Shown here: piece after piece, positions 1 to 64,000 of the stretch
How positions within the stretch are numbered: the stretch's first letter is position 1
How the letters are laid out: every line of letters starts with the position of its first letter
Source of the DNA: Chloroflexota bacterium
GTDB lineage: Bacteria > Chloroflexota > Limnocylindria > Limnocylindrales > CSP1-4
Direction: 5' to 3'
Assembly (NCBI GenBank): GCA_021786385.1
Contig: JAJYNJ010000027.1
Location: 20,760 to 84,759, forward strand
DNA: 64,000 nt
The notes under the pieces: generated by a model
Told to the model about the DNA's origin: nothing
What the model saw: only the letters and a program-made list of their open reading frames with translations
Databases searched by the model: none
Translations under genes and position numbers: made by a program

Positions 1-146
1 TCGTGGCGGGCGAAGAGCTCGACGACATCGCGTGGGAAGACGGCGTTCTGGTCGATCTCGGCTGCCCGGGGTGCGATGCGCTCCCGGGCCAGCTCGCGCA
101 CGGCCTCCCGCAGCTCGAGCTGCTCTTGCGTGAGTCGGCTGGTCAT
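1..146 (-). CDS. acyl-CoA dehydrogenase, N-terminal fragment (gene continues beyond window start)
   Basis: Minus-strand translation from the ATG at 144-146 gives MTSRLTQEQLELREAVRELARERIAPRAAEIDQNAVFPRDVVELFARH, which is typical of an ACAD N-terminus. This reading frame is too short for the supplied ORF track. Its ATG overlaps the stop of the upstream gene in an ATGA arrangement. Confidence 0.55.
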   Translation of the reverse strand, partial: MTSRLTQEQLELREAVRELARERIAPRAAEIDQNAVFPRDVVELFARH

Positions 147-2341
147 CGCTGCCCCTCCTCCGCTGCCATCGCCCGCACCGCCGCCGGTGCCAAGCCTGCC
201 GTCGGTGCCAGGCCCGCCGCCAGCAGTTCGGCAATATCGATCGTCTCGATCCCTTGACGAGCCGTCCCGGCTCCGACCGCGTCCGCGATCCCGTCGCGCA
301 TCATCACGAGGCAGAACGGACAGGCGGTGGCGACCGCCTCCGCGCCGGTCTCGAGCGCCTGGCGCGTGCGTTCCGCGTTGATGCGGAGCCCGCGCCGCTC
401 CTCCATCCACATGCGCCCGCCGCCCGCGCCGCAGCAGAAACTCTCCCGGCCACGGCGTTCCATCTCGCGCAGATCGAGACCGGGCACCGCGGCGAGGACG
501 GCGCGCGGCTCCTCGACCACACCGTTGTAGCGTGTCAGGTAGCACGAGTCGTGGTAGGTGACGGAGCGCCGCGCGGGGACCGCGGCCCCGCGCTCGTCTG
601 CCACCGCGCGCAGCCGTCCCTCGGCAACGAGCCGCGCCAGGTACGCGCTGTGGTGCACCACGTCGTAGCGCCCGCCGAACTGCGGGTACTCGTGGGCGAG
701 CGTGTTGAAGCAGTGCGGACAGGCCGTCAGGATCAGGGGCGGCCGATACCGCTCGAGGGTCTCGACGTTCGTCTGGGCCAGCATCTGGTAGAGATACTCG
801 TTGCCCATGCGCCGCGCCGGATCGCCTGAGCAGCTCTCCTCTTGTCCGAGGACGGCGAAGCGCACTCCCGCCGCGTGCAGGCACGTGACGACCGCGCGAG
901 CCACGCGCCGGTTGCGGTCGTCGAAGGCGGCCGCGCAGCCCACCCAGTAGAGGACCTCGAGCGCCGGCGCGTCGTCTCGCGCGCTGCTCCCGGGACCTGC
1001 GCCGCCGCTCGGACGGGCGGCCAGGTCGGCCAAGGTCGGCACCTCGAACGGCAGTCCCTTCGCCCAGTCGAGCCGAGCGGACCGGGGCTGGCCCCACGGG
1101 TTGCCGTAGCGCTCCATGTTCGTGAAGGCGGCCGTCACCTCCGGCGGGAACCGGCTCTCTTCGAGCACCAGGTTGCGCCGCAACCCGACGATCTTGTCGA
1201 CGTGCTCGATCGTGACCGGGCACGCCTCGACGCACGCGCCGCACGTGACGCAGTCCCAAACCGCGTCATAGGGGACCGCGGTGTCCACGATCGGGCGCTG
1301 GAGCGCCTCGGTCGAGACGCCGGCCGCGAGCCGCCCGCGGGCATCCGCGGCGCGCACCCAGGGCACCGCGCGCAGTCCAGGCACGAGGGGCACGCCCACC
1401 TCGGCGTCGACCGCCATCTGGCGCAGCCCCATGATGAATGTCTTGGGGTTGAGCGGTTTGCCGGTCGCCCAGGCCGGGCACTGCGCCTGGCAGCGTCCGC
1501 ACTCGGTGCAGGTGAACGCGTCGAGCAGGTCCTTCCAGCCGAGATCGGCGACCGCGCGCACGCCGAAGGTGCCCGTCTCCGCTTCGAGGTTCATGGCCGG
1601 CAGCTCGCCGCGCGGACCGATCTTGCGGAACGCGGTGTTGAAGAAGGCCGTGGCGATGTGCAGATGCTTGGAGCCGGGCAGGTAGACGAGGAACGCGCTG
1701 ACCAGCAGGATGTTGGTCCACCACGCGACCGCCAGGATCGCCTCCTGCGCGGCGGGTGCAAGGGGCGCGGCGATCAGCTGGCCGAGCGGCCAGGAGACGA
1801 GCGAGGCGTGCGCAAATGGGTCGCCGTACCGCGCCAGACGGAACGCTTCGGCCAGCAGCTCGCTCGAGACGATCCCGCCGATCAGCACCAGGATCAGGAG
1901 GGCGTCGCGCGAGAGCGTGATGCGCGCCGGGCGGGTCACGAGGCGACGGAATGCGGCGTACAGCACCGCTACCAGGACGGCCAGCGCGAGCAGGTTGCCC
2001 AGGGCGACGACGATCCGCCAGAGCCAGCCGTCGACCGGCCAGGCGAGGACCGCCTGGACGAGCCCCCCGGTCACGCGGTTGGCGGTCCCGATCGTGAGCA
2101 CCACGAAGCCCCAGAAGATCGCCGCGTGCATGACCCCGGCGCGCGGATCGCGGAACATGCGCACCTGCGCGATGGCGTAGACCAGCAGCGAGCGGACGCG
2201 CTCGCCGATCCGGTCGCCGAGGGGCGACGGCCGCGTGGCGGCGAAGACCCGCAAGTGGCGTGCCATCTGGAGCGCGAAGGCGATGACGGCGAGTGTGAAG
2301 ACGACGGGCGCGAGCGGGTAGAGGGGGATCTGCGAGGTCAC
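143..2341 (-). CDS. membrane-anchored Fe-S oxidoreductase with two CCG domains (HdrD/GlpC-like; architecture resembles mycobacterial EtfD)
   Basis: 732-aa ORF. The N-terminus has about five hydrophobic helices. It carries two 4Fe-4S ferredoxin motifs (CTECGRCQAQCP and CVTCGACVEACP) and Cys-rich CCG-type motifs (CPHCFNT, CCGAGGG). Its start overlaps the moaB stop (ATGA). Confidence 0.75.
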   Translation of the reverse strand: MTSQIPLYPLAPVVFTLAVIAFALQMARHLRVFAATRPSPLGDRIGERVRSLLVYAIAQVRMFRDPRAGVMHAAIFWGFVVLTIGTANRVTGGLVQAVLAWPVDGWLWRIVVALGNLLALAVLVAVLYAAFRRLVTRPARITLSRDALLILVLIGGIVSSELLAEAFRLARYGDPFAHASLVSWPLGQLIAAPLAPAAQEAILAVAWWTNILLVSAFLVYLPGSKHLHIATAFFNTAFRKIGPRGELPAMNLEAETGTFGVRAVADLGWKDLLDAFTCTECGRCQAQCPAWATGKPLNPKTFIMGLRQMAVDAEVGVPLVPGLRAVPWVRAADARGRLAAGVSTEALQRPIVDTAVPYDAVWDCVTCGACVEACPVTIEHVDKIVGLRRNLVLEESRFPPEVTAAFTNMERYGNPWGQPRSARLDWAKGLPFEVPTLADLAARPSGGAGPGSSARDDAPALEVLYWVGCAAAFDDRNRRVARAVVTCLHAAGVRFAVLGQEESCSGDPARRMGNEYLYQMLAQTNVETLERYRPPLILTACPHCFNTLAHEYPQFGGRYDVVHHSAYLARLVAEGRLRAVADERGAAVPARRSVTYHDSCYLTRYNGVVEEPRAVLAAVPGLDLREMERRGRESFCCGAGGGRMWMEERRGLRINAERTRQALETGAEAVATACPFCLVMMRDGIADAVGAGTARQGIETIDIAELLAAGLAPTAGLAPAAVRAMAAEEGQR

Positions 2342-2901
2342 CGCCGCGCCTCGCGCCTCGTGGTCGAAGCGGGCCCGTGACGCCCTGCGGCCACCTCGTC
2401 CGCGCCGGCCACCTCGTCCGTCCTGGCCGTGTGGTCCGCCCCAGCCAGCGTCTCGAGCGCGTGCGGGAGCAGGTCGGCGACCGCGTCGAGCGACTCCAGG
2501 GCTCCGCGCGGGCTGCCCGGCACCACGAGCACGAGCGATCGCTCGACCACGCCGGCCAGCGACCGGGAGAGCGCCGCGAGCGGGGTCGTGCGCCGCCCTA
2601 CGGCACGCATCACCTCGCCGAAGCCGGGAATCTCGTAGTCGAGCACGCCGACCAGCGCCTGCGGCGTCACGTCGCGCGGCCCCAGCCCGGTCCCTCCCGC
2701 GACCACCACCAGCGCGTGCCGTCGCGCCGCCACCGCCGCGCGCACGGCCGCCGCGATCTGCGCCGGTTCGTCGGGGACCAGCCCGACCGTGGCGTCATGG
2801 CCGAGTTCGCGGAGGCGTGCGGCCAGGCGCGGTCCGGTCTCGTCGGCGCGCTCTCCGCGTGCTGCGCGGTCGCTGACGGTGAGCACAAAGGCGCGCGCCA
2901 T
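2338..2901 (-). CDS. moaB: molybdenum cofactor biosynthesis protein B (MoaB/MogA family)
   Basis: Translation reads MARAFVLTVSDRAARGERADETGPRLAARLRELGHDATV...GGTGLGPRDVTP, the MogA/MoaB fold signature. The start was refined to the internal ATG at 2899-2901, immediately after the moaC stop. Confidence 0.8.
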   Translation of the reverse strand: MARAFVLTVSDRAARGERADETGPRLAARLRELGHDATVGLVPDEPAQIAAAVRAAVAARRHALVVVAGGTGLGPRDVTPQALVGVLDYEIPGFGEVMRAVGRRTTPLAALSRSLAGVVERSLVLVVPGSPRGALESLDAVADLLPHALETLAGADHTARTDEVAGADEVAAGRHGPASTTRREARR

Positions 2902-2902
2902 G

Positions 2903-3487
2903 TCACGTCCGCCGGGAGGCGCGACGCGGCCCGCGGGTGCCCGGCGGCAATCGGACATTGCTCGCGGGCTCGGGTGTGGCCGGGCGGCGCCACTCCCCCG
3001 AGGCGCCTCCGGACTTCTCGAGCAGCCGGATGTGGTGGATCTCCGCGCCACGATCGATGCCTTTGACCATGTCGTAGACGGTGAGCGCGGCCACCGCGAC
3101 CGCCGTCAGCGCCTCCATCTCGACGCCCGTCTGGGCGATCGTCGCAGCAGTCGCGCGGACTCGCAGGGCGGATGCCCCGCGATCGGGCGTCACTTCGACC
3201 ACGAGGTCCGTGAGCGGGATCGGGTGGCAGAGAGGGACGAGGTCGGCGGTCCGCTTGCCGCCCATCACGCCGGCCATCTCCGCGACCGTGAAGACGTCTC
3301 CCTTCGGCCCGGCGCCGTCGATCACTACGCTCAGCGTCTCCTGCGAGACCAGCACCTCGGCCTCCGCCACCGCCCGCCGCGCAGTCGGTGGCTTGGCGCT
3401 CACGTCGACCATGCGCGGCCGTCCGGCGCGGTCGACATGCGTGAGCCGGCGCCGTGCCGCGCGGGGCGCCCCGGGTTCCGTCATCAT
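2903..3487 (-). CDS. moaC: cyclic pyranopterin monophosphate synthase MoaC
   Basis: Translation ...RLTHVDRAGRPRMVDVSAKPPTARRAVAEAEV...MEALTAVAVAALTVYDMVKGIDRG shows conserved MoaC motifs. Confidence 0.85.
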   Translation of the reverse strand: MMTEPGAPRAARRRLTHVDRAGRPRMVDVSAKPPTARRAVAEAEVLVSQETLSVVIDGAGPKGDVFTVAEMAGVMGGKRTADLVPLCHPIPLTDLVVEVTPDRGASALRVRATAATIAQTGVEMEALTAVAVAALTVYDMVKGIDRGAEIHHIRLLEKSGGASGEWRRPATPEPASNVRLPPGTRGPRRASRRT

Positions 3488-3506
3488 GCCGCGCAGCTCG
3501 CGTTTC

Positions 3507-4814
3507 TCATCGCCCCTCGTCCTCCAGCTGCCAGACCTCGACCGTCGCGCCGGCGGGAAGCCCCGGCACGTCCTCCGAGATCACGGCGAGCCCGTCCGCC
3601 GCCGCGAGCGCCGAGAGCACGTGTGAACCCTGCCCGCCCGCGCGCCACGCCAGCAACTGCCCGGAGCCGGATGGATCCGCTGCCAGTCGCACCCGCAGGA
3701 AGGCCCGGCGTCCCGGCGACTTCGTGACCGGCTCGGCGAGCACGGCGCTCACGCGACGGCGGTCGCTCGCCGCCGGTCGCCCGGCGAGGGCCCGCACGAA
3801 CGGCCGCACAAAGAGCTCGAACGTGACGAACGTGCTGACCGGGTTTCCCGGCAGACCGAAGAGCGCGACCGGCCGCTCGGGGTCGGCGCGGTCACCGCCG
3901 CGGCCCGCGCGAGTGCGCCCGAACGCGAGTGGCTTCCCCGGCTGCATCGCGACGCGCCAGAACGCTACCTCGCCGAGGGCCGCAAACGCATCCCGGACGT
4001 GATCGTGCGCACCCACTGACACGCCGCCGCTGAGCACGACGACGTCGGCCCAGGCGACGGCCGCCGCCAAGCGCTCCGTGAGGACCTGCGGGTCGTCCTG
4101 GGCGATGCCGAAGGAGCGGGCCAGCGCGCCCGCCGCACGCGCCTGCACGACGAGCGCCGGGGTGTTGCTGTCATAGATGCGCCCCGGGCCAAGCGGCTGG
4201 CCGGCGGGGGTCAGTTCGTCGCCGGTCGCCAGGATGCCCACTCTAGGGCGCCGGTGGACCAGCACGCGGGCCGCGCCGCTGGCAGCGGCGAGCGCCACCG
4301 CCGACGGTCCGAGCACACGGCCGCGCTCGAGGACTGCCGTTCCGGACCGCACGTCTTCGCCCGCGCGACGCACGTTGGCCCCGCTCGGCGCGGCGACCCG
4401 GATGGCGACCATAGCTGGCAACTCAGCGACGCCGGGCGGCGCGTCCGTCTCCTCGACCGGGACCACCGTGTCGGCGTCGGCCGGGAGGATCGCCCCGGTC
4501 GTGATCCGGAAGGCAGTCCCGGGGTCGACCGCGCGGGGCGGTACGTGGCCCGCGGCGACTTCGCCCACGACGCGCAACCGCACCGGGTCCGCGGGCGTGG
4601 CGCCAAGCAGGTCGGCGGCCCGCACGGCGAAGCCGTCCATCGCGCTGTTGTCCCAGGGCGGGAGCGCCGTGGTCGCGACCACGGGCGCCGCCAACACGCG
4701 GCCGGCGGCCTCCGCGAGCTCGACGAGCTCACCGGCCAGCGGCGCGGCACCCTCCAGGACGCGCTCGAGCGCCTCCTCGACGCGCAGCAAGCCCGCGCTA
4801 CGTTCCGCGCTCAT
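3507..4814 (-). CDS. moeA: molybdopterin molybdenumtransferase MoeA
   Basis: 435-aa ORF with MoeA hallmarks (PPWDNSAMDGFAV, GDEL, LSGGVSVG, LPGNPVS). Confidence 0.85.
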   Translation of the reverse strand: MSAERSAGLLRVEEALERVLEGAAPLAGELVELAEAAGRVLAAPVVATTALPPWDNSAMDGFAVRAADLLGATPADPVRLRVVGEVAAGHVPPRAVDPGTAFRITTGAILPADADTVVPVEETDAPPGVAELPAMVAIRVAAPSGANVRRAGEDVRSGTAVLERGRVLGPSAVALAAASGAARVLVHRRPRVGILATGDELTPAGQPLGPGRIYDSNTPALVVQARAAGALARSFGIAQDDPQVLTERLAAAVAWADVVVLSGGVSVGAHDHVRDAFAALGEVAFWRVAMQPGKPLAFGRTRAGRGGDRADPERPVALFGLPGNPVSTFVTFELFVRPFVRALAGRPAASDRRRVSAVLAEPVTKSPGRRAFLRVRLAADPSGSGQLLAWRAGGQGSHVLSALAAADGLAVISEDVPGLPAGATVEVWQLEDEGR

Positions 4815-5539
4815 CGGCCAGTGCCCTGGACCGAGGCGGGGCTCGAGGCGTCCTCCTCCGCGGCCCGTGCCCGCGCGAGCCGCTCGCGCTGCAGCGCGTG
4901 GAGCCGCCAGGTGGCGATCAGCGCGAGGAGGACAGAGAGCACCAGCGTCCCCGTCGCGAGCGCCATCGAGGTGAGCTCCCAGAAGGGCGTCGGATAGAGC
5001 TGCACCATCCGCTCGGTGGCGCTGTCGAACGCCCAGTTGCCCTGCGGAAAGAAGATCTCGTGGAAGAGCGTGAACGCTGTGTCGAACGCTGACGCGAAGA
5101 AGAGCGCGAGCGCTGCGAAGGCGGCCGCGAGCGCCAGGGCGCCCGCGCGGACCGCGCGCCAGGCACGCGGCTCACGGCGCCGCGGCCCCAGCGTCAGCAA
5201 TAGCCCCAGCACGCCCACGAGCACCAAGCCGCCGAACAGGTGCAGCAGGGTGGCCGCATCGCGCAGGTGCGCCGCCTCGGCGGCGTCGTAGAAGCGCGGC
5301 CCGCCGGGCGTGGCGGCGAACGCGAACGTCCCGGGCCCGACCAGCATCTCTATGATGGTCCGATCGGAGACGGCGTGGGTGGTCCGCGTGTCCAGACCCA
5401 GGATCGCGGCGCTGCCTGCGGCGTCCAGGGCGGCGTGGATGAAGAACGGGTTGAAGACCGCCGCGAACGCCAGCCCTAGGACGAGACAGACGGTGCCCAC
5501 TGCGATCACCCACCACGCCCCGGTACCGGGGCCGTTCAC
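4811..5539 (-). CDS. integral membrane protein, DUF1461/TIGR01906-like
   Basis: 242-aa ORF with multiple hydrophobic segments. It overlaps the moeA start by 4 nt. The family assignment comes from recall of the motif layout. Confidence 0.5.
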   Translation of the reverse strand: MNGPGTGAWWVIAVGTVCLVLGLAFAAVFNPFFIHAALDAAGSAAILGLDTRTTHAVSDRTIIEMLVGPGTFAFAATPGGPRFYDAAEAAHLRDAATLLHLFGGLVLVGVLGLLLTLGPRRREPRAWRAVRAGALALAAAFAALALFFASAFDTAFTLFHEIFFPQGNWAFDSATERMVQLYPTPFWELTSMALATGTLVLSVLLALIATWRLHALQRERLARARAAEEDASSPASVQGTGR

Positions 5540-5543
5540 CGCC

Positions 5544-5933
5544 CTACTCCTCCTCGAGCGTGTGTGCCTGTTGCCACCAGCCCTCGACCGTCAGATCGTC
5601 GGGTCGCTCGACGCCCAGGATCTGCGCGGCGCGCGACAACCGTGCACGCAGCTCGTCGAGCGAGAGCGCCTGCACCTCGGAGATCCCGGTGATCCCGGCC
5701 TGGGCGAAGATCGCCTGCTCGCGCGGCCCGAACCGGGCGAGGTTGAGCAGCATCGCCTCGTCGCGCCACGCGTCGACGTCGACGGTGGTGGCGCCCACCT
5801 GGTCGGCCAAGTACTGGCGCCGCGTGGGCGTCTCCGAAACCTCGAGCAGCAACCCGCTCGTGAAGATGCCCTGGCGATCGAGCCGCTCCAGGTAGACCGG
5901 GGGCACGCGCTGGAGCTGCGAGAGCGGCGGCAC
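5544..5933 (-). CDS. DUF4332 domain protein
   Basis: 129-aa ORF reading MPPLSQLQRVPPVYLERLDRQGIFTSGLLLE...AGITGISEVQALSLDELRARL, a helix-hairpin-helix-like DUF4332 pattern. It was chosen over alternative overlapping frames because of its family-like sequence. Confidence 0.45.
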   Translation of the reverse strand: MPPLSQLQRVPPVYLERLDRQGIFTSGLLLEVSETPTRRQYLADQVGATTVDVDAWRDEAMLLNLARFGPREQAIFAQAGITGISEVQALSLDELRARLSRAAQILGVERPDDLTVEGWWQQAHTLEEE

Positions 5934-6085
5934 GGTTCGCGGGACCTCCTCGTGCGAGCGCGCCCGTTGCGTGCGGGCTCAACTGGCCGGCTCCGCTCCG
6001 GCCTGGACATGCGCTAGGAGTGATTATGCCCGCTCCGCCGGGCGACGATAGCCGCGTTCCGCCACCACCACGTACGCCGCGCCGC

Positions 6086-7600
6086 CTACTGCGCCGGGTC
6101 GCCCCAGATCGTGTAGTGCCAGCCCTTCTCGGCCTCGCCGCTCAGCTCCACCATGACGTGCTTGACCTGGGTGTACTCCTCGACCGAGTACGCCGAGAGG
6201 TCTTTGCCGAACCCGGACTGCTTGAAGCCGCCGTGGGGCATCTCGCTCGTGAGCGGCAGGTGGTCGTTGACCCAGACTGCGCCGAAGTCGAGCGCCTTGG
6301 CCACGCGCATGGCACGGAAGACGTCGCGCGTCCAGACCGAGCTCGCCAGTCCGTAACGCACGTCGTTCGCCTGCTCGATCACCTCCGCTTCGGTGTCGAA
6401 AGGGAGGACCGTGAGGACAGGACCGAAGATCTCCAGCTGGCAGATCTCCGCGTCCTGCGCGACGTGATCGACCACCGTCGGCTGGAAGAACGCGCCGTTC
6501 AGCCCCGGCACCGTCGCGCGTGCGCCGCCGATCAGGACCCGCGCGCCCGCCTCCCTGGCGCGGTCGACGAAGCCCTGCACCCGCTGCAGCTGCGCTTCGC
6601 TGATCAAACTCCCCATGTCGGTGGCGCGATCTCGGGGATCCCCGACCCGTACCGTCCGCACGTGGTCGAGCAGCAGCTCCAGGAAGCGGTCATAGACCTC
6701 GCGCTGGATATAGAGCCGCGTGGCCGCCGTGCAGTCCTGGCCGGCGTTCACGAGCCCCGCGACGACGGCACCCCGCGCGGCCGCCTCCAGGTCGGCGTCG
6801 CCGAAGACGATGAACGGCGCCTTCCCGCCCAGTTCTAGGTGCAGACGCTTGAGGGTCCCGCTCGCGGCGGCTTGGATCTTCTTGCCGGTCTCGGAATCGC
6901 CCGTCAGCGAGACCATGTCGATGCCCGGGTGGGCGGCAATCGCCGCGCCGACGAGATCGCCCCGGCCGGTGACGATGTTGAGGACCCCGTCGGGCAGGCC
7001 CGCCTGCTTCGCCAGGTCGCCGAGCATGAGGGTCGTGAGCGGCGTCGCGGTCGCCGGCTTGAGCACCACGCTGTTGCCGGCGGCGAGCGCCGGTCCGATC
7101 TTCCAGACCGCCATCATCAGCGGGTAGTTCCACGGCGCGATCTGGCCGACGACCCCGATCGGCTCGCGCCGGATCAAGCTCGTGTGGCTCCCGCTGTACT
7201 CGGCGGCGGCCTTCCCCTCGAGGTGCCGGATCGCCCCCGCGAAGAAGCGGAGGTTGTCGGCGGCGAACGGGATGTCGGAGTCGCGGCGCAGCTTGATGGC
7301 CGTCCCGGTCTGCGCGGTCTCGACCTCAGCCAGCTCGTCGGCGTGCGCGTCGATCAGGTCCGCCAGGCGGTGCAGCACTGCGACCCGCTCTGGCCCGTAC
7401 ATCGCCCGCCAGCGTCCGTCGCGAAAGGCTTGCCGCGCGGCGGCCACGGCGCGATCCACGTCCGCCGGCGTGCCCGCTGGCACACGGCCGACCAGCTCGG
7501 CCGTGGCCGGGTTGCGTACCTCGATCCATGCCCCTCCCGACGACTCGACCCACTCGCCGTCGATCAGCATCCTGCGGTCCGTGACGGTGCCGATGGCCAT
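6086..7600 (-). CDS. NAD(P)-dependent aldehyde dehydrogenase
   Basis: The catalytic Cys context GQDCTAATR and general-base context LELGGKAP are present, together with IAPWNYP. The start was refined to the ATG at 7598-7600 (MAIGTVTDRRMLIDGEWV), giving about 505 aa. Confidence 0.85.
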   Translation of the reverse strand: MAIGTVTDRRMLIDGEWVESSGGAWIEVRNPATAELVGRVPAGTPADVDRAVAAARQAFRDGRWRAMYGPERVAVLHRLADLIDAHADELAEVETAQTGTAIKLRRDSDIPFAADNLRFFAGAIRHLEGKAAAEYSGSHTSLIRREPIGVVGQIAPWNYPLMMAVWKIGPALAAGNSVVLKPATATPLTTLMLGDLAKQAGLPDGVLNIVTGRGDLVGAAIAAHPGIDMVSLTGDSETGKKIQAAASGTLKRLHLELGGKAPFIVFGDADLEAAARGAVVAGLVNAGQDCTAATRLYIQREVYDRFLELLLDHVRTVRVGDPRDRATDMGSLISEAQLQRVQGFVDRAREAGARVLIGGARATVPGLNGAFFQPTVVDHVAQDAEICQLEIFGPVLTVLPFDTEAEVIEQANDVRYGLASSVWTRDVFRAMRVAKALDFGAVWVNDHLPLTSEMPHGGFKQSGFGKDLSAYSVEEYTQVKHVMVELSGEAEKGWHYTIWGDPAQ

Positions 7601-7804
7601 CGCTCGCTTCGCTCCTCGCGCTCGGGGCCGGCGGGTCCGCCCGGCCGGCCGGCCTGTTCCGGAGGTCCGCAGTGTAGCGCAGATGCGCAGCGATGGGCCC
7701 CGCCGCTGCCGCGTCATCCGTGGCTTGGCGCGCCCGACACGACGATATTCGCACCAGCTGGCCGCCGCCAAGGTGTGGTTCGTACGGAGGGGTCGCCCCG
7801 CCGG

Positions 7805-8737
7805 TCAGCCGGCGAGCGTCGCCGCGAACGCCTCCAGGCGCGCCGCGAGGCGGGCCGGATGCTGCAGCGGGATGTCGTGGATCGAGTCTTCGAACCACTC
7901 GACCGTCACCGGCGTCCCGATACGCCTGAGGACGCCCTGCGCCAGGGCGACGGCTTGCTCCTTGCCTTCGATGAAGCGCTGCTCGAGCCCCTCGGCGTTG
8001 GCCCGCCGCGCCGGCAGCAGGAGGACCGGACAACGCAGCCGTTCGTAGAGCTCGATCGGGCGCTGCTCCCACATCGCGCGCAAGATGCGCAGGTGGCGCT
8101 CCCGGGAGAGCCGCGGCCGGATCGTCCCGTCGGGGAGCTCCTCGAAGTTGTGGCGCATGGCGGCCTCGATCGAGGCATCCCAGCCGGTCGCGCTCCACCA
8201 GACTGCGGCGCGCGCCGAGAACTCACGCCAGGTCATCGCCTCGAACGTGGGCGGCGCGAGCTCCCGTGCGGTCTCCTCCCATGACATGTGGTGCAGCTCG
8301 ATGAAGCCGCCGTCGACCAGGGCGACCCCGGCCGCCACGCCCGGGTGCCGCGCCGCGTATTCCAGCACCACGTTGCCACCCCAGGAATGGCCGACCAGCA
8401 CTGGGCGCAGAACGCCCGCCGTGCCCCAACCGAGCGCCAGCAGGGCCGTGTGCAGGTCGGACGTCACGGTCGCGAAGTCGTAGCCGTCGTCCGGCCGGTC
8501 GCTCTCACCGTGGCCTCGCGCGTCGATCGCCACGACCGCTCGGGCGGGCCCGCCGGGCTCACCGGCGGCGAGCCGGGCGGCCAGCGGGCCCCAGAAGCCG
8601 GCCGACGACGCCAGGCCGTGGTGCAGCAGGAACGGCGGCGGCTGCGCCGGCCGAGTGCGCGGGGACCACTGCAACGCCGACAAGCGCACGCCGGCGCCCG
8701 GCACGTCGCGGCGCGACGCGGCCAAGGTGCGATCCAC
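7805..8737 (-). CDS. alpha/beta-fold hydrolase
   Basis: 310-aa ORF with the nucleophile elbow GHSWGG and an HGESDRP motif. Confidence 0.7.
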   Translation of the reverse strand: MDRTLAASRRDVPGAGVRLSALQWSPRTRPAQPPPFLLHHGLASSAGFWGPLAARLAAGEPGGPARAVVAIDARGHGESDRPDDGYDFATVTSDLHTALLALGWGTAGVLRPVLVGHSWGGNVVLEYAARHPGVAAGVALVDGGFIELHHMSWEETARELAPPTFEAMTWREFSARAAVWWSATGWDASIEAAMRHNFEELPDGTIRPRLSRERHLRILRAMWEQRPIELYERLRCPVLLLPARRANAEGLEQRFIEGKEQAVALAQGVLRRIGTPVTVEWFEDSIHDIPLQHPARLAARLEAFAATLAG

Positions 8738-8746
8738 CGCCTGAGT

Positions 8747-10363
8747 TTATTGCGGGACCGCCGTGGTGCCGGCTCGGGCCGCGTCGAGCGCCCGGGCGTG
8801 CTCCCGGATCCGCTCCCACGCGAGCGCCACGTGGCGCCCCTCCGTGCGCACGCCGCCGATCGCGAGCCGCAGCGTCAGCCGCTCCCGGAGCCGCGTGTGC
8901 GAGAGGAAGACGCGCCCCTCCCGGTTGACCGCCTCGAGCAGCGCGGCGTTGAGCCGGTCGAGCTGCGCGCGCACGTCAGGCTCGTCCTCCCGTCCCATGA
9001 AGCGCCGCGGCCGCCAGCGGAAACAGACGGTCGAGAACGGGACCGGCGCCAGCCGCTCCGCGTCCGGCTCCGCGTCCACCCAGCCCGCGAACTGCTGGGC
9101 CAGCGCGATGTGCTCGCGCAGCCGCGCCCGCATCCCCTCCAGGCCGAAGTACCGCAGCAGCATCCACATCTTGAGCGCCCGGAAGCGCCGCCCGAGCTGG
9201 GGCGTGTACTCGTTGAAGTCGTGTACCGCCGCTGCGCGGTCCAGGGTCCGCAGGTATTCGGGGACCAGGCTGAACGCCGCGCGCACGACCTGCGGGCGCC
9301 GCGTCAGGAAGAGCGACGCGTCGAGTGGGGTGAAGAGCCACTTGTGCGGGTTCACGACGATCGAGTCGGCGCGCTCCCAGCCCGCGAACGGCTCGCGACG
9401 CTCGCCAAGGAGCGCGGTCGCGCCGGCATACGCGGCGTCGACATGGAGCCAGAGCCCCTCGCGCTCCGCCACATCCGCGATGGCTGGCGTCGGATCGACC
9501 GAGGTCGGGCCGGTCGTCCCGATGGTGGCCACGACCGCGCAAGGCACGTGCCCCGCCGCACGATCCTCGCGGATCGCGGCTTCCAGCGCCGCGACGTCCA
9601 TGCGGTACGCATCGTCGACGGGGATGCGCCGGGTCCCAGCTCGTCCGATCCCCAGCGTCATGGCCGCCTTCTCGATCGAACTGTGCGCCTCGACGGAGGC
9701 GTAGACCCGCAGCGCCGGGCGTCCGGCGAGCCCGTGGGCGGCCGCGTCGTTCCCCGGGACCGCCTGGCGCGCACCCGCGAGCCCGATCAGGCTGCTGGTC
9801 GAGGCGGTATCGGTGAAGAAGCCATCGAAGCCGTCTGGCAGCCCAAAGCCCTGCCGGAGCCAGCCGACCGTGACCTCTTCGAGCTCGGTGGCGACCGGCG
9901 ACGTCCGCCAGAGCATCGCGTTGCCGACGAGTGTCGCCATCAGCATCTCGCCGAGGATGCCCGGTGCCGACCCGCTGCTCGCGAAATAGGCGAAGAACGC
10001 CGGATGTTGCCAGTGCGTGATGTTCGGCTCGACGAGCGCACGGTAGTCGACGAGGACGTCGGCAAGAGGTGCGGGGCGCTCCGGCGGTGCGGCGGGGAAT
10101 CGCGCGCGGAGCTCACCCGGCTCGACGGCGGGCAGGACGGGGAAACGTTCGACGCCGGCGAGGTAATCGGCCATCAGATCGGCCACGGCGTGCGCGGCCC
10201 GCCGGAACGTCTCGGGGTCCATGTCGCCCCGAGCCGAGGCCTGGGCCAGATCGAGCGTGCCGAACGCCGCCCGCAAGGTCTCGTCGTCGAGCGTGGCGGA
10301 CGGAGCGCTGCTGGGCTGCTGGGAGGAGTACGCGCCAGAGTCGGAAGATCTGATACGAGTCAC
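8747..10363 (-). CDS. PLP-dependent group II decarboxylase (aromatic-amino-acid/tyrosine decarboxylase-like)
   Basis: NPHKW PLP-lysine motif (SIVVNPHKWLFTPLD) in a 538-aa ORF. The true start may be the internal MDPETF. Confidence 0.8.
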   Translation of the reverse strand: MTRIRSSDSGAYSSQQPSSAPSATLDDETLRAAFGTLDLAQASARGDMDPETFRRAAHAVADLMADYLAGVERFPVLPAVEPGELRARFPAAPPERPAPLADVLVDYRALVEPNITHWQHPAFFAYFASSGSAPGILGEMLMATLVGNAMLWRTSPVATELEEVTVGWLRQGFGLPDGFDGFFTDTASTSSLIGLAGARQAVPGNDAAAHGLAGRPALRVYASVEAHSSIEKAAMTLGIGRAGTRRIPVDDAYRMDVAALEAAIREDRAAGHVPCAVVATIGTTGPTSVDPTPAIADVAEREGLWLHVDAAYAGATALLGERREPFAGWERADSIVVNPHKWLFTPLDASLFLTRRPQVVRAAFSLVPEYLRTLDRAAAVHDFNEYTPQLGRRFRALKMWMLLRYFGLEGMRARLREHIALAQQFAGWVDAEPDAERLAPVPFSTVCFRWRPRRFMGREDEPDVRAQLDRLNAALLEAVNREGRVFLSHTRLRERLTLRLAIGGVRTEGRHVALAWERIREHARALDAARAGTTAVPQ

Positions 10364-10481
10364 GAGTTCGAGTCTACGGGAATGGACGGGAGGCGGCAGC
10401 GCGCCGCCGGAGGTGACCCGGACCGAGGCGTCCGGCGGGGCTGCAACGGTCCGTCGGGAAACGTGGCGTGGAGCGCGGTAG

Positions 10482-13556
<3,075 letters not shown>

Positions 13557-13622
13557 CGGCGCCGTCGGGCAGACGGCGGGCGCGCGGCGGACCGTGGGTG
13601 GCCCTCGGGCGGCCCACTCCGT

Positions 13623-14579
13623 TCAGACCTCGGCGTGCGGCGCCCCGCTGGCGCGTGCGCGCTCGACCGCCAGCCGTGCCACGGCCCAGTCCTGCGCGGC
13701 GATCCCCACCGACTTGAAGACGGTCCAGCCACCGGGTGAGACGAATCGGCGGGCCAGCAGGTCTCCGAGCTCCACCAACTGCTCCCGCATCAGCTGGCCC
13801 GACCGGATCGCCCGCAGCAGGTCGCCGGCCTCGGCCATCGCCGCCGCGACTTGATCGACCGCGACCACGCTCGCCGCGGTCAGGAGCGCCTCTGGCACCT
13901 CGCACATCGCCTCGGTGTACGCGCCCACGGCATTGACGTGCACATCGGCGGCGAGATCGTCAACGCCGAACAGCGGCTCCGTGGCGGTGGTCGCGGTGCA
14001 GATCAGATCGGCACCGCGGATCGCCTCGCGCACGGTGCCAGCCGCGAGGACCCGCACGGGCGCCAGCTCGCGGCCGAGCCGCACCGCCAGCCGCGCCGCG
14101 TGCGCCGGATCGCGTGACGCGACGCGCACCTCCCGGATCGGCCGCACCGCGCAGACCGCACGGACTTGGTCCTCCGCCTGGCCGCCCGCGCCGATCATGC
14201 CGAGGACGCGGGCGTCGGGGGAGGCCAGGAGGTCGGTGGCGACGCCCGACGCCGCTCCGGTGCGCAGCGCGGTGAGGCTGGTCCCGTCGATGAGGGCGAT
14301 TGGCGCGCCGGTCGGGCCGTCGAACCAGAGGACCACCGCCTGCACGGCCGGCAGAGCGTGCTTGCGGTTCTCGGGCCGGACGGTGACGGCCTTCAGGACG
14401 GTGCCCACGCCTTCGCGGTCCGCGGCCAGCATCGCCAGGGCGCGGCCGCCCTCCAGGGCCAGTCGCGCGGGCTGCTCCAGCGTGCCCCGCGAGCTCGCGA
14501 TGAAGGCGCCGCGGACGGCATCGATCGCCGCCCCCATCGGGACGAGCTCGCGCAGACGCGGCCCCGAGATCCATAACAT
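13623..14579 (-). CDS. ornithine cyclodeaminase/mu-crystallin family protein (candidate delta1-pyrroline-2-carboxylate reductase, LhpI-like)
   Basis: 318 aa counted from the refined ATG at 14577-14579 (MLWISGPRLRELVPMGAAID...). Rossmann motif GMIGAGGQA. The family fits OCD/mu-crystallin. Confidence 0.75.
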   Translation of the reverse strand: MLWISGPRLRELVPMGAAIDAVRGAFIASSRGTLEQPARLALEGGRALAMLAADREGVGTVLKAVTVRPENRKHALPAVQAVVLWFDGPTGAPIALIDGTSLTALRTGAASGVATDLLASPDARVLGMIGAGGQAEDQVRAVCAVRPIREVRVASRDPAHAARLAVRLGRELAPVRVLAAGTVREAIRGADLICTATTATEPLFGVDDLAADVHVNAVGAYTEAMCEVPEALLTAASVVAVDQVAAAMAEAGDLLRAIRSGQLMREQLVELGDLLARRFVSPGGWTVFKSVGIAAQDWAVARLAVERARASGAPHAEV

Positions 14580-14586
14580 GGTGGTG

Positions 14587-15744
14587 TCAGGGGTCGGCCG
14601 AGCGGGCCGCGTCCGGTGGCCGCGTCCGGTCGGTCGGCCGCTCCTGGTCGGCCAGACGGGTGGAGTCGGTGGCCACAGCGGCCGTCCCCGCGCCCCAGAT
14701 GTCGCCGACCGTGTAGCCAGTCGGGAACGGATCTTCCGGGTCGAGCACGTAGGTGGCGAATCCGGTGATCCACGCCGTGCCGCCGATCGTGGGCACCACG
14801 GCCGGGCGGCCCCCCACCGTCGTCTGCCGGACCAGGCGGCCTGTGAAGACCGTGCCCAGGATCCCCTCGTGGCGGAAGTCCTGGTGCAGGCGCAGCAGAC
14901 CGCGCGCGTGCAGCGTGGCCATCTTGGCCGACGTCCCGGTCCCACAGGGCGAGCGGTCGAGGGCGCCGGTCCACGTCTCGGGCCGGCCCCAATCGAGCGC
15001 GCCGGTCGACACCACGACGGCGTTGCGCAGGTCGGCGTGGGGACCGCTCGCCGGACCCGAGAGCAGGGCGATGGTCGGCCCCACGATCGCCGGGTTGTCC
15101 GGGTGTGTGCAAGGCAGCTGCTCGCGGGTGGCGGCCTTGATCATCTCGCCGACCCGAACTAGATCCCGTGCCTCGTCCGGCGAAAGGCGTAGGCCCAGGG
15201 CGGCCGCGTCGGCGATGGCGTAGATCATGCCCCCGTACGCCACGTCGACCTTCACGGTGCCGAGCGTCGGGACCTCGATCGCGGCGTCCAGCGCGAAGAC
15301 GAACGAGGGGACGTTTTCGAAGGTGATCCGTCGAGCTTTGCCGTCCACGACGTCGGCCCGGATCGCGACCGGCCCGGCGGGGGATTCGAGGACGAACTCG
15401 GTCAGCGGTTCCCGCACCGGCACCATGCCCATCTCGATCAGCACGGTGGCCACGCAGATGGTGTTGGTGCCCGACATGGGCGGGTACTCGACCTGCTCCA
15501 TGATGATGTAGCCGGCGACGGCCGAGGGGTCGGTGGGCGCCACGATCAGGTTGCAGTTGGCGGCGGGATAGCCGCGCGGCTCGCGCAGCATGCGCAGGCG
15601 GATCTCGTCGTGGTGCTGCGCGAAGTGGCGCATCTTGTCGAACATCGTCCGGCCCGGGACGTCGAGCACGCCCCCGATGATCACGCGACCCGGCTCTCCC
15701 GCAGCATGCGCGTCGACGGCCAGGATGGCGTTGCCGAACCTCAT
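14587..15744 (-). CDS. proline racemase superfamily enzyme (hydroxyproline epimerase/trans-3-hydroxy-L-proline dehydratase-like)
   Basis: 385-aa ORF. The second catalytic motif SPCGTGTSAKMA is present. The first catalytic position sits in MSGTNTIC, with Ser where racemases carry Cys. A GGAGG Shine-Dalgarno lies 9 nt upstream of the ATG. Confidence 0.8.
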   Translation of the reverse strand: MRFGNAILAVDAHAAGEPGRVIIGGVLDVPGRTMFDKMRHFAQHHDEIRLRMLREPRGYPAANCNLIVAPTDPSAVAGYIIMEQVEYPPMSGTNTICVATVLIEMGMVPVREPLTEFVLESPAGPVAIRADVVDGKARRITFENVPSFVFALDAAIEVPTLGTVKVDVAYGGMIYAIADAAALGLRLSPDEARDLVRVGEMIKAATREQLPCTHPDNPAIVGPTIALLSGPASGPHADLRNAVVVSTGALDWGRPETWTGALDRSPCGTGTSAKMATLHARGLLRLHQDFRHEGILGTVFTGRLVRQTTVGGRPAVVPTIGGTAWITGFATYVLDPEDPFPTGYTVGDIWGAGTAAVATDSTRLADQERPTDRTRPPDAARSADP

Positions 15745-15994
15745 CGCGACGTTCCTCCTCGCGTCAGCCGGCCCGGGCCGCTACCGGGCGCGCCCGACCC
15801 GCGCGACCGATCGTAGCGCACCGACGCTGCCAGCCAGCCCGGGATGGGAGGGACAATTGGACGCTCCGCACGCCCACTGGTGCAGGCCATCCGGCGCAAG
15901 GTTTAGGGCCCACCGGCCCGAGCACGCACCGCCGTTTGGCCGGCAACATGACTGCACGGCCGGGTCGCGGCGAGACCGACGAGCGGCCGCATGC

Positions 15995-16037
15995 GGAAGG
16001 GAGGACGTGGCATGCAATCTGGAAGGGAGGGCCTGGT
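15995..16037 (+). promoter_or_regulatory. tandemly duplicated Shine-Dalgarno+ATG unit (GGAAGGGAGG-N7-ATGCA, two copies) preceding the membrane-protein gene
   Basis: Copy 1 spans 15995-16016 and copy 2 spans 16021-16042, matching at 18 of 22 nt. The second copy supplies the SD and ATG (16038) of the downstream ORF. Confidence 0.4.
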
Positions 16038-16571
16038 ATGCAGTTGACCGATCGTGAACTGTGGGGTGTCATCCACGGAATGGGCCTTGGCGCCCTCTTC
16101 CTGCTCGCCTTCGGAGGCGGGTTGGCCGGCCTCTGGAGCCTGCGGGAGGGTCTCGTCACACCCGAGGGCGTGGAGGAGCGTACCCCTCGACTGCTCGTGG
16201 GCACCTGGGTGATGGCGATCGTGGCCTGGTTGACGGTGCTCGTGGGCACGTTCATCGTCTATCCCTGGTACCGGGCGAAGCCGCCCGCTGGCGTGACCGA
16301 CTTGGCCGCCTATCCCCGGGTGCTCCTTCTCAGTAACCCGAACACCGCTCAGTGGCACCAGTTCGGCATGGAGTGGAAAGAGCACGTGGCGTGGATCGCG
16401 CCGCTCCTGGCCACGGCGGTCGCCTTCGTGGTCCTCTACTACGGGGCCCAGCTGATTCGCCATCCAGAGGTCCGGCGGGCACTGCTGGTCCTCTTCACGC
16501 TCGCCTTTGCCGCGGCGGCCGTGGCTGGGCTCCTCGGGGCCTTCATCACCAAAGCGGCCCCGGTCGCCTGA
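16038..16571 (+). CDS. hypothetical integral membrane protein
   Basis: Start refined to MQLTDRELWG with a GGGAGG SD 7 nt upstream. There are four or more hydrophobic helices. No family was recognised. Confidence 0.5.
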   Translation: MQLTDRELWGVIHGMGLGALFLLAFGGGLAGLWSLREGLVTPEGVEERTPRLLVGTWVMAIVAWLTVLVGTFIVYPWYRAKPPAGVTDLAAYPRVLLLSNPNTAQWHQFGMEWKEHVAWIAPLLATAVAFVVLYYGAQLIRHPEVRRALLVLFTLAFAAAAVAGLLGAFITKAAPVA

Positions 16572-16581
16572 ACAAGGAGGG

Positions 16582-16926
16582 ATGATCATGACCACCATGG
16601 GCCAGCCCAAGCCCAATGGGCCGGCCGCGGCGGCGATCCTGGCCGCCGGCATCGGTGTCTTCGTGCTGGGGCTGATGACGACGCTCGCCGAAGCCTCGGC
16701 TGCTCTCGGCAACGCTCTCACCCTGGTCAGCAGTGCCGGCCCGCTCTCGGGGAAGGTGGCCGTCGCCGTCCTCGCCGACCTGGTCGCGTGGATCGTCGCC
16801 GGGCTCGCTTGGCGTGAGCGGGATGTCGCGTTCAACCGCGCATTCGGAATCACGCTCCTCTTGATCGCGGGAGGGTTCCTGCTCACGTTCCCGCCGTTCT
16901 TCGATCTCTTCGCCGCCAAGGGCTGA
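16582..16926 (+). CDS. hypothetical small membrane protein
   Basis: Start refined to the ATG at 16582 (MIMTTMGQ...), preceded by a perfect AAGGAGG SD at 16574-16580. Three hydrophobic segments. Confidence 0.5.
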
Positions 16927-17002
16927 TCGAGGTACGACGCCAGCGGTCGTGGCGTGCGGTCCGCGGCGGCCTCACACCGCCAGCGCACCTACTCCACCAC
17001 GC

Positions 17003-17037
17003 GGCCCCTCCGGGAACCCGGAGGGGCCGTTTCGTGC
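17003..17037 (+). terminator. rho-independent-type terminator hairpin (possibly bidirectional)
   Basis: A perfect 12-bp inverted repeat GGCCCCTCCGGG-AAC-CCCGGAGGGGCC is followed by GTTTCGTG. It lies between the convergent plus-strand membrane-protein gene and the minus-strand tRNA. Confidence 0.55.
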
Positions 17038-17045
17038 AAAGATGG

Positions 17046-17123
<78 letters not shown>

Positions 17124-17148
17124 CGGCGGCCATTCTAGCAGAGGGGAT

Positions 17149-18891
17149 TCAGCGGCCACGCCCCCGGCGCCCCCCTCGTCCAGCGGGTGGTCCGGAGCCA
17201 CGGCGATCCTGACCACCTCCACGGCCGGCGGCGGGGGGTCGCATCCCCCCGGCCGCACGGCGCGCCTGCCGCGGCGACGCCCGGCGCCGCTCGATCTGCG
17301 CCCGCGTCCGCGTGCGGAAGACCAGACGGAGTGGCGTCCCCCCGAAGTCGAACGCCTCGCGGATGCGGTTCTCCAGGTAGCGCGCGTAGCTGAAGTGCAC
17401 GGCGTCGGCATCGCTGACGAAGAGCACGAAGGTGGGTGGCGCCACCGACGCCTGTGTGGCGTAGTAGAACTTCGGCCGGATCCCCTTGACTGGCGGCGGC
17501 GTCTGGCGGAACGTCGCGTCCGCCAGCAGACGGTTCAGCTCGCCCGTCGGCACCCGGCGGCGGCGCTGTGCCGCGATCTCGAGCGCGGCATCGAGCACGC
17601 GACCCACGCGCTGGCCCGTCCTGGCGCTGATCGCCACGACCGGGGCGAAGTCGAGAAACGGGGCCTCACGGCGTACGGCCGCCACGTACTCGTCGAAGGT
17701 GGCCGTTTGCTTCTCGACCAGGTCCCACTTGTTGAGCGCGACGACGAGCCCCTTCCCCTCCTCGACCACATAGCCGGCCACGTGCGCGTCCTGCCGTGTG
17801 AGACCATCCACGCTGTCGAGCACGAGGATCGCGACGTCGCACCGACCGAGCGCCCGCAGGGCGCGCAGTGCGGAGAAGCGCTCGGAGTCGGGGCCGCTCG
17901 CCACGCGTCCGCGGCGCCGGATCCCCGCCGTGTCGATCAGCGTGACGGGGCGGCCGTTCCAGACGATCTCGGTGTCGATGGCGTCCCGCGTGGTGCCGGG
18001 GATCTCGCTGACGATCACGCGCTCCTCGCCGAACAGCGCGTTGAGCAACGAGGACTTCCCGACGTTGGGCCGTCCCACGATGGCGATCGCGACCGGACCT
18101 TGCGCCGCCTCCAGGTCGGTCCGTGCCCGCCGGTCCCAGGCCGCAGCGACGTCGAGCGTCGCGGACGACGAACCCTCCTCGACTCCGCCGCCCGCCGAAG
18201 CGCCGGGGCCCACTCCCGACGCGGCGCTCCCACCCGCCGCGCCCGCGGGTTCGGTCAGCGCGACCCCCTGCGCCTCCGCGAGCGCCGCCAGCTCGGCGAA
18301 GTCCTCCGCCTCGGCCTCGCGCCGCTTCCGCTCCCGCTCTTCCTCGCTCTCGGGTGGGAGGGCCCAGACCAACGCATCGAGCAGGTCCCCCGTGCCGCGG
18401 CCGTGCAACGCGCTGATGGCGTAGGTCTCCTCCCAGCCGTAGCGGTGGAACTCCGCGCCCTCGAACTCGCGCCGCTCGCTGTCGGCCTTGTTGACCGCGA
18501 CGATCACCGGCACGCGAGCCCCGCGCAGGAGCTCGGCCGCCTCCTGGTCGGCCGGGGTCTCACCGGCAGCGGCGTCCACCACGAAGACGATCAGGTCGGC
18601 CTCCTCGATCGCCAAGCGCGCCTGCTCCTGCACCTTGGCCTCGATCGGATCGCCCGGGCGCCGTTCCAGGCCACCGGTGTCGACGACGATGAATCGGCGG
18701 CCGTTCCATTCGGCCTCGCCGTAGAGCCGGTCCCGCGTCGTGCGTGCCCGGTCCTCGACGATCGCGGTGCGCGCGCCGACGATGCGGTTGAAGAGCGTAC
18801 TCTTGCCGACGTTGGGGCGCCCGACGATCGCCACGATGGGCAGCCCGCTCCGGCCCGTCGCTGCGGGCCGCGCCGCTGAACGCGCGGCCAT
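17149..18891 (-). CDS. der: ribosome-associated GTPase Der (EngA), tandem GTPase domains
   Basis: Two G-domains are present ([13 protein letters not shown] and [14 protein letters not shown]) plus a KH-like C-terminus. There is an unusual acidic inter-domain insert and an Arg/Gly-rich C-terminal tail. Confidence 0.85.
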
Positions 18892-18893
18892 CC

Positions 18894-19877
18894 TCAGGCC
18901 TCGCCAGCGAGAACGCCCGCCGAGACGCTGCTCGTGCGGTACGTCGAATCGGCCACCCGGCGCAGCGAAGCCGCGGCCAGCTCGGCCGCACGCATCCGCA
19001 CCTCAGGCGTGCCGGCGATCTCGTAGATGCGCCGCGTCACCACCTGTAGGTCCTCGATCGGGGTCGACGTGCCGCCCGTCACCCCGACCACCTCGGCCTC
19101 GCCGAAGAGATCGGGGTCTTGCAGATCCGCAGCCGACTCCACTTGTAACACCGGCGTCCCGACGATCTGGCAGAGCCGGGTGAGCTCTCGCGTGTTGGCG
19201 CTGCTCCGCCCTCCCACCACCACCATGAACTCGACCGCCGCGGCCGCCTCCATGGTGTCCTGCTGGCGACGGATCGTGACCGGACAGATCGTGTTGACGA
19301 TCTTGAGCTCATGGCAGCGGGAAACGAGGAACGCGGCCAGCTTCTCGAATTTCCACGGGGGCTGCGTGCTCTGGCTGAGGAGCGCCATGCGCTTCGTCCG
19401 TGGGATGCGCGCCCAGTCCCCCTCCTCGTCGACCACGATCGCGTTGGGCGCGAAGCCGAGGAGCCCCACGACCTCGGGGTGTTTCGGCGTGCCCAGCAGC
19501 ACGATCGTGTAGCCGTCGGCCACGAGCTGGGTCAACGCCCGCTGCTCCTGGATCACCCAGGTGCAGGTACCGTCGATCACCTCCAGGCCGCGAGCCTTCG
19601 CGCGGTCCATCACCTCGGGGGTGACGCCGTGGGCGCGGATCACCACCGCGGCGCCCTCCCGTACCTCGTCGAGCGTGGCGACGGTGCGGATCCCCTGCGC
19701 CTCGAGCTGTTCGATCACGCCCTCGTTGTGGACGACCTGGCCGAGGGTATGCGTCTTCTTCCCTTCCGCCGCGGCGGTCTTGGCGTAGTCGATCGCCTCG
19801 CGGACGCCGTAACAGAAGCCGGTACGGCGCGTGATGACGACGTCCCGAACCTTTCCCATCGCCGGGCATTGTGTCAC
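18894..19877 (-). CDS. ispH: 4-hydroxy-3-methylbut-2-enyl diphosphate reductase IspH
   Basis: [15 protein letters not shown] ... VVHNEGV ... three-domain LytB pattern. The start may be the internal MGKVRDVV. Confidence 0.85.
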
Positions 19878-20587
19878 GGAACCTGCGGAAACGGGCCGGC
19901 GCCCACCTTCGACTCGACCGCCGCGACCACGGCCTCGACCGCCTGCTCGAGCGTGAACCCATCGGTGCGGATCACGACCGCGTCGGGTGCGACGCGCAGC
20001 GGCGCTGCCGCGCGACTGCTGTCGAGCGCGTCCCGCGCTCGCAGCTCCGCGACGATGCGCTCCTCCGCGGCGGCACTACTGCCATCGTCGGGAACGCCCC
20101 GCTCGAGCCCACGCCGCCTGGCACGTTCGGCCAATGTCGCATCGAGGTAGATCTTGATGTCGGCGTCGGGCAACACCACCGTCCCGATGTCGCGTCCCGC
20201 CACGACGATCCCACCGCTCGCCGCCAGCTCACGCTGCCGAGGCAGCAGCGCCGCGCGGACCTCCGGCTGGCGCGACACCTCGCTCACGATCCGCTCGATC
20301 GACGGGTCGTGGACCAATCCGGTGATCTCCCGGCCCGCCGCACGCACCCGTAGATAGCGGCCCGCCGCGTCGGGCTCGAGCCGCAGTTCCGGCACCAGCG
20401 CGGCCAGGGTCGGGCCGTCGTCCGGCGCCACGCCGCGCTGCAGGGCGAGCCAGGCCGCGGCGCGGTAGAAGAGTCCGGTGTCGCAGAAGCGCAACCCAAG
20501 CCGAGCCGCCGCCAGCGCGCCCACCGTGCTCTTGCCGCTCGACGCCGGCCCGTCGATCGCCACGACCGGCCCGCGCGGGCCCGTCAC
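19874..20587 (-). CDS. cmk: cytidylate kinase
   Basis: VVAIDGPASSGKSTVGALAAARLGLRFCDTGLFYRA. 4-nt overlap with ispH. Confidence 0.85.
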   Translation of the reverse strand: MTGPRGPVVAIDGPASSGKSTVGALAAARLGLRFCDTGLFYRAAAWLALQRGVAPDDGPTLAALVPELRLEPDAAGRYLRVRAAGREITGLVHDPSIERIVSEVSRQPEVRAALLPRQRELAASGGIVVAGRDIGTVVLPDADIKIYLDATLAERARRRGLERGVPDDGSSAAAEERIVAELRARDALDSSRAAAPLRVAPDAVVIRTDGFTLEQAVEAVVAAVESKVGAGPFPQVP

Positions 20588-21453
20588 CGTTCCGTCCCCA
20601 CGCTGCGCCTACCCCGTCCCCGCCGCGAGTCCGTCTCGCCCGCTGCGTGCCGGGACAAGGGTAGCCCACGCGTCGGCGCCCTGGCGCCGATCGCCGCCAG
20701 CTGCGCGGCCTCGGCGGCACTGAGCAAGCGCAGCTCGCCCGGGCGCAACCCGCCGAGGCGCAGCGTCCCGATCCGTACACGCACCAGACGTAGCACCGGG
20801 GCGCCCACCGCCGCGAACATGCGGCGGAGCTGCCGCTTCCAGCCCTGGCCCAACGTCGCCCGGTACCACGCCAGCCCGGTCGGCAGGCCCGGACCCAGCA
20901 GCCCCAGCAGGGCGCCCGTCTCGGTGCGGGTCGCCGGACGGAGATCGAGGAGCACGGCGGCACCCTCCTGCAGCTGGATCCCTGCACGCAACCGGCGGGC
21001 CTCGTCGGGCGTCAGGGGACGGCCGAGCCCGACGGCGTACTCGCGTTCGACGGCGTGGCGCGGGTGCAGCACACGTTCCGCCCAGTTGCCGTCGTTGGTG
21101 AGCAGCAACAGCCCCTCCGATTCCCGGTCGAGGCGGCCCACGGGGTAGAGCCGGCCGGCCCGAGCGAGGAGGTCGGGGGGCACGAGGTCGAGCACGGTCC
21201 TGGCGGCGTGCCGGTCCGCGACCGTGCTCGTGACGCCGGCCGGCTTGTGGAGCGCCAAATAGATGCGTGCGGCGCGGGTGGGCAGCGGTCGCCCGTCGAG
21301 CGCGATCGACTGGCGGTCCGGGTCGACCTTCATGCCGAGCGTGGCGACCAGGCCGTCGACGCTGACGCGACCGGCGGCGATCAGTTCCTCGGCGTGGCGC
21401 CGCGACGTGATCCCGGCATCGGCGAGGGCCTTCTGCAGGCGCACCTGCGCCAT
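20584..21453 (-). CDS. rluB: rRNA pseudouridine synthase (RluB/RsuA family) with S4 domain
   Basis: An N-terminal S4 domain (RLQKALADAGITSRRHAEELIAAGRV) precedes the catalytic motif VGRLDRESEGLLLLTNDG. Confidence 0.8.
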   Translation of the reverse strand: MAQVRLQKALADAGITSRRHAEELIAAGRVSVDGLVATLGMKVDPDRQSIALDGRPLPTRAARIYLALHKPAGVTSTVADRHAARTVLDLVPPDLLARAGRLYPVGRLDRESEGLLLLTNDGNWAERVLHPRHAVEREYAVGLGRPLTPDEARRLRAGIQLQEGAAVLLDLRPATRTETGALLGLLGPGLPTGLAWYRATLGQGWKRQLRRMFAAVGAPVLRLVRVRIGTLRLGGLRPGELRLLSAAEAAQLAAIGARAPTRGLPLSRHAAGETDSRRGRGRRSVGTER

Positions 21454-21501
21454 CTCAGCCCCGCCCCCCGACCGCGGCTCGGGTCACGGCCGTATGGCAC
21501 C

Positions 21502-22110
21502 TCATGGTTCGCTCGAGGCCTCGGCCTCGGCTTCGGCAAGCCGCGCGGCGATCTCGGCGTCGAGCTCGGGCAGCTCGTCGAGCGAGGTCAGGCCGAAGCG
21601 CTCGAGGAACTCGAACGAGGTCCCGTAGAGGATCGGCCGACCGGGAGCATCGGCACGCCCTTGTTCGACGAGCAACCGGCGGTGCAGCAGCGACCGGACG
21701 ACGTAATCGGAGTCGACGCCGCGGATCCGTTCGATGGCGGCACGCGTCACCGGCTGGCGGTAGGCCACGATCGCCAGCGTCTCGAGCGCGGCCGGCGTGA
21801 GGCGGACTCCTTCGCTGCCCACGTAGCGCGCGATCAGCGCGCCGGCTTCGGGTGCGGTGGCCAGCGCCACGCGGTCGCCGACGGCCAGCAGGCGGATGCC
21901 GCGGCCGGCAAGCTCGACCTCGAGGTCCCCCAGACGCGCATCGACCGTCGCGGCGTCGACGCCGGCCAGCGTCGCGATCTCGCGACGAGGAAGGGGCCGC
22001 TCGGCCACGAAGAGGAGCGCCTCGAGCTGCGCCGTGGTGAGACCGTCGGCTGCCGCGCCGGCCTCGGCTGCCGCGCCGGCCTCGGGGGTCGCGCCGTCGC
22101 CGGGGGTCAC
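21502..22110 (-). CDS. scpB: segregation and condensation protein B
   Basis: LEALLFVAERPLPRREIATL ... tandem winged-helix pattern. Overlaps the scpA stop. Confidence 0.8.
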   Translation of the reverse strand: MTPGDGATPEAGAAAEAGAAADGLTTAQLEALLFVAERPLPRREIATLAGVDAATVDARLGDLEVELAGRGIRLLAVGDRVALATAPEAGALIARYVGSEGVRLTPAALETLAIVAYRQPVTRAAIERIRGVDSDYVVRSLLHRRLLVEQGRADAPGRPILYGTSFEFLERFGLTSLDELPELDAEIAARLAEAEAEASSEP

Positions 22111-23120
22111 GCGAACCCCTCCAGCGTCTCGTCGATCGGGACGGCCTCCGCCTCCGGTGCCAGGCCGAGCCGCTCGAGCCGTCTACACCGGATGGGCCCC
22201 CAAGGGCGATCCTGCTCCACGGCGATCTCGCGGCGCTTGACCAGCTCGAGCATCGCGAGGAACGTCACGGCCGCCAGCACCCGGTCGGCGGTCTCGCCGA
22301 GCAGCTCCTGGAGCACCACCATTGGCGCGCGCCGGATCGCCGCGCGGATCGCTTCGGCCCGTTCGGCCAGCGTGATCGTGCGCCGCAGCACCTCTGGGGG
22401 TGGCGGCGCCGGCGGAGACAGCTGCGCGGCACTGCGGAGTGCGGCGACGAGCAGGGCCGGGTCCAGCGGCGTGACCGCGGGCGGGCGCGCCCCAGCCAGC
22501 CCGGCCGCCTGCGCCACGGACGGCTCTCGGCGAAACAGGGGCCCGCACGTCCGTGCCCGCTCGGCCAGCCACAAGCCGGCGTCCCGGTATGCACGGTACA
22601 GGATCAACCGCCGCCGCAGTTGGGCCTCAGGATCGGGGCCCTCGTCGACCAGCTCCGTTGGGGCCTCCGCCGGCGCCCGGGGCAGGAGCGCCCGCGACTT
22701 GATCAGGATCAGCTGGGCCGCCACGGCCACGAACGCGCTCAGATACGGCAGCCGCTCCCCCTCGAGCCGTGCGAGCGCCTCCAGGTACGCGCCCGCCAGC
22801 GCCCCCAGCGGCACCGTCAGCACGTCGAGTTGGCGCGCCTCGATCAACGAGAGGAGCAGCGCGAGCGGGCCCTCGAAGGCGATCGGATCGCGCTCGGGCC
22901 CGGTCGAGAGGGCGTCCCTGAACGAGCCGGGCGCGGCCGCGGGTAGGCCGGCGCGGGCTACCGGCTCGAACGCCACGCCGGCGGCGTCGGTTTGGGGAGC
23001 CATCCCGACGCAGACGCGTGTGGCCTGCTCCGGGCGCCGCCCCTCCCCGAACGAGACCGCGATCGGCGGAGGCGCGGTCCCAGGGCGCCGAGACGACGAG
23101 CCGACCCGCGACAGGCCCAT
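22107..23120 (-). CDS. scpA: segregation and condensation protein A
   Basis: GPLALLLSLIEARQLDVLTVPLGALAGAYLE kleisin N-terminal motif. The ORF may start at the internal MAPQTD. Confidence 0.75.
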   Translation of the reverse strand: MGLSRVGSSSRRPGTAPPPIAVSFGEGRRPEQATRVCVGMAPQTDAAGVAFEPVARAGLPAAAPGSFRDALSTGPERDPIAFEGPLALLLSLIEARQLDVLTVPLGALAGAYLEALARLEGERLPYLSAFVAVAAQLILIKSRALLPRAPAEAPTELVDEGPDPEAQLRRRLILYRAYRDAGLWLAERARTCGPLFRREPSVAQAAGLAGARPPAVTPLDPALLVAALRSAAQLSPPAPPPPEVLRRTITLAERAEAIRAAIRRAPMVVLQELLGETADRVLAAVTFLAMLELVKRREIAVEQDRPWGPIRCRRLERLGLAPEAEAVPIDETLEGFA

Positions 23121-23122
23121 CG

Positions 23123-23485
23123 TCAGCTCGCCTCGTCGGCCCGGTGCAGGGCCTCGCCCGCCGGGTCCGACGGTCTGGCCTGGCGACGGATCAGTTCGGC
23201 CGTGCGGGACGAACAGCCGGCGCGCAGCGCGAGCTCGGCCGAGACCTCGGGGTGCCGCTCGAGCTGGTGCAGGGCCGCCGTGAAGCCCGGTATGTGCGAG
23301 GCGATGCGGCGGGGCTCCTTGCCGTAGCGCTCGCCCAGCGACCAGACCACACGCGGCCAGAGCCCGGTGCGGCCCTTACCCGCATCGTGGAAGAGCCCGG
23401 CGAGCAGCACGTCCTCGTCCCTCCAGCCCTCGTCGCGCAGGCGACGCACCACGTCGAGGCCGTGGCGCCGATCGGCCCGGTGCAT
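23123..23485 (-). CDS. small HD-domain protein (possibly N-terminally truncated)
   Basis: H..HGLDV...AGLFHDAGK metal-binding motif in only 120 aa. No standard start codon exists further upstream in frame. Confidence 0.45.
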   Translation of the reverse strand: MHRADRRHGLDVVRRLRDEGWRDEDVLLAGLFHDAGKGRTGLWPRVVWSLGERYGKEPRRIASHIPGFTAALHQLERHPEVSAELALRAGCSSRTAELIRRQARPSDPAGEALHRADEAS

Positions 23486-23588
23486 CGACGCGAAGAGCCG
23501 ACGCTGCGCCGGCGTCAGCCACGCCTCCAGCGCACGCCACTCCTCGGGCGTGACACGGGCGACCAGGTGGGTGGCGAACTGGCGGACT

Positions 23589-24263
23589 TTAACCGCCCAC
23601 CAGGAACGAATAGATGTGCTCCCCGATCGGGCTGATGACCGGTGCTCCCACGAGGAAGAGCACGATGATCAGCAGGAACCCGTACTGCTCGTACTGGCGG
23701 ATCTGCCATGCCGTCCGCGGGCTCACGACCCCCAGCAGCACTTTGTACCCGTCGAGCGGCGGGATCGGCAGCAGATTGAAGACGAAGAGGAAGACGTTGA
23801 TCAGCACCAGGTAGTTCAAGACCAGCCAGAGCAGGTCCTGCGCCTGCCCGCCATATGGGTTCAGGAGGCCGAAGGCATTGATGGCGCGCAGGGCAACCGC
23901 CACCAGCGCGGCCATGGTCAAGTTCGAGAGCGGCCCGGCGGCGGCCACGATCGCCTCACCCCGTTGTCCGCCCTCGAGGTTGCTTGGGTTCACCGGGGTG
24001 GGCTTGGCCCAGCCGACGAAGATGCCGCCGGCCAACGCGCTCAGCGCGAGCAGCCCCGCCCCGAGCGGGTCGAAGTGCACACGCGGATCGAGCGAAAGCC
24101 GGCCCAGGTATCGCGCGGTGTGGTCCCCCAGCCGGTCGGCGGCAAGCGCGTGGCTGAACTCGTGCACGGGGAACCCGACGAGCAGGATGACCGCCACCGC
24201 GATCAGGGACGCAACGAGCTGCGAATTCACGCGACCTCCGTGCTGGAACCGGGCGACGCGCAC
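23589..24263 (-). CDS. site-2 protease family zinc metalloprotease (M50, minimal, no PDZ)
   Basis: HEFSH in the first TM helix, a later LDG motif, and six hydrophobic segments. Confidence 0.7.
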   Translation of the reverse strand: MRVARFQHGGRVNSQLVASLIAVAVILLVGFPVHEFSHALAADRLGDHTARYLGRLSLDPRVHFDPLGAGLLALSALAGGIFVGWAKPTPVNPSNLEGGQRGEAIVAAAGPLSNLTMAALVAVALRAINAFGLLNPYGGQAQDLLWLVLNYLVLINVFLFVFNLLPIPPLDGYKVLLGVVSPRTAWQIRQYEQYGFLLIIVLFLVGAPVISPIGEHIYSFLVGG

Positions 24264-24371
24264 ATGGTAGCGGCAGGGAGAGACGCGGGTGCGCCGGGCC
24301 CCTTACGGAGCGATCGTCGGCCTCGTCCAGGCGCCAATCAGACGGCCCGTGCCGGTGGCGGTCCCGGCGCG

Positions 24372-25157
24372 TCAGAGCCGCGCCAGCAATTCCGCCTTCT
24401 TCGCCTCGAACTCCTGGGGCGTGATGGCGCCCCGGTCGCGCAGCTCCGCGAGGCGCGCCAGCGTCGACATGATCTGCTCCGGGTCGGCGCGATCGGGCCG
24501 GTGGTCACCGGTCGGCGGCATCGACCCGGCCTCGCCGGCGACCGAGGTTGGCTGCGCGGCGCCTGCCGGGCCTGGCGACGGGCTGTTCCAGACGGCCGGG
24601 TCGACGCGCAGCGGCGGCGCCGGTGCGCGGCCCACCTCGAGCTCCAGGGCGTGCTTCTGGTTCAGCATTTCGCGCTTGAAGTCGGCGGCCCGCGACAGCA
24701 TGTGGAACCGGTCGATCGCCGACTCCGAGGCCGTCAGCACTTCGAGGTCACCGAAACCGAGGATCCGGCCTAGGAGGCTCTGCTCGAGGACCGCATCGTT
24801 GATCTTCTCGAGCGACGAGTCGGCAGCGCGCTTGTTGAGGATCCCCTCGACCTGCACCACGCGGCGGTTGGTCACGACGTAGTCCTGCGCGCGCCAGGCG
24901 AGGACGTGGTACAGCGCGAAGACCAGCCCCGCGGCGAGCGCCACGACGGAGAGGACTGCAAGGCCCAGGCCGACCCTCCCGGCGATCCCCGAGGCATCCC
25001 GGATCGCCAACCCCGCGACCAGCGCCAAAGCTCCGATCAGCAGCAGGAGCCAGGCGCGCCGCGCCTGCACCAGCGGCGCCAGCCAGTGTTGGCGCGCCCG
25101 GCGCACGACGATCTCGCCGTCCGCCAGCAGCGAGTCCGTGTATCGCATCGCCGGCAC
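24372..25157 (-). CDS. membrane protein with bacterial PH (YdbT-like) domain and C-terminal SHOCT domain
   Basis: Two TM helices precede a PH-like core. The C-terminus LAELRDRGAITPQEFEAKKAELLARL matches the SHOCT pattern. Confidence 0.55.
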   Translation of the reverse strand: MPAMRYTDSLLADGEIVVRRARQHWLAPLVQARRAWLLLLIGALALVAGLAIRDASGIAGRVGLGLAVLSVVALAAGLVFALYHVLAWRAQDYVVTNRRVVQVEGILNKRAADSSLEKINDAVLEQSLLGRILGFGDLEVLTASESAIDRFHMLSRAADFKREMLNQKHALELEVGRAPAPPLRVDPAVWNSPSPGPAGAAQPTSVAGEAGSMPPTGDHRPDRADPEQIMSTLARLAELRDRGAITPQEFEAKKAELLARL

Positions 25158-25172
25158 TCCTCTCCGTCCCGT

Positions 25173-26207
25173 TCACGCCCGCGGATGCGCCCGCGCGTAG
25201 ACCTGCCGGATGCGCTCCCCGGTCAGATGGGTATAGAGCTGTGTGGTGTCAATGCTCGCATGTCCAAGCAGCTCTTGGACCACGCGCAGGTCCGCGCCCC
25301 CTTCGAGCAGGTGCGTGGCGAAACAATGCCGCAGCGTGTGCGGCGTGACGTGTTCGGAGAGGCCAGCGTTGGCAGCCGCTCGCTGCACCGCCCGCCAGGC
25401 GGCCATGCGTCCCAGGCGCTTGCCGCGCGGAGTGACGAAGAGCGGGTCGCCGGCGACGGACGAGCGTGGGTCGGCGGCGGCGTGGCGGGCGGCCCGCGCC
25501 GGGCGCGGCGGCGGCGACCCCGTTCGACTGCTGCCGTCGGACGACAGGCGGGCCATCCAGGCCGGGCGCACCTCGTCGAGCCAGCGCACCAGAGCGTCGA
25601 GGGCCGGCTCGCCGACCGGCACCAGCCGCTCACGATCCCCTTTGCCGATCACCCGTACGTAGCCGCCTTCCAGCGACAGGTCCGCTCTGTCGAGGCCGAG
25701 CGCCTCACTGATGCGCAGGCCGCACGCGTACAGCAGCTCGAGCAGCGCGCGATCGCGGATGGCAGCGCCTTCGACGACGGTCGAGGGCGGCGCGGGCGGC
25801 AAGGGAACCCCTTCGAGCAGCCGGCGAACGTCGTCGGGGTCCAGCACGCTGGGGAGGCGCCGGGCCTGCCGCGGCAGGTCGAGCGTGCCTGCCACGTCGA
25901 CGTCGATCCGCTCGTCGCCGTAGGCGAAACGGTAGAAGGCCCGGATGGCGGCGGCCTTGCGGCGGTGGCTGGCGGGGCGCAGCGAGCGCGGGGGTCGCGC
26001 CAGCGCCGCCAGGTAGGCTCTCGCTGGATCGGGGCTGGTGGCCCACTCTTCGATGCCCTCCGCGCCCGTTGCGAACGCGCGGAGGTCGCCCGCGTACGCC
26101 CGAATGGTGAGAGGCGAGAGGCCACGTTCGACGCGCAGGTGGCTGAGGTACGCGTCGATCGCCCGGCGCAGCGCGTCGCGCGGATCGGGACGGTCGTCGG
26201 CGCCCAT
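25173..26207 (-). CDS. xerD: tyrosine recombinase XerD
   Basis: 344 aa from MGADDRPDP. The catalytic C-terminus reads HTLRHCFATHLLEGGADLRVVQELLGHASIDTTQLYTH. It directly follows recN, a position conserved for xerD. The long upstream extension in the ORF track is an antisense artefact. Confidence 0.8.
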   Translation of the reverse strand: MGADDRPDPRDALRRAIDAYLSHLRVERGLSPLTIRAYAGDLRAFATGAEGIEEWATSPDPARAYLAALARPPRSLRPASHRRKAAAIRAFYRFAYGDERIDVDVAGTLDLPRQARRLPSVLDPDDVRRLLEGVPLPPAPPSTVVEGAAIRDRALLELLYACGLRISEALGLDRADLSLEGGYVRVIGKGDRERLVPVGEPALDALVRWLDEVRPAWMARLSSDGSSRTGSPPPRPARAARHAAADPRSSVAGDPLFVTPRGKRLGRMAAWRAVQRAAANAGLSEHVTPHTLRHCFATHLLEGGADLRVVQELLGHASIDTTQLYTHLTGERIRQVYARAHPRA

Positions 26208-27844
26208 CAGTCCGGCCCGTGCGCGCGATCCCCCGCCGCCCGTTCCAGCAGCTCCCGCGCCGCCGCAAACGCCGCCGGCCCCCCATCCTCGCCCCCCAGC
26301 ATCAGCGCCAGCTCCGTGACCCGCTCGTCGCCCTCGAGACGGCGCAGCTCGGTCACCGTGCGGCCATCGCGCTCCTGCTTCTCGATGCGGATATGCGCGT
26401 CGGCGTGGGCCGCGATCTGCGCCAGATGCGTCACGCAGAGGACTTGATGGTCCCGCGCCAGGCGTCGCAGGGCGCGGCCCACCCGGTCGGCGGAGCGCCC
26501 TCCGATCCCCGCATCGATCTCGTCGAAGACGAGCGTCGGCGTGGCGTCGGCGGCCGCCAGCACCCCCTTCACGGCCAGCGAGACGCGTGACAGCTCCCCG
26601 CCAGACGCGATGCGGGCCAGCGGCAGGGACGGTTCGCCCGGGTTGGGCGCGATCAGGAACTGCACCGTCTCGGCTCCCGTCGCAGAGAGTTCGCCGGGGT
26701 GCAACGCCACCTCGAAGCGGGCCTGTCGGAACCCCAGCTCCGCCAGCGCGCGTGAGACCTCGGCCGCCAGCCGCGTCCCAGCCGCGCCGCGCGCCGCCGT
26801 CAGCTCCGCCGCCACGTCCCGCGCGGCGGCCTCCAGGCGCACGTCGTCCGCCGCGCGTGCCGCGCGCTCCGCCTCCAGGCCCCGCAGTCGTTCCGCCTCC
26901 GCGCGTGCCCGCTCGCCGTGTGCCAGGACCGCGGCCTCGTCGGGCCCGTACTTGCGCTCCAGCGCGTAGATCTGCCCGAGTCGCGCTTCCAGGGCGGCGA
27001 TCGCCGCCGGGTCGTGGTCGAGCCCCGCCGCCAGTCGACGCAGCTCCGAGGCCACGTCGTCGGTCTCTGCGAGCAGCCCCTCGAGGCGCGTGGCAAGGCC
27101 ACCGAAGCGCGGGTCGAGGCGCGCCAACTCCGCGCCGTCCCGCGCCGCACGCGCGAGGACGTCGTGCGCCCCGCTCCCCTCCCCCGTCAGCCGCTCGCGC
27201 ATCCCACCGACCAGGCGCGCCACCTGTTCCGCGCTCGCCGCCGCCGCCAGCCGGACGCGGATCTCGTCGGCCTCCCCGGGCCGCAGGCCGGCCGCCTCGA
27301 TCTCGGCCGCCTCGTGCTCGTGCAGGTCGAGCATGCGCGCGACGACCCTCGGGTCTCCTTCGAGCGCGTCGAGCGCCGCTCGGTTCGCCCGCCAAGCCGC
27401 CACCACGCCCGCCACCCGCTCGCGCAGCACCGCGTGGGCGCCGTAGGCGTCGAGCAGGTCGCGTTGCTGCGCGGGGTCCAGCAGCCGCTGCTGATCGTGC
27501 TGGCCGTGGATCTCGACGAGCGGGCCGGCGATCTCCGCGAGCCGAGCGGCGGTCACCGCCGCGTCGTCGACGCGTGCCGTGCTGCGCCCGGCGGCCGTCA
27601 GCTCGCGCACGCAGATCAGTGGCTCGGGGTTCCGGTCGAAGAGCGCCTGGACGCGTGCCGCGGACGCCCCGGCACGGACGAGGCCGGCGTCCGCGCGCGC
27701 CCCGAGCACGAGCGCCAGCGCATCGATCAGCAGCGACTTGCCGGCGCCGGTCTCGCCGGTGATCACGGTGAACCCAGCGTCGGGCTGCAACCGCACCCGC
27801 TCGATCAGCGCGAGGTCCCGAACGTCCAGCTCGAGGAGCGTCAC
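26207..27844 (-). CDS. recN: DNA repair protein RecN
   Basis: N-terminal Walker A (ITGETGAGKSLLIDAL), a long coiled-coil middle region, and C-terminal LVFDEIDAGIGG. Confidence 0.85.
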   Translation of the reverse strand: MTLLELDVRDLALIERVRLQPDAGFTVITGETGAGKSLLIDALALVLGARADAGLVRAGASAARVQALFDRNPEPLICVRELTAAGRSTARVDDAAVTAARLAEIAGPLVEIHGQHDQQRLLDPAQQRDLLDAYGAHAVLRERVAGVVAAWRANRAALDALEGDPRVVARMLDLHEHEAAEIEAAGLRPGEADEIRVRLAAAASAEQVARLVGGMRERLTGEGSGAHDVLARAARDGAELARLDPRFGGLATRLEGLLAETDDVASELRRLAAGLDHDPAAIAALEARLGQIYALERKYGPDEAAVLAHGERARAEAERLRGLEAERAARAADDVRLEAAARDVAAELTAARGAAGTRLAAEVSRALAELGFRQARFEVALHPGELSATGAETVQFLIAPNPGEPSLPLARIASGGELSRVSLAVKGVLAAADATPTLVFDEIDAGIGGRSADRVGRALRRLARDHQVLCVTHLAQIAAHADAHIRIEKQERDGRTVTELRRLEGDERVTELALMLGGEDGGPAAFAAARELLERAAGDRAHGPD

Positions 27845-28683
27845 GATGGCAGCAGCTGCGCCTTCTCGCGCAGCAGATCCCAGAACGCCGGCGCGCCCCG
27901 TGGCTCCAGGAAGCGCAGCGGACGCTGGCGGGAGCGTACCTCGACCACGTCGCCGACGTTGAGCAACACATCCTCGTGCCCGTCGATGCTGACGAGCACG
28001 TCGAAGGCCGCCAGAACCTGCACGCGCACGGTGTGGCGGGGACCGACCACTACGGAGCGGATCGCGCTCAGGTAGGCCGCCACGGCCGTGACCACCAGGT
28101 TCCGGCTGGTGGGGTCGAGGATCGGGCCGCCGGCGCTGAACGAGTACCCGGTCGACCCGGTGGGAGTGGCGATGATGACCCCGTCGGCGATGTACGTCGC
28201 GAGGTGTGAGCCATCGATGGTGACCTCGAGACGGACGACCCGGGCCTCACGTGCCCGCACGATGGCCGCATCGTTGAGGGCGACGTAGGGCCGCTCGCCG
28301 TTCTCGCGGCCGCCCCGGAGCACCCGCGCCTCCAGCACCATGCGATCCTCGATGGCGTAATCGCCGTCATGGATCCGTCCCAGCACGCGTTCTAGGTCGT
28401 GCGCCTCCGCTTTCGAGAGAAACCCCACCTTGCCTAAGTTGACGCCGAGGATCGGCACGTCGGCCTCGACGACCGCCACGGCGTGCGCCGCCCGCAGCAT
28501 CGTGCCGTCGCCACCCAGCACCACCAGCGCATCGGTCCCAGGCAGCCCAGCGGCCACCCCATCGCTGTCACCGGCAGCCGCATCCCAGTGCTCGATGTGC
28601 ATCTCGTCGCACCAGCGGCGGGCCCGCTCGCGCAGATCGATCGCCGCGGGGATCGTGGGGTTGAACGCAAGACCGAGCCGCAT
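27841..28683 (-). CDS. nadK: NAD kinase
   Basis: GGDGTML, NLGKVGFL and ATPTGSTGYSFSAGGP motifs. Confidence 0.85.
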   Translation of the reverse strand: MRLGLAFNPTIPAAIDLRERARRWCDEMHIEHWDAAAGDSDGVAAGLPGTDALVVLGGDGTMLRAAHAVAVVEADVPILGVNLGKVGFLSKAEAHDLERVLGRIHDGDYAIEDRMVLEARVLRGGRENGERPYVALNDAAIVRAREARVVRLEVTIDGSHLATYIADGVIIATPTGSTGYSFSAGGPILDPTSRNLVVTAVAAYLSAIRSVVVGPRHTVRVQVLAAFDVLVSIDGHEDVLLNVGDVVEVRSRQRPLRFLEPRGAPAFWDLLREKAQLLPS

Positions 28684-29417
28684 TAGCCTGGGACCGTCAG
28701 GCGCAGGAAGAACTCCCGGTTGCCGGCCGGACCGAGGAGCGGCGAGGCGACCTCCCCGCGCACCGCGAGGCCGATCGACGTCGCAAACGCGCGCACCTCG
28801 TCGAGGATCGCGCGGTGCACGGCCGGGTCGCGCACGACGCCCCTTGCGGCCCGCCTGGGCCCCGCCTCGAACTGCGGCTTGACGAGCGCCACGATCTCGG
28901 CCCCGGGCGCGAGCTGCGTGACGATCGGGCGGAGGAGCCGGGTCAGGGAGATGAACGAAACGTCGACCACGGCGAGCGTCGGTCGTTCCGGGAGCGCCAC
29001 GTGCTGCGGATCGGCGGGGTCGAGGCGACGCGCGTGCGTCCGTTCCATCGAGACGACGCGGGGATCTGCACGGAGCGACGGGGCGAGCTGGCCGCGACCC
29101 ACGTCGAGAGCATAGACACGTGCCGCGCCGCGCTGCAACAGACAGTCGGTGAACCCGCCCGTCGAGGCGCCCACGTCGAGGCAGACCCGCCCAGCCGGGT
29201 CCACCCCGAACGCGTCGAGGGCGCCCGCGAGCTTCTCGCCGCCGCGGGAGACGAAGGGCGCCCGTTCGACGAGCGTGAGCGGAGTTGTCGGATCCACCAG
29301 GTCGCCCGGCTTGCGGTCGCCGCGCGCCCCGTCCCCGGCCCCCACGCGGATGCGCCCGCCGAGCAGCAAGGCCTGCGCTCGAGCCCGCGTCTCCGCAAGG
29401 CCGCGGGCCACGACCAA
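28683..29417 (-). CDS. tlyA: TlyA-family rRNA 2'-O-methyltransferase (S4 + FtsJ-like)
   Basis: DVGASTGGFTDCLLQRGA SAM motif, after an N-terminal S4-like segment. The start is a TTG in the track, and a CTG 24 nt further upstream is possible. Confidence 0.8.
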   Translation of the reverse strand: MVVARGLAETRARAQALLLGGRIRVGAGDGARGDRKPGDLVDPTTPLTLVERAPFVSRGGEKLAGALDAFGVDPAGRVCLDVGASTGGFTDCLLQRGAARVYALDVGRGQLAPSLRADPRVVSMERTHARRLDPADPQHVALPERPTLAVVDVSFISLTRLLRPIVTQLAPGAEIVALVKPQFEAGPRRAARGVVRDPAVHRAILDEVRAFATSIGLAVRGEVASPLLGPAGNREFFLRLTVPG

Positions 29418-29437
29418 CTGGTCCAGGCGGACTCGGG

Positions 29438-31468
29438 TCAGGCGCTGCGTGCCCCCACCACCTCGCGGGCAGAGGCCAGGCCCAGCTCGGCGAGCGTCTC
29501 GCGCACCTGGGATTCGAGGCCCGCTACGTCGAGCCGCAACACCCGCCGCAGGTCGGCCACCGAGCCGTGGTCCACGAAGCGCCCCGCCGGGATGCCGATG
29601 ATGCGCACCGGGACACCCCGCAACGCCGGGTCGCCCAGGCCGGCACGGGCGATCGTCTCCAGGACCGCCGACCCGAAGCCACCTGCGTCGACGCTCTCCT
29701 CGAAGGTGACGACGAGCCGCTTCCCGCGCGCGTGGCGCAGGATCAACGCCTCGTCGAGCGGCCGGGCGAAGCGCGCGTTGATGACGGCGATCGACCAGTC
29801 CTCCGCGGCGAGGTTCTGGGCCACAGCCAGCGCGCGCATGACGATCGGGCCGAAGCCCACGAACAGGAGCTCACGGCCGTCCTGCAGCAGCTCCCCTTCC
29901 CCCACGGGGATCGGATCCGGCGTCACCGGCGGCAGGTCGAAGCCCGGATCGCGCGGGTAGTGCAGCGCGAACGGGTGCCCCTGCGCGAAGGCGGTGCGGA
30001 GCAGGCGGCGCAGTTCCTGCTCGTCCTTGGGCGAGGCGATCACGAGGTTCGGCAGCTGCCGCTGCGCGGGCAGGGTGAACATGCCCTGATGGCTCGTGCC
30101 GTCTTCGCCCACCAACCCGGCCCGGTCGACCCCGATCACGACCGGCTGGTCGTTCTGGCAGACGTCGTGCACAGTCTGGTCGAACGCGCGTTGCAGGAAC
30201 GTGGAGTAGATCGCCACGAACGGCCGCAGGCCGCCGAGCGCCAGCCCGGTGGCCAGCGTGACGGCGTGGGGTTCCGCGATCCCCACATCGAAGAACCGCT
30301 CGGGGTAGGCGGCCTGGAAGTGGTTGAGCCCGGTGCCAGTGGGCATGCCGGCGGTGATCGCCACGACCCGTGGGTCCTCGGTGGCGATGGCGAGCAGTTC
30401 CTGCGCCATGACCGTGGTGTAGGTGGGCGGCTTGCGCGCGGCAGCGGCCGCCTGGGCCACCGACGGGGTCGCGTCCCCGTCGCCGTTCGGCGAGGCGACC
30501 GGCGCGCGCGAGGTGACGCCGGGCACGTCCATCGGCGGCAACGCCGCCCCGTGGAATCCGACCTGGTCGGCCTCGGCAGGTTCGTACCCGTGCCCCTTCT
30601 GCGTGCGCACGTGGACGATCACCGGCCCTTCCAGACGCAGGGCACGCCGGAACGTCGAGGTGAGCGCGTTGAGGTCGTGGCCGGGCACGACGCCGATGTA
30701 GGTGATGCCGAGATCCTCGAACAGATGGCCCGGCTGCTGGGCGAAGTTCACGACCGACTTGCGCGCGCGCCGCGACAGCTCGACCGCCGTCGAACCGATG
30801 ATCGGCAGCCGCTCCAGGAACGCGTCGTAGCCGGCCTTCGTGGTCTGCCAGGCCTGGGAGAGCTTGATCGCGCTCAGGTAGTTCGAGAGCGCCCCGACCG
30901 TCGGCGAGATGCTCATCTCGTTGTCGTTGAGGACGATCAGTAGGTTCATCTGCCGCTGGCCGATGTCGTTGAGCGCCTCGAGCGCGAGGCCACTCATCAG
31001 CGCCGCATCGCCCACCACCACCACGATCCGCTCGTGGGTGCCGCGCAGGTCCCGCGCCGCGGCGAGCCCCTGGGCGATCGAGAGCCCCGTGCCGGCGTGG
31101 CCGCCATCCATCACGTCGTGCTCGCTCTCGACGCGCCGCGGAAAGCCCCCCAGACCACCGAGCTGACGGAGCGTCGGGAACCGATCGAGGCGCCCCGTCA
31201 GCAGCTTGTGCGGGTAGGCTTGGTGCCCCGTGTCCCACACGATCCGGTCGTACGGGGAGTCGAGCAGGCGGTGCAGCGCGACGGTGAGTTCGACCACTCC
31301 GAGCGAGCTGCCGAGGTGTCCGCCCGTCACCGCGACGGTCTCGACGATCGTGCGCCGGATCTCGTGACAGAGGGTCTCGAGTTGCTCGTCGTCGAGCGTG
31401 CGCAGGTCGCGCGGCCCGCTCAACGAGGGGAGGATCGGCATGGCATCCTCCGGGGAAGACGATGGCAT
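29438..31468 (-). CDS. dxs: 1-deoxy-D-xylulose-5-phosphate synthase
   Basis: GGHLGSSLGVVELTVALH, the GDG..SGLA TPP motif, and DTGHQAYPHK. 676 aa. Confidence 0.9.
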   Translation of the reverse strand: MPSSSPEDAMPILPSLSGPRDLRTLDDEQLETLCHEIRRTIVETVAVTGGHLGSSLGVVELTVALHRLLDSPYDRIVWDTGHQAYPHKLLTGRLDRFPTLRQLGGLGGFPRRVESEHDVMDGGHAGTGLSIAQGLAAARDLRGTHERIVVVVGDAALMSGLALEALNDIGQRQMNLLIVLNDNEMSISPTVGALSNYLSAIKLSQAWQTTKAGYDAFLERLPIIGSTAVELSRRARKSVVNFAQQPGHLFEDLGITYIGVVPGHDLNALTSTFRRALRLEGPVIVHVRTQKGHGYEPAEADQVGFHGAALPPMDVPGVTSRAPVASPNGDGDATPSVAQAAAAARKPPTYTTVMAQELLAIATEDPRVVAITAGMPTGTGLNHFQAAYPERFFDVGIAEPHAVTLATGLALGGLRPFVAIYSTFLQRAFDQTVHDVCQNDQPVVIGVDRAGLVGEDGTSHQGMFTLPAQRQLPNLVIASPKDEQELRRLLRTAFAQGHPFALHYPRDPGFDLPPVTPDPIPVGEGELLQDGRELLFVGFGPIVMRALAVAQNLAAEDWSIAVINARFARPLDEALILRHARGKRLVVTFEESVDAGGFGSAVLETIARAGLGDPALRGVPVRIIGIPAGRFVDHGSVADLRRVLRLDVAGLESQVRETLAELGLASAREVVGARSA

Positions 31469-31477
31469 CGCGGGATT

Positions 31478-31858
31478 CTACGCGCTCGGTGCGCCCTCGT
31501 CGTCCGCGTCGCCGGGCGTGAGGTCGATTGCCCTGAGCGCGCCGCCAGCCTCCTCCACGAGGCGCTGGACGCGCAGCTCGGCGTCGTCGAGCAGCCGTGC
31601 ACAGTGCGCGTGGAGCGCCACGCCCCGCTCGTAGAGCGCGATGGACGTCTCGAGCGGCAGTCCGCCAGCCTCCAGGCGCGCGACGACCTCCGCAAGTTCC
31701 GCCAGCGCGGCATCGAAGGTCAACGTGCCGATCGATCCGTCCGGGGCTTCGGCGTCCGGACCGGCGGCAGGGCCCGCCGCGGTGGGGCCCGCGGCGCCGG
31801 ACGCCCAGGTCGACTCGGCTGCGGCGGCGTTGGAGGGCCGCCTCGTGCGGGGTTCCAT
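31478..31858 (-). CDS. xseB: exodeoxyribonuclease VII small subunit (with N-terminal extension)
   Basis: LTFDAALAELAEVVARLEAGGLPLETSIALYERGVALHAHCARLLDDAELRVQRL. Its ATG at 31856-31858 overlaps the xseA stop (TGATG). It forms the C-terminal part of a longer ORF in the track. Confidence 0.7.
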   Translation of the reverse strand: MEPRTRRPSNAAAAESTWASGAAGPTAAGPAAGPDAEAPDGSIGTLTFDAALAELAEVVARLEAGGLPLETSIALYERGVALHAHCARLLDDAELRVQRLVEEAGGALRAIDLTPGDADDEGAPSA

Positions 31859-33345
31859 CACGCCGAGTCTCGCACGTCCGTGACGACGGTGTCCACTGCA
31901 CCGCGCGCCAGGCGGATCTCGAGCGGGTCGCCGGTCGCCACGCCGGCCACGTCGGTCAGGACGCGCCCATCGGCACGGCGCACGATCGCATACCCGCGTT
32001 CCAGCGTCGCGTAAGGCGAGAGCGCCGCCAGCGCTGCCCCGGCAGAGACGAGGTCCGCCCGCGCGCGCGCCAGGCGGCCACGGACGAGGAGCGGCACCCG
32101 GTCCGCGGACCGCCCGAGCCGTGCTCGCTCGGCAGCCAGCTGGCCCTCGACCGCCCGACGGGCCCGGTCCAGCAGTTCTCCCGCGTGCTGGCGTTCCTCG
32201 CCCAGTACGGTGGCCGGGTGCAGGCGTGCCAGCGCGCGGTCTTCGGCGGACAGCGCGGCGCGCGACGTCCGGATGGCCCGTTCCACGGCTGCGGTGAGCC
32301 GGTCGCGCGAGGCGCGGAGCGCCGCGGCGACCTCCGTGCGTGACGGCACCACGAGCTCGGCCGCCGCCGATGGCGTCGGGGCGCGCACGTCTGCCGCGAA
32401 ATCGACGAGGGTCACGTCCGTCTCGTGACCCACACCGGTCACGACCGGGATCGGCGACGCGGCCACGGCGCGCACGACGCGCTCGTCGTTGAAGGCCCAA
32501 AGGTCCTCGAGCGAGCCACCGCCGCGGGCCAGGATCACGACATCGGGCGGCGTCCCGGTCAGCGGATCGCGCCAGCGCGCCAACCGCTCGAGCGCGGCCA
32601 CGATCGTCGAAGGCGCCGCATCGCCCTGCACCTGGCAGGGCGCGACCACGACCCGCACGAGCGGCCAGCGGCGACGCAGCACGTGCCGGATGTCGTGCAG
32701 GACGGCCCCAGAGGCGCTGGTCGCGACGCCGATCACGCGCGGTGCGACCGGCAGGGGGCGACGACGCGCAGGGTCGAAGAGCCCCTCGGCGGCGAGGCGC
32801 GCCTTGAGCGCCTCGAAGCGAAGCGCCAGATCCCCGAAGCCGGCCGGCTGCAGCGCGTCGACGTAGAGCTGGTAGGTGCCGCCGGCTTCGTAGACATCGA
32901 GGCGGCCGTGGGCAACGACGCGGAGCCCCGTTCGCGCTTCGAACGGGCTGGCCAGCCGCTGCGCGCGGAAGAAGACACACGAGAGCTGGGTGCGACCGTC
33001 GCGCAGCACGAAATACCCGTGGCCGGCGGCACTGACAGTGACCTGCCCCACCTCGCCCTCGACCCACAGGTCGTGGAACGCCTGCTCGCCGCGCAGCAGG
33101 TCACGTACGGCTTGGGTGATCTCGCCCACGCTCCAGATGCGCGATGTGGGCGAGCTGCGCAGCGCCTCGTCCGGGCGCCCTCCCTCAGCGCCAATCGGCG
33201 TCCGCTCGGGTCGCTCCGGGCGCGCGCCCACGGCGGGTCGGGTCGCAGCCGCCACCCCCCAGGGCGGCGGCTCGGGATCGGGCGGCCCCTCGGCTGGCTC
33301 CGCGTCACGCCGGAGCCAGCGCTCCCAAGGGCGTTCGACGGTCAT
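31858..33345 (-). CDS. xseA: exodeoxyribonuclease VII large subunit
   Basis: N-terminal OB fold (IWSVGEITQAVRDLL...VWVEGEV) followed by the catalytic domain and a C-terminal coiled coil. Confidence 0.85.
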   Translation of the reverse strand: MTVERPWERWLRRDAEPAEGPPDPEPPPWGVAAATRPAVGARPERPERTPIGAEGGRPDEALRSSPTSRIWSVGEITQAVRDLLRGEQAFHDLWVEGEVGQVTVSAAGHGYFVLRDGRTQLSCVFFRAQRLASPFEARTGLRVVAHGRLDVYEAGGTYQLYVDALQPAGFGDLALRFEALKARLAAEGLFDPARRRPLPVAPRVIGVATSASGAVLHDIRHVLRRRWPLVRVVVAPCQVQGDAAPSTIVAALERLARWRDPLTGTPPDVVILARGGGSLEDLWAFNDERVVRAVAASPIPVVTGVGHETDVTLVDFAADVRAPTPSAAAELVVPSRTEVAAALRASRDRLTAAVERAIRTSRAALSAEDRALARLHPATVLGEERQHAGELLDRARRAVEGQLAAERARLGRSADRVPLLVRGRLARARADLVSAGAALAALSPYATLERGYAIVRRADGRVLTDVAGVATGDPLEIRLARGAVDTVVTDVRDSA

Positions 33346-33391
33346 CGCGTCGGCCGGCTCGACCGCGGCAGCCGTCGGGCGGACGGATCGA

Positions 33392-33949
33392 TCAAACGCG
33401 CGTCAAGTACTCACCGGTCCGCGTATCGATGCGGATCGTGTCGCCTTCGTTGACGAAGAGCGGGACCTGCACCGTGAGCCCGGTCGCCGTCGTCGCCGGC
33501 TTGCGCGCCCCGGTCGCGGTGTCGCCCGCGAAGCCCGGCTCGGTCTCGGCCACCACCATATCGACCGTGATCGGCAGCTCCACGCCGATCGTCTCGCCCT
33601 CGTAGCTCGTGCGGTCGAGCAGCATGCCGTCCTGGAGGTACGGCACCGCGTCGCCGAGCTGCTCGGCCGTCAAGGTGAACTGCTCGAACGTGTCGGTCTC
33701 CATGAAGTGGAACTCGTCGCCGTCGCGGTACAGGAACTGGACCTGGCGGCGATCCAGCTGCGCCCGTGGCCACTTCTCGCCGGCCTGGAACGAGCGCTCG
33801 ATCGTCTGGCCGCGCTTTACGTTGCGCAGCTTGATGCGGACCTGCGCGGAACCGCGGCCCATCTTGATGTGGTGATAGTCGAGGATCTGCCAGAGCTCAC
33901 CGTCGAGCTCGATGACGATCCCCTTGCGCAGGTCGCCGGTCGAGACCAT
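33392..33949 (-). CDS. efp: elongation factor P
   Basis: Start refined to MVSTGDLRKGIVIELDGELWQILDYHHIKMGRGSAQVRIKLRNVKRG, a KOW-like domain with the conserved Lys/Arg loop. Confidence 0.85.
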   Translation of the reverse strand: MVSTGDLRKGIVIELDGELWQILDYHHIKMGRGSAQVRIKLRNVKRGQTIERSFQAGEKWPRAQLDRRQVQFLYRDGDEFHFMETDTFEQFTLTAEQLGDAVPYLQDGMLLDRTSYEGETIGVELPITVDMVVAETEPGFAGDTATGARKPATTATGLTVQVPLFVNEGDTIRIDTRTGEYLTRV

Positions 33950-34099
33950 GGTTGGAGTGACTCCTGTCGGTGGGCGGCCGCCGGCGGCGGCACGCGACAT
34001 CTCGGTGCGTGCAGCGATTGTACCCGGGTCACCCCCGGCGCCGATTGCGCATGACGAGCGCGGTGGCCCCCTGCGGTGACCGCGCGGCCGATGGGCGTC

Positions 34100-35329
34100 C
34101 TACGCGCCGACCACCGTCACTTCTCGCGGGAACCCGGTGAGGCGCTCGACGCGCCCGACTTCGGGATCGAACGTCACCAGGTCCTCGATGCGCACCCCGC
34201 ACTGGCCCGGCAGATAGACCCCGGGTTCGATCGAGAAGACGGTTGGCCAGGGCAGCGGCGCCGGGCTGACCCGGCGGCTGAGCGATGGCAGCTCATGGGT
34301 CGCCAGCCCGATCCCATGACCCAGGCCGTGCCCGAAGTGCGCGCCGTGCCCGGCGCTCGCGATGACGGCCCGTGCGGCGGCGTCGACCCCCACGCCCGTC
34401 GGGGACTCGTGGTCGGCCGCGCTCCGCAGCAGCATCTCGAACGCCGCGTCCTGGGCGCGCACCACCAGCCGGTAGAGGTCCAGGTCGCGCCTCGTCGGCG
34501 CGCCGACGAAGAGGGTGCGCGTCATGTCGCTGCGGTAGCCTGCCACCTGCGCCCCGAAATCGAAGAGCAGCAGTTCGCCGGCCGCGACACACCGCTCGCC
34601 CGGCGAACCGTGCGGCAGCGCCGCACGCGGTCCGGAGAGGCACGTCACGTCGAACGCGAGCGCCTCCGCGCCGTGGGTCCGCATCTCCCATTCGAGCTGC
34701 AGCGCAAGCGTGCGTTCCGACACGCCCGGGCGGATCGCTGGCAGCAGACGCTCCAGCGCCGCGTCCGCGACGGCGCAGGCAGCCCCCACGCGCTCGAGTT
34801 CAGCCGGCTCCTTGACGGCCCGCAGCGCCTCGACCCAGCCCTCCGCCGCAACCAGCTCGACCTCGGGGACGGCCGCCTGCAGCCGGGTCCAGAGCGCCTG
34901 GCTCACCAGGTTCGCCTCGACCGCCACCCTGCGTACGGCACCGTCCCGGCCGCGCAGGCTCTCGAGCAGGCCGCGCCAGCGCTCGGGCAGATCGTAGTAG
35001 GACTCCTCGATGCGGGCCGCGGGGCACTCCTCGATCGCCTGTTCCCGGTAGCGGCTATCGGCAAGCACCACGACCTCCGCTGCGGAGACCAGGAAGCGTC
35101 CCGCATCGCCCGCCACCTTCTCTTCGCCCTCGGCCAGCGAGAAGCCCGTCAGGTAGCGTGTGTTCTCGCGGCTCACGCCGAAGTACGCGTCGACCGCCTC
35201 CTGGGCCAGCCGCTCTCGGAGGCGCGCCAGCCGGGCCGGACGGGCCGCATCGTCGGCCGCCCGCCAGCGCGCGAGGTCGGCCGCGGTGGGGGCCGCGGTG
35301 GGGCGGGGGGCGAGCGGCACGCTCGTCAT
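34100..35329 (-). CDS. pepP: Xaa-Pro aminopeptidase (M24B)
   Basis: Start refined to the ATG at 35327-35329 (MTSVPLAP...). Metal ligands lie in DFGAQVAGYRSDMTRT, HGLGHGIGLATHE and SIEPGVY. The longer ORF in the track is an N-terminal over-extension. Confidence 0.8.
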   Translation of the reverse strand: MTSVPLAPRPTAAPTAADLARWRAADDAARPARLARLRERLAQEAVDAYFGVSRENTRYLTGFSLAEGEEKVAGDAGRFLVSAAEVVVLADSRYREQAIEECPAARIEESYYDLPERWRGLLESLRGRDGAVRRVAVEANLVSQALWTRLQAAVPEVELVAAEGWVEALRAVKEPAELERVGAACAVADAALERLLPAIRPGVSERTLALQLEWEMRTHGAEALAFDVTCLSGPRAALPHGSPGERCVAAGELLLFDFGAQVAGYRSDMTRTLFVGAPTRRDLDLYRLVVRAQDAAFEMLLRSAADHESPTGVGVDAAARAVIASAGHGAHFGHGLGHGIGLATHELPSLSRRVSPAPLPWPTVFSIEPGVYLPGQCGVRIEDLVTFDPEVGRVERLTGFPREVTVVGA

Positions 35330-36597
35330 TGGATGTAGCCGTAGCGACGCATGTTGGCGAGCTGTTCCGCGTAGGTCCTGGCGAACGCGTGCGTGTGGCT
35401 GCCGTCGTTCTTGGCCAGGAAGTAGAGATATCCGGTCGCCGTATCGGGGTGCAGCGCGGCCTGGATGTCGGCCAGGGTCGGCGTACAGATCGGCCCAGGG
35501 ATCATACCGGCGTGCACATAGGTCTGGAACCCCTGCAGGTCCGACGGCAGCTTGACCTTGCCCGGGTTCGGCAGGGCGTTCCAGAAGACGTACTTCGACC
35601 AGCGCGCGAACGGCATCTTTCGGAGTTGGACGGTGTCCCAGCCGTAGATCACGGTCGGGTCCGCCTCGAGCAGCATCCGCTTCGCGAGCCGGTTCGCATA
35701 GACACCGGCGATCAGCGGGCGTTCGGAGTCGACCCGCGCCTCCTGCTCCACCAGGCTGGCCAGGCTCAGCACCTGGTAGAAATTGCGGCCCTCCTGCTCT
35801 GCAGCCCGCACCGGTCCCATGCCGATCGCGTTCTGCCACTGGTCCAGCAGGTCGCGCAGCAGCTGCTCCGGCGTGACGTCCTGGTACACGTCGAAGGTCC
35901 CGGCACCCAGGAAGCCCTCGAGGGAACGCCCGGCCGGGAGGGTGGAGAGGAAGGGATACGCAGACAGGATCGACGCCGGCGGGTGCATCGCGAGCTCGTA
36001 GAAGGCGTGCACATCCATCTTGAGCGGCAGCGTCTCCAGGTATGCCGTGATCTGTTCGATCCGAAGCCCCTCCCGCAGCTGGACCGTGACGGTCTGCACC
36101 GGCGCCTGCTGCAGGCGGGCCAGGATCGCGCGCGGCGTCATCGTGGCGCTCAGCTCGTACGTGCCCGCCTCGATCTTCCCCGACAGGCCTTCGGTGATCA
36201 CGAGGTAGGTCACCGCGAACTGGTCCTTCACCAGACCGGCGCGCTGCAGGTCGCGCGCCACGTCAGCGGCAGAGGCTCCCAGCGGCACCGTGAAGTGCAC
36301 GACGGTAGGGTCCGTTCCAGCGGGGGCGTCGAGATCGTGCCCGAGCTGGTTCCGCACGACGTCGGCGACGGGGCCCAGGTGCAACAACGAGGGGTTGCTG
36401 CGGGCTAGGTCGAACACCAGATGGTCGACGGTTGGTCCGAGCACGAGCGAGGTGAGCCCCCATAGGAGCGCGGCCGCCACCGCGAGCACGGCCACGCCCC
36501 CCGCGAGACGACCCCACCGGGGCCCTGGGCGGGATGGCTCTGGGCGCGGCGCATAGCGACCGCTCCGCACGCCGTTGGCCGGCCGTTCGGTGGTCAT
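35326..36597 (-). CDS. mltG: endolytic murein transglycosylase MltG (YceG-like)
   Basis: An N-terminal TM segment is followed by the YceG domain, with the catalytic Glu context in LVEQEARVDSERPLIAGVYANRL. Confidence 0.8.
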   Translation of the reverse strand: MTTERPANGVRSGRYAPRPEPSRPGPRWGRLAGGVAVLAVAAALLWGLTSLVLGPTVDHLVFDLARSNPSLLHLGPVADVVRNQLGHDLDAPAGTDPTVVHFTVPLGASAADVARDLQRAGLVKDQFAVTYLVITEGLSGKIEAGTYELSATMTPRAILARLQQAPVQTVTVQLREGLRIEQITAYLETLPLKMDVHAFYELAMHPPASILSAYPFLSTLPAGRSLEGFLGAGTFDVYQDVTPEQLLRDLLDQWQNAIGMGPVRAAEQEGRNFYQVLSLASLVEQEARVDSERPLIAGVYANRLAKRMLLEADPTVIYGWDTVQLRKMPFARWSKYVFWNALPNPGKVKLPSDLQGFQTYVHAGMIPGPICTPTLADIQAALHPDTATGYLYFLAKNDGSHTHAFARTYAEQLANMRRYGYIQ

Positions 36598-37211
36598 GCT
36601 CGCACCGCCGGTCGCGGACGCTCGGGCGCGACGTCGCCCCCTTGCCCGGGGCCGGCCGCCGCCGTATCGGTCGCGGCCATCCGGGATGCGGCGCGCGCGT
36701 CGAGTTCCGCCTGCAGGATACGTGCCGCCGCGTCGCGGTCGACGCGGACGCGCCGCGCGAGGATGGCGGCTCGCGTCGGCCGGCCGGTCGCGCGGTCCCG
36801 GCGCAGCCGCGGTTGGGTCGCCTCCGACGCTTCGGTGCTCAGTCGCTCGTCGCGCCAGACGATCGACAACCCCGTGCGCGTCGCGACCGCCGCCGCCCAG
36901 TCGCGCGTCCGGCGCGCCTGTTCCCCCTCGCGGCCGTCCATGTCGAACGGCAGGCCCACGACGATCTGATCGGCGCGCTGCTCGGCGGCCAGGCGCGCCA
37001 CGCGGGCGGCGTCCTCCTCCGGGGAGCGGCGCCGGAAGGTTGCGAGGGGTCGCACGGACCCGCGCGCCTCGTCCGCAACCGCCACGCCGACCCGTCGCTC
37101 CCCCACGTCCAAACCGAGCAGCCGACTCACGTCCTGGCCCGTTTGGGGGGCGCGACCGTCAACGAGACCCGTGCGTCGAGGGTCGGGATCGTGGTGACGA
37201 ACGATGGCCAC
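36594..37211 (-). CDS. ruvX: YqgF/RuvX-like putative Holliday junction resolvase / pre-16S rRNA nuclease
   Basis: LGLDVGERRVGVAVADE ... IVVGLPFDMDG. The true start is probably the GTG near 37130. Overlaps the mltG start. Confidence 0.75.
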   Translation of the reverse strand: MAIVRHHDPDPRRTGLVDGRAPQTGQDVSRLLGLDVGERRVGVAVADEARGSVRPLATFRRRSPEEDAARVARLAAEQRADQIVVGLPFDMDGREGEQARRTRDWAAAVATRTGLSIVWRDERLSTEASEATQPRLRRDRATGRPTRAAILARRVRVDRDAAARILQAELDARAASRMAATDTAAAGPGQGGDVAPERPRPAVRA

Positions 37212-38857
37212 GTCGTGATGGAGACCTCGCCGTACTGCTGCAGGATCGCACGGGCGTCGGCCACGCTCCGTCCCCTGACCTGCGCCAGCAGCGCCGCGGC
37301 GTCGAGCGGGTGCCAGCGCTCGGCCTGCGCCGTGACGGTGAACGTCACGTGGCCGCCCTGCACGCTGGCATTGCTCACCGTGGTGCGGATCGAGTCCGTG
37401 AAGAGCGACCAGCCGGCGGGAAGATGCTGCTGCAGGTAGGCCGCGGCCAGGCCGGCCAGCGGCTGCTGTGAGACCGCGAGGACTGTCGCGGTCGCGGTCG
37501 CGGTCAGCTGGAACGAGCTCGTCGCGGTGCCGACGAGGGCGGCGGCGGCGGGCGCAGGGGCGACCGCCCCGCGGGCGGCTGTGGCGGCAATGAGCGTACT
37601 GCCGGCGGGCGCTGCCGCGGGATTGGTCACCGCGCTGCCGAGCTGCGCATCGATGCGGGTGGTGAGCTGTTTCACCGCGGCATCGTAGTCCTGCTGGCTC
37701 ACGATCTTCGTCACGGTGCGTGTGCCGCCGCTCGTCGCGGCTGGGTTGTCCACCGAGACCTGGAACGCCTGCAGCCGGGTCGGCACCACACCGATGGCGT
37801 GGGCGGGCACGTTGCCGGCCGGGCCTGGCGCCACGGCCGTCACCGGCGTGCTCGCCCGCCCCGGCGTGATGGTCGTCCCGCTCACGGTGGCGCGCGGGGT
37901 GATCACGGTGCTCGAAGTGAGAAACTGGACCCCCCCGCTCGTCCCAACGGTCGTGCCGGCCGGGATCGTGACCGGGTCGATCGTGTCGTTGCTCGTGAAG
38001 ACGACCGTGCCCGTGGCTGGCGTCAGGTTCACCTTCTGGCCGGTCGCCGGGAACGTGCCCTGCACGCTTAGGGGCACGGAGACCTGCTGCGCCGGGATCA
38101 CCAGCTTCGCCGCATCGATGGTGCTCGCGTTCGGATCGGCGGTCACCTGGAGCGAGATCGGCCCCTCCGTCACCCCGACGGGCGTCACCACGATCTGCGC
38201 GCTCGGCACCACGAGGTACGCGCCCGCACCTCCCGCGGCGAGCAGCACGACCACCAGCGCCACGACCGCCACGCGCCAGGGCCGGCGCCCGGACGGCGCC
38301 TCGCGGACGCGCCCGGCCACCGGCAGCGCGCCCGCCGAACGGGGCCCGGTCTGCCCCGCCGCGGCAGCCCCGATCGTCGGCGGTTCCGGCCGATCCACCG
38401 CCGCGCCATCCCGTCCCGGCTCGGCACGCGGTGCGGAGCCGCTGGCGTCCGGCTTCCGCTGCGCACCGATCTCGCCGGCCTTGGCCGCCGATGCGCTGGC
38501 GACGACCTCGCCGGCCACGGACCGGCTCGCCGCCGACCCGCCGCCCGGCGGGCCGGGCCGTTCGCGAGCTTGCCGGGCCTGTTCGTCGGCGAGGGCCTCC
38601 TCGTAGGCCATCACGGTCGCATAGGCGGGCACACCGGCGGCGATCGAGATCGCCCGCACGGCGGTCTCAGGCGACACGATCGCCAGGCGGCGCTCGCGGG
38701 CCGCGGCCTCGCGCGCCAGGAGCCGGAAATTGATCCGGCTCGTCGCGACGCGGGACCCCGCCGGCAGCACTAGCGCCACGTGCGGCTCGCCGGCCGTCCG
38801 CAGTCGGGCCACCGCGGTGGTCACCTCGTCGTCGACGTCCAGGTAGTGGATCGTCAT
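37127..38857 (-). CDS. hypothetical bitopic membrane protein (approx. 95-aa cytoplasmic N-domain, low-complexity linker, one TM helix, large Thr/Val/Pro-rich beta-type ectodomain)
   Basis: 576-aa ORF. A single hydrophobic helix (WRVAVVALVVVLLAAGGAGAYLVV) is followed by about 360 aa rich in T/V/P/G. No family was recognised. Confidence 0.5.
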   Translation of the reverse strand: MTIHYLDVDDEVTTAVARLRTAGEPHVALVLPAGSRVATSRINFRLLAREAAARERRLAIVSPETAVRAISIAAGVPAYATVMAYEEALADEQARQARERPGPPGGGSAASRSVAGEVVASASAAKAGEIGAQRKPDASGSAPRAEPGRDGAAVDRPEPPTIGAAAAGQTGPRSAGALPVAGRVREAPSGRRPWRVAVVALVVVLLAAGGAGAYLVVPSAQIVVTPVGVTEGPISLQVTADPNASTIDAAKLVIPAQQVSVPLSVQGTFPATGQKVNLTPATGTVVFTSNDTIDPVTIPAGTTVGTSGGVQFLTSSTVITPRATVSGTTITPGRASTPVTAVAPGPAGNVPAHAIGVVPTRLQAFQVSVDNPAATSGGTRTVTKIVSQQDYDAAVKQLTTRIDAQLGSAVTNPAAAPAGSTLIAATAARGAVAPAPAAAALVGTATSSFQLTATATATVLAVSQQPLAGLAAAYLQQHLPAGWSLFTDSIRTTVSNASVQGGHVTFTVTAQAERWHPLDAAALLAQVRGRSVADARAILQQYGEVSITTWPSFVTTIPTLDARVSLTVAPPKRART

Positions 38858-38872
38858 CGGTGCCAGTCTGCC

Positions 38873-40135
38873 TCAGACCTTCATGGCGCGCAGCACGCGG
38901 CGCAGCGCGGCGTCCAGGACGGACTCCTCGGCGGCCATCTCGACCGCCTGGTAGGCAAGGCCCATCGGCGTGACGTCCTGCTGGTCGACGAGGAGACCGG
39001 TCTCGTCGCGCACGCCGCGCACCTCGGCCGGCGACGCGACGGTCACCTCGGGGGGGCGCGCGAACGGCAGCCGCCGGGCGAACGCCGGGTCGCGCAGCGC
39101 GCCCTGCACCTCCGGTAGGCCCGCGCCCCCGCCGCAGAGGTAGATGCGTCCGGGCAGCAGGTCGCCCGCCGAGAGCTCTTCGAGGACGAGCTCCACGCCG
39201 GCCGACCAGACGGCGACATCCTCGGCGACGACCGCCCCCAGCCGTTCCTGATCGGGTACCTCGAGACCTCGCGCGTAGTCGATCTTGAGGGTCTCGGCGC
39301 GCTGGAACGGCAACCCGAGTTGGTCGGCCAGGCTCTTGGTGAACGCCCGTCCACCGAGCGCGAACATGCGCGTGCCCTCGATGCCCCCCGCGCGGACGAG
39401 CGCCACATCGGTGGTGCCACCCCCCACGTCCACGAAGAGACCGCCGGCCTGCTGCACCTGCTCCCCGCCGAGACAGCGCGCCACCGCGAACGGTTCGGCG
39501 ACCACGGCGAGCAGCTCGAGATCGAGCTGCGCGGCGACGCTCTGCAGCGCGCCCAGGTGGACGAGCGGCGCGAACGCGTTGAAGATCGCGATCCGCACGT
39601 GGCGGCCCTGGAACCCGACCGGGTTCGTGACCGGGTAGCCGTCGATCGCCGCCCCGGTCACCGCCGCGTGCACCAGACGGACGTCCACGTTGGGCAGCCC
39701 CGTCTCCCAGGTGACCGCCCGCTCGGCCTCGCGCAGCGCCTCGCGTTGGACCCCGTCGATCAGGCGCTGCAGCTCGGCTTCCGTGATCGGTTGGTCGGGT
39801 CGCTTGCGTTCCTGCGAGAGCGTCGTGGTGAAGCCCTTCACCAGCTCGCCGGCGATCCCGACCACGGCCTGGCTGGGCCGGAAGCCGGCCATCTCCTCCG
39901 CTTCCTGCAGCGCGACCGCGCAGTTGTCCACCACCGCCGCGATGTCCGCCACCGTCCCCGACTGCATGTGGGCGAGCCCCTGCCGCTGACGGCCGACACC
40001 CCGTACGAGCGCGTGGCCCGCATCGTCGATCTCGAAGACCAGCGCCTTGGCGAACTCGGTGCCGACGTCGAGGGCGGTACAGGCGGCCGGAGCCGCCTCC
40101 CCGTCGCGCCCCAGCAGCCGACGCCAGAACGACAT
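38873..40135 (-). CDS. FtsA-like actin-family (ASKHA) ATPase with C-terminal amphipathic helix
   Basis: LDVGTEFAKALVFEIDDAG, KG-like SGTVADIAAV, VVGIAGELVKG and DVGGGTTDVALV phosphate-binding loops. The C-terminus MGLAYQAVEMAAEESVLDAALRRVLRAMKV resembles a membrane-targeting helix. The gene is not in a dcw cluster. Confidence 0.65.
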   Translation of the reverse strand: MSFWRRLLGRDGEAAPAACTALDVGTEFAKALVFEIDDAGHALVRGVGRQRQGLAHMQSGTVADIAAVVDNCAVALQEAEEMAGFRPSQAVVGIAGELVKGFTTTLSQERKRPDQPITEAELQRLIDGVQREALREAERAVTWETGLPNVDVRLVHAAVTGAAIDGYPVTNPVGFQGRHVRIAIFNAFAPLVHLGALQSVAAQLDLELLAVVAEPFAVARCLGGEQVQQAGGLFVDVGGGTTDVALVRAGGIEGTRMFALGGRAFTKSLADQLGLPFQRAETLKIDYARGLEVPDQERLGAVVAEDVAVWSAGVELVLEELSAGDLLPGRIYLCGGGAGLPEVQGALRDPAFARRLPFARPPEVTVASPAEVRGVRDETGLLVDQQDVTPMGLAYQAVEMAAEESVLDAALRRVLRAMKV

Positions 40136-40140
40136 GCCGT

Positions 40141-42894
40141 TCAGGCACTCCCGTCGAGCGTCGCCGCCACCGACGCCCGCACGCGCTGCAGGGCCTCGGC
40201 CAACCCTTCACGCCGCGTGCCGCGCCCCTGTGCCATCTCCGGCCGCCCCCCGCCACGGCCCGCGATGGCCGCCACGCCCGCGCGCACCAGCTCCGCCGCG
40301 GAGAGGCCGCGCCGGACCAGATCGTCGCTCAGCGTCACGAAGAGGATCGGCTCGGCGGCGTCCAACGCCACTGCAACCACGCCCGACCCGAGGTGGCCGC
40401 GCAGATCGCGCGCCCAACGTTTCATCTCCTCCTGACTCTCGAACGGCGCGGCGTACGTGACGACCGGCACGCCGGCGACACGCTCGGCGCGCTGGGCGAC
40501 CTCGTAGGGGCGGACGGGGCCACCGGCCGCCGCCGCGCGGAGCCGCCGTTCCACCTCGCGGACGCGCGCCTGCAGCTCGGCCGCCCGCGCCGGGGCCTGG
40601 GAGCGGTCCGCGACGCCGAGGGCCTCCACGACCTGATCGAGGAGCATGAAGCGCTGCGCCACCAGGGCATCAGCTGCCTCGCCCGTGACCGCTTCGATGC
40701 GCCGCATCCCCGACCCGATCGAGCGCTCGCCCGTGATGAAGAACCCCCCGATCTGTCCCGTGGCCCGACAGTGCGTGCCGCCGCAGAGCTCACGGCTGTA
40801 CCCCTGCACGGTCACCATACGTACGATCTCGCCGTACTTCTCGTCGAAGTACGCGTCGGCGCCGGCCGCGATCGCCTCGGCCATCGATAGGTACGCCACG
40901 TCCACCGGGCGGTCCTCGCGGATCACCGCGCGCACCTCTTCCTCGATGGCGGTCTTCTCCGCGTCGCTGAGCGGGCGATCGAGCGGGAAGTCGAAGCGCA
41001 GGTACTCGGGGGCGACGAGCGAGCCGGCTTGTCGCGCACTTGGCCCCACCACGTTGCGCAGGGCCCGGTGCAGCAGGTGGGTGGCGGTGTGGTTGCGCAT
41101 GATCCGCGCCCGGCGTGGGCCGTCCACCACGGCATGCAACACATCCCCGACCTGTACGACGCCACCCAGTCGCCCGCGGTGCACGATCAGCCGGCCGACC
41201 GGCTTCTGGGTGTCCTCGACCTCGAAGATCGGGTCGTCGCCCGCGTAGAGCGTCCCGCGATCGCCGACCTGGCCGCCGCCTTCGGCGTAGAACGGCGTGC
41301 GGTCCAACACGATCTCGGCCTCGCCGCTGCCGGACAACTCTCCGTACTCCGTCCCGCCGCGCACCACCGCGACCACCCGTCCCTCGGCCTCGGTGGTCTC
41401 GTAACCCACGAACACCGGTTCGCCAGCCCGCCGCAGGATCGCCTCGTAGAGACTCGCCTGCTGGGCCAACCGGCTCAACTCGCCCCTCGCCCCGGCCCGC
41501 GACCGCGCGCGCTGCTCTGCGAGCGCCTCCTCGAAGCCAGGGCGATCGACGGCCACCCCGTACTCCGCGGCGAGCTCGACGGTCAGGTCGATCGGGAAGC
41601 CGAAGGTATCGTGCAACCGGAACGCCAGCGCCCCGTCGAGCACCGGCGCGTCCGGACCCAGGGTTTCGGGCCGCCGGCCGATGACGCGTGCCGCCGGGAC
41701 CGCGACCCCCAGCGCTGCCAGCGCCTCCTCGAGCTGCCCCGTGCCGGCGTCGAGGGTGCGCACAAACTGCGCCTCCTCCCGGCGCAGCACATCCAAGATG
41801 GCGGCACGTTGGTCGTGCAGGTAGGGATAGGCGCCGTGCATCACCTCGATCACGACCGCGGCCGTCTCCGCCAGGAAGGGTTCGCGGCGGCCGAGGAGCC
41901 GCCCGTGGCGCACGGCGCGCCGGATGATGCGCCGCAGGACGTAGCCGCGCCCCTCGTTGGAGGGGAGCACGCCGTCGGCGATCAGGAACGTCATGGCGCG
42001 CGCGTGGTCGGCGATCACCTGGTAGCTGAAGCGCTCGGCCTCGAAGGCGTCCGGATCGTGGCCGAGGAGCTCGCGCATGCGGGTGTGGATGGGGGTGAAG
42101 AGGTCCGTGTCGTAGTTCGAGGGCACCTGTTGGACGACGCTGGCCAGCCGCTCCAGGCCCATGCCGGTGTCGACGCTGCGGAACGGCAGCGGCACGCGGC
42201 GCCCGTCGGGCTGCTGGTCGAACTCCATGAAGACGAGGTTCCAGATCTCGAGCCAGCGGGGGCAGGTCTCCGAGTGGTCCGGGATGCACCCCGGCCCCTC
42301 GCTGAACTCGGCGCCGCGATCGAAATGGATCTCGCTGCAGCGCCCGCAGGGCCCCGTCTCGGCCATCCGCCAGAAGTTCTTCTCGTCGCCCGCGTCGACG
42401 TCCCCCCAGCGCGCGATCCGTGCGGGCGGCAGGCCGATCTCGTCGCGCCAGACGGCGTACGCCTCTTCGTCGTCGGAATAGACGGTCGCCGCCAGGCGCT
42501 CGGCCGGGATGCCGTACTCCTGGGTGAGCAGTTCCCAGGCCCAGTGGATCGCCTCGCGCTTGAAGTAGTCCCCGAAGCTCCAGTTGCCGAGCATCTCGAA
42601 GAAGGTGTGGTGCCGCGGTGTGCGCCCAACCTCCTCGAAGTCATTGTGCTTGCCCGCGACCCGCAGGCAGCGCTGCACGTCGGTCGCGCGGCGGTACGAA
42701 CGCGTCTCGCGCCCGGTCAGTACGTCTTTGAACTGCACCATGCCCGAGTTCGTGAAGAGCAGCGTCTGGTCGCCCGCGGGGACCAGGCTCGCGCTCGGCA
42801 CGACGGTGTGGCCGCGCGCCGCGAAGAAGGCAAGGAAGCGTTGGCGGATTCCGTCCGACGTAAGCGGCACGATCCGCGGATCACGGTCCGGCAT
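40141..42894 (-). CDS. alaS: alanine--tRNA ligase
   Basis: Start refined to the ATG at 42892-42894 (MPDRDPRIVPLTSDGIRQRFLAFFAARGHTVVPSASLVP...FTNSGMVQFKD). The HxxxH/CxxxH editing motif and a C-terminal DHHA1 domain are present. Confidence 0.9.
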   Translation of the reverse strand: MPDRDPRIVPLTSDGIRQRFLAFFAARGHTVVPSASLVPAGDQTLLFTNSGMVQFKDVLTGRETRSYRRATDVQRCLRVAGKHNDFEEVGRTPRHHTFFEMLGNWSFGDYFKREAIHWAWELLTQEYGIPAERLAATVYSDDEEAYAVWRDEIGLPPARIARWGDVDAGDEKNFWRMAETGPCGRCSEIHFDRGAEFSEGPGCIPDHSETCPRWLEIWNLVFMEFDQQPDGRRVPLPFRSVDTGMGLERLASVVQQVPSNYDTDLFTPIHTRMRELLGHDPDAFEAERFSYQVIADHARAMTFLIADGVLPSNEGRGYVLRRIIRRAVRHGRLLGRREPFLAETAAVVIEVMHGAYPYLHDQRAAILDVLRREEAQFVRTLDAGTGQLEEALAALGVAVPAARVIGRRPETLGPDAPVLDGALAFRLHDTFGFPIDLTVELAAEYGVAVDRPGFEEALAEQRARSRAGARGELSRLAQQASLYEAILRRAGEPVFVGYETTEAEGRVVAVVRGGTEYGELSGSGEAEIVLDRTPFYAEGGGQVGDRGTLYAGDDPIFEVEDTQKPVGRLIVHRGRLGGVVQVGDVLHAVVDGPRRARIMRNHTATHLLHRALRNVVGPSARQAGSLVAPEYLRFDFPLDRPLSDAEKTAIEEEVRAVIREDRPVDVAYLSMAEAIAAGADAYFDEKYGEIVRMVTVQGYSRELCGGTHCRATGQIGGFFITGERSIGSGMRRIEAVTGEAADALVAQRFMLLDQVVEALGVADRSQAPARAAELQARVREVERRLRAAAAGGPVRPYEVAQRAERVAGVPVVTYAAPFESQEEMKRWARDLRGHLGSGVVAVALDAAEPILFVTLSDDLVRRGLSAAELVRAGVAAIAGRGGGRPEMAQGRGTRREGLAEALQRVRASVAATLDGSA

Positions 42895-43042
42895 CGCGCT
42901 AACGGTACCGTATCGGCCCGTCGCCGTGGCGACTCCGGTCCTGCGCCCCGGCGACGCGGCTGCTTCCCGGTGGCCGGCTGAGCTCGCCCGCCCAGACGCG
43001 CGGCCCCGGCGCCGCTGCCAGGCGGCCGCGGTGCACCGCGGC

Positions 43043-43369
43043 TCAGGTGTGCCGGGTCGGCCCAAGGGTGCTCACGATCGCGACGACGATCATCCCGGCC
43101 CACGCCACGACCGACGAACTGAGCAACCCGAAGTCCCCGATCCGCAGCGGGTCGCCGAGACGCAGGCCGATCGCTTGGCCGGCGTACGCGCCAAGGATCG
43201 CCGCCACGAGGAGGAAGGGGAGCCTGCCGCGCGCGTCGCCGCCCAACAGCACGAAGAGGGCGACGTTCAAGGTCCCGACCAGCACGGCGAGGACCATGGC
43301 GGGCTCGATCGCAGGCACTGCCGAAGGATAGCGGGCGCGGCGCCCTCGCAGGCCGAGCTCGTGGATCAA
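43043..43369 (-). CDS. hypothetical small membrane protein
   Basis: 108-aa ORF with two or three hydrophobic helices. It overlaps the mnmA stop and is co-directional with alaS. Confidence 0.4.
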   Translation of the reverse strand: MIHELGLRGRRARYPSAVPAIEPAMVLAVLVGTLNVALFVLLGGDARGRLPFLLVAAILGAYAGQAIGLRLGDPLRIGDFGLLSSSVVAWAGMIVVAIVSTLGPTRHT

Positions 43370-44478
43370 TCGCGTGCGATGCGGCCTCCGCCGAGGACCT
43401 CGTCGCCGTGGTAGAAGACCGCGGCCTGGCCAGGGGCCGGGGCCCAGACCGGCGCATCGGTCTCCACCGCCCAGCGCCCCTCTCCGTCGCCCAGCGGCCG
43501 CAGCGTTGCGCCCACCAGCGCCGCGCGGTGTCGCACCCGCAGGTCGGCCCGGAAGGACCCCGCCGGCGCCCCGCCGGCGATGAAGTGCATCCCTACCACC
43601 GTGAAGACACGCCGCTGCAGGTCCTCGCGCCGGCCGAGGCGCACCAGGTTGCGCGTCGCGTCGATCGCCGCGACGTAGCGCCGTTCGCCGACCGCCACCC
43701 CCAGCCCGGTGCGCTGCCCCACCGTATACGCCGCCGCGCCCCGGTGCTCGCCCACGACCGATCCGTCCACATCCAGCAAGGGCCCCGCCGTCTCGCGCCA
43801 GCCAGCCCGTTCGCGGAGCGTCTCGCGGTAGTCGCTCCCCGCCACGAAACAGATCTCTTGGCTCTCCGGCGTCTCCGCGGTGGCGAGCCCGAGCGAGCGG
43901 GCGATCGCTCGTACCTCGGGCTTCGAGCGCTCACCGAGCGGAAACCGCGTGCGCGCCAGCTGATCCTGGCGCAGCCCGTATAGGAAGTAGCTCTGGTCCT
44001 TGGCCGGGTCGGCGGCGGCGCGCAGCCGCCAGCGCCGACCGGCCGGCCGCGACGCGTCGGGCACCGCGTCCACGCGCGCGTAGTGGCCGGTCGCGACCGC
44101 CTCGGCGCCGTAGAGGAGCCGCGCGCGGCCCAGCAGCGCCCCGAACTTCACGTAGGTGTTGCAGTCGACGCACGGGCTCGGCGTAGCGCCGGAGAGATAC
44201 GCGGCGACGAACGGGTCGATCACCCCGGCGGCGAATTCCCGCTCGAGGTCGAGCACGAAAAAGGGAACGCCGAGCTGCGAGGCCACGCGCCGCGCATCGT
44301 CGGCAGCATCCAGCGAGCAGCAGCTCTTGCGGAACTCACTGCGCTGATCGGCCGCCTGGTGGAGCCGCATCCAGACCCCGACCACCTCGTGCCCCTCTTC
44401 GTGCAGCAGCGCGGCGGCGACCGAGGAATCGACGCCGCCGGACATGGCGACCACGATCCGCTCGCGCCCCGTGGTCAT
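43366..44478 (-). CDS. mnmA: tRNA-specific 2-thiouridylase MnmA
   Basis: Start refined to MTTGRERIVVAMSGGVDSSVAA (PP-loop SGGxDS). The catalytic cysteines are conserved. Confidence 0.85.
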   Translation of the reverse strand: MTTGRERIVVAMSGGVDSSVAAALLHEEGHEVVGVWMRLHQAADQRSEFRKSCCSLDAADDARRVASQLGVPFFVLDLEREFAAGVIDPFVAAYLSGATPSPCVDCNTYVKFGALLGRARLLYGAEAVATGHYARVDAVPDASRPAGRRWRLRAAADPAKDQSYFLYGLRQDQLARTRFPLGERSKPEVRAIARSLGLATAETPESQEICFVAGSDYRETLRERAGWRETAGPLLDVDGSVVGEHRGAAAYTVGQRTGLGVAVGERRYVAAIDATRNLVRLGRREDLQRRVFTVVGMHFIAGGAPAGSFRADLRVRHRAALVGATLRPLGDGEGRWAVETDAPVWAPAPGQAAVFYHGDEVLGGGRIARD

Positions 44479-45683
44479 GCGGACCCCGCCTGCAGTCCCA
44501 GGGGGTCGGCCGCTAGCGCCGCGGCCCCTTCGCGGAGCCGTCTGATCGTAGCGGGCACCACCGCACATGCCGCCTCGATCTCACCCTCGGTCGTGGTTCG
44601 CCCGAGCGTGAGTCGGAGGGCCCCGCGCGCCTCCTCGGCTGGATAGCCCATCGCGCTCAGCACGTGCGACGGCTCGGTCGAACCAGTAGCGCACGCCGAT
44701 CCGCTCGAGCAGGCGATCCCTGCGAGGTCGAGCGCCAGCGTCAGCGACTGCCCGTCGACATCGCGGACCACCACCGAGAGGTTGCCGGGGATGCGGTCCC
44801 GTGGGTGGCCAGTCAGCTCGACGCCAGGGACCGCCAGCACCGCGTCGCGCAGCCGGTCGCGGAGGGCCCGCACGCGACCCGGCACCGTCCCCCGTTCCTG
44901 GCGCGCCAGCCGCAGTGCGGCCGCCAAGCCCACGGCCCCGGCCACGTTCTCGGTCCCCGCTCGACGATGGCGCTCCTGCGGGCCGCCGTGCTGCTGCGCC
45001 AGCAGCGTCGTTCCGCGGCGCACGTAGAGCGCGCCGATCCCCTTGGGCCCCTCGAGTTTGTGCCCCGCGATCGAGAGCAGGTCGACATCGAGCGCCGCCA
45101 CGTCCAGATCCATCCAGGGGGCGGCCTGCACGGCGTCCAGGTGGACCAGCACGTGCCGCTGGGCGCGCGCCCGCCGAACCAACTCGTCGATCGGCTGGAT
45201 CGTGCCGACCTCGTTGTTGACAGCCTGCAGGCTCACCAGGATCGTCCGGTCGGAGATGGCCGCGGCGAGCTCGTCCGGGTCGACGCGCCCGTAGCGGTCG
45301 ACCGGCAGGACGGTCACTTCGAACCCGAACTTCTCGAGGTAGCGGGCCGAATGGAGCACCGCCTCGTGCTCCACGGCCGAGGTGACCAGGTGGTGGCCGC
45401 GGGTCCTGCCCGCCCACGCGACGCCCTTGATCGCAAGGTTGATCGCCTCGCTGCCGCCACCGGTGAAGACGATCTCCCGCGGGTCCGCGCGCAGGTCGTG
45501 CGCCACGGACTCGCGCGCCTCGTCGAGCGCGGCCCGCGCGCGTCGCCCGAAGTCGTGGGCCGAGGACGGGTTCCCGAACGTCTCGGCGAGGACGGGCAGC
45601 ATCGCCTCGAGGACCTCGCGCCGGAGAGGCGTGGTCGCCGCGTGGTCCAGGTAGATCGCCATGGGTCCGATTGTAGTCGGCAC
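44475..45683 (-). CDS. iscS: cysteine desulfurase (IscS/NifS class)
   Basis: IYLDHAATTP, PLP-lysine SIAGHKLEGPKGIGALY, and active-site loop SSGSACA. Confidence 0.85.
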   Translation of the reverse strand: MPTTIGPMAIYLDHAATTPLRREVLEAMLPVLAETFGNPSSAHDFGRRARAALDEARESVAHDLRADPREIVFTGGGSEAINLAIKGVAWAGRTRGHHLVTSAVEHEAVLHSARYLEKFGFEVTVLPVDRYGRVDPDELAAAISDRTILVSLQAVNNEVGTIQPIDELVRRARAQRHVLVHLDAVQAAPWMDLDVAALDVDLLSIAGHKLEGPKGIGALYVRRGTTLLAQQHGGPQERHRRAGTENVAGAVGLAAALRLARQERGTVPGRVRALRDRLRDAVLAVPGVELTGHPRDRIPGNLSVVVRDVDGQSLTLALDLAGIACSSGSACATGSTEPSHVLSAMGYPAEEARGALRLTLGRTTTEGEIEAACAVVPATIRRLREGAAALAADPLGLQAGSA

Positions 45684-45704
45684 CCCACGCGAAGGGTCGC
45701 GGTG

Positions 45705-47594
45705 CTACCTCGCCGCGGTCTGGCGCTCGGTGACGAGCCGGCGTTCGTGCTCCCGGCCAGCCGCGCGGCGACGGTCGTGGAGCGAAAGGGTGCGCTTGCG
45801 CAGCCGGATATGGCGCGGCGTCACTTCGACGAGCTCGTCGGCCGCGATGAACTCGATCGCGGCTTCGAGGGTCAGCTCGCGGGGCGGCGTCAGGCGCAGC
45901 GTCTGCTCCTGGGTCGAGGAGCGGATGTTGGTGAGGTGCTTCTCGCGGGTCGGGTTCACATCCATGTCGCCTGGTCGAGCGTTCTCGCCGACGATCATCC
46001 CCTCGTAGACCTCGACCCCGGGCCCCACGAAGAGCTCGCTGCGCTCCTGCAGGCTGTGCAGGGCATACGCGCTGGTGATCCCCGGCCGGTCGGCCACCAG
46101 CACGCCGCTTGTGCGGTGCCCGACCTCGCCCGCCCAGGGTCCGTATCCTTCGCCGATCTGATGCAGCAGCGCCGTGCCGCGTGTCAGGCCGAGAAGCTGG
46201 CCGCGGAACCCGATCAGTCCACGCACCGGCAACACGTACTCCAGGCGCACCCGGCCGTCGGCGTCGGTCGTCATCTGCTCGATGCGCGCCCTCCGGGCGG
46301 CGAGCGCCTCGGTCACCTCGCCGATGAAGTCGGGGGGAATGTCCACCGTGATCCGCTCATACGGCTCCTGGACTTCGCCGTCCACTTCGTGGAGGATCAC
46401 CTCCGGGCGCGAGACCTGCAGTTCGTACCCCTCGCGGCGCATCGTCTCGATCAGCACCGCCAGCTGCAGCTCCCCTCGGCCGCGCACCTCGAAGGTCTCG
46501 CCCGACGCGGTGGGCACGAACTCGATCGCGACGTTGCCGAGCACCTCACGCTCGAGGCGCGTGCGCAGGTGGCGGCTGGTCAGGTAGCGTCCGTCCCGGC
46601 CGGCCAGCGGCGAGGTATTCACGCCGAACGTCATGCTGATGGTCGGCGCGTCGACCTGCAGGCGCGGCAGCGGGCGCGGGTCTGCGGGATCGGTGAGCGT
46701 GTCGCCCACGGTAACGTCGGGGATGCCGGCGACCGCGACGATCTCCCCTGGTCCCGCCTCGCGCACGTCGATGCGCTGGATCCCCTCGGCGGTCGTGAGG
46801 CCGGTGACGGTCCCGGTGAGAGTCACCGTGCGCCCTGGCTCGACGCTCCCCGTCGCCGTGTCGGCTTCCTCGCGGACGATCGCGATGCGCTGGCCCATGC
46901 GGATCGTGCCGTTCCAGATGCGGCCCACAGCCATCCGCCCGACGTACTCGTTGGCGGTCAGGTTCGTCACCAGCAGCTGGAGCGGGGACCCCTCCTCGTA
47001 GACCGGCGCCGGCGTCACGCGTACCAACAGCTCCAGCAGCGGGCGCAGGTCGGTCCCCGGGACCGCCAGGTCGAGGGTGGCGGTCCCGGCCTTGGCGTTG
47101 GTGTAGACCACCGGGAACTCGATCTGCTGCTCGTCCGCCCCCAGGTCGATGAAGAGCTCGTAGACGGCGTCGAGGACCTCGGCTGGGCGCGCATCGGAGC
47201 GGTCGATCTTGTTGAGGCAGACGATCACCGGGAGCCGGCGCGCCATCGCCTTCTGGAGGACGTAGCGCGTCTGGGGCAGCGGGCCTTCGGAGGCATCCAC
47301 GAGCAGCAGCACGGCGTCGACCATCAGCAGGCTGCGCTCGACCTCGCCGCCGAAGTCGGCATGGCCCGGCGTGTCGACGATGTTGAGGTGGATGCCCTCG
47401 AACTCGACCGCCGTGTGCTTGGCCATGATCGTGATGCCCTTCTCGCGCTCCAGGTCGAGCGAGTCGAGTACGCGATCGACGAGCTCCTGGTTGGCCCGAA
47501 ACGCGCCGGTCTGGCGCAAGAGGCCGTCCACGAGGGTCGTCTTCCCGTGGTCGACATGAGCGACGATCGCGACGTTGCGGACGTCCGCGCGCAT
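45705..47594 (-). CDS. typA: translational GTPase TypA/BipA
   Basis: [26 protein letters not shown] and NKID G-motifs with EF-G-like domains. The probable start is MRADVRN at 47594. Confidence 0.85.
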
Positions 47595-47653
47595 GCGGCG
47601 CGACGATCCGCTGGGCATGCTGGGGCGGAGCTGGTCGTGCATGGGCCGTTGCA

Positions 47654-48340
47654 TTGTCGCACACGCTCACTGGTACCATCGGTCGCGTGACCGTTGCGGC
47701 CGTGATCCTCGCCCAGACCGCCGAGGAGGCGCTCGTGCCCATCGACGGCGTGGCGCGCGTGCGCCACCTGGCCGACGCAGCATGGTCGGGCGGTGCCATG
47801 CCGGTCGTCGTGGTCGCGGCAGATCCCGATGGCGCCCTCGCGGCGGCGCTGGGCGGCTCGATGGCCGTGCTCGTCCCAGCCCTGGCCAGCGACGGGGGAC
47901 CCGCGGACCAGATCGTCCGCGGCATCGAAGCCGCCATGACCCGGGTCGCCGAGACCACGGCGGCGCTCGTCTGGCCCGTCCAGATGGCCTGGGTGGATGC
48001 GGCCACGGTCACCGCGCTGATCGAGGCGCATCCGCGCGACCCGGGCGCCGTGCTCCGGCCGGCCTGGCAGGGCGAACCGGGCTGGCCAGCGCTGGTGCCC
48101 GTGACGCAGCTCGGCACGCTGCGGCGCGTGGCGCCCCGCCTGGCCGGTGACGCCGTCCTCGCGCACCTGGCATCCGCCGGTGTGGCGAGCCTGGCGCTCG
48201 AGCTCGGCGACCCCGGCGTCCGCTACGACACTGCCACCGCACGCCAGGCGCTGCCGGTGTTCGAGGGGCCTGAGCGGCCGCTCAGCGGCCACCCGCCCGA
48301 GTGGGGTGCCAGCGTCGCGCCGCCCACGCCCGACAGCTGA
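47654..48340 (+). CDS. MobA-like NTP-transferase family protein (candidate molybdenum cofactor nucleotidyltransferase)
   Basis: 228 aa, the only plus-strand gene in this stretch. The N-terminus VAAVILAQTAEEALVPIDG...VVVVA shows the Rossmann-like NTP_transf_3 pattern. Coding-like GC3. Confidence 0.45.
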   Translation: MSHTLTGTIGRVTVAAVILAQTAEEALVPIDGVARVRHLADAAWSGGAMPVVVVAADPDGALAAALGGSMAVLVPALASDGGPADQIVRGIEAAMTRVAETTAALVWPVQMAWVDAATVTALIEAHPRDPGAVLRPAWQGEPGWPALVPVTQLGTLRRVAPRLAGDAVLAHLASAGVASLALELGDPGVRYDTATARQALPVFEGPERPLSGHPPEWGASVAPPTPDS

Positions 48341-48443
48341 ACCGGGGTCCGGGCGGTCCGCGTCCGTCGCGCCCGGCCGAGCCTGCGCAGCCCGAACGTG
48401 GACCGGCTTCCCACGGCCCACGAGGACGCGCCCTGCGGATGCG

Positions 48444-50462
48444 CTACCGGCCCGGCACGCTGCCGGCGGGGGGCCCGCTCGCCGCGGCTTCGCCCGCGGT
48501 GGACGTCTTCGCCGCTGCCGCCACGCCGACGAACTGCAGCCCCAGCTCGGCCCACTGCACCGGATCGGGCTCCGACGGCGCCTCGAGCATCAGGTCGGTC
48601 CCGGAGGCCGTCTTCGGGAACGCCATCACCTCGCGGATGTTGGTCTGGTCGGCGAAGAGGGCGGCCCAGCGGTCGATCCCGAGCGCGATCCCGCCGTGCG
48701 GCGGCGCGCCGTACTCGAACGCCTCGAGGATGCCGCCGAACAGGTCACGCATGCGCTCCTGGGAGTACCCCTGTAGGGCGAAGCTGCGCTCGAGCAGGTC
48801 GCGCCGATGGATGCGCACGGAGCCGCCGCCTAGCTCCCACCCATTGAGCGCGATGTCGTACTGCATGGCGCGGGCGCGGCCAGCGGGGTCTTCGGGCGAC
48901 GGCTGGTAGGGGTCGCCGGACGCCGTCACCAACAACGCTTCATCTTCCGGAACGACGCCGGAGAACGGATTGTGGGTCGCATCCCAGCGGCCGTGCTCGG
49001 CATCCCACTGGTACATCGGGAAACGGTGCACCCAGCAGTACGCCAGCTCCTTCGGATCGGCCAACCCGAGTCGCTCGCCGAGCTCGCGGCGCAACCGCCC
49101 GAGCACGTCGGCCGTGACCGCCGGGCGGTCCGCGACCACGAGCAGCAGATCGCCGGGGGCCGCACCTGCCGCGCGGGCCAGCGCCCGCAGGCGTGCCTCG
49201 CCGAGGAACTTGCCGATCGGCGAGTGGACCGTCCCGCCGGTGTCGACCGCGACGTGCACCAGGCCGCGAGCCCCGTAGCGTCGCACGAACGCCGTCAGCT
49301 CGTCGATCTCCCGGCGGCTCGCGGCGGCCATCCCCGGCGCCACGATCCCCTTGACGCGCCCGCCCGAAGCGAGGGCGTCGTCGAAGACGTGGAAGCCGGT
49401 CGCGGGCGTCGCGGCTGCGAATGCCGTCTCTCCAACCGTGCGGGCTTCTTCGTGCGGCGCGCCGTTGCGGTCTGCGCCCGGCGTCTCCGCGAGCAGCGCC
49501 GGCGCCAGGTCGACCAGCTCCATACCGAAGCGCAGGTCGGGCTTGTCGGATCCGTACCGCTCCAGCGCCTCCTCGTAGGTGAAGCGCGGGAACGGCACCT
49601 CGCGGAGCGGTCGGTCGGGCACTACCGCGCGGCTCACCTCGACGATCATGGCCTCCACGAAGTCCATCACCGTTTCCTCGCGCACGAAGCTCATCTCGAG
49701 GTCGAGCTGTGTGAATTCGGGCTGCCGGTCGCCGCGCAGGTCCTCGTCGCGGAAACAGCGCGCGATCTGGAAGTAACGATCGATGCCGGCCACCATCAGC
49801 AGCTGCTTGAGCTGTTGCGGGCTCTGCGGCAGGGCGTAGACGGTGCCGGGCTGCAGTCGGCTGGGCACGATGAAGTCGCGCGCACCTTCCGGCGTCGACT
49901 TGATCAGGATCGGGGTCTCGATCTCCACGAAGCCAGCGCGGTGGTGCGCATCGCGGATCGCCCGCACGAGGTTGGCGCGCAGCAGGAGTCGATCCCGCAT
50001 CGGCTCGCGCCGGATGTCGAGGTACCGGTAGCGCAGGCGCAGCGACTCGTCGATCGGCGCGTCCGGCTCGTTGATGTAGAAGGGCGGCGTCTTTGCTTCG
50101 GACAGGATCTCGAGGTCCCTGGCGCGGAGCTCGATCTCGCCCGTGGCCAGCTTCGGGTTCTCCGTGCCCGGTAGCCGTCGGGCGACCAGGCCGGCGGTCG
50201 AGACGACGAACTCGACCCGCACGCGCGCGGCGACGGCGTGGGCGGCGGGCGACTCGTGGGCGTCGACGACGACCTGGGTGATCCCGTGGCGGTCCCGCAG
50301 GTCGAAGAAGATCAGGTGGCCGTGGTCGCGGCGCCGGTGCACCCATCCGGCGAGGCGGGCCTCCCGGCCCGCGTCGGTGCCGCGCAGCTGGCCGCAGGTG
50401 GCGGTGCGATACGGGGTCGCGAGGTCGTCGAGGGCGTGCAGGGGCTCCGTGGCGTCGGTCAT
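48444..50462 (-). CDS. aspS: aspartate--tRNA ligase (with C-terminal extension)
   Basis: Start refined to MTDATEPLHALDDLATPYRTATCGQLR. Class II motifs are present, including FQIARCFRDEDLRGDRQPEFTQLD, and there is a GAD insertion domain. Confidence 0.85.
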   Translation of the reverse strand: MTDATEPLHALDDLATPYRTATCGQLRGTDAGREARLAGWVHRRRDHGHLIFFDLRDRHGITQVVVDAHESPAAHAVAARVRVEFVVSTAGLVARRLPGTENPKLATGEIELRARDLEILSEAKTPPFYINEPDAPIDESLRLRYRYLDIRREPMRDRLLLRANLVRAIRDAHHRAGFVEIETPILIKSTPEGARDFIVPSRLQPGTVYALPQSPQQLKQLLMVAGIDRYFQIARCFRDEDLRGDRQPEFTQLDLEMSFVREETVMDFVEAMIVEVSRAVVPDRPLREVPFPRFTYEEALERYGSDKPDLRFGMELVDLAPALLAETPGADRNGAPHEEARTVGETAFAAATPATGFHVFDDALASGGRVKGIVAPGMAAASRREIDELTAFVRRYGARGLVHVAVDTGGTVHSPIGKFLGEARLRALARAAGAAPGDLLLVVADRPAVTADVLGRLRRELGERLGLADPKELAYCWVHRFPMYQWDAEHGRWDATHNPFSGVVPEDEALLVTASGDPYQPSPEDPAGRARAMQYDIALNGWELGGGSVRIHRRDLLERSFALQGYSQERMRDLFGGILEAFEYGAPPHGGIALGIDRWAALFADQTNIREVMAFPKTASGTDLMLEAPSEPDPVQWAELGLQFVGVAAAAKTSTAGEAAASGPPAGSVPGR

Positions 50463-50499
50463 GGCCGGCACATCGTACGGGATGGGGACGGGGGGCGGG

Positions 50500-51786
50500 T
50501 CAGCCATGCCGATGCGACTGCTCGCCGCGCTCGATCTCGCGGGCGAGGTCCGCAAGCGGCACCGGGTGCTGCGAGGCCGCGCGGAGGTCGCGCAGCTGGA
50601 CCAGTCCCTCCCGCAGCTCGTCGCCCAGGATCACCGCGAAGTGGGCGCCCTCGCGCGCGGCCTGTTCGAGCTGGCGTGAGAGGCGGCGTTGCCCGAGGTC
50701 GGCACGCGCGCAGATCCCGCCGTGCCGCAGATCGGTGGCGAAGCGCAGCCGCGAGACGGTGTCCGCGGGGTCGGCCCCGGTCACGAAGACCGCCGGATGG
50801 GCCGGCGCGGGCGCCGCGATCCTCTCCTCGGCAAGTGCCAGCACCACACGGTCGAGACCGAGCGCGAAGCCGATGCCGGGTGTCGGCTTGCCGCCGAGCA
50901 ACTGCACCAGGCCGTCGTAGCGGCCCCCGCCGCCGAGCGCCTGCTGCTGCCCCTCGGCCCCCTCACGGTAGAACTCGAAGGCGGTGCGCGTGTAGTAGTC
51001 GAGCCCCCGCACCAGCGACGGCTCGAGTCGAACCGGCACTCCCAACGCGTCGAGATGCGCACGCACGGCATCGAAATGGGTACGGCACGCGTCGCACAGC
51101 CGATCCACGATGCGGGGCGCCGCCGCGATCAGCGCCGCCATCTCCGGATCCTTCGAGTCGAGCAGGCGCAGTGGGTTCGTCGCGAGCCGGCTCCGTTCCA
51201 ACTCCGGCAGCCGCTCCCGGTGGGAGGCGAAATAGGCGGTGAGCTCCGTGACGTACGCTGGCCGGCAGGCGCCGTCGCCGATCGAATTGAGCAGCACCTT
51301 CACGTTGGGCAGCCCGGCTTCGACGTAGAAGCGGTGACCGAGCTCGACGATCTCGGCGTCGATCGCGGGCCCCGGGTCCCCGATCGCCTCCACGTCCCAC
51401 TGCCAGAACTGTCGGTAGCGACCGGCCTGCGGCCGGTCGTAACGGAACATCGGCCCGAGATACTGGACGCGCACGGGTTGCGGCAGCGTGTGCAAGCCGT
51501 GCTGCACGTATGCCCGCACGATGCCCGCGGTCCCCTCCGGCCGCAGCGCCCACGACTCCGCTTCCTCGCTGCGCGGCTGGATACGGAACAGCTCCTTCTC
51601 GACGATGTCGGTCGCCTCGCCGACGCCGCGCTCGAAGACCGCCGTCTGCTCGAAGATGGGCGTCTCGATCGAGGCGTACCCGTAGCGACGGGCCAGGTCG
51701 GATGCGATCGCGGCCAGGCGCTCCCAGGCCGGCCGCTCGGCGGGCAGCAGGTCCCGCGTGCCGCGCGGGGCTCGGAAGGAGGGCAT
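50500..51786 (-). CDS. hisS: histidine--tRNA ligase
   Basis: RGTRDLLP, the motif 2 FRYDRPQAGRYRQFWQ, and motif 3 GGGRYDGL. Confidence 0.85.
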   Translation of the reverse strand: MPSFRAPRGTRDLLPAERPAWERLAAIASDLARRYGYASIETPIFEQTAVFERGVGEATDIVEKELFRIQPRSEEAESWALRPEGTAGIVRAYVQHGLHTLPQPVRVQYLGPMFRYDRPQAGRYRQFWQWDVEAIGDPGPAIDAEIVELGHRFYVEAGLPNVKVLLNSIGDGACRPAYVTELTAYFASHRERLPELERSRLATNPLRLLDSKDPEMAALIAAAPRIVDRLCDACRTHFDAVRAHLDALGVPVRLEPSLVRGLDYYTRTAFEFYREGAEGQQQALGGGGRYDGLVQLLGGKPTPGIGFALGLDRVVLALAEERIAAPAPAHPAVFVTGADPADTVSRLRFATDLRHGGICARADLGQRRLSRQLEQAAREGAHFAVILGDELREGLVQLRDLRAASQHPVPLADLAREIERGEQSHRHG

Positions 51787-51894
51787 GCCCGAAGTCTAGC
51801 CGGTACGCGGCCCGGTCATGGCGACGCGTCGCGGCGCTCCCGCCACCTCCGCGGCGCGGCACCGGGATCGTCCCGTCACGGATAATGGACCCCG

Positions 51895-52575
51895 ATGCGC
51901 CACCGACCAGCCGCCCCCTGCCGCCCGTTCGTCGTACGGCTGCGCGTGCGGCCCGCCCTGCGGTCGCTCGGCGCACGCTTCCTGCTCCGCGGCTGGCTCG
52001 CCATCACGATCGGCCGAATCGTCATCAGCTGGCGGCCGCTCGACCCGCCCGAACTGGCGCACGAACTGGAGCACGTGCGCCAGTGGCAGCGGCACGGCCC
52101 GCTCGGCTTCGTCGCCCGCTACGCCGCCGCATCGCTGCGCGCGGCACTCGAGGGCGGCCACTGGTATCGGGACAACGCCTTCGAACGCGCGGCGGGGCGG
52201 GCGGCCGCGCGCGCAGCCGAGATCGCACGGTCTGGGTGCGCCTGCGACCCACCAAATCGAGGAGCGGAGATATCCATCCAGTGGCCGGGCGACTGGGGCG
52301 ACGCCGGCGCTCGAGGCACGTGCTCCGCAGGTGCCCCTCAGCTGAGGGCGCGCTGCACCGAGAAGACGTCCTTGACCTGTTCCAGCCGCGAGAGGACCCG
52401 CGCCAGCTGCGCCACCGACGAGACCTGCAGCGTGGCGTTCACGGTGGCCGTGTGGTCGGGGCGCGTCTCGACGTGCGCCGCCACGATGTTCACCTTCTGC
52501 TCGGCCACCACGTTCGTGATGTCGGAGAGCAGCCCAGTGCGGTCGTACGCGTCGAGGCGGATCGCGATCGGATAG
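51895..52575 (+). CDS. DUF4157-like putative zincin (HExxH) mini-protein; 3' end uncertain
   Basis: The first 110 or so codons have coding-like GC3 and read ...GWLAITIGRIVISWRPLDPPELAHELEHVRQWQRHG..., like the DUF4157 HELTHVVQQ core. After about 52240 the GC3 collapses, and the tail runs antisense into relA. Confidence 0.3.
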   Translation: MRHRPAAPCRPFVVRLRVRPALRSLGARFLLRGWLAITIGRIVISWRPLDPPELAHELEHVRQWQRHGPLGFVARYAAASLRAALEGGHWYRDNAFERAAGRAAARAAEIARSGCACDPPNRGAEISIQWPGDWGDAGARGTCSAGAPQLRARCTEKTSLTCSSRERTRASCATDETCSVAFTVAVWSGRVSTCAATMFTFCSATTFVMSESSPVRSYASRRIAIG

Positions 52576-54581
52576 GTGCGTTCCGCGGCGCCTTCCCACT
52601 CGACCTCGATCAGCCGCTCGACGTCCTTCTCGTGCTGGATCGTGACGCAGTCCCGCAGGTGCACCGTCACGCCCTTCCCGCGCGTGATGAACCCGATGAT
52701 CGGATCGCCGGGGATGGGGTGACAGCAGGCGGCAAAGCGCACGAGCAGGTCGCCGACACCCTTGACGCGCACGCCTCCCGTCTGGCTGGGCGGGAGCGGC
52801 GGCGCGACCGGTGGCAGCACGGTCTCGTTGGAGTCATCGACGACCCCCATGCGGATGACGACCTGTTGGGCACTCACCGCGCCGTAGCCCACGGCAGCCA
52901 GGAAATCGTCCACGCTCGGGAACTTGTAGAGCTCGGCCATCTCCGCCACACGGTCCGGCCCGACCCGCTCGAGCGATGTGCGGGCCAGGCGGCGCAGCTC
53001 CCGGTCGAGTGCCTCGCGGCCGTGCGCGATGTTCTCCTCGCGCTGCTGGCGCTTGAACCACTGCCGAATCTTTTCGCGGGCGTGCGTCGTCCGCACGATC
53101 GAGAGCCAGTCGCGCGAGGGTCCATGGGCGGCCTTGGTGGTCACGATCTCGACGATGTCACCGTTGCGCAGCTTGTAGTCGAGCGGCACCAGCCGGTTGT
53201 TGACCTTCGCGCCGATGCAGCGGTGTCCGACGTCGGTGTGAATGCGGTACGCGAAGTCGAGGGGCGTCGATCCCGCCGGGAGGTCCTTCACCTCGCCTTT
53301 CGGCGTGAACACGAAGACCTGGTCCTGGAAGACGTCGAGCTTGAGCCCCTCGACGAACTCGGTGGCGTCCGCGACCTCGCGCTGCCACTCCATCAGCTGC
53401 CGGATCCAGGCGAGCTTCGCGTCGTAGTCCCGATCGGACCGGGAGCCCTCCTTGTAGCGCCAGTGCGCGGCGATGCCAACTTCGGCGATGCGATGCATCT
53501 GGTGAGTCCGGATCTGCACCTCGAGGGGATGCCCTTCCAGCGCGATCACCGCCGTGTGCAAGCTCTGGTAGCCGTTCGCCTTGGGCATCGCGATGTAGTC
53601 GTCGAACTGCCCGGGGATCGGACGCCAGAGGGAATGCACCACGCCCAGCGCGGCGTAGCAGTCCTTGACCTCGTCGACCAGCACGCGGATCGCGTAGACG
53701 TCGTAGACCTCGTCGAAGTTCGCGGCTTTGCGCTGCATCTTGCGGTGGATGCTGTACAGGTGCTTGGGGCGCCCCGACAGCTCGGCCCGGATCCCGCTCG
53801 CCTCGAGCGCCTCTTGTAGCTCGGCCATGGCGCGCTCGACGTAGGACTCGCGCGCGGTCCGCCGCACCTCCAGCTGCTGCGCCAGCGACCGGAACGCCAC
53901 CGGCTCCAGCACCTTGAACGCGAGGTCCTCGAGCTCCCACTTCATCTGCCAGATCCCGAGCCGCTCTGCCAGCGGCGCGTAGATCTCGAGCGTCTGCCGG
54001 GCGATCCGCTGCTGCTTCTCGGGAGGAAGTCCCGCGATCGTGCGCATGTTGTGGAGCCGGTCGGCGAGTTTGATCAGGACGACTCGGACGTCCTCGGCCA
54101 TGGCCAGGAACATCTTGCGGATGTTCTCGGCCTGACGCTCCTCGTGGCTGTGCGCGCTGAACTTGGAGAGCTTCGTGACGCCGTCCACGAGCTGCGCCAC
54201 CTCGGGCCCGAAGCGCTCCTCCACGTCTTGCAGCGAGTACTCGGTGTCCTCCGGGATGTCGTGGAGGAGCGCGGCCTGGATCGCGACCGGGTCGAGGCCG
54301 AGCTCCGCGAGCGTCTGAGCGGCCGCAATGGGGTGCGTGACGTAGGGCTCGCCGCTCGCGCGTTTCTGATCGGCGTGTGCCTCGAGGGCAAACCGATACG
54401 CGCGTTCGATCCCCGAGAGATCGGCCAGCGGATGGTGGCTGCGGACCTCGTCGATCAGGCGGTTCGCGAGCGCGTCGATCTGTTCCGGGGTGGGGGCCGG
54501 TTCCTCGCGCTCGCGGGCCGCTGCCGCGGCCCGGCGGGCGGAACGGGAGGGGACGCTCGCAGGCTCGATCGACATGGGCAC
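52338..54581 (-). CDS. relA: bifunctional (p)ppGpp synthetase/hydrolase Rel
   Basis: An HD hydrolase domain (HDIPEDT) is followed by a synthetase domain (RPKHLYSIHRKM), and then TGS and ACT domains. Confidence 0.85.
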   Translation of the reverse strand: MPMSIEPASVPSRSARRAAAAAREREEPAPTPEQIDALANRLIDEVRSHHPLADLSGIERAYRFALEAHADQKRASGEPYVTHPIAAAQTLAELGLDPVAIQAALLHDIPEDTEYSLQDVEERFGPEVAQLVDGVTKLSKFSAHSHEERQAENIRKMFLAMAEDVRVVLIKLADRLHNMRTIAGLPPEKQQRIARQTLEIYAPLAERLGIWQMKWELEDLAFKVLEPVAFRSLAQQLEVRRTARESYVERAMAELQEALEASGIRAELSGRPKHLYSIHRKMQRKAANFDEVYDVYAIRVLVDEVKDCYAALGVVHSLWRPIPGQFDDYIAMPKANGYQSLHTAVIALEGHPLEVQIRTHQMHRIAEVGIAAHWRYKEGSRSDRDYDAKLAWIRQLMEWQREVADATEFVEGLKLDVFQDQVFVFTPKGEVKDLPAGSTPLDFAYRIHTDVGHRCIGAKVNNRLVPLDYKLRNGDIVEIVTTKAAHGPSRDWLSIVRTTHAREKIRQWFKRQQREENIAHGREALDRELRRLARTSLERVGPDRVAEMAELYKFPSVDDFLAAVGYGAVSAQQVVIRMGVVDDSNETVLPPVAPPLPPSQTGGVRVKGVGDLLVRFAACCHPIPGDPIIGFITRGKGVTVHLRDCVTIQHEKDVERLIEVEWEGAAERTYPIAIRLDAYDRTGLLSDITNVVAEQKVNIVAAHVETRPDHTATVNATLQVSSVAQLARVLSRLEQVKDVFSVQRALS

Positions 54582-54664
54582 CCATCATACCGCCCGCGCT
54601 GAGATCGAACGGATGCGCGGTTCCCTCGGGGGCACGGCGGGCGGAGGGCTCGGCCCGCCGTGCC

Positions 54665-55768
54665 TCAGCGGAGTCGGCGCGCCAGGCGCCAGCCCAGCCC
54701 GAGCAACGGCCGCGGGGCGAAGTCGTGGGCGCGTACGAAGACCACGCCGCGGGCGCCGAACCCGCGCTTGAACTCGTAGAGGTTCCAGAGCGGATGGCTG
54801 CGGTTGAACGGCAGCCCTGGCGCGTCCCGCGTGTCCACGCCGCCCAGGTCGTAGACCGTGAACCCGTGCGCCGCACCCCAGCGCATGATGGCCCACTGCA
54901 GCAGGTGGTTGGCTCGCGTTGCCCGGAGGTCCGCGTCGTCCGGCGACCCCGCCACGTGCGAGACCAAGCGCCGGCCGCAGTGCAGGAGGACGACGCCGTT
55001 CTGGCGTCGGCCGCCGGCGACGGCGAACCAGAGGCTGGCCAAGCCGGCCGCCCCGAGCGCCCGCCACTGGTCGAGCTGGTAGTCCCGATCGCGCACGATG
55101 AACCCTTCGCGCCGGCCCGTGGCAGCGAACATCTCCCAGAAGCACGCCAGCGCCTCTTCACGCCCGAGCGGGTCGGCGAGGTCGACCCGCTCGGCAGTCA
55201 CGCCCGCGCGCCGCGCCTTGTTGATGTTCCGGGCGGTGCTGTCACCGAGCAGCTCGTGCTGCGCGCCCTCGTCCTCCCGGAGCGGCACGAGCATGGCTGT
55301 GCGCGAGACCTGGACCTCCCGCGGCGACGGCCGGAAGCCTTCACGAGCGAGCGCGACGGCGGGCTCGCTCCCCTCCTCCCAGGCTGGGTCGATCGTCAGG
55401 ACGGCCGCGTAGCGCGCCCGTGCTACGCGACGCAGCCCAGCGAGCGCCGCGGCCACGGCCTCCGCGTCGCTGCGCAACAACACCGGCCCCCGGGGCGCGT
55501 AGAGGTAGGTGAGCCGGCCGAGCGGGCCGGGAAGGCGCCGGGCGAAGGGCCGCTCCTGCAGCGCGGCCACAGCCACGCGCTCGCTCCCGAGCTCGAACAG
55601 CACGCGCAGAGGCCGCCATCCGAGCCGCGCCTTGCTCTCGCCCCAGGCGTGCGACTGGAACACCTCGCCGCGGGCACTGCGGACGGCCAGCGCATCCCAC
55701 TCGACGGGGTCCCACGCCGTGGCGTCCACGACGCGGAGCGAAGCCGGTTCGGCGGCGGACTGTGACAC
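54665..55768 (-). CDS. FemAB-family peptidoglycan interpeptide-bridge aminoacyltransferase (paralogue 2)
   Basis: The C-terminal hallmark LYEFKRGFGARGV is present. The start is probably the GTG near 55768 (VSQSAAEPASLRVVDA...). The M-start ORF in the track over-extends into the upstream paralogue. Confidence 0.6.
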   Translation of the reverse strand: MSQSAAEPASLRVVDATAWDPVEWDALAVRSARGEVFQSHAWGESKARLGWRPLRVLFELGSERVAVAALQERPFARRLPGPLGRLTYLYAPRGPVLLRSDAEAVAAALAGLRRVARARYAAVLTIDPAWEEGSEPAVALAREGFRPSPREVQVSRTAMLVPLREDEGAQHELLGDSTARNINKARRAGVTAERVDLADPLGREEALACFWEMFAATGRREGFIVRDRDYQLDQWRALGAAGLASLWFAVAGGRRQNGVVLLHCGRRLVSHVAGSPDDADLRATRANHLLQWAIMRWGAAHGFTVYDLGGVDTRDAPGLPFNRSHPLWNLYEFKRGFGARGVVFVRAHDFAPRPLLGLGWRLARRLR

Positions 55769-55827
55769 GGCGGGGATGATACGCGCCACGCCCCGCTGCG
55801 CAGAGGCCGCGCGACGCCGGGGTTCCG

Positions 55828-56964
55828 TCACGCGCCGCGGCCGGGCGCGGGTCTGCCCCACCGCCTTCGGAGCTGCTCGCGCAGGTCGCGTATGAGATAC
55901 CACGCCGGCGAGAGCACGAGGTCGAACGTGCCGGGATGGCGCAGTGGCGTGCCCCCAAAACCTCGCTTGAAGAGACTGAAGCCGGCCCACGCCGGATCGG
56001 CCGACGCATCCTCCGCCTCGGCCACGCCCCACAAGTCGAGCGACTCCCGCCCGTCGGCGGCGAGCGCTTCGACGCACGCCCAGAGGGCAGCGTAGGCGCC
56101 GTGGGCGTGGCGCAGCCCCGGTTCCCGCAGCGACGCCGCGTAGAGGTAGAAGGCGCGCGGCCCGACCGCGAGCGTCAGGCAACCCGCGATGGGGCGGTCG
56201 TCGAGTTCGGCGAGCACCAAGTAGGCGTCGCCGCGCGCGCCGAACGTGGCTGCGATGGCCTCGAAGGCGGCGCGTGGCCGCACTCGGAAACCCGCCCGCG
56301 ACCCAGTCTGGGCCAGCAACGCGGCGAACGCCGCATACGCGGCCCGATCCCCGTCGCGCACCACGCGCGACCGGACGCCCTCGCGCGCCGAACGACGGAC
56401 GAGGTTGCGGGTGTCCTTCTCGAGTCCAGCGAAGACCGCTGCGGACCCGGCGCGCAGGTCCACGACGCGGGTTGTCGGCGCCTGGAGGTCGGCCCGCGCC
56501 CGGCGCAGCCCATGGGCCCGCAAGAGGGTCGCGAGCTGCTCGGCGGAGGTGCCGGCGGTCGCGCGCGGGTCACACTTCAATACGATCCCCTGCTCGCGCC
56601 GACCCAGCTCCCGCAGGCCGCCGAGCAACGTGGCGAGGACCGCGGCGCCGTCGGCGGCGCCCGCATCCCAGGCCGGTCCGTGCGGGACGTAGAGCACGCG
56701 GTGCGTCGCAAACGGGCCGCGCCCCGCGGTCGCCTCCCGCACGAGTACCTGCGCGACGCCCCGCAGATGGCCGTCCGCATCGCTCGCCAGCCAGCGCTCC
56801 GGCCGCTCGCCACCGGTCGCCGCGACCGCGCCCCAATCCCACGCCTGCAACGGGTCGGCGGACGGGAGCCTCGCCACGAACGCGTCCCAAGCACCGCGGT
56901 CAGCGGCATCGGCCGCGCGCACGACGAGTGGCGGCGCCGCGCGGCGGGTCGGGACTCCGCTCAC
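55828..56964 (-). CDS. FemAB-family peptidoglycan interpeptide-bridge aminoacyltransferase (paralogue 1)
   Basis: 378 aa with a GFSLFKRGFGGTP motif. It overlaps the murE stop by 4 nt. Confidence 0.65.
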   Translation of the reverse strand: MSGVPTRRAAPPLVVRAADAADRGAWDAFVARLPSADPLQAWDWGAVAATGGERPERWLASDADGHLRGVAQVLVREATAGRGPFATHRVLYVPHGPAWDAGAADGAAVLATLLGGLRELGRREQGIVLKCDPRATAGTSAEQLATLLRAHGLRRARADLQAPTTRVVDLRAGSAAVFAGLEKDTRNLVRRSAREGVRSRVVRDGDRAAYAAFAALLAQTGSRAGFRVRPRAAFEAIAATFGARGDAYLVLAELDDRPIAGCLTLAVGPRAFYLYAASLREPGLRHAHGAYAALWACVEALAADGRESLDLWGVAEAEDASADPAWAGFSLFKRGFGGTPLRHPGTFDLVLSPAWYLIRDLREQLRRRWGRPAPGRGA

Positions 56965-58634
56965 GCCGATCGGGGGCCCGCGGCATCGCGGCGGCCGGGC
57001 AGAGCGCCCCCATCCGGCAGGTCGCCACCGCCGGAGCGGTGACGGCCGGGGCCACCCGCCCGAGGATGGGCGCGGGCATGCGTCAGCGCCGCCAGCGCCG
57101 CCTCGACCGCCGCGCGTTCGTCCCAGGGCCGCGGCCCGTCCGCCATCTCGATCGTCGACTCGTGCCCCTTGCCGGCCAGCAACACCACGTCTCCGGGGGT
57201 CGCGCGCTCGATCGCCGCGCGGATCGCGGCCGTCCGGTCCGGGATCAGCAGCAGGTCGTGCCCGCGGACCCTGCCGGCCGCCTCGGCACCGGCGGCGATC
57301 GCCTCGAGGATCGCCGCGCGGTCTTCGCCACGGGGGTCCTCATCGGTCAGCACCACCAGGCGGCAGCGTTCTCCGGCCACGCGTCCCATCAGCGGACGCT
57401 TCATCACGTCGCGTTCCCCGGCCGACCCAAAGACCGCCACCAGACCGCCCCCGGCCGCCGCCGCCAGCGGGGCCAGATCGTCGAGGACCAGCTGCAGCGC
57501 GTTCGGCGTGTGGGCGTAGTCGACGACCACGGTGAACGGCAGCTCCGTTGGCACGCGCTCCATCCGCCCGGGGACCGGCTCGACCGCCTGCAGGCCTTGG
57601 CGCACGGCGGCCGGGTCAAGACCGAGGGCCTCCCCCACCGCGATCGCGGCGAGGGCGTTCTGCGCGTTGAAGCTGCCGGCCAGGCGCAACGCGACCGACC
57701 CCGCCCAGCGTGGCGTGGCCACCTGCAGGTGGAGCGCGTCGGCGTCCTGCGCGACCTGTCGCAGGCGCACGTCGGCCTCCGCGGCGCGCCCGTAGGTGAC
57801 GAGACGCGCGCCGGCCGATTCTGTCGCGGCCATGAACTCGGCGGCCCAGGCGTCGTCGAGGTTCACCACGCCGCTCTTGCCCCAACCTTTCTCCGGGTTA
57901 CGCTCACCCACCGCGAGCGCCTCGAAGAGCCGCCGCTTGGCGGCCCGGTACGCGGCGTGGGTGCGGTGAAACTCCAGGTGCTCGTGGGTCAGGTTGGTCA
58001 AGACCGCGACGTCATACGCGATCTCTGCGACACGGTCCTGGGCCAGCCCGTGCGAAGTAGACTCGACGACCGCGAACCGATCGCCCGCTGCGACCATCGC
58101 CGCGAGGGCCGCCTGCAGCTCGGGTGCCTCGGGCGTGGTGGCCCGGCTCGGCCCGCCAAAGCGCGCCCCGCCCACGATCGTGGCGACGGTGCTGCTCAGG
58201 CCACATCGCTGACCGGCCGCCTCGAGCATCGCGCGCACGAGGAAGCTCGTCGTGGTCTTGCCGTCCGTGCCAGTGATCCCGACCACCCCAAGCTGCGCGG
58301 CGGGAAAGCCCTCGAGCCACGCCGCCGCGGTTGCCAGCGCGGGCCGCGCGGCACGCACGACGAGCTGCGGCACCCCGACCCCCGAGAGCGGACGCTCGAC
58401 CAGCACGCCGCAGGCGCCGGCCCGCACGGCCTGGGGCACGAAGTCGTGGCCGTCCGCGCGGCCCCCGGGGATGGCCACGAACAGACTCCCCTCGCGCACC
58501 CGCCGAGAGTCGTAGTCGACGCGCTGGACGACGACCGCCTCGGGCGAGGCGACACCGGCGGCGACCGCGACGAGGTTGCCGCGCCGCCGAAGCAGATCGA
58601 TCAGCTCGCCCAGGGGCCGCGCCGTCTCAGACAC
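56961..58634 (-). CDS. murE: UDP-N-acetylmuramoyl-L-alanyl-D-glutamate--diamino-acid ligase MurE
   Basis: GITGTDGKTTT P-loop and DYAHTP. The specificity region reads DEDPRGED, which retains the Arg of the DNPR motif. Confidence 0.85.
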   Translation of the reverse strand: MSETARPLGELIDLLRRRGNLVAVAAGVASPEAVVVQRVDYDSRRVREGSLFVAIPGGRADGHDFVPQAVRAGACGVLVERPLSGVGVPQLVVRAARPALATAAAWLEGFPAAQLGVVGITGTDGKTTTSFLVRAMLEAAGQRCGLSSTVATIVGGARFGGPSRATTPEAPELQAALAAMVAAGDRFAVVESTSHGLAQDRVAEIAYDVAVLTNLTHEHLEFHRTHAAYRAAKRRLFEALAVGERNPEKGWGKSGVVNLDDAWAAEFMAATESAGARLVTYGRAAEADVRLRQVAQDADALHLQVATPRWAGSVALRLAGSFNAQNALAAIAVGEALGLDPAAVRQGLQAVEPVPGRMERVPTELPFTVVVDYAHTPNALQLVLDDLAPLAAAAGGGLVAVFGSAGERDVMKRPLMGRVAGERCRLVVLTDEDPRGEDRAAILEAIAAGAEAAGRVRGHDLLLIPDRTAAIRAAIERATPGDVVLLAGKGHESTIEMADGPRPWDERAAVEAALAALTHARAHPRAGGPGRHRSGGGDLPDGGALPGRRDAAGPRSA

Positions 58635-58751
58635 CCTCCCATCGTAGCCGGTCGGCAGCGACGGCCCCGCACCTGCCGCGACACCGGGGGCAGGAGGTAG
58701 TCCAGCGGCGCGCCCGCCAGCGTGGCATGGGCACGGCCCCTCCCGGCTGCC

Positions 58752-59795
58752 TCACGGCTCGCCGTCCGCTCCGATCCTCCGCCGTGCCCGCTCCAGGCGG
58801 CGCCGAGCCACCACGACGCGCGCCGCCTGCGCGGCCTCGACAGCCCACCGCACGAGCGGGCGGACCGTCAGCTCCAGCCCGCCGATGTAGTCGACCTCGC
58901 GGCCGCCGAACCCAACCTTGAAGTGCTCGATCCCCGCGTGCGAGAGCCCCCACAGGTCGTACAGCGCGTAGCCGGCTTCACGCGAGGAACGGATCGCTTC
59001 CCATTTCAGCAAGTAGTTCGCCCGCGACACCGCACCCGCTTGCGTCATCCCGCCGTACGGCTCGACGATCCGGCGCCCCCAGCCGATCAGCAGCAGCACC
59101 GCCTGCGCCCTGCCCGCGCCGTCCTGCGCTACCAGCAGGCGCGCCCGACCGTGCGCGGCGAACGCCTCGTAGACCGCCCTGTAGCTCGCGGCGCTGCGGT
59201 ACGTGAAGCCGCCACGCAGCGCGGTCTCGACGTAGATCGCGTAGAAGTCGTCGAGCCGCTCCGGGCCCGCCTCGACCACGAGGATCCCGTTGCGCCGCGC
59301 CTTCTGCACGTACTGGCGCCACTTGGGCCGCAGATCGGCCCACAGCTCCTCTTCGCGCCGCGTCAGGTCGATCCACCGCGAGCGGGGTGGCTGTGGCGAC
59401 GGGCAGGGCCGCCAGCCCGCCCGCAGGAACCAACCGAGTTCGGGCCCTCCCACTTCGATCTCCGGGTCGATCACCACGTGGCTGAGCTGCTCCTCGGCGG
59501 CGACCTGCCGCAGCGCGTCCGTCCAGGCACCAACGCCTGCCTCGTCGAGCGTCTGCGCCAGCGGGCCGCGCGGCACGTACCCTACCGACCAGGGCAGCGG
59601 CCCGATGCGGTGCATCAGGAGCTGGCCGCCGACCAGACCGCTCCCACCCACGCCGATCACCCGCCGCGAGCGCCAGCGGTTGCCCGCCTTGACCGCCGCC
59701 CAAGGCGTCGCCTGGAGATACGGGGCGAGCGGGGTCGCCGCGACGAAGGTGTCCCAGGCTGCCGGGTCGGTGCCGAGCGCGCGCCTCGCGTCCAC
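58752..59795 (-). CDS. FemAB-family peptidoglycan interpeptide-bridge aminoacyltransferase (paralogue 3)
   Basis: HFKVGFGGREVDY motif. The probable GTG start at about 59795 overlaps the murJ stop. The N-terminal Cys/Trp-rich extension in the track is likely not translated. Confidence 0.6.
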   Translation of the reverse strand: MDARRALGTDPAAWDTFVAATPLAPYLQATPWAAVKAGNRWRSRRVIGVGGSGLVGGQLLMHRIGPLPWSVGYVPRGPLAQTLDEAGVGAWTDALRQVAAEEQLSHVVIDPEIEVGGPELGWFLRAGWRPCPSPQPPRSRWIDLTRREEELWADLRPKWRQYVQKARRNGILVVEAGPERLDDFYAIYVETALRGGFTYRSAASYRAVYEAFAAHGRARLLVAQDGAGRAQAVLLLIGWGRRIVEPYGGMTQAGAVSRANYLLKWEAIRSSREAGYALYDLWGLSHAGIEHFKVGFGGREVDYIGGLELTVRPLVRWAVEAAQAARVVVARRRLERARRRIGADGEP

Positions 59796-59796
59796 C

Positions 59797-61458
59797 TCAG
59801 GCGATCCTGCGCCCGAGCAGGTCCCGCACCAGCCGGACCACCTCGGGGAGCTCGGGCACGCGCAGCAGCGCGCACCATACCGCGTACACGACCGCCCCGG
59901 CCCCGCTCGCGGCGACCAGTTCCACCAGCACGAGGACGCGACCGGGCGCCGCACCGGCGAGCCCGCCGAGCAGCTCGAGGGCGCGCCCCGCCGCGACCGC
60001 CGCGAGGAGCGCGCCGGCCGCGAACACGACCGCCGCGGCGACCAGGCCCCGCAGATCGACGCTGTCGACGCGCCGGGTCAGCAGCACGGTCAGCGCCACG
60101 GCCTCGGCCCAGGCGCCGAGCGCGATGCCGAGCGCCAGGCCGCGCAGCCCGAGCGTCCCGACCGACACCACCGAGATGACCACGTTGATGGCGACCGCGA
60201 GCAGCGCCGCGAAGACCGGAATGCGCGTCTCGCGGTCGGCGTAGAAGGCCCGCGCGAGCACCACCACCAGCGAATCGGCGGCCAGGCCGAGCAAGAAGAA
60301 GAGGAGCGCGTCGGAGGTCGCCGTGACGTCCTGCCGGTTGAAGTGGCCGTAGCCGAACAGTAGGTCGATCACCTGCGTGCGGACCACCATCCCAACGCTC
60401 GTGAGGAAGAACATGACGAAGAGGAGCAGGCGCAGCGAGCGGGTCACGAGCCGGCCGAACGCGCGATCCTCCCCCGCGGCGAGCGCCGTCGATAGGGACG
60501 GCAACAGCACGACCCCGAGCGGCAACCCGATGATCCCGATCGGGATCTGGTAGGCCGTGAACGCCGCGGTGTAATCGGTGATGAGACCCGCCCCCAACCC
60601 GGACGCCAACAGGGTGTTTACGATGAAGGTGATCTGCGTGGCGCCGAGACCCACGGCCCGCGGCGCCACCAGTCGCACGACTTCACGAGTCGCCGGGTCC
60701 GCCGTGTCGGCGACGCGCTGATAGCGGTAGCCCATCGCATCGAGCGGCAGGACCTGGACGAGCAGGCTGAGGGCTGCGCCGACGACGACGCCCACGGCCG
60801 CCACGGTGACGCCCATGCCGGCGCCCAACAGCACGACCGGCACGATGATCGCGAGGTTGTAGAGGAGCGGCGCGAGGGACGCCGCGGTGAAGCGGTTCCC
60901 GGCATTGAGCACACTGGTCGCCACGGCGGACAGGGCGAGCAGGATCGGCGAGAGCAGCATGATCCGGCTGAGACGGACAGCGAGATCGAGCTGCTCGGGG
61001 GTGAAGTCCTGAGTGATCAACGGCATGATCCAGGGCGCGGCGACAAAGAAGATCACCGCTAGCCCGGCGAGCGCGAGCAACAGCAAGTTCAGCACGCTCG
61101 ATACGAGCCGCCACGCCTCGCGGTGGCGCCCTTCGTGGAAGAGGCCGGCGAGGACGGGGATCAGCGCCGAGCCGAGCGCGCCTGCCGCGACGAGCTGAAA
61201 CATGGCGTCCGGAATGCGGAACGCGGCGAGGTAGGCGTCGAGCTCACGGCCGGCCCCGAAGACTGCCAGGAGCACGGCGGTGCGGACCCAGCCGAGGATC
61301 CGCGAGGCGAGGTAGGCCGCGGTGACCACGAGCCCGGCCCGGACGAGCGTGCGGCCGCCCGCAACGGCCTCTGCGTCGCCCGCCGCGCCGGCCGTCGCCC
61401 GGCCGCGACCGCGCAGCGATCCACCGCCGCCGCGTACGGCTCCGTCCCCGCCGTTCAT
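59797..61458 (-). CDS. murJ: lipid II flippase MurJ (MviN)
   Basis: 553 aa with about 14 TM helices. The N-terminal motif LVRAGLVVTAAYLASRILGWVRTAVLLAVFGAG...LDAYLAAFRIPD is conserved in MurJ. Confidence 0.8.
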   Translation of the reverse strand: MNGGDGAVRGGGGSLRGRGRATAGAAGDAEAVAGGRTLVRAGLVVTAAYLASRILGWVRTAVLLAVFGAGRELDAYLAAFRIPDAMFQLVAAGALGSALIPVLAGLFHEGRHREAWRLVSSVLNLLLLALAGLAVIFFVAAPWIMPLITQDFTPEQLDLAVRLSRIMLLSPILLALSAVATSVLNAGNRFTAASLAPLLYNLAIIVPVVLLGAGMGVTVAAVGVVVGAALSLLVQVLPLDAMGYRYQRVADTADPATREVVRLVAPRAVGLGATQITFIVNTLLASGLGAGLITDYTAAFTAYQIPIGIIGLPLGVVLLPSLSTALAAGEDRAFGRLVTRSLRLLLFVMFFLTSVGMVVRTQVIDLLFGYGHFNRQDVTATSDALLFFLLGLAADSLVVVLARAFYADRETRIPVFAALLAVAINVVISVVSVGTLGLRGLALGIALGAWAEAVALTVLLTRRVDSVDLRGLVAAAVVFAAGALLAAVAAGRALELLGGLAGAAPGRVLVLVELVAASGAGAVVYAVWCALLRVPELPEVVRLVRDLLGRRIA

Positions 61459-62546
61459 CGGTCGGTCGACGGGGCCGGGCGCCTGCTCCGTGGCGCCGAC
61501 GGTACGTCCCGCGACGAGCGCGGGTGCGCGGCCGCGTAAGCCGTGCGCAGTCTCCCCGGCGAGACGTGCGTGTAGAGCTGCGTGGTCGCGAGGCTGCTGT
61601 GGCCGAGCAGCTCCTGGACCACCCGTAGGTCCGCGCCGCCTTCCAGCAGGTGACTCGCGAACGAGTGGCGGAGCGTGTGAGGGCTCACGCCCTCGGGAAG
61701 GCCCGCGAGACGGACGAGGCGATCGACACGCAGTCGCACGCCGCGCACACCCAGCGGCCCGCCCCGTGCGTTCAAGAACACGAACCCCTCGTCGGGCCCT
61801 CTGGCGCTGGCGCGCAGCTCGGGGCGGACCTCGTGGAGGTACGCCTGCAGCGCTTCGACGGCCGGGCGGCCGAGGAGCGAGACGCGCTCCTTGCGCCCCT
61901 TGCCGAGCACCCGCACCTCGCCGTGCCGCAGGTCGACGTCGTGCAGATGCAAGCCGGCGAGCTCGCTGATGCGGAGACCAGCGGCGTAGGCAACCTCGAC
62001 GATCGCCCGATCCCGCAGTGCCAGGCGCGCGCGCTCGGCAGCCCGTCGGTGGCCGGGCCCCGGGCGCGCCGGCGGTGGCGTGTTAGGCACGTCCCCCGCG
62101 GCGAGGCCGGCGTCGATCGCGAGGGCGTCGGCGGAGGCCACCGCCGTCGCGTCCAAGAGTTGTTCGACCTGGCCGATGTCGAGCACCTTGGGCAGACGCC
62201 GTCCCTGGCGCGGCGTCGCGATCGCTGCCCACGGGTCACCCTCGACCCAGCCCGCGCGCCGGCCGTGACGGTAGAACGCGCGGACCGCGCCGAGCCGGCT
62301 GCCGATCGAGCGGCGGGCCAAGCGGTCCGCCAGGTGGCCGAGGTAGCCCCGCAGGACCGCGCGTCCGGGGCGCTGCCATGCGGTGTCGTCGGGGTGACCG
62401 GAACGAGCGAACGAGGCGGCTTCGGCGGACGCCAGCCAGCCGAAGTATTCGCTCAATGCCGCGCGGTACGCGCGGATCGTGTGCGGAGACGCATCGCGCG
62501 CCGCGAGCGCGGAGAGGAACGACGACAGGGCCTCGTCGGGGCTCAC
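61455..62546 (-). CDS. xerC: tyrosine recombinase XerC
   Basis: The C-terminus reads HTLRHSFASHLLEGGADLRVVQELLGHSSLATTQLYTH. The probable GTG start (VSPDEALSSFLSALAARDASPHTIRAYR) overlaps the topA stop (GTGA). The long N-terminal extension in the ORF track is an antisense artefact. Coordinates in this region may be offset by 1 nt. Confidence 0.75.
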   Translation of the reverse strand: MSPDEALSSFLSALAARDASPHTIRAYRAALSEYFGWLASAEAASFARSGHPDDTAWQRPGRAVLRGYLGHLADRLARRSIGSRLGAVRAFYRHGRRAGWVEGDPWAAIATPRQGRRLPKVLDIGQVEQLLDATAVASADALAIDAGLAAGDVPNTPPPARPGPGHRRAAERARLALRDRAIVEVAYAAGLRISELAGLHLHDVDLRHGEVRVLGKGRKERVSLLGRPAVEALQAYLHEVRPELRASARGPDEGFVFLNARGGPLGVRGVRLRVDRLVRLAGLPEGVSPHTLRHSFASHLLEGGADLRVVQELLGHSSLATTQLYTHVSPGRLRTAYAAAHPRSSRDVPSAPRSRRPAPSTDR

Positions 62547-64000
62547 GCTGCGCCGGCGTCGGCGCTGGGCCGGCGGGCGGAGCGACGCGCGGAGGGACGC
62601 GCGGAGACAGCCGCGCGCGACCGCGGGCGCGGGTTCGTCGCCGTGCGCCCCGCGGCATGCGCCCGCCGGGGCAGCAACGCCCCCGGATCCGGCGGGCCAC
62701 CCGGCAAGCTCTGCGCCACGAGATCGCCCGCGGGGAGCAGCACGGCCGCGCCGCATAGCAGGCAGATCCCGTCCGCGCCACGGCGCGCGACGGGGCCCGC
62801 GTCGGCCGCGTGCCGCGCGCCGAGCGGCTCGAAGTCGGTGGTGAAATCGCAGGCCGGGTAGCGCGAGCAGCCCCAGAAGACTTTGCCCGTACGCCGGGCG
62901 CGCCGGGTCACCAGGTGCCCCTGCCCGCACCTCGGGCAATCCACATCGAACGGCAGCGGCGGCGGGGACGGCGGTCCTTCTTTCCTGATGTAGGTGCATG
63001 CGGGGTAGCGCGAGCAGCCAACGAAGGGCCCGAAGCGGCCCCGTTTCTCCACCAGCGTCCCTTCGCCGCACGCGGGGCACGGGTCCCCGACCCCCGGCAG
63101 CGCTGCGTTCGCCGCGGCCACGTCGGGTCCCGCGGCCACCGCCGTCCCGTCCCCCGTCTCGTCCGCGAGCGGCCGGCTCTCCTGGTGCTCGGGGTAGAGC
63201 GAGCACGAGAGGAAGCGGCCGTAGCGGCCCAACCGGATCACCATGGGATGGCCCAGCGAGCAGACCTCGTCGGATGGTTCGGTGGTGAAGTCCCGCCGCC
63301 GCAGCTCGCGCCGCTTCTCATCTACGCGGTCACGCAGGGGACCGTAGAACTCACGCAGCAGCGGCACCCATTCGCGCTCCCCGCGGGCGATCTCGTCGAG
63401 CCGCTCCTCCATGCGTGCCGTGAACGCCGGATCGACGAACTCGCCAAAATGCTCGACGAGCAGGTCCGTGACGATCTCGCCGACGGGTTCGGGCCGTAGG
63501 CGCCGATCGACCAGCTTGACGTAACCCCGGTCCTGGATCGTCGAGATGATGGCCGCATAGGTCGAGGGCCGCCCGATCCCCTTCTCCTCCAGCGCCTTGA
63601 CCAGGGTCGCCTCCGTGTAGCGCGGCGGCGGCTCGGTGAAGTGCTGGGTCGGGGTCACCTCCACGACCACTGTCGCGGTGCCCTCCGAAAGCGTCGGCAG
63701 GCGGCCTTCGCGTTCCTCGGCATCGTCGTCGCGGCCTTCGGTGTAGACCCGGGAGAAGCCGTCGAACGTGGTGCGGCTCGCGGTGGCTCGCAGGCCGTAC
63801 GGTCCTGCCTCGAGATCGACGCTGGTGGTCTCGATCTCCTTCGAAGCCATCTGCGAGGCCAGGGCACGCTGCCAGATGAGCCGATAGAGCCGCAGCTCGT
63901 CGGCCTTCAGGTGCCCCGCCAGCGAGTCCGGGTCGCGCCGGAAGCTGGTCGGGCGGATCGACTCGTGCGCCTCCTGAGCGCCGCGTGTCTTCGTGCGGTA
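62543..64000 (-). CDS. topA: DNA topoisomerase I, C-terminal part (gene continues beyond window end)
   Basis: Topo IA domain IV (RPSTYAAIISTIQDRGYV) is followed by two or three C4 zinc ribbons (CPACGEGTL...CSRYPACTY and CPRCGQGHL...CSRYPACDF). The ORF is open to the window edge. Confidence 0.8.
   Translation of the reverse strand, partial: YRTKTRGAQEAHESIRPTSFRRDPDSLAGHLKADELRLYRLIWQRALASQMASKEIETTSVDLEAGPYGLRATASRTTFDGFSRVYTEGRDDDAEEREGRLPTLSEGTATVVVEVTPTQHFTEPPPRYTEATLVKALEEKGIGRPSTYAAIISTIQDRGYVKLVDRRLRPEPVGEIVTDLLVEHFGEFVDPAFTARMEERLDEIARGEREWVPLLREFYGPLRDRVDEKRRELRRRDFTTEPSDEVCSLGHPMVIRLGRYGRFLSCSLYPEHQESRPLADETGDGTAVAAGPDVAAANAALPGVGDPCPACGEGTLVEKRGRFGPFVGCSRYPACTYIRKEGPPSPPPLPFDVDCPRCGQGHLVTRRARRTGKVFWGCSRYPACDFTTDFEPLGARHAADAGPVARRGADGICLLCGAAVLLPAGDLVAQSLPGGPPDPGALLPRRAHAAGRTATNPRPRSRAAVSARPSARRSARRPSADAGAA

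Follow-up and report, generated by a model that had tools for sequence, protein, structure and literature searches.

A small plus-strand HExxH protein gene between hisS and relA in a Limnocylindria bacterium, predicted to encode a minimal gluzincin remotely related to DUF4157

INTRODUCTION

The DUF4157 domain, also called eCIS_core (PF13699), typically lies N-terminal to toxin domains and marks the toxins of contractile injection systems (eCIS), and its activity is not known (PMC8213781, PMC11297309). A chaperone or structural role has been speculated for the eCIS form of the domain (PMC11297309). A related fold has been defined crystallographically in the C-terminal domain of VgrG2b, a zinc-binding, thermolysin-like gluzincin with H935, E936, and H939 in the active site and a third ligand, E983, atop a later helix; proteins homologous to this domain are "frequently annotated as DUF4157" (PMC6899460).

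We analyzed the junction of hisS and relA in a 64,000-nucleotide stretch of DNA from a Chloroflexota bacterium, and the whole of that stretch is called the window here. A preliminary description of the window had noted a plus-strand open reading frame (ORF) in this junction, with a core that resembled DUF4157, in a place where Bacillus-type genomes carry dtd. The protein encoded by this ORF and its relatives are referred to below as mini-zincins.

RESULTS

Layout of the hisS-relA junction

The features of the region are listed in Table 1. The relA-hisS gap, previously put at about 550 bp, is indeed of that size. An in-frame TAA at 51883-51885 makes the ATG at 51895 the earliest possible start of the plus-strand ORF. 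The window as a whole has a GC content of 72.7%.

Table 1. Features in and around the hisS-relA junction, in window positions
Feature	Position	Strand	Length or codons	Remarks
aspS	48444-50555	-		Longest ORF, TTG start at 50555
hisS (histidyl-tRNA synthetase)	50500-51786	-		PF13393, E 1e-44; divergent neighbor of the mini-zincin gene
hisS-relA spacer	51787-52337		551 bp	
Divergent intergenic region, hisS start to mini-zincin start	51787-51894		108 bp	
Plus-strand ORF	51895-52575	+	226 aa	Includes the core quoted in the preliminary description, GWLAITIGRIVISWRPLDPPELAHELEHVRQWQRHG
Mini-zincin conserved core	51895-52209	+	codons 1-105	From codon-position GC, homologues, invariant columns, AlphaFold, and dN/dS
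C-terminal tail	52210-52311	+	codons 106-139	Unconstrained, low confidence; ragged alignment, pLDDT ~54, dN/dS 0.85
Lost stop codon	52312-52314	+	codon 140	CGA here, TGA in the closest relative (DNA alignment, L001/L002)
Read-through extension	52315-52575	+	codons 141-226 and stop	Not conserved as protein
relA/spoT-type (p)ppGpp synthetase/hydrolase, full length	52338-54581	-		HD_4, RelA_SpoT, TGS, ACT_4; convergent neighbor

Three smaller observations concern the surroundings. The longest aspS ORF overlaps the hisS 3' end by 56 nt (50500-50555), as against 8 nt for the overlap called in a near-identical relative (L001 4616-4623). The actual start of aspS therefore probably lies further downstream, coupled in translation to hisS. 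A 10-bp stretch, GCGACGCGTC, at 51821-51830 in the divergent intergenic region is missing in the closest relative (L001/L002). Upstream of relA stand two tandem FemAB/Acetyltransf_6-type genes on the minus strand (54665-56182 and 55828-56964), followed by a Mur ligase gene, as annotated by Pfam in L001/L002, a near-identical locus. These genes suggest that this Chloroflexota lineage synthesizes peptidoglycan interpeptide bridges.

Coding signal and absence of a minus-strand gene or leader

Over 51895-52240, the ORF frame has GC1/GC2/GC3 values of 0.79/0.60/0.88, to be compared with 0.77/0.49/0.90 for hisS and 0.71/0.42/0.91 for relA. This coding-type pattern spans about 100 codons and fades at ~52165-52200, and the high GC3 past 52338 merely mirrors the third codon positions of relA. 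The coding-like third-position GC of the plus-strand ORF, its later loss, and the antisense run into relA had all been described beforehand and are borne out by these values. Because GC1 exceeds GC2 in the ORF frame, a minus-strand gene that shares its third positions is ruled out. The one long minus-strand ORF there, of 267 aa at 51796-52599, has no Pfam or NCBIfam match, in keeping with the earlier statement that the spacer holds no minus-strand gene.

The preliminary description had also found no dtd in the spacer, and this holds in wider searches. A tblastn search with a probe sequence written to represent E. coli Dtd gave no match at E<1 in the window, nor any at E<=0.01 among 87 related loci. 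Weak Dtd-like matches at 27.6 kb were dismissed, as they lie inside recN. A T-box or other leader had been named as an alternative explanation of the spacer. Rfam models run at E<=10 over both strands of 51600-52500 gave no T-box or other leader, and the sole match was a chance snoRNA at 17.9 bits against a threshold of 50. An inverted-repeat search of the spacer did not find a terminator-like hairpin, and a scan of the spacer for sigma-70 promoter and terminator consensus was empty, a result that is uninformative for a 73% GC Chloroflexota genome. The spacer does carry a perfect 11-nt inverted repeat, ACTGGCGCACG at 52053-52063 and CGTGCGCCAGT at 52074-52084, which falls exactly over the codons for ELAH-ELE-HVRQW. 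Since, in GC-rich codons, L-A-H (CTG GCG CAC) and V-R-Q (GTG CGC CAG) are reverse complements of each other, the repeat looks like a by-product of the motif codons and not a separate element. For annotation, the relA-hisS "gap" is a gene and not a missing dtd.

Homologues and selection

A search with the 147 residues that lie outside relA gave 125 homologue matches at E<=0.01. Nearly all of these proteins are 90 to 140 aa long, none has a Pfam domain, and where the source is named it is a metagenome-assembled genome of "Candidatus Limnocylindrales"/Limnocylindria or Chloroflexota. An alignment of 55 family sequences (A1) has invariant W34, A36, I37, W46, R47, E53, H56, E57, H60, Q63, W64, G68, Y76, Y91, N94, E97, and A100, and becomes ragged beyond about residue 105.

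The family is much broader than its nearest members. A profile search of 1.84 billion cluster representatives gave 1,518 proteins at E<=1e-3, a number that falls to 137 at E<=1e-10. Across a wider alignment of 102 sequences (A3), E57, H60, Q63, E97, and A100 are invariant, and H56, A36, T38, G40, G68, Y76, Y91, N94, and F96 are kept in at least 90%. Distant members have 110 to 200 aa and an extra N-terminal region, often hydrophobic or transmembrane (TM)-like; such a segment is seen in many of those with 160 to 200 aa (P0168, P0187, P0192, P0230, and P0260 are among the distant members). This suggests that the wider family is often membrane anchored and that the Limnocylindria clade does without such an anchor. 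Other N-terminal parts also occur, namely a GH25 muramidase domain in P0149 (595 aa) and a partial isochorismatase domain in P0252 (180 aa). P0131 (335 aa) combines a mini-zincin with a DUF2461 C-terminal part, possibly by fusion or else through a frameshift artifact. Pfam and NCBIfam scans found no family in the distant members and nothing significant in the ORF of the window or in the ORFs of the alternative frames. No paralogue of the mini-zincin turned up in a search of the rest of the window. With more than 1,500 cluster representatives and neither a Pfam nor an NCBIfam model, the family deserves a definition of its own.

Nei-Gojobori counts for the window gene against its closest relative, L002, gave 10 synonymous and 4 nonsynonymous changes over core codons 1 to 105 (dN/dS 0.15), and 5.5 synonymous and 14.5 nonsynonymous changes over tail codons 106 to 139 (dN/dS 0.85). 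Against more distant relatives, the dN/dS of the core is 0.17 to 0.37. The homologues, the low core dN/dS, and a predicted core structure with pLDDT above 95 establish that the mini-zincin gene is a real protein gene under purifying selection, and the HExxH core noted before lies in a genuine plus-strand gene.

Loss of the stop codon

The length of the ORF had been attributed to a stop that was lost or frameshifted, or to a decaying remnant. In a DNA alignment with its 88%-identical relative (P0002; loci L001/L002), codon 140 reads CGA in the window and TGA in L002, and the proteins P0002 and P0003 both stop at 139 aa. The long ORF is therefore a single-base stop loss (T to C) in this lineage. 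The stop loss is genuine and not an assembly error, since P0001, a protein from a different assembly that is 99% identical and differs at residue 42, has the same read-through to 226 aa. A frameshift was rejected as the cause, as the alignment of the window with L002 stays collinear and in frame through codon 139, and decay is contradicted by the intact invariant residues and the constrained core.

The stop loss adds 87 codons, running to 52575, mostly across the antisense strand of relA (from 52338 on, its 3' end), in a frame that is nearly stop free in this high-GC genome. Tail length and tail sequence vary across the family. The protein may well tolerate the 87-residue extension because the tail past about residue 105 is already unconstrained and disordered. 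The added residues could also be harmful to the protein of this one strain. As an annotation, the 226-aa ORF is an over-extension, due to the lost stop codon, of a protein of ~139 aa.

Relation to DUF4157

The core had been read as the arrangement of the DUF4157 zincin-like domain, with an HMMER comparison to PF13699 proposed as the check. Formal membership fails: the 226-aa ORF has no PF13699 match at E<=1, and the 147-aa form reaches 10.1 bits (E 0.93, residues 54 to 66 only) against a gathering threshold of 22 bits. The kinship emerges only when profiles are compared with profiles, and structures with structures. Sub-threshold PF13699 matches do recur in 42 of the 55 family members (best E 0.01), and no other family recurs. 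For a profile comparison, genuine PF13699 proteins were retrieved with a consensus-like probe and 54 of them were aligned (A2); E40, G44, and F47 are invariant in this alignment. With hhalign, A1 matched A2 at a probability of 79% (E 1.6e-5, 34 columns) and the broader A3 matched it at 93.3% (E 2.6e-7, 38 columns). Both alignments set WLAITIG-x-I...ELAHELEHVRQW against A-AYTVG-DVVF...LLAHELTHVVQQ, and in the consensus sequences and the hhalign segment the mini-zincin has the LAHELxHVxQ motif after A-x-T-V-G and a second strand. The N-terminal half of DUF4157, E-x-R-F-G-x-D-F-S-x-V-R-V-H, has no aligned counterpart in the mini-zincin, in which a strand with RLRVRP is only loosely similar.

In the AlphaFold model of a genuine DUF4157 protein (pLDDT 88.6), a strand at 51-53, a helix at 56-64, two strands at 69-72 and 75-78, and an HExxH helix from 88 follow each other in the same order as in the mini-zincin model. 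The sub-threshold matches, the hhalign results, this shared order, and the link through VgrG2b support the mini-zincin as a remote homologue of the DUF4157/eCIS_core metallopeptidase-like domain. A DUF4157 profile run against PDB sequences did not match 6h56, the VgrG2b structure, and had BepA of family M48, with the same motif, as its best match; for this reason the strand/strand/HExxH arrangement is not unique to DUF4157 but common to M48-type gluzincins. The family resemblance pointed out in the preliminary description thus stands as nearest known kinship, whereas membership does not. Nor is the small size exceptional by itself, because short free-standing PF13699 proteins exist on long contigs (P0359, 76 aa on an 81-kb contig; P0381, 79 aa on a 61-kb contig); a free-standing copy had been thought unusual for a domain normally part of large toxin or eCIS proteins.

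Predicted structure

An AlphaFold2 model built from the A1 alignment has a mean pLDDT of 83.7 and a pTM of 0.72, with values of 95 to 97 over residues 41 to 110. It places a strand at 15-18, a helix at 22-29, strands at 36-39 and 42-45, and helices at 51-85 and 95-114. The HExxH residues (H56, E57, and H60) lie on the helix from residue 51, and E97 and A100 lie on the one from residue 95, with E97 at its start. No TM segment is present (maximum Kyte-Doolittle 19-residue average, 1.25), and the core is very basic, with a pI of ~11.8. Foldseek against the PDB gave nothing significant (best E 1.9), and the A1 profile had no match at E<=10 among PDB sequences.

From this model and the conservation, the product would be soluble and very basic, with ~100 residues in a minimal gluzincin-type zincin fold that runs from strand, helix, and two strands to the HExxH active-site helix and a further helix. 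H56, H60, and E97 would serve as metal ligands, with E97 the probable third one, and E57 would act as the general base. E57, H60, and E97 are invariant and H56 occurs in at least 90% of the 102 sequences, which suggests a minimal gluzincin, and we infer zinc binding and a hydrolytic, probably peptidase, activity. That exactly these residues are invariant across a very diverse family argues for catalysis and not a purely structural or chaperone role. The family-specific aromatic and polar set of W64, Y76, Y91, and N94 may shape the substrate site. On balance we lean, by a little, to a minimal gluzincin-type zinc hydrolase that would act in the cytoplasm, probably on a peptide substrate.

Genomic context in relatives

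The loci of P0002, P0012, P0086, P0098, and P0015 all have hisS on the minus strand, the gene on the plus strand, and relA on the minus strand, with a DUF2461 gene before relA in some. A scan with one genome per GTDB species gave at least 414 matching stretches that were confirmed by tblastn, and the best 80 of these come almost all from Limnocylindria or Chloroflexota genomes. In 35 fetched loci, relA and/or hisS adjoin the gene, always on the opposite strand; both do so in 31, and hisS lies within ~330 bp of the gene in 23. The relatives that keep this position have HisS proteins that are only 61 to 97% identical. Several of these junctions hold further genes. The DUF2461 gene often stands between the mini-zincin gene and relA (L004 6287-6991, L006 6305-7015, and L081 5254-5961); in L012, L014, and L018, a gene from an ORF cluster that matches Pkinase in L007 stands between hisS and the mini-zincin gene; and L006 has an AAA_16 gene between aspS and hisS (1694-4639).

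In 50 other fetched loci, neither hisS nor relA is beside the gene. Most of these share a second context, with a rhomboid protease gene (-), a GT2 glycosyltransferase gene (+) directly upstream and overlapping, the mini-zincin gene (+), a DUF3352 gene (-), and ABC transporter genes; a small ferredoxin-like or HTH gene is sometimes added after the rhomboid protease gene. The glycosyltransferase has a CysS_C-like N terminus and overlaps the start of the mini-zincin gene. Loci of this second clade, which may represent a paralogue or a relocated orthologue, include L013, L016, L019, L030, L034, and about 40 more (match at ~6001-6300). Average-linkage clustering of the core sequences split the contexts almost perfectly, with 36 hisS/relA-context sequences and 6 others on one side and 44 others on the other. 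The window gene belongs to the clade with a stably inherited relA-hisS position. One clade of "Candidatus Limnocylindria" (Chloroflexota) has the gene as a fixed feature between hisS and relA, on the strand opposite to theirs, and the gene appears to be vertically inherited. The family as such does not depend on this position.

No eCIS, T6SS, or toxin genes were found within ±6 kb in the loci examined, and the neighbors in the hisS/relA context are housekeeping genes (those for BipA, AspS, HisS, RelA, FemAB, and Mur ligase, along with DUF2461). The comparison of orthologous spacers suggested beforehand thus turned up the mini-zincin ORF, and not dtd, in this position. What had seemed an unusual free-standing copy wedged into a housekeeping operon is a stable gene, divergent from hisS. 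Its place beside hisS and relA is best explained as synteny passed on by descent, and a functional tie to translation or the stringent response is conceivable but speculative.

DISCUSSION

We put the probability at about three in four that the ORF is a functional, vertically inherited gene for a minimal gluzincin-type zincin, a remote homologue of DUF4157/eCIS_core, which has lost its stop codon here. That it encodes nothing, being a frame left open by chance at 73% GC or an antisense shadow, can hardly be credited. Many long spurious ORFs do overlap the region in all frames, the last 238 nt are the relA antisense strand only, and the promoter and terminator scan was empty, but more than 120 homologues share invariant motif residues, gene callers have called the gene independently in relatives, and the codon-position pattern, core constraint, and confident core model all speak for a protein. 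The bias of the substitutions toward synonymous ones argues against a conserved noncoding element. It is likewise extremely improbable that the spacer is mainly a regulatory RNA for hisS (a T-box or other leader) or a relA terminator, with the ORF incidental to it. The hisS-aspS genes of Firmicutes are T-box regulated, and the spacer is long; however, the Rfam search was negative, just 108 bp separate the two starts, and the conserved coding core fills the rest.

It is very improbable that the gene is the decaying remains of a larger DUF4157-toxin or eCIS-associated gene inserted at the relA-hisS junction. The lost stop and the unconstrained tail would fit such a pseudogene, as would the usual placement of DUF4157 before toxin domains, but relatives encode complete proteins of 90 to 140 aa that have this core and lack a toxin domain, the position is kept across relatives in spite of their divergence in HisS, the neighborhood is one of housekeeping genes, and every invariant residue is intact in the window copy. 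Finally, the protein could be a mini-gluzincin of M48/M56 type, like proabylysin, projannalysin, and selecase, in which case the resemblance to DUF4157 would come down to the generic "NAxAxxG - strand - HExxH" motif. We regard this alternative as unlikely.

The mini-zincin, as a remote relative of DUF4157, is a small, soluble, single-domain protein with a complete HExxH...E set, widespread in soil Chloroflexota, and would be a simple subject for biochemistry. A further-reaching view, which we put forward tentatively and with more doubt than confidence, is that it represents a cytoplasmic housekeeping gluzincin, at ~100 residues one of the smallest HExxH enzymes, and a free-living, chromosomally stable branch of the fold used as DUF4157 by eCIS and T6SS, with a position by hisS and relA that might reflect a role in translation or the stringent response. 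If this is true, study of the mini-zincin could reveal the biochemical activity of the DUF4157 domain. The findings overturn nothing in current understanding.

As in the Bacillus-type relA-dtd-hisS-aspS cluster, relA, hisS, and aspS follow each other in this order on a single strand. Here, however, no dtd is detectable and an opposite-strand gene fills the junction, which makes relA and hisS separate transcription units; in relatives, the junction also takes DUF2461, Ser/Thr-kinase-type, or AAA_16 genes.

At the level of the protein, the closest concept is that of the minigluzincins (proabylysin, projannalysin, and selecase, of ~105 to 110 aa), together with the catalytic cores of M48 and M56, which resemble the mini-zincin in their very small size, the HExxH, a helix that bears a Glu, and the generic strand/strand/helix motif. 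The nearest relatives are DUF4157 and VgrG2b. The VgrG2b C-terminal domain (Pseudomonas aeruginosa, PDB 6h56) is the closest solved structure, and its third ligand comes 44 residues after the last histidine, while E97 of the mini-zincin comes 37 residues after H60, both at the start of a helix. That domain has ~180 residues, is fused to a T6SS spike, acts in the periplasm, and is partnered by an immunity gene, whereas the mini-zincin has ~100 residues and is free standing, with no signal peptide or TM segment and no immunity-like partner. With DUF4157/eCIS_core ("PVC-metallopeptidase"), it shares the HExxH within LAHELxHVxQ, the preceding A-x-T-[VI]-G and second strand, the order of elements in the AlphaFold models, an hhalign probability of 93%, and the same top PDB structure. 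It differs in lying below the Pfam threshold, in lacking the N-terminal FGxDFSxVRVH motif, and in having neither eCIS, T6SS, nor toxin association but a housekeeping neighborhood in which it appears to be vertically inherited. The mini-zincins form an uncurated family of their own, with a distinctive conserved C-terminal half (W64, G68, Y76, Y91, N94, E97, and A100) that lies outside PF13699. Without a curated model so far, the protein is distinct from its known relatives in being free standing, in its size of ~100 aa, in its housekeeping context, and in its own C-terminal module.
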